Below, piece by piece: positions 1 through 11,103 of a DNA stretch of 11,103 bases. The position numbers were made by a program, and so were the translations under genes. The notes below the pieces were generated by a model. That model was not told the DNA's origin. It did no database searches and worked only from the letters and a program-made list of their open reading frames with translations. Numbering within the stretch: the stretch's first letter is position 1; the number at the start of each line of letters is the position of its first letter. The stretch is from Candidatus Thorarchaeota archaeon (GTDB lineage: Archaea; Asgardarchaeota; Thorarchaeia; Thorarchaeales; Thorarchaeaceae), in the NCBI GenBank assembly GCA_011364985.1, contig RDOC01000017.1:1-11103 (forward strand). Direction: 5' to 3'.

Positions 1-727
<727 letters not shown>

Positions 728-740
<13 letters not shown>

Positions 741-822
741 TAAAAGTTTGACTCGCGCAGTACCTAGAGTTGTCAAGGGTCGAAGTTGTAACAGACGGAG
801 CCTCCATCCTTTGTGAGCTATT
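728..822 (+). repeat. Direct repeat copy 1 (23S 3' tail plus trailer; attL-like)
   Basis: 749-795 TGACTCGCGCAGTACCTAGAGTTGTCAAGGGTCGAAGTTGTAACAGA matches 10268-10314 at 46/47 positions. The flanks GAGGCGTGCGGTC (728-740) and GCCTCCATC (800-808) also match copy 2. Confidence 0.93.
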
Positions 823-1341
823 ATTAATTGTCATAATGTAGTAATAACAATGATAGGATTTCCTCTAGATTGTTACGTTTCTCAGGATAGCGAAGATCTG
901 TAATCTCCTGAGATCGTTCAGGGTTTTCTCTACGTGTAATGAACATCTGTCGTGTTTCAAGGAAGATCGAATCCCGAATGAATACCTTGTTTTTCTAGCA
1001 TTTCTCAGACAGTCTTCAATTTCTAATTATAGATGTTAAAAGGCGATTGATTTGAGCTGCTCAGTTTTGCTGGGCTCTCTGTTTGTTTCATGAGCAAGCC
1101 CAAGAAATCCAAATAGGCTTTTCTGTTGTTCATGATATCAAAATGCACAATGTTTCTCTGCAGAATTGACTATTTAATGAGTAGTTCCATCCAAACACTC
1201 AGTTTGTCCAAGGCATACAACTTGTGGGGGGTGGTTGTTTAAGGCTCAAAGGTGTCATGGAACCAGAGTTCCAGTTTTGTGCCGCTAATTTCATGATAAC
1301 CAAATCAATGGTCTGCATTCCTAGAAAGAGAGCTATTGTTC

Positions 1342-2769
1342 TCATAGATCGAGCCAGTCTTCCTTCGTTCTATCTCCCGCCCAATCTTCCCATTCCTTTG
1401 TTTTTGGCATCGTGATAACGATGTCTTCTTTTCTTGGACTCTGATGATCAAGAATATATCTCCATGGCGTCGATCTTGTGGCATCTTCCACATGAAACTT
1501 CAGTTTAATTCTTCCCCGAGAATCTACCGCACACCTCAGTATTCTCAAGAACTTCTGAAACTTGCGTTTTGCATATTCGTAGACTTCCTCATGGTGCTTA
1601 TCTTTGTCGTCACCTCGGAAGATTACGATGAATTCCACTTCTTCAGTATTCAGTGTCAGGATTTCCAATCGTGCTTTCAGCACATTTTCTTGCCGAAACA
1701 TTGCAGGACGAGGTCTATCCCACTCCTGCATCTCATCCATAAGTACCAGTAGAAATGGGAAGTTCATGATAGTTATGTGGTAGATAAAGTCGCAGTTGTG
1801 AGAGGCTATTGCCCTCAGAATATTACTGCGAATAAGGAATTGACGTGCGTCTTCAGGCTTTAGGCTTTTGACCTTATCCAGTTGAAAATCTGTTTCCAAG
1901 AAATATACTAGACTTCTCATTAAGATTACACAACTGAGTACGCCATGGTCATACGAATCCAATGCAACCATGAACTTGTGGTAATACTTTGGCTGAATAT
2001 GAATTGCAAACTCGCCATTGATCCCAGTTGGCTGGATCGAGGCTGCTGTGACTGAAAGTACTTGACTGCAGATGTTCTGAAACATTGGAGACACTACATA
2101 CTCCAGTTCCTTAACTGACAGCTTGCCTATTTGCTCAAATGTACTACGAACAGCTCTATTCAAGTCGTACACATTTTCCAAGGCAAGGCCAAGATCATGA
2201 CATAGAGCAATGATACACCACATTGCTTCTTTTTCTGCAACTGAAATCTTGAAATCGAATTCCTTGTTCCCGAATTTAATCTTCACTTCCCCATACTTCG
2301 TATCTCCACAATCAATGATTTCGTATCCAATTGATGGTCGAGAGAATACCTTCCAGCCCAGAAGATACGTCCTTACCACATGCACAATATGGTCTCTGTT
2401 TCGCTCAATGATTACTGATATTGACTTCTCATAGCTGCCGATTCCTGTGAACACCTTGGCCAGTTTTTCAACTCCAAAAGCAAATGCATCATGATAGTCT
2501 CTCTCCCGGTAATCATTGTGTTTCAAGTACACTATCGCATCACGAAGGAGTGTTTCCCAGAGTCCTAGAACTGTGTCCACCTGTTCGCTCAATGAGATAT
2601 CAGAAGAGAGCTTCTCAATGGCCTTGTGGGTCCTGTTTTGTTTCTTTATTTTCTTTCGAATTTTGTCAGCAAAACCAATGAAAGCGGTCTTCATCGCTTG
2701 TTTCTTGAATTCCTCAATAAGTTTCTTGTCCTCTTCCACTTTCAAAAACACTGATACATCATCTGTCAT
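1342..2769 (-). CDS. HD-superfamily metal-dependent phosphohydrolase, HD-CE-like, ~475 aa
   Basis: Motifs RDHIVHVVRTYLLG, WCIIALCHDLG, DHGVLS, AIASHN and LLVLMDEMQEWDR. The start is placed at ATG 2769 (MTDD), which overlaps the radical SAM 3' end by 11 nt, rather than at the ORF-track start 2829. Confidence 0.8.
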   Translation of the reverse strand: MTDDVSVFLKVEEDKKLIEEFKKQAMKTAFIGFADKIRKKIKKQNRTHKAIEKLSSDISLSEQVDTVLGLWETLLRDAIVYLKHNDYRERDYHDAFAFGVEKLAKVFTGIGSYEKSISVIIERNRDHIVHVVRTYLLGWKVFSRPSIGYEIIDCGDTKYGEVKIKFGNKEFDFKISVAEKEAMWCIIALCHDLGLALENVYDLNRAVRSTFEQIGKLSVKELEYVVSPMFQNICSQVLSVTAASIQPTGINGEFAIHIQPKYYHKFMVALDSYDHGVLSCVILMRSLVYFLETDFQLDKVKSLKPEDARQFLIRSNILRAIASHNCDFIYHITIMNFPFLLVLMDEMQEWDRPRPAMFRQENVLKARLEILTLNTEEVEFIVIFRGDDKDKHHEEVYEYAKRKFQKFLRILRCAVDSRGRIKLKFHVEDATRSTPWRYILDHQSPRKEDIVITMPKTKEWEDWAGDRTKEDWLDL

Positions 2770-3772
2770 GTTGCAGCACCTCTGGCTTCTGACACGATAT
2801 GATCCTTGATGATAATTCCAAAGATTCATGCTCGATACGAATGATCTGTGCCGGGCATGAATCCAGCTTGCTCTCCAGCAGCCTGCTACGAATCTTCTTT
2901 CCGGTTTCTAGCCAGCCCTTGGTCCAGTCAGATTGCCAAGCTGTCTTCAAAGATACTTCCAGAGCATTAGGGGCGCCTTTGAGCAGTAAATCATCCTTAA
3001 GCGCCTCGCAAAGCGAGAGTCGACCGTCAGATAAGATTGTCATTCTGTTACCCAGTGAACAACCATCTCTAGACCCCAAATTTAGAAAAGAGAATGGGGT
3101 TCCTAGTCTCAGAATCGAGGTCTCTTTCTGAGAAAGGTTTTCAATTTTCCTAGTGAATTGTGTCAAATCTTTCTTGGTGAGTTCTAGGGAATCCTTGTTG
3201 AGCAGTCCACGTCCCTGCGGAACAAATCTAAGAAGACTAACTTGGCTCAGCCCCTCATTTAAGGCGAAGTCGATGACTTTGTCCAAATGCTCAATATTCG
3301 CCTTTAATGGAACAAAGTGAATTGAACAAGATCCTCCCATGTTCCGTATTCTTCTGAGCGCAGTTGTTGTGAATCTGAAGCTGCCTGGCGTCCTTGTTAA
3401 TCTATCATGAATTCCCATGGGACCATGTAAGCCAAAAACCACCTCATCAGCCAGATGTGCAGTTGTTTCTAAGGTTCTGTCATCAGGAATTGAGAGTCGG
3501 CTATTTTCTCCTTTGATAACTATACCAGATGTGTATACTGCCAGCTTCAGTCCTGCATTTCTTATATGCTCTAACAAACTAAGATAGCCTGGGTACTCGA
3601 GCGGCTCTCCACCGGACAAACAGATCTTACGGGCGCCAAGGGCGAGAGACTGGTCTATTAACTCCATCCACTGACAGGTTTCTACATGGTGAACGTAACT
3701 TGGGTGGGCATTTGAAGAACAGAAACTGCACTGAAGTGGGCACTTTCTAGTAAGTTCCAAAGTAATTTCCAT
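2759..3772 (-). CDS. Radical SAM enzyme with C-terminal Twitch/SPASM-like Cys motif
   Basis: CxxxCxxC (CPLQCSFC), SGGEPL, RFVPQGRG, C-terminal GCSLGNRMTILSDGRLSLC and DSCPAQ. An RBS (GGTGAGG) lies in the end of the upstream gene. Confidence 0.92.
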   Translation of the reverse strand: MEITLELTRKCPLQCSFCSSNAHPSYVHHVETCQWMELIDQSLALGARKICLSGGEPLEYPGYLSLLEHIRNAGLKLAVYTSGIVIKGENSRLSIPDDRTLETTAHLADEVVFGLHGPMGIHDRLTRTPGSFRFTTTALRRIRNMGGSCSIHFVPLKANIEHLDKVIDFALNEGLSQVSLLRFVPQGRGLLNKDSLELTKKDLTQFTRKIENLSQKETSILRLGTPFSFLNLGSRDGCSLGNRMTILSDGRLSLCEALKDDLLLKGAPNALEVSLKTAWQSDWTKGWLETGKKIRSRLLESKLDSCPAQIIRIEHESLELSSRIISCQKPEVLQHDR

Positions 3773-3774
3773 CT

Positions 3775-4401
3775 CTAGTCCTCACCTAATACTAAAGACA
3801 TTTCTTGCGTGTGAATAATGCGACTGAAGTAGGATGGATACATGCTACGTGATAGGGCACCGTTCCCGCCTCTTATTGCATATCCCGGATGGTAGGCTTT
3901 CACTATATGTGTACCGTTCTTTCGTATCAAGTTGTCCATTGTACGTTCCATTTCCCTCCCCTGAAGATGCTTCCATACGATTGTTCCCAGTGCGACGATG
4001 ATCTTCGGTCGTATCAAGTTCATTTCTTCCACTAGATACTCAGTGCAATTGATTAATTCTTTCTCTGTAGGAGGCCGATTTCGTCCCATGGAGTCTTGCG
4101 GATTGCATTTCACTATGTTCGTGATGTAAGCTGAAAGGCGTGGTTTCACCACATTTGGCTTTGCTTCTTTGGATATGCCGGAACTAATCAATGCCTCTTG
4201 CAGCAGCATTCCTGAAGGATCCCCTGTAAAAGGAACTCCCGTTTTATCAGCACCATTTCTTCCTGGCGCCAATCCGACAATTAGTATTCCGGCAGTAGGA
4301 TCTCCGTAACCAGATACAATTCTGGACCTAGTTTTCACGAGATTCGGGCATTTGACACAGTTGTTTCTCATGCACCTACTAAGCATCGCTTCATGCTTCA
4401 T
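3775..4401 (-). CDS. Uracil-DNA glycosylase, 4Fe-4S type (family 5/UdgB-like)
   Basis: CVKCPNL, GLAPGRNGADKTGVPFTGDPSG (family-5-like GLAP motif rather than family-4 GEAP), YITNIVKCNP, NRPPT..E..C, IVALG and YHPG. Confidence 0.9.
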   Translation of the reverse strand: MKHEAMLSRCMRNNCVKCPNLVKTRSRIVSGYGDPTAGILIVGLAPGRNGADKTGVPFTGDPSGMLLQEALISSGISKEAKPNVVKPRLSAYITNIVKCNPQDSMGRNRPPTEKELINCTEYLVEEMNLIRPKIIVALGTIVWKHLQGREMERTMDNLIRKNGTHIVKAYHPGYAIRGGNGALSRSMYPSYFSRIIHTQEMSLVLGED

Positions 4402-4728
4402 TTTCTACCATCCTTGCATGTTGACTAGAAGCCCAGGTGTCTAAAGTATTTGTCGTCCGAAAGGGCATATTTGGTGCTTATCTGAATGCCAAGTTGTCCT
4501 GTATCAGCGGTAGTTATCCAGAGCATAGCCTCCTCTGTATATTTGAGAACTGCTAAAAGTGCAATACCCATATCAGCACTGATCTATCATAATAATTGTC
4601 ACATCTAGGTTTTGTTCAATACTTGAGCAATTTAATAGAAAGAGTAATTAGTCTGTTCTTCCAACCATTCTAATTCGTACTTTAAACTGCGTGTGGTGCT
4701 TAGTGCTCTTGATGGGATGGGGCAGGAA
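4402..4728. promoter_or_regulatory. AT-rich divergent promoter region with candidate TATA box TTTAAA (4681-4686) for the + strand HD gene
   Basis: Lies between head-to-head genes. TTTAAA is ~30 nt upstream of ATG 4717 and ~42 nt upstream of ATG 4729. Confidence 0.4.
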
Positions 4729-6408
4729 ATGACTATTAGAGTGAAACAATTCAGAGACGTGATTCATGGAAACATTATAATTCCTGAACTACTGGTAGAT
4801 ACAGTCGTGGACCGTAGCATCTTCCAGCGAATGAGGTGGATAAACCAAACGTCAGCGACTTATTTTGTTTACCCTTCCCTGCAGGGATCCAGATTTCAGC
4901 ATAGTCTCGGAGCTGCACATGTAATTGGACTGGCTCTAGATTATCTTGTTACCAACACGGAACTGCACACAGAGAAACGATTTAACCCTGACGAATTGCA
5001 TGATCTCTGTTTTCTTCTGCGTGCAATTCGCCCTTGGGCTCAATTTGGAGCGCTTACGCACGACATAGGGCACAACGCATTTTCGCATGTTTTTGAAGAA
5101 TCGGTACATGACTTAGTCTACGTCCTTGGACAGGAAGTTAAGGGGTTCAAGGAGAGTGGTCAGAAACTCCATGAAGACTATACCGGAATAATCACGAGCG
5201 CCATGTTAGGCGATGAAAGCATTTGCACTGCTCTTAGAGAACTTTTTCTTAAAACAACAGATGCACTCGGAATTTCACCTCGGGAGGGAAGTCCTGCGGA
5301 AAGGATTCTAGAGTTCATAAAGAAATGTACGAAAGAAGAGCTGGGACGATTGGTCTGGCATACTGTCCGAAATCCTAGAGGCAGCATTATAGAAATCCCC
5401 AAAAAACTTGAGGATCGAAAAGTAAGGGATCTTATTGAAAACACCAATACAATTGTTTGTTCCCTTCTTTCTGGCCCACTCGACGTTGACAGAGCCGATT
5501 ACATTCTTAGGGATGCATATCTATCTGGCATGAACGTTCACTTTGATCTTGATAGATATGCTGCAGTATTAGTATTAATTAAGGGTTCAGATGGTAAGGT
5601 TCGCGTAGGAGTACTAGAAAAAGGTGTTTCTCTTCTTGAGTCTTTTATGATCGCACGTTTTCATATGCACAGAGAAGTTTATGGGCACAAGCTCTCTATG
5701 GTCTATAATGGCATTCTCAGAAGGATAATGACACTTCTGATGGCTAAAACTGCTGGTGATTTTAAGATTGATCTGCCTCCGTTAGACATGCCACTTATTG
5801 TTGATAGAGCTGGGCAACAGCCAACTCTAGATGATATTGAGCCATACTTCTTGAAACTCACAGATGTCCAGATACTCCACAGAATCACTGAGATGTATAG
5901 AAGCGGCGTTCCAAATCCTCTGGGAATCCTTGTGAAGGCTTTTGTTGAGCGAAAACACTACAGACCTGAGGAAGCCAATGTTCCTCCAAAAGGAATATTC
6001 CTACGGTATGATACCAAACGCATGGTTTCAGGTGCGACAAGCAACTATTTCGAGGAATATGAGGAGAAGGTAGACCAAGTTATGTGTCCACCGAAATACA
6101 TTCGAGTCAGCGAAGAGAGAGAAGTGCTCCATTGTGCTAAACACAAACAGGATCTAATATATTGGAAACATATGTTTGGAACATCATCAAGTGACATATC
6201 ACAAGTCCCAGTTTATCAGAAGTCCGGAATGGTTGTGAAGGTGGACCATATTACGGGCCTTCTACCTCTGCTGGAAGCTTCGAGATCAGTGAGCATTCTT
6301 CTACTTGTTGCAAAATATGCTCCCAGTGCTAACTTCAAGCCAACGGACGAATCCTGGATTGCTAAACTCGTAGAAACCATGACTAGCATCACTGCAGGTG
6401 CAGCATAG
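4729..6408 (+). CDS. SAMHD1/COG1078-type HD dNTP triphosphohydrolase (complete catalytic motif set)
   Basis: FRDVIHG, VDRSIFQRMRWINQ, YPSLQGSRFQHSLG, THDIGHNAFSH, KLHED, DVDRADYILRD and ARFHMHREVYGHK. The start could be 4729, 4717 (ATG) or 4693 (GTG). Confidence 0.9.
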   Translation: MTIRVKQFRDVIHGNIIIPELLVDTVVDRSIFQRMRWINQTSATYFVYPSLQGSRFQHSLGAAHVIGLALDYLVTNTELHTEKRFNPDELHDLCFLLRAIRPWAQFGALTHDIGHNAFSHVFEESVHDLVYVLGQEVKGFKESGQKLHEDYTGIITSAMLGDESICTALRELFLKTTDALGISPREGSPAERILEFIKKCTKEELGRLVWHTVRNPRGSIIEIPKKLEDRKVRDLIENTNTIVCSLLSGPLDVDRADYILRDAYLSGMNVHFDLDRYAAVLVLIKGSDGKVRVGVLEKGVSLLESFMIARFHMHREVYGHKLSMVYNGILRRIMTLLMAKTAGDFKIDLPPLDMPLIVDRAGQQPTLDDIEPYFLKLTDVQILHRITEMYRSGVPNPLGILVKAFVERKHYRPEEANVPPKGIFLRYDTKRMVSGATSNYFEEYEEKVDQVMCPPKYIRVSEEREVLHCAKHKQDLIYWKHMFGTSSSDISQVPVYQKSGMVVKVDHITGLLPLLEASRSVSILLLVAKYAPSANFKPTDESWIAKLVETMTSITAGAA

Positions 6409-6416
6409 GTGTTGTG

Positions 6417-6442
6417 TCTAGAGCCTTGTACAAAGGGCTAGA
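6417..6442. terminator. Imperfect palindrome between convergent genes, possible terminator hairpin
   Basis: TCTAGAGCCTTGT|ACAAAGGGCTAGA (10/13 positions complementary) in the 52-nt gap between the stops at 6408 and 6461. Confidence 0.25.
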
Positions 6443-6460
6443 ATCCCCAAACCAAATTGG

Positions 6461-6727
6461 TTATTCTTCAAAGGTTGGCGAACAAGGTTTCACTAACCCC
6501 TTCTCCAAGGTAATCTTGCCTTCGTTCTTGAGACGCTGCAGTTCCTTCTCAAAGCGATCATAAGACATGACTCCATCGACAACAATAGGACATGATGCTC
6601 CTGCGAGCCGATAGTTGCCATTTAATCCAACAGCACATCGGCGCATCTCATCAAGTTTCATTCCTTTTCTATTCTCTGCTAGAAGCATTTGAATGAGATC
6701 TCGAGAACCGACAATATTGAAGGTCAT
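6461..6727 (-). CDS. Small hypothetical protein, possible winged helix-turn-helix (88 aa)
   Basis: ATG start. The pattern LIQMLL...GMKLDEM...MSYDRFEKELQRLKNEGKITLEKGLVKP resembles a recognition helix followed by a beta wing. Confidence 0.55.
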   Translation of the reverse strand: MTFNIVGSRDLIQMLLAENRKGMKLDEMRRCAVGLNGNYRLAGASCPIVVDGVMSYDRFEKELQRLKNEGKITLEKGLVKPCSPTFEE

Positions 6728-7298
6728 CTATTTCATCTCGGGTTCCTGTTTTGATTTGTGCCTATTAATCCCTACGGAACTATGTGAAATTCGCGCCAAT
6801 TGAAGTGCACATTGGCATCTAGACAACAGGCAGTAATACTGGGTGCACAATGTTTCAAATATCTGTTTCTTTTCGAAACTACTCCTGCTTTGCTCATCTG
6901 AGCAGCTCATAGACTGAAGCTCAGTCATGTTGGTTCTAATGTACTTGTCAAGGGTCAAATTCGTAACCAACCGAGCTTCCGCTCTTAGTGGGTCGATCTC
7001 CCTTTTGGACTAACCAGAAACTTGTTAATAATTCCAAAAACATGTAATCCTATCACTGGATGCAGTGAGAACCACTACTCATTTTAGAAGAATTGACTCC
7101 TACAAGAGCATAAGAACGCGCCCCACGCCCCAATGGGAATACAATCGTTGCTCGTTAAAGGATATAAAGAAGCTTCATCAGCGATGGAAAGTCATCCTTG
7201 CTCTTTCAGTAACAGCAGAGAACCCTACTATCCCATCCCGCCAGATATGATATGATGTACTTCTCAAAATGATTGTTCTTCATCCACCGATGCAACTA

Positions 7299-8708
7299 TC
7301 ATCTCTGATGGCATGTCACTAGAGATGTCATGACACCGTGTAGCCTCTGTGTCATTGATTCCACCTTTTTGCTTGGTTGTTTACGTTTCCAGGCAACTGC
7401 CTTATCATCGACTCTAAACCCAACAATTACATTCGGCAGTGCTTGCAGGGTTTTCTGAGGAACTAAAGCATGCGCCAAGTAACTAACCTCTCTTAAATCT
7501 ACAAGGCCCTCTTCACGGGGTAGTATAACAGGCATCAAATAATCAGGCAAAGAACTTCGGAGTCTTGGCATCACATCTACAATGACCTCTCCTATTCCCA
7601 GGTCAACTGCATCAGCGAGTTCTTGCTCAAGCTTCAGCAACGTATCAGGGTGAAGAATTAGATGGGAAATCTCACTTCTAGCTTCATAACTCATATTTGA
7701 ATAGCCATAGCTAAGCGTGTCACTCACATAATAGGGACAACCGTTTATTATATCCCCAGCAATACGGCGAGAATTGTCGATAGAACAGGAAGCCAAATCT
7801 TGGAGAAGTCCATCATCAGTTCTCAACCAAACCGCCTGAAGCAGGGGTTTGTACTCGTCTCTAGCATAGAACAATGCTCTTGAAGCCATTGAATGCAGAA
7901 TTCTTACGAGTCTATGAGAGTAGAGCCGCCGATAAAGAATTGCCTCCGATGCGAACATTGATTCAACTGATGGTACTCCATCAAAGGATATTGCAAGTAT
8001 ACGAGGCGTTTCAGATCCATGAAATCCTTCGACATCTCTTACTCTTAAGTTACTCATGATGCCCTCTAGGTCATAAAGCGCGAAAGGAATGGTGTTGTAA
8101 GCATCTCTGATAATGTAATCCATTCTATCTACATCTACTTCACTGCAGATTAGATTTGCAATGTACATCTTACTTGGCTCGGGATGGTTGCCAGTTATTA
8201 TCTGGGAGAGAAGCTGTGGAGCCAATCCACGGCTTTCATACTTCTCCAACAATTCGACAGCTCGCGGGATGGATCTGTGACCTGCAACTTCTAATTCAAT
8301 CTCTCCACATAGCATCATCTTTGCAACATGTTTGTCTGTAAAGGATTTTCTTTCGCCAAGCAGGTCGAGGAATCTATCAACAGCATATCCTAATGCGGAA
8401 TGTCCTATGTCATGTATTAGAGCCGCAATACCTACCTGTTTGATATCATCATGTGTGATGGAGTATCCTGTTTTAAGGTCAAACTGAAGCCTATCCATAA
8501 TTACCTTGGTAAGGTAATTCGTGCCAATTGAATGTTCAAATCGTGTGTGTTTCGCATGGGGATACACGATGTCCGCTACTGAGAGTTGGCGAATTCTTCG
8601 AAGACGTTCTAGCTCTGCACAATGAATGATATCCATCTCCAATGCATCAAGACAGATATTAGCTTTGTAGACAGGGTCATAGAACACAGGCCGACCGTAA
8701 TGCGCCAT
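7299..8708 (-). CDS. Second SAMHD1/COG1078-type HD protein with atypical active site
   Basis: FYDPVY, LERLRRIRQLSVADIVYPHAKHTRFEHSIG, IHDIGHSALGY, DVDRMDYIIRDAY and LYRRLYSHR, plus an archaeal-type C-terminal domain (LEQELADAV..EVIVDV). The start is probably ATG 8708 behind a GGTGAT RBS; alternatives are GTG 8717 or 8720. Confidence 0.88.
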   Translation of the reverse strand: MAHYGRPVFYDPVYKANICLDALEMDIIHCAELERLRRIRQLSVADIVYPHAKHTRFEHSIGTNYLTKVIMDRLQFDLKTGYSITHDDIKQVGIAALIHDIGHSALGYAVDRFLDLLGERKSFTDKHVAKMMLCGEIELEVAGHRSIPRAVELLEKYESRGLAPQLLSQIITGNHPEPSKMYIANLICSEVDVDRMDYIIRDAYNTIPFALYDLEGIMSNLRVRDVEGFHGSETPRILAISFDGVPSVESMFASEAILYRRLYSHRLVRILHSMASRALFYARDEYKPLLQAVWLRTDDGLLQDLASCSIDNSRRIAGDIINGCPYYVSDTLSYGYSNMSYEARSEISHLILHPDTLLKLEQELADAVDLGIGEVIVDVMPRLRSSLPDYLMPVILPREEGLVDLREVSYLAHALVPQKTLQALPNVIVGFRVDDKAVAWKRKQPSKKVESMTQRLHGVMTSLVTCHQR

Positions 8709-8713
8709 CGCTA

Positions 8714-9262
8714 TCACCACATACTCCCACTTTGCTGTGCATTAATATGTGATGAACCCAGTAGGCATTCTGCTGTTTCGCGAAACAATGTTTGAACGTT
8801 TTCATTCTTCTTTGCACTTGTGAGAATGTGGAGGAATCTCTTAGGATATGACTTAATGATTAGAGCTTCAAGGCCACTTGCGAATGAAACTAATGGCTTG
8901 ATGTCAGTTTTGTTACCAACCAGAATGAAGCACCTTATCCCAAGAAGTGACGATAATTCTGAAGTAAAATAGTGCCCAGCTGCTGTTGCTGTTGCTTCAC
9001 GAGACACATCATAGACGAGAATTAGAGCGTGAGCGTTAGAGTAATAGCTAGATCTAAGAGGATCATAGCGAGACTGACCAGCCAAGTCCCAGACAACCAG
9101 CCTGACATCTACTCCCCTTATTTCAATATTGAGGACGTAGATACTGCATCCAACTGTAGGCCAGTAATCTTCCTCAAACTTCCCGGTTTCGAACCTATGA
9201 CATAGTGCGGTCTTGCCTACTGCTCCAGGCCCACATACCACAACCTTGAACATCCTGTCCAT
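8714..9262 (-). CDS. Ras-superfamily (Rab-like) small GTPase
   Basis: G1 GPGAVGKT, G2 YWPTVG, G3 WDLAGQ, G4 NKTD, G5 TSAK, plus the Rab-like LRSSYY and LVYDVS segments. No C-terminal prenylation Cys. A GGAGG RBS lies upstream. Confidence 0.95.
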   Translation of the reverse strand: MDRMFKVVVCGPGAVGKTALCHRFETGKFEEDYWPTVGCSIYVLNIEIRGVDVRLVVWDLAGQSRYDPLRSSYYSNAHALILVYDVSREATATAAGHYFTSELSSLLGIRCFILVGNKTDIKPLVSFASGLEALIIKSYPKRFLHILTSAKKNENVQTLFRETAECLLGSSHINAQQSGSMW

Positions 9263-9264
9263 GC

Positions 9265-9834
9265 TTAGTCGTCCTCCAGAAATGATTCAATGATTCCTTT
9301 CAGTGCTCTCTCGGTCAATTCCTGTCCTGTGTAGTCAACTTCAATTTGGCTTAGCACATTCAACTTCACCTCCTCTGAGTAGAATTGAAGATGTCTTTGG
9401 ATGTTTTGCTTCAAGATCAGCAAAACCGGAAGCAGAAGGTTGATTGATTCTACCAGTTTTTCGTACTCCTCATGCTCCTCTGCGTAGTAATGAAGTGTCT
9501 GAATAAGGTGCGAGCAATTGGTCATTAGCTGTCTCGTAGTTGGATGGTGGATATACACGAAAATCACTCCTGAATGTCCATAGAATGCATCCGGGTTGAT
9601 CTTCAAATCACCGTACTTGACCTTGCCTTTGAGTTTCAGATATGAGTTTAATTTAACAAGCGTTTCGAGAAGTAGACTATAGTAAGGCATCAGTCCGTCA
9701 GCTGTTGCCTTTAGGGCCAGTGACTTTCGGCGTTTTCTCGTGTCAATGATATAATTAATGAAAAGCCCCAGGGCTGTGACTGCAACGGATATAATGGAAA
9801 TCATTGTTGCCACACCGATAGGCTCGACCTGCAA
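9265..9834 (-). CDS. Hypothetical single-pass membrane protein (N-terminal TM anchor plus helical cytoplasmic domain)
   Basis: Hydrophobic IGVATMISIISVAVTALGLFINYII is followed by basic RKRRK (positive-inside rule). TTG start behind GGAGTGTGA. The stop is 2 nt before the GTPase ATG. Confidence 0.75.
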   Translation of the reverse strand: MQVEPIGVATMISIISVAVTALGLFINYIIDTRKRRKSLALKATADGLMPYYSLLLETLVKLNSYLKLKGKVKYGDLKINPDAFYGHSGVIFVYIHHPTTRQLMTNCSHLIQTLHYYAEEHEEYEKLVESINLLLPVLLILKQNIQRHLQFYSEEVKLNVLSQIEVDYTGQELTERALKGIIESFLEDD

Positions 9835-10239
9835 TCAAATATCACACTCCAATAGCAAAACATCGACATTCTCATTAGGCTTCTTTATCTATCTTGTTGA
9901 GAATCACAATAGCCGATTTTACTCTGATTTTCTCATTCCTGTTGGCGCCTCTTGGAGTACGCAGAAAATGCATTGCATCACCACTTGCCTGCAAAATTGG
10001 CCAAATCCTGCAACCGCATAGTTCTGTTTACTTCTTTGTAGTACTTCAAAAACGAACACAACGTATTAAGGATGTATCATAACATCGGTTCTGCACCAGT
10101 CTTCAAAATCGACAGATTCCGAAGAGTTCCTTGATACTCTCTAGTCATATTCGTGAGGTATATCTCATCAAAACTCAATGGGAAAAGCTTGTTCTCCAAA
10201 TTCAGTTGAAAATGTAAATCGGTCATTGCTCAGACGACA

Positions 10240-10341
10240 GAGGCGTGTGATCCAAGACTCGGGAGTATGACTCGCGCAGTACCTAGTGTTGTCAAGGGTC
10301 GAAGTTGTAACAGATAATGCCTCCATCTTTTGCAAGTTGTT
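10240..10341 (+). repeat. Direct repeat copy 2 (displaced 23S 3' tail plus trailer; attR-like)
   Basis: GAGGCGTGTGATC (10240-10252) matches 728-740 at 11/13. A spacer 7 nt longer than in copy 1 follows, then 10268-10314 (46/47 identical to 749-795) and GCCTCCATC. Confidence 0.92.
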
Positions 10342-10397
10342 TTCGTTCTTCATTGTGATTGTAACTAAGAGAAAATCTCTTCTGGTTTTCTTCTTTT

Positions 10398-10817
10398 CTA
10401 AGGGCTATGCCTAGACTGGCGGGACCAGTACACAATCCCACAAAAGATGGGGATGAGAAGCAGAGGAACAAAGAGTATGAGATGTTCGGTTCCCCCATGG
10501 GTCGAGTCAACCACACAGACAATCAGTCCGTACAAACTCATCAGGATAGAGCCTCCTATATGAATATTCCAAGTGTTATATTCCTCATCGAACCAAAGAC
10601 TCAAGCCGGTGGGCATAAGAACTATAGCAGCAATGAACATGGAAACAACTGATATGGCGTATCCGGGTAGATACTGGAAAAGGGCAACAATCATCATGAA
10701 CACGCCGTCAGCAAAGAGGATAACAGCAACAATCGCTGTCAATCTGTCTGTCGACCGCTTCCTCCGACCTGCTGATTTCAAGTATCCACAAGACTCCTTC
10801 CAGAATTGGTCAAGCAT
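10398..10817 (-). CDS. Hypothetical membrane protein, ~4 TM helices (outside the island)
   Basis: Four hydrophobic stretches (LTAIVAVILFADGVFMMIVALF; YAISVVSMFIAAIVLMPTGLSLW; IHIGGSILMSLYGLIVCVV; LILFVPLLLIPIFCGIVYW) with basic flanks. The start is uncertain. Confidence 0.7.
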   Translation of the reverse strand: MLDQFWKESCGYLKSAGRRKRSTDRLTAIVAVILFADGVFMMIVALFQYLPGYAISVVSMFIAAIVLMPTGLSLWFDEEYNTWNIHIGGSILMSLYGLIVCVVDSTHGGTEHLILFVPLLLIPIFCGIVYWSRQSRHSP

Positions 10818-11103
10818 ACTTCAATGATATCCTTTTTGTTTGAAGAGCCTTCTCCTAGACGCATAGAAGGAGATCAAGTAATAGTATCTCTAAACCTTCA
10901 TCGGGCAAGTTCTCTTCCTAGTGCCTTCCCCCTTTATCGTTCTTTTTTCCTAACCCAAGAATCAACGGCATGCCACACACTGGATGAGAGTTGTGTTGTT
11001 CTCGAAGGAGGTGTTGCCTAAGTCGTGCCTGCCATTGCTTCTAATTGTTGGCTCAAATCTCCCACAAAGAGGATGAGCTGAAGCAACTCTATATCGACGT
11101 GCA

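Follow-up and report, generated by a model that had tools for sequence, protein, structure and literature searches.

A repeated 23S rRNA tail and trailer separates variable gene blocks behind the rRNA gene of a Thorarchaeota archaeon

The locus directly behind the 23S rRNA gene of a Candidatus Thorarchaeota archaeon is probably an additive cassette array formed by successive Campbell-type recombination events in the homologous trailer, with host homologous recombination as the probable catalyst. The analyzed metagenome-assembled genome (MAG), G000, is a 1.7-Mb assembly with 74% completeness; the window, that is, the whole stretch of DNA analyzed here, has 11,103 nt and constitutes contig C8. 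At least four cargo blocks are placed between five copies of a repeat unit over ~16 kb, extending onto contig C19, which continues the window (exact 77-nt end overlap). Docking would take place at an rRNA gene end together with the spacer arm that the processing of this rRNA requires, with no integrase found nearby.

Repeat unit and 23S rRNA processing stem

The window contig begins within the 23S gene, whose 3' end was assigned to position 741 (Rfam model position 2987/2987). The 5' part of the gene and its leader are located at the end of contig C20, where positions 65964-66365 match model positions 1-388; this 23S gene is the only one assembled in G000. The rRNA features and the repeat copies (R1-R5), three in the window and two on C19, are as follows:

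1..741, plus strand: 3' part of the 23S rRNA gene (Rfam RF02540, 384.7 bits, model 2441-2987 of 2987)
695..838, plus strand: R1, native 23S tail and trailer, the repeat unit (profile 121.8 bits; orthologues adjoin the 23S gene in relatives)
746..819, plus strand: 3' strand of the 23S processing stem (pairs with leader C20 65851-65956; cofold -122.8 and -100.9 kcal/mol, pair table)
6899..7016 (core 6945-6990), plus strand: R2, degenerate, 5' part absent (profile 32.7 bits, HMM 34-147)
10211..10375, plus strand: R3, nearly full-length spare copy, 23S tail diverged, trailer intact (profile 84.6 bits, HMM 5-162)
C19 68219-68122, minus strand of C19: R4 (profile 42 bits)
C19 65018-64869, minus strand of C19: R5 (profile 93 bits)

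All five copies are in the 23S sense and confined to one locus, and a genome-wide profile search found no further copies elsewhere in G000; the repeat is thus multi-copy without being the dispersed element that the original prediction had considered as a contrary explanation. The copy scores along the array (122, 33, 85, 42 and 93 bits) are non-monotonic with distance.

The repeat of the 23S tail and trailer at an offset of 9,519 was confirmed: positions 745-822 of R1 recur at 10264-10341 in R3 (86% over 78 nt), and the stretch 749-795 is identical in 46/47 positions (blastn E 1.6e-18 against the whole 1.7-Mb assembly). The R1/R3 comparison reveals three zones in an attL/attR-like arrangement, with a diverged left, a near-identical center and a moderately diverged right zone. 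The 23S 3' end and trailer are indeed duplicated, but the two copies described originally are not a lone pair, as a third copy lies in the window and two more on C19. Nor is the crossover indicated that had been placed near GAGGCGTG, since the near-identical zone 749-795 falls in the trailer. This 23S-tail sequence is found again at 10240-10247, with an offset of 9,511 rather than 9,519 because R3 has an 8-nt insert. Using a profile built from relatives, R3 can be aligned from ~40 nt inside the 23S tail. The unit unites the final ~40 nt of the 23S gene with the whole 3' processing-stem strand of ~75-100 nt, in which the trailer-side half of the bulge-helix-bulge (BHB) motif lies.

In archaea, the BHB motif of the pre-23S stem is a target of the splicing endonuclease EndA, which leads to circular pre-23S, and the motif predicted here would be cut likewise. 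The earlier proposal that the trailer supplies one strand of this stem and is complementary to the 23S leader is supported by the pairing of 746-819 with C20 65851-65956, the R1 trailer-leader duplex reaching -84.3 kcal/mol compared with -44.9 +/- 4.8 kcal/mol for shuffles (z -8.2). The predicted 3-4-3 BHB consists of a leader bulge at 65938-65940, a helix of 762-765 with 65937-65934, and a trailer bulge at 766-768 (AGA); the same leader-trailer and BHB architecture is predicted in the relative G024. By its extended leader complementarity and the predicted BHB, R1 is a native archaeal pre-rRNA processing stem arm.

Among the spare copies, R3 equals R1 in leader pairing (-90.5 kcal/mol, z -8.2) and R5 reaches -75.7 kcal/mol against -43 for controls; for both, full leader pairing including the BHB half is predicted. 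The pairing of R2 is at chance level (z -1.1), and that of R4 has decayed to a chance-level or weak one. No leader-like partner copies were found for the spare trailers. When both strands of three copies were folded as single-stranded DNA, the unit did not self-fold (z +1.5 to -1.0), and its consensus fold is weak (-9.9 kcal/mol).

Cargo blocks and arrays in relatives

The cargo of G000 includes the following features:

839..6898, mixed strands: cargo block 1 (Pfam, NCBIfam and PADLOC scans)
1342-2829, minus strand: 495-aa unknown protein (block 1)
2759-3772, minus strand: radical SAM protein (block 1)
3775-4401, minus strand: family-4 UDG (block 1)
4693-6408, plus strand: HD-domain protein (block 1)
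6461-6970, minus strand: small ORFs (block 1)
7017..10210, minus-strand genes: cargo block 2, operon (Pfam)
7299-8720, minus strand: HD + HD_assoc_2 protein (block 2; Pfam)
8714-9262, minus strand: Ras-family small GTPase (block 2; Pfam)
9265-9834, minus strand: 189-aa protein (block 2)
10376..11103: start of cargo block 3, which continues on C19
10398-10817, minus strand: 139-aa membrane protein (block 3)
on C19: 450-aa HhH + DUF6973 protein (block 3), followed by R4, block 4 and R5

The GC content of block 1 is 42.8%, compared with a genome mean of 45.5%. The 139-aa membrane protein is the '4-TM gene' that was initially taken for the chromosomal flank; it is cargo of block 3, and the conserved flank, a GNAT gene followed by the gene for ribosomal protein S26e, starts beyond R5. 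The 450-aa protein has no homologues in 16 congeners. The G000 blocks are multi-gene (2-5 genes, 2.5-6 kb), unlike the single-gene cassettes in G012 and G016, and this was counted against the cassette-array model.

Repeat-gene-repeat arrangements with at least two copies on one contig were found behind the 23S gene in 15 relatives from the same family, and similar arrays are also present on independent metagenome contigs. All copies at 14 family loci (44/44) are in the 23S sense, and the cassette genes occur in both orientations relative to them. As the original prediction had anticipated, different cargo resides between the same repeats: the cargo varies between congeners and the GNAT flank is kept. 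In G012, G016, G009 and G004, the cassettes hold one gene each and almost all gene boundaries are marked by a repeat; the array cargo of relatives includes GNAT, DinB, SnoaL, cupin, nitroreductase and MarR genes. Positions 912-2297 of G016 correspond, repeat to repeat, to 1278-2656 of G004 with other neighbors. Compared with G012, G003 has an extra 1,005-bp cassette right after R2, bordered by R2 and a remnant copy, with 95% identical flanks. G005 has an additional diverged F10 cassette in the 23S-proximal position, and in G017 two tail-and-trailer copies enclose a 5.6-kb insert.

In the spare copies, the consensus match is 0.7-0.9 for the trailer and 0.3-0.5 for the 23S tail. Some carry variants of other species (G009_R3 is G005-type, G005_R2 is G003/G012-type). 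Their 5' ends are variable (HMM starts 2 to 114), without a sharp common breakpoint; many copies in relatives are truncated, and in many a T-rich stretch follows the stem arm. Between adjacent spare copies across the arrays, the score declines in 11 pairs and rises in 6, which is a weak trend only. In four less closely related Asgard genomes, the 20 kb behind the 23S gene contain no further copies; therefore, the array is not a generic property of trailers.

The originally noted absence of an integrase holds: no integrase or recombinase was found among the ORFs of the window, C19 and the G017 island, or in the flanks and 12 kb upstream of the 23S gene, and no recurrent recombinase among 90 array ORFs from relatives. 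PF00589 gave no match in G000, which is not proof of absence because this genome is 74% complete. Among 31 family genomes, PF00589 was found in 11, never on array contigs, and a tyrosine recombinase is missing in 20, including the array-bearing G002, G010 and G017 (94% complete). The serine recombinase PF00239 was found in none of four congeners, and LAGLIDADG_3 (PF14528) had no match in G000.

Proposed formation of the array

Since no dedicated recombinase was seen, the crossovers are in our view most likely catalyzed by host homologous recombination. A circular DNA carrying one unit would meet a resident unit, and a Campbell-type single crossover within the trailer homology would insert the block and leave direct repeats. 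The copy adjoining the 23S gene would stay functional, with its distal part derived from the incomer, and the displaced trailer would persist farther downstream as a spare copy. If two units recombined, a block would be excised with a hybrid unit and could re-enter the same array or that of a relative. Conservation of the 23S end and stem among species would make them a common docking sequence. Against this model, neither a circular intermediate nor a junction read nor an empty site in a conspecific strain was seen. Crossovers in the trailer are expected to yield spare copies in which the trailer is kept and the tail is lost, because the functional position renews trailers, not tails; alternatively, the trailer conservation could reflect selection on an own function or binding sites of an unrecognized recombinase. 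As no integrase is present, the rRNA gene end would serve as a gene-capture site, like tRNA gene ends elsewhere.

Integration or recombination at the 3' end of the rRNA, as originally proposed, is compatible with this pattern, and the duplicated rRNA end, the missing integrase and the variable cargo of the predicted decayed island all stand. It is nevertheless very improbable that the stretch 728-10341 is a single 9.5-kb element derived from one integration event at the 23S 3' end, with later loss of its integrase. The three R1/R3 zones are as expected of attL/attR and the block GC is slightly below the genome mean, but a third copy lies inside this element and two more beyond it, its right-hand neighbor is itself a cargo gene, and 15 relatives have multi-copy arrays, none of which contains an integrase; the two-copy island is replaced by at least four blocks and five copies over ~16 kb. 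An assembly or binning artefact, either a chimeric contig or collapsed or mis-joined rRNA flanks, could be suspected from a short MAG contig that starts inside the 23S gene, an array divided between two contigs, and N gaps at the 23S gene in the single scaffold of G003. However, the same architecture is found on single contigs in 15 other assemblies and on independent metagenome contigs, the trailer on C8 fits the leader that C20 of this MAG carries, and the flank genes are syntenic with congeners, making this explanation extremely unlikely.

There is a modest chance that the array is integron-like, with a dedicated site-specific recombinase, either of a new family or encoded elsewhere, acting in trans on trailer DNA and inserting mainly at the 23S-proximal copy. 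Such a system would account for the single-gene cassettes bounded by repeats, the cargo of chromosomal-integron type, the strongly conserved blocks common to spare copies, the copy quality that mostly falls with distance in G012, G002, G003, G005 and G009, and the new cassettes adjoining the 23S gene in G003/G012 (F4) and G005 (F10a). Against it, no recombinase is present in or beside any array examined, the family and congener searches argue the same way (20/31 without a tyrosine recombinase, 0/4 with a serine recombinase), the unit shows no self-folding, spare copies have variable 5' ends, and one indel (G003 vs G012) is at R2, not R1. The spare copies might instead have a function of their own as 23S-strand terminators, insulators against rRNA read-through or spare BHB arms for the processing of read-through transcripts, the variable genes gathering for other reasons. 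This is rather unlikely: spare trailers are nearly as conserved as native ones next to decaying tails, R3 and R5 are predicted to pair fully with the leader, every copy has the 23S sense and many have the T-rich stretch, but the pairing of R2 and R4 has decayed to a chance-level or weak one, many copies in relatives are truncated, cassette genes are oriented both ways, leader-like partners are absent, and the recombination model also accounts for the tail/trailer asymmetry.

Comparison with known systems and implications

Gene capture at stable-RNA gene ends is known for tRNA and tmRNA genes, normally with integrases, and tandem accretion of integrated elements is known at the same genes. For example, fGI-2 of 'Ca. 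Methylopumilus' is an additive flexible genomic island in which the final 20 bp of tRNA-Lys recur (PMC10872708). Like such islands, the array lies directly 3' of a stable-RNA gene (23S end at 741, block 1 from 839), has co-oriented gene-end repeats throughout, varies in size and cargo among close relatives, and contains much cargo of unknown or accessory function. In contrast, its target is an rRNA rather than a tRNA gene end, its repeat comprises 100-150 nt of mostly transcribed spacer rather than ~20 nt of mature RNA, and it lacks an integrase or other mobile-element gene, which also distinguishes it from accretion. Archaeal elements of the SSV/pNOB8 type likewise have direct repeats of the target gene 3' end (compare R1/R3 and the G017 5.6-kb insert), but encode their own intact or split integrase.

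Integron attC sites are imperfect palindromes that fold as single-stranded hairpins, the cassettes are mostly single, co-oriented and promoterless genes, and the IntI tyrosine recombinase adjoins the insertion site. Both archaeal integrons and integrase-less attC clusters have been described (Ghaly et al. 2022, PMC9668308). The arrays of the family resemble them in small cassettes, often of one gene (although with 2-5 genes per block in G000), between recurring sites of one orientation, in similar cargo and in hints of proximal insertion; they differ in lacking IntI, attI/attC and a self-complementary hairpin, in having cassette genes in both orientations, and in using as recurring site the duplicate of an RNA-processing element of the host. 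Known archaeal BHB stems have one trailer per rRNA gene (review PMC8339473), whereas G000 has four extra, partnerless trailers spread over 16 kb of protein-coding DNA. In another Asgard archaeon, 'Ca. Heimdallarchaeum', the 8-kb mobile element HeimM2 has the only 16S rRNA gene on one side and tRNA-Arg on the other (Wu et al. 2022, PMC8813620) and is likewise foreign DNA directly beside a single-copy rRNA gene. However, HeimM2 is a single element beside 16S with a homing-endonuclease-like gene, and the part of that paper considered here does not mention a repeat array.

We found no published description of such an rRNA-trailer cassette array in the literature. It is quite unlikely, although conceivable, that the array is an rRNA-anchored integron analogue, where an unrecognized enzyme, or the rRNA-processing and transcription machinery itself, makes stem-arm DNA a preferred recombination site. 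If so, the very strong rRNA promoter would drive 23S-sense cassettes by read-through, these cassettes would be released when the single leader or a local structure engages a spare BHB arm, and the rRNA operon would be both capture site and expression platform for acquired genes in Asgard archaea.

Our preferred reading, additive recombination in the trailer homology, suggests a recombination-based route by which Asgard archaea gain and shuffle accessory genes, including a eukaryote-like Ras-family GTPase, and that a sequence essential for RNA processing can also act as a 'landing pad' across species. Flanks of rRNA genes usually break metagenome assemblies and are ignored, and they may hide much of the flexible genome in these organisms; the 23S trailer repeat provides a practical marker for variable regions in Asgard MAGs.

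Copies of the 23S rRNA gene end and the gene blocks between them

The window is the entire 11,103-bp contig C8 of the Thorarchaeota MAG (G000; 22 contigs, 1.70 Mb, 74% complete) and starts with the 3' 741 nt of the 23S rRNA gene, whose end at position 741 coincides with the last position of the Rfam model (2987/2987). The repeat reported in the original prediction was recovered: 745-822 and 10264-10341 are 86% identical at an offset of 9,519, with 46 of 47 nucleotides identical over 749-795 (blastn E value against the whole G000 assembly, 1.6e-18). The 23S-tail octamer GAGGCGTG recurs as well, at an offset of 9,511 rather than 9,519 because copy 3 carries an 8-nt insert. However, the picture of two copies was incomplete. 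A repeat search of the window revealed a third copy at 6945-6990, and a genome search found two further copies on contig C19. The last 77 nt of C8 (11027-11103) exactly match the reverse complement of the C19 end (69998-70074), and this k-mer-sized overlap indicates that C8 (+) continues into C19 (-), so the joined sequence holds five copies. All five are at this locus, and the suggested search for further copies in the genome, conducted with a profile, found no others in the whole G000 assembly.

Repeat copies in the joined C8-C19 sequence (R1 native, R2-R5 spare) and predicted energy of the duplex with the 23S leader
R1: 695-838, 23S sense, -84.3 kcal/mol
R2: 6899-7016, 23S sense, -52.2 kcal/mol
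R3: 10211-10375, 23S sense, -90.5 kcal/mol
R4: 12882-12979, 23S sense, -60.0 kcal/mol
R5: 16083-16232, 23S sense, -75.7 kcal/mol
Genomic control windows: -43 +/- 7 kcal/mol

The four intervals between the copies each hold a block of accessory genes, most of them on the minus strand; past copy 5 are a GNAT gene and then the gene for ribosomal protein S26e. The GC content of the blocks is 42.6-44.4%, compared with 45.5 +/- 2.0% for the genome.

Gene blocks between the copies
Block 1: 1342-4401 (-), operon of a 495-aa unknown protein (no family match), a radical SAM enzyme and a family-4 (UdgX-like) uracil-DNA glycosylase (UDG); 4693-6408 (+), HD plus HD_assoc_2 protein
Block 2: 7299-9834 (-), operon of a 189-aa protein, a Ras-family small GTPase (182 aa) and another HD plus HD_assoc_2 protein
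Block 3: 139-aa membrane protein, 450-aa HhH plus DUF6973 protein
Block 4: three unknown proteins

The radical SAM/UDG pair of block 1 resembles the 'DNA modification/repair radical SAM + UdgX' pair, and its radical SAM protein has weak PADLOC matches to viperins. In block 2, the Ras-family GTPase travels as mobile cargo, the 189-aa protein has a hydrophobic stretch at its N-terminus, and the HD protein shows a weak dGTPase-like PADLOC match; this operon might act in defence or signalling. The break between C8 and C19 falls within block 3 rather than in a repeat copy, as would be consistent with variation between strains here.

The repeated unit as an arm of the 23S processing stem

Contig C20 ends with the 5' part of the 23S gene; both truncated pieces of 23S in G000 were missed by an RF02540 search of the genome and recovered by blastn. 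When the C20 leader was cofolded with the tail plus trailer of C8, a single long intermolecular stem resulted (-122.8 kcal/mol), in which trailer positions 746-819 are paired with leader positions 65851-65956; the anticipated complementarity of 749-795 to the 23S 5' leader is thereby borne out by prediction. Past the 23S-end helix, the predicted stem consists of 7 bp, a 3-nt leader bulge, a 4-bp helix (762-765), a 3-nt trailer bulge (AGA, 766-768) and 10 bp, and thus appears to have bulge-helix-bulge (BHB) geometry. Stems and motifs of this kind are what the archaeal splicing endonuclease normally acts on when pre-rRNA is processed (PMC8339473). The same leader-trailer duplex was predicted in a relative from another genus, G024 (-102 kcal/mol). 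The unit therefore comprises the last ~40 nt of 23S and the whole 3' strand of the processing stem. Judged by the predicted duplex energies, full pairing with the leader is retained in R3 and R5, and R4 and R2 are decayed.

On C20, no 16S gene precedes the 23S gene (locus L052, G000:C20 54000-66365), and the 16S gene lies on contig C4, running off the contig end. Upstream of 23S are genes for an RNase PH-like exosome subunit, a nucleotidyltransferase, a WD40 protein and metabolic functions.

Several other identities of the unit were considered. Minus-strand ORFs (511-834, 6728-6970, 10168-10353) overlap the copies, but the unit is not coding, since indels disrupt the frame from copy to copy: a 1-nt insert in copy 5 produces an early stop, and copy 2 lacks 6 nt. 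The tblastn matches of ORF 511-834 reflect rRNA conservation only. No tRNA, tmRNA or Rfam family was matched within the unit, which also does not self-fold on either strand (z from +1.5 to -1.0), unlike an attC-like hairpin, and no leader-like partner repeats bracketing the cassettes were detected. An origin at the RNA level, with spare copies cut exactly at the BHB, was not supported, since degenerate similarity extends upstream with no sharp truncation; the profile start positions of spare copies cluster near HMM positions 72-76. In a search for viral or plasmid carriers of the unit, no IMG/VR contig matched the motif. Eight metagenome contigs with the unit are chromosomal arrays, several of them being the sources of MAGs already examined.

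Arrays with variable cassettes in related genomes

A search with the tail and trailer found the unit adjoining 23S in 22 of 24 same-family genomes, many of which have extra co-oriented copies downstream; contigs with at least two copies occur in 15 relatives. Using a profile built from 34 copies, we detected 44 copies over 14 fetched loci, all 44 in the 23S sense. The array of G012 has the order R1-F4-R2-F7-R3-F9-R4-F6-R5-F10-R6, with a single gene (F) in each interval, and was found again in two independent metagenome contigs at 99.9% identity. Four other relatives (G016, G009, G004 and G005) have a layout akin to it. In the loci of 13 relatives (90 ORFs), the Pfam families that recur are GNAT, BPL_N, UbiA, nitroreductase, DinB, SnoaL, MarR and cupin, and a GNAT gene stands at the distal flank in several genomes.

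As the original prediction had asked, relatives carry other cargo between the same repeats, and this cargo differs from genome to genome. Positions 912-2297 of G016 and 1278-2656 of G004 are 85% identical from repeat to repeat, with unrelated neighbours. G003 and G012 are 95% identical over R1-F4-R2, after which an additional cassette of 1,005 bp is present in G003, starting at the end of R2 and closing in a remnant copy that keeps a piece of the 23S tail. G005 holds a second, 74%-diverged F10 cassette in the 23S-proximal place, and the F6 gene, repeat-flanked in three genomes, has another neighbour in each of them. The differences between genomes are cassette-wise and located at the repeats. 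The single-'contig' relative G003 (G003:C1) is a scaffold rather than a closed reference for this locus: one 100-N gap cuts 23S ~290 nt from its 3' end and a second lies within the array (L027 13590-13689 and 9020-9119).

In four more distant Asgard genomes (G025, G026, G030, G036), the genome's own tail and trailer did not recur within 20 kb behind 23S; the arrays are therefore lineage-specific and not a by-product of the method. In G018 (contig C46), from another genus, the 23S gene contains a group I intron (L030 12054-12384; RF00028, 114 bits). In G011, a lone copy with ~66 nt of 23S tail and 36 nt of trailer lies at ~65.3 kb within an 80-kb contig (C8 of that genome; L054 5264-5367). It is 79% identical to the G024 tail and trailer used as blastn query. 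No 23S gene precedes it, the ~5 kb upstream and 14 kb downstream hold no further copy, and it is either where a long array terminates or a copy that has been relocated. Comparable copies are present on four more G011 contigs.

Candidate mechanism and relation to known islands

Direct gene-end repeats that bound the blocks, always in one orientation, are the structure expected from repeated Campbell-type insertion, in which circles with one unit each would insert repeatedly. In the spare copies the trailer reaches a consensus of 0.7-0.9, almost the native level, and the 23S-tail part 0.3-0.5. With a crossover within the trailer, the distal trailer of the incomer would pass to 23S and become subject to selection, the same insertion would demote the former functional trailer to the next spare copy, and tail pieces of spare copies would get no renewal. 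Crossovers in the trailer would thus explain this asymmetry without any function for the spare copies, as well as the leader pairing of R3, which is at least equal to that of R1. Some spare copies hold the stem sequence variant of another species, as expected for exchange between species. Strictly proximal insertion predicts an age gradient, which is only a trend (copy quality declines in 11 adjacent spare-copy pairs and rises in 6), and one insertion/deletion, between G003 and G012, sits at R2 and not R1.

What catalyses the exchange was judged from the recombinases near the arrays and from the limits of the copies. No recombinase was found in the G000 blocks, the flank or 12 kb upstream of 23S, and no recurrent recombinase family was detected by Pfam among the 90 ORFs of relatives. 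The proposed search for tyrosine recombinases (PF00589) gave no match in the 74% complete G000; it was found in no more than 11 of the 31 family genomes and is missing from G002, G010 and G017, all of which bear arrays (G017 is 94% complete). PF00239 has a single match in G000 and none in four congeners: this sole serine recombinase found in the assembly (G000:C21:46998-47390, +; Resolvase domain, 209-aa frame) is far from the array. LAGLIDADG_3 (PF14528) and Cas1 (PF01867) had no match in G000. The 450-aa HhH plus DUF6973 protein was also dismissed as an array-linked recombinase, being unrelated to the 450-aa protein of the G003 and G012 arrays and having no homologues in 16 congeners. Known recombinases do not accompany the arrays, and spare copies differ in where their 5' limit falls, with no sharp breakpoint in common; both observations favour host homologous recombination over the 100-150-nt unit. 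The main rival is a dedicated, as yet unrecognised recombinase that would drive the array. Overall, we regard the mechanism of Campbell-type insertion by host recombination as somewhat probable, and are highly confident in the descriptive picture.

The closest described counterparts are additive flexible genomic islands with tRNA 3'-end repeats, such as that of 'Ca. Methylopumilus', where the last 20 bp of tRNA-Lys recur (PMC10872708); tandem accretion at tRNA genes is related to these. Integrons, including archaeal ones (PMC9668308), share the cassette logic of the 23S arrays, but their hallmarks, IntI and attC hairpins, were sought in the arrays and not found. According to Wu et al. 2022 (PMC8813620), HeimM2 is one element inserted beside the 16S rRNA gene of Heimdallarchaeum, with a homing-endonuclease-like gene. 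A full-text literature search found no published description of arrays of rRNA-trailer repeats. Of the original interpretation, the duplicated 23S tail and stem-arm trailer and the lack of an integrase stand, and the single island between two copies gives way to five copies and four blocks. The array is an additive island at the end of a stable-RNA gene, which is a known kind; new in it are the absence of an integrase, the anchoring at an rRNA gene and the use of a processing-stem arm as the repeated unit.

What the first reader, a model, noticed from the sequence alone, without database searches (positions are those of the whole stretch)
7299..9834. Membrane anchor, Rab-like GTPase and SAMHD1-like HD operon: candidate GTPase-switched system on a mobile island
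Seen: three genes with 2-nt and ~5-nt gaps and internal RBSs, encoding a single-pass TM protein, an intact small GTPase lacking a lipidation motif, and an HD protein. Established: Asgard Ras-like GTPases are eukaryotic signature proteins, usually discussed with roadblock/longin partners, and SAMHD1-family enzymes are GTP-regulated. Inference: a membrane-tethered sensor or GEF-like protein signals through the GTPase to an HD effector, possibly sensing infection or guanine-nucleotide status. This would put a eukaryote-like GTPase in a horizontally moving defence or signalling module. I know no described system with this architecture.
Basis: partly seen in the sequence, partly recalled or inferred. 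Interest (0 to 1): 0.85.

Follow-up and report, generated by a model that had tools for sequence, protein, structure and literature searches.

The report
Membrane-anchored partner of Asgard Rab-like GTPase
The three genes are real, but only the first two (a single-pass membrane protein and a Rab-like GTPase) form a recurring unit in Asgard archaea, found side by side or fused into one protein, whereas the SAMHD1-like HD enzyme joins them only at this locus, so the likely new thing is a dedicated membrane anchor for a lipid-less archaeal GTPase and not a conserved three-part defence system.

Summary
Observation confirmed. Three minus-strand genes lie 2 nt and 5 nt apart: a 189-aa N-terminal single-pass membrane protein with a cytoplasmic four-helix bundle, an intact 182-aa Rab-like GTPase with no lipidation motif, and a 469/473-aa HD plus HD_assoc_2 protein.

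Interpretation partly supported.
- **Membrane protein and GTPase.** The membrane protein belongs to a small, unannotated family named so far only from Asgard archaea (15 representatives among 1.84 billion proteins; 9 of 400 Asgard genomes). In all 11 resolvable cases it either abuts a Ras-family GTPase (both gene orders) or is fused N-terminally to one (two clusters). Partner and GTPase identities co-vary (Mantel r 0.66).
- **HD gene.** It is not part of that unit. None of those loci has an HD. HD473 has no homologue above 32% identity elsewhere and only a 40% paralogue in its own genome. Its nearest relatives are instead preceded by a Panacea (antitoxin-type) gene.
- **Setting.** The triplet fills exactly one cassette between copies of a roughly 80-nt repeat. 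That repeat forms variable arrays after the 23S rRNA gene in this genus. No integrase was found.

Most likely this is a membrane-tethered GTPase switch with a co-transcribed, strain-specific HD passenger or effector. GTPase control of the HD remains possible (about 0.25) but untested. The scan had not reported this pairing before on other DNA.

The parts
9265..9834 (-). Single-pass (N-out, C-in) membrane protein with a cytoplasmic four-helix bundle. Founding member here of an unannotated Asgard family that is always paired or fused with a Ras-family GTPase.
   Evidence: ORF. Transmembrane segment and positive-inside pattern. AF2 model pLDDT 86.7. No Pfam or PADLOC family. Family of 15 representatives. 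Alignment A2 with invariant P50, Y52 and Y152. Contexts.
8714..9262 (-). Rab-like small GTPase with all G motifs intact and no lipidation motif. Cognate GTPase of the membrane partner.
   Evidence: Pfam Ras 2e-34. PDB matches Rab43 2e-25 and Thor-Rab 7ezb 4.5e-21. Shares the GPGAVGKTA and WDLAGQ signatures of other partner-linked GTPases (A3).
7299..8720 (-). SAMHD1/EF1143-type HD phosphohydrolase (HD plus HD_assoc_2); the likely start is ATG 8708. It is a strain-specific addition to the pair.
   Evidence: Pfam. PDB. Metal ligands H63, H103-D104 and D198 are intact, and Tyr112 replaces the near-invariant His (A1). Near-orphan status.
9272..9277 (-). GGAGGA Shine-Dalgarno-like motif 9 nt before the GTPase ATG.
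   Evidence: Read from the sequence.
8714..8718 (-). GGTGA Shine-Dalgarno-like motif, overlapping the GTPase stop codon, 5 nt before the HD ATG at 8708.
   Evidence: Read from the sequence.
6945..6990 (+). Copy 2 (degenerate, 76%) of the cassette-border repeat; downstream boundary of the triplet cassette.
10264..10341 (+). Copy 3 (86%) of the cassette-border repeat; upstream boundary of the triplet cassette.
745..822 (+). Copy 1 of the repeat, directly after the 3' end of the 23S rRNA gene (Rfam match ends at 741).

Best explanation
The locus combines two things.

(1) A conserved two-gene module. A membrane-anchored helical-bundle protein sits with its cognate Rab-like GTPase. The anchor has a short N-terminus outside, one transmembrane helix continuing into a long stalk, and a cytoplasmic four-helix bundle. 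It most likely holds or recruits the GTPase at the inner face of the cell membrane, and may also regulate its nucleotide state. In this way it would do the job that C-terminal prenylation does for eukaryotic Rabs.

(2) A strain-specific SAMHD1/EF1143-type HD phosphohydrolase gene. It is translationally coupled to the GTPase gene inside one repeat-bounded cassette of a variable array after the 23S rRNA gene. It belongs to an accessory HD subfamily whose other members carry an antitoxin-type gene in the upstream position. The HD is therefore best read as a co-transcribed passenger, or a locally recruited effector, and not as a defining part of the system.

Shown: gene structure, domain identities, pair conservation, fusions, co-divergence, lack of triplet conservation, and the cassette setting.
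Inferred: physical binding, membrane recruitment, and any enzymatic role of the HD.
For: Pair conservation:
- GTPase then partner in L082 (1-nt gap), L083 (overlap), L086 (3 nt), L087 (18 nt), L092 (12 nt), L094 and L099.
- Partner then GTPase in the window, L081 (4 nt) and L097 (4-nt overlap).
- Sources.

Fusions: P0147 (408 aa) and P0153 (373 aa, a 5-member cluster) have the partner domain N-terminal and the Ras domain C-terminal.

Background rate: my rough estimate is that about 1.5% of genes would have a Ras GTPase as a neighbour, based on 13 Ras matches in 1.7 Mb.

Co-divergence: identities of partner and GTPase correlate across 9 pairs, Mantel r 0.66, permutation p about 6e-4.

Topology: the transmembrane segment and positive-inside pattern occur in all 14 members. 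The model shows helix 6-67 plus a bundle.

Named members come from Hermod-, Loki/Prometh- and Odinarchaeota MAGs, all labelled 'hypothetical'.

HD is not part of the unit:
- tblastn finds no HD in 18 partner loci.
- No HD473 match at E <= 1e-30 in 85 same-family genomes.
- Best identity in 5.8 billion proteins is 32%.
- Its closest relatives P0002 and P0003 are preceded by a 147-aa Panacea gene (PF13274, 29.2 bits against a cut-off of 25.7), and one is followed by an integrase fragment.

Cassette setting.

Literature: Thor-Rab lacks the prenylated tail and showed no membrane targeting, and Asgard GTPases are generally not in operons with their regulators (PMC10933270).
Against: - No experiment and no RNA data exist for this locus.
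- The family is rare (9 of 400 Asgard genomes), so it cannot be the general way Asgard GTPases reach membranes.
- The window's GTPase sits on a long branch and does not fall inside the well-supported clade of 'GTPase then partner' GTPases in a quick tree.
- Against the 'HD is a passenger' half: the 5-nt gap with an SD-like motif over the stop codon argues for co-translation. The three genes fill exactly one cassette. Related HDs always have a small upstream partner gene, a position the GTPase occupies here.
Confidence: 0.6

Rival explanations
1. Three-component, GTPase-switched effector system. The membrane protein senses or localises, the GTPase switches, and the HD enzyme is the output. The output might be nucleotide depletion or nucleic-acid cleavage during infection. 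The GTPase module would replace the antitoxin-like regulator that related HDs carry.
For: - The GTPase and HD genes are tightly coupled: 5-nt gap, with an SD-like motif over the stop codon.
- The triplet is exactly one cassette between repeat copies 2 and 3.
- HD473's subfamily has a conflict-type context. There is a Panacea gene upstream of P0002 and P0003 and an integrase fragment next to one. The own-genome paralogue on C17 is preceded by a 152-aa protein whose structural neighbours are domains fused to antitoxins.
- A different, core HD paralogue sits next to a Roadblock-X-GTPase operon in 19 of 20 sampled genomes of the family.
- Two HD-GTPase proximities among the 5 HD-type (HD_assoc_2-bearing) genes in one genome.
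Against: - This is a single instance. No other partner-GTPase locus has an HD and no HD relative has a GTPase.
- No GTPase-HD fusion was found among longer proteins (weak evidence).
- SAMHD1's guanine-site residues are not conserved.
- No PADLOC defence model matches the membrane protein or the GTPase.
- The core HD-Roadblock synteny holds only within the order. It is present in G311 and absent in G007 and G111, so it may be inherited gene order only.
Confidence: 0.25
2. Three unrelated accessory genes packed together by chance in a compact island, with no functional link between any of them.
For: All three are accessory and poorly conserved. Islands often pack unrelated genes tightly.
Against: The partner-GTPase link recurs in 9 of 9 resolvable loci, in both gene orders, and as fusions, and the two proteins co-diverge. 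Chance cannot explain that half.
Confidence: 0.05
3. The membrane protein is an enzyme-like regulator (GEF or GAP) or an effector of the GTPase, not mainly an anchor. Membrane attachment would be incidental, as with Sec12, the membrane-anchored GEF of Sar1.
For: The bundle carries conserved motifs: LLPFY with invariant Pro50 and Tyr52, FVYIRD..RQ, and Tyr152. This is more than a passive tether would need. The pair co-diverges.
Against: The fold is a generic up-down helical bundle with no specific match. The best Foldseek E-value is 0.28, and the best VIA Z is 11.6 to designed bundles, below the level that is informative for helical bundles. Stable single-chain fusions fit a tether at least as well as a catalytic regulator.
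Confidence: 0.1

Closest known systems
Asgard Rab-like GTPases, e.g. Thor-Rab (PDB 7ezb; Tran et al. 2024, PMC10933270)
   Same: Ras-superfamily fold with intact G1-G5 motifs. Short C-terminus with no prenylation cysteines. Sequence match 4.5e-21.
   Different: The paper found no membrane targeting, and found that Asgard GTPase genes are generally not in operons with regulators. Here the GTPase has a dedicated, operonic (elsewhere fused) membrane-anchored partner. Identity to any other GTPase is at most 38%.
SR-beta (signal-recognition-particle receptor beta; an Arf-like GTPase with its own N-terminal transmembrane anchor). Comparison from my own knowledge.
   Same: The fused forms (P0147, P0153) have the same logic: an N-terminal transmembrane helix followed by a cytoplasmic small GTPase.
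   Different: A roughly 150-residue helical bundle lies between anchor and GTPase. The GTPase is Rab/Ras-like by Pfam and PDB ranking. Mostly it is split into two genes. No SR-alpha-like partner was seen. Homology to SR-beta was not tested.
Sec12-Sar1, and Ragulator (LAMTOR1 anchor)-Rag. Comparison from my own knowledge and from the Ragulator description in PMC10933270.
   Same: A separate membrane-attached protein brings or activates a lipid-less small GTPase at a membrane.
   Different: Sec12 is a beta-propeller and Ragulator uses Roadblock domains with a lipidated subunit. Here the partner is a transmembrane-anchored four-helix bundle of no known family, and no GEF activity is shown.
SAMHD1 / EF1143 dNTP triphosphohydrolases
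   Same: HD plus HD_assoc_2 architecture. The metal ligands H..HD..D are conserved. E-values 1e-21 (2o6i) and about 1e-17 (SAMHD1).
   Different: The equivalent of SAMHD1 H215 is Tyr. Allosteric D137 and Q142 are His and Glu. Identity is only about 25-30%. Substrate is unknown.
Panacea (PanA) antitoxin-toxin pairs (Kurata et al. 2022, PMC8832971)
   Same: The nearest HD relatives have a Panacea-domain gene directly upstream, in the usual antitoxin-then-toxin order.
   Different: The window has no Panacea gene; the GTPase holds that position. The main text of that paper does not mention HD toxins. Toxicity of these HDs is untested.
Small GTPases on mobile-like regions of Atabeyarchaeia (Valentin-Alvarado et al. 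2024, PMC11529989)
   Same: A eukaryote-like small GTPase sits in a strain-variable, mobile-looking region of an Asgard genome.
   Different: Those are Arf-like and no membrane partner or HD is reported. Here the setting is a repeat-bounded cassette after the 23S rRNA gene.

Membership tests
Ras superfamily small GTPase (Pfam PF00071) | G1 GxxxxGK[ST], G2 Thr, G3 DxxGQ, G4 NKxD, G5 SAK | tested here: met
   GPGAVGKT, T36, DLAGQ, NKTD and SAK are present. Pfam Ras scores 118.9 bits against a cut-off of 21.6.
Eukaryotic Rab family | C-terminal prenylation cysteines (CC, CXC or CAAX) | tested here: not met
   The protein ends ...QQSGSMW with no terminal Cys. Tran et al. note the same for Thor-Rab.
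Eukaryotic Rab family | Rab-specific RabF and RabSF motifs; placement inside Rab clades | not tested
   Only similarity ranking was done (Rab43, Rab30, Rab21 and Rab35 rank top). The quick tree left the protein unplaced on a long branch.
SAMHD1/EF1143-type dNTP triphosphohydrolase | HD metal ligands H...HD...D plus the HD-associated C-terminal region | tested here: met
   H63, H103-D104 and D198 are invariant in A1. HD and HD_assoc_2 both pass Pfam cut-offs.
SAMHD1/EF1143-type dNTP triphosphohydrolase | Catalytic helper His (SAMHD1 H215). Its role is from my own knowledge. | tested here: not met
   The aligned residue is Tyr112. The His is present in at least 90% of the aligned relatives, including the 40% paralogue.
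SAMHD1 (GTP-activated) | Guanine-specific allosteric-site-1 residues D137, Q142 and R145. Their roles are from my own knowledge. | tested here: not met
   The HMMER alignment to 5ao1 gives H, E and R at these positions.
SAMHD1/EF1143-type dNTP triphosphohydrolase | dNTP triphosphohydrolase activity | not testable with these tools
   Needs an enzyme assay.
dGTPase anti-phage defence (PADLOC PDLC02374) | Full-length match to the defence dGTPase profile | tested here: inconclusive
   24 bits, E 5.4e-6, covering only profile positions 48-123 of 395.
PanA-PanT (Panacea) toxin-antitoxin pair | A Panacea/DUF4065 gene adjacent to the toxin gene | tested here: not met
   No window ORF matches PF13274. 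It is present only beside the relatives P0002 and P0003.
Integron cassette array | IntI-type integrase plus attC sites with a conserved hairpin | tested here: not met
   No integrase in the window or in the adjoining end of contig C19. The 13 aligned repeat copies give no consensus structure. Cassettes here hold several genes in both orientations.
New family: transmembrane-anchored helical-bundle partner of Asgard GTPases (alignment A2) | N-terminal transmembrane helix plus basic patch, LLPFY and FVYIRD..RQ motifs, and an adjacent or fused Ras-family GTPase | tested here: met
   The window protein shows all sequence features, and the GTPase follows after 2 nt.

The most novel reading that the evidence does not exclude
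A Rab-like GTPase tethered to the membrane by its dedicated anchor directly switches a SAMHD1-type HD hydrolase on or off, in place of the antitoxin that related HDs use. That would make a mobile archaeal defence or abortive-infection cassette built around a eukaryote-type small GTPase.
Probability: 0.2. Interest if true: 0.8.

Novelty: new variant of a known kind. Interest (0 to 1): 0.55.

Why it matters
How Asgard small GTPases work without lipid anchors is an open question. So is which proteins partner which GTPase. Tran et al. 2024 state that genome layout rarely helps to match GTPases with their regulators.

This family gives one concrete and testable answer for one clade: a genetically hard-wired membrane anchor, sometimes fused to the GTPase. 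Defined pairs are available for pull-down, liposome-recruitment and nucleotide-exchange assays.

It also shows that such a module can travel as a cassette, here together with a nucleotide-hydrolase gene. The family is rare, so it is a special case and not the general mechanism.

Tried and rejected
- **Complex prediction.** Partner residues 36-189 plus the GTPase gave no verdict, with runs of 0.27, 0.49 and 0.12 against a mark of 0.32. This counts neither for nor against binding.
- **RNA evidence.** No RNA holder is listed. Only the likely source sample holds the DNA. Laying contigs showed only assembly continuity.
- **Fold searches of the partner model.** Foldseek against the PDB gave nothing better than E 0.28. 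The VIA wide search gave a best Z of 11.6 to designed or sensor four-helix bundles, which is uninformative for helical bundles. Atlas neighbours had no family.
- **PADLOC.** Nothing for the membrane protein or the GTPase.
- **GTPase tree.** The careful search did not finish. The quick tree leaves the window's GTPase unplaced.
- **Fusion search.** The search among longer proteins for GTPase-HD fusions gave two unrelated fusions only.
- **GTPase's nearest homologues.** At 37-38% identity, they sit beside gelsolin or another GTPase, not beside an HD or the partner.
- **Rejected idea: the C17 152-aa protein or the window's 88-aa ORF are Panacea domains.** There is only a short motif resemblance and no Pfam hit, even at E 5.
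- **Rejected idea: the array is a classical integron.** See the membership test.
Full report
**Setting.** The window is an entire 11,103-bp contig (C8) of a 1.70-Mb, 22-contig archaeal MAG that is 74% complete. Positions 1-741 are the 3' end of an archaeal 23S rRNA gene. A protein in the same 90%-identity cluster as one of this genome's core proteins is labelled Promethearchaeota, that is, Asgard. Earlier scan notes call the genome Thorarchaeota, which I did not verify at class level. The DNA comes from marine sediment and is held only by what is probably its source sample.

Three minus-strand ORFs lie at 9834-9265, 9262-8714 and 8720/8708-7299.
- The first gap is 2 nt, with GGAGGA 9 nt upstream of the GTPase ATG.
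- The HD gene most plausibly starts at ATG 8708, as in the public gene call of 469 aa. That start is 5 nt after the GTPase stop codon, and GGTGA overlaps the stop.
- The first protein has one N-terminal hydrophobic helix (residues 8-26) followed by RKRRK. Its AF2 model (pLDDT 86.7) shows a helix from 6 to 67 leading into a helical bundle.
- The second is a Ras-family GTPase (Pfam 2e-34) with all five G motifs and the catalytic Gln. It resembles Rab43, Rab30, Rab35 and Thor-Rab most closely. It has no terminal cysteine and no N-terminal glycine.
- The third carries HD and HD_assoc_2. It matches EF1143 at 1e-21 and SAMHD1 at about 1e-17.

**The membrane protein and the GTPase are a conserved unit.** An exhaustive HMMER search of 1.84 billion representatives found 15 family members. 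Named ones come from Hermod-, Loki/Prometh- and Odinarchaeota MAGs, all labelled 'hypothetical protein'. A profile scan found the family in 9 of 400 Asgard genomes: 4 of 85 in the same family and 0 of 16 in the same genus.

Every locus with enough flanking sequence has a Ras-family GTPase gene abutting it.
- GTPase then partner: L082, L083, L086 (= L090), L087 (= L091), L092, L094 and L099.
- Partner then GTPase: the window, L081 and L097.
- Gaps range from an 11-nt overlap to 18 nt.

Two clusters (P0147, 408 aa; P0153, 373 aa, five members) are single-chain fusions, with the partner domain followed by a linker and a Ras domain. Beyond the pair, the neighbours differ from locus to locus. Across nine pairs, partner identity and GTPase identity correlate (Mantel r 0.66, p about 6e-4). 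This shows inheritance as a pair, though shared ancestry contributes. All 14 aligned members keep the transmembrane helix with acidic residues before it and basic residues after it. The bundle is therefore cytoplasmic, on the same side as the GTPase. Conserved motifs are LLPFY (invariant P50 and Y52), FVYIRD..RQ and Y152. No known family or specific fold matches.

**The HD gene is not part of that unit.**
- tblastn with HD473 finds nothing in 18 partner loci.
- HD473 has no match at E <= 1e-30 in 85 same-family genomes. Its best identity among 5.8 billion proteins is 32%. Its only closer relative is a 40% paralogue on contig C17 of the same genome.
- The closest outside relatives, P0002 and P0003, are each preceded by a 147-aa gene. 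One of these passes Pfam's threshold for the Panacea antitoxin domain (29.2 against 25.7 bits), and one locus continues with an integrase fragment.
- The C17 paralogue is preceded by a 152-aa protein whose structural neighbours are domains fused to antitoxins.
- No GTPase lies near any of these HD genes, and no GTPase-HD fusion was seen among longer proteins (weak evidence).

At residue level the metal ligands are intact, but the equivalent of SAMHD1 H215 is Tyr. Two of the three guanine-specific allosteric residues differ. The argument 'SAMHD1 is GTP-regulated, hence a GTPase link' therefore gains nothing from the sequence.

**What still speaks for a local link to the HD.**
- The coupling is tight (5-nt gap).
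- The GTPase occupies the slot that antitoxin-like genes hold beside related HDs.
- The cassette structure groups the three genes. A roughly 80-nt repeat starts right after the 23S gene (745-822) and recurs at 6945-6990 and 10264-10341. The triplet is the whole content of one cassette.

The repeat also occurs on contig C19, whose end overlaps C8's right end by 77 nt. It forms arrays with 0.5-1.3-kb cassettes after the 23S gene in same-genus genomes. One of those genomes carries the window's UDG-radical SAM-495-aa operon at the same hotspot. No integrase was found.

A different, core HD paralogue sits next to a Roadblock-X-GTPase operon in 19 of 20 sampled genomes of the family and in one same-order genome. 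It does not in two more distant Asgard genomes. That is suggestive, but it may be inherited gene order only.

**Comparison with what is known.** Tran et al. 2024 (PMC10933270) showed that Thor-Rab lacks the prenylated tail and does not reach membranes in HeLa cells. They also reported that Asgard GTPases are rarely in operons with regulators. A dedicated anchor gene addresses exactly that gap for one clade. Valentin-Alvarado et al. 2024 (PMC11529989) already reported Arf-like GTPases in a mobile-like Asgard region, so 'a eukaryote-like GTPase on mobile DNA' is not new in itself. The GTPase-centred conflict systems of Kaur et al. 2020 appear to use other GTPases: term searches found no Ras-like GTPase and no HD domain in that paper. 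My literature searches found no description of this partner family.

**Verdict.** The new element is the partner-GTPase module. The HD is a one-off addition whose control by the GTPase is possible but unsupported.

Noticed in passing
window 745-822, 6945-6990, 10264-10341; L077 (G000:C19) 6907-6981 and 10153-10190; L078-L080: A conserved repeat of about 80 nt begins right after the 23S rRNA 3' end and bounds a string of variable cassettes of 0.5-6 kb. Same-genus genomes have arrays of 2-5 copies after their 23S genes. There is no consensus hairpin and no integrase nearby. This looks like a site-specific integration hotspot whose attachment site overlaps the rRNA trailer.
   Followed up: partly
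L002 (G000:C15) 5265-9895; L047-L066: A core cluster of HTH regulator, HD (431 aa), Roadblock-domain protein (315 aa), unknown protein (306 aa) and Ras-family GTPase (192 aa) is kept in 19 of 20 sampled genomes across the family; in one of these the Roadblock-X-GTPase block is inverted. HD-Roadblock adjacency is also seen in a same-order genome, but not in two more distant Asgard genomes.
   Followed up: partly
L010 5574-8053; L011 5548-7410; L012: Metagenomic HD relatives form Panacea-domain (147 aa) plus HD pairs, one followed by a tyrosine-integrase fragment. This may be an undescribed Panacea-HD toxin-antitoxin-like pair.
   Followed up: partly
L086 5253-6438; L087 4652-7900: In two loci from different Asgard families, the partner-GTPase pair lies convergent with one or two actin-family genes.
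   Followed up: no
window 1342-4401; L080 12-2803: The UDG, radical SAM and 495-aa operon of the neighbouring cassette recurs in a same-genus genome (G370) at the same 23S-flanking hotspot. There it is followed by a duplicated 23S tail plus the repeat.
   Followed up: partly
window 4693-6408: A second SAMHD1-like HD protein (571 aa) with a large insertion lies in the adjacent cassette. It is only 22% identical to HD473.
   Followed up: no
window 11027-11103 and G000:C19 69998-70074: The right end of this contig overlaps the end of contig C19 by 77 identical bases in reverse orientation, so the two contigs probably join there.
   Followed up: partly
L001 (G000:C17) 4997-8357: The 40% paralogue of HD473 lies beside a TnpB/Cas12f-like fragment and is flanked by small unknown genes of 152 aa upstream and 109 aa overlapping downstream. 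This is another accessory context.
   Followed up: partly
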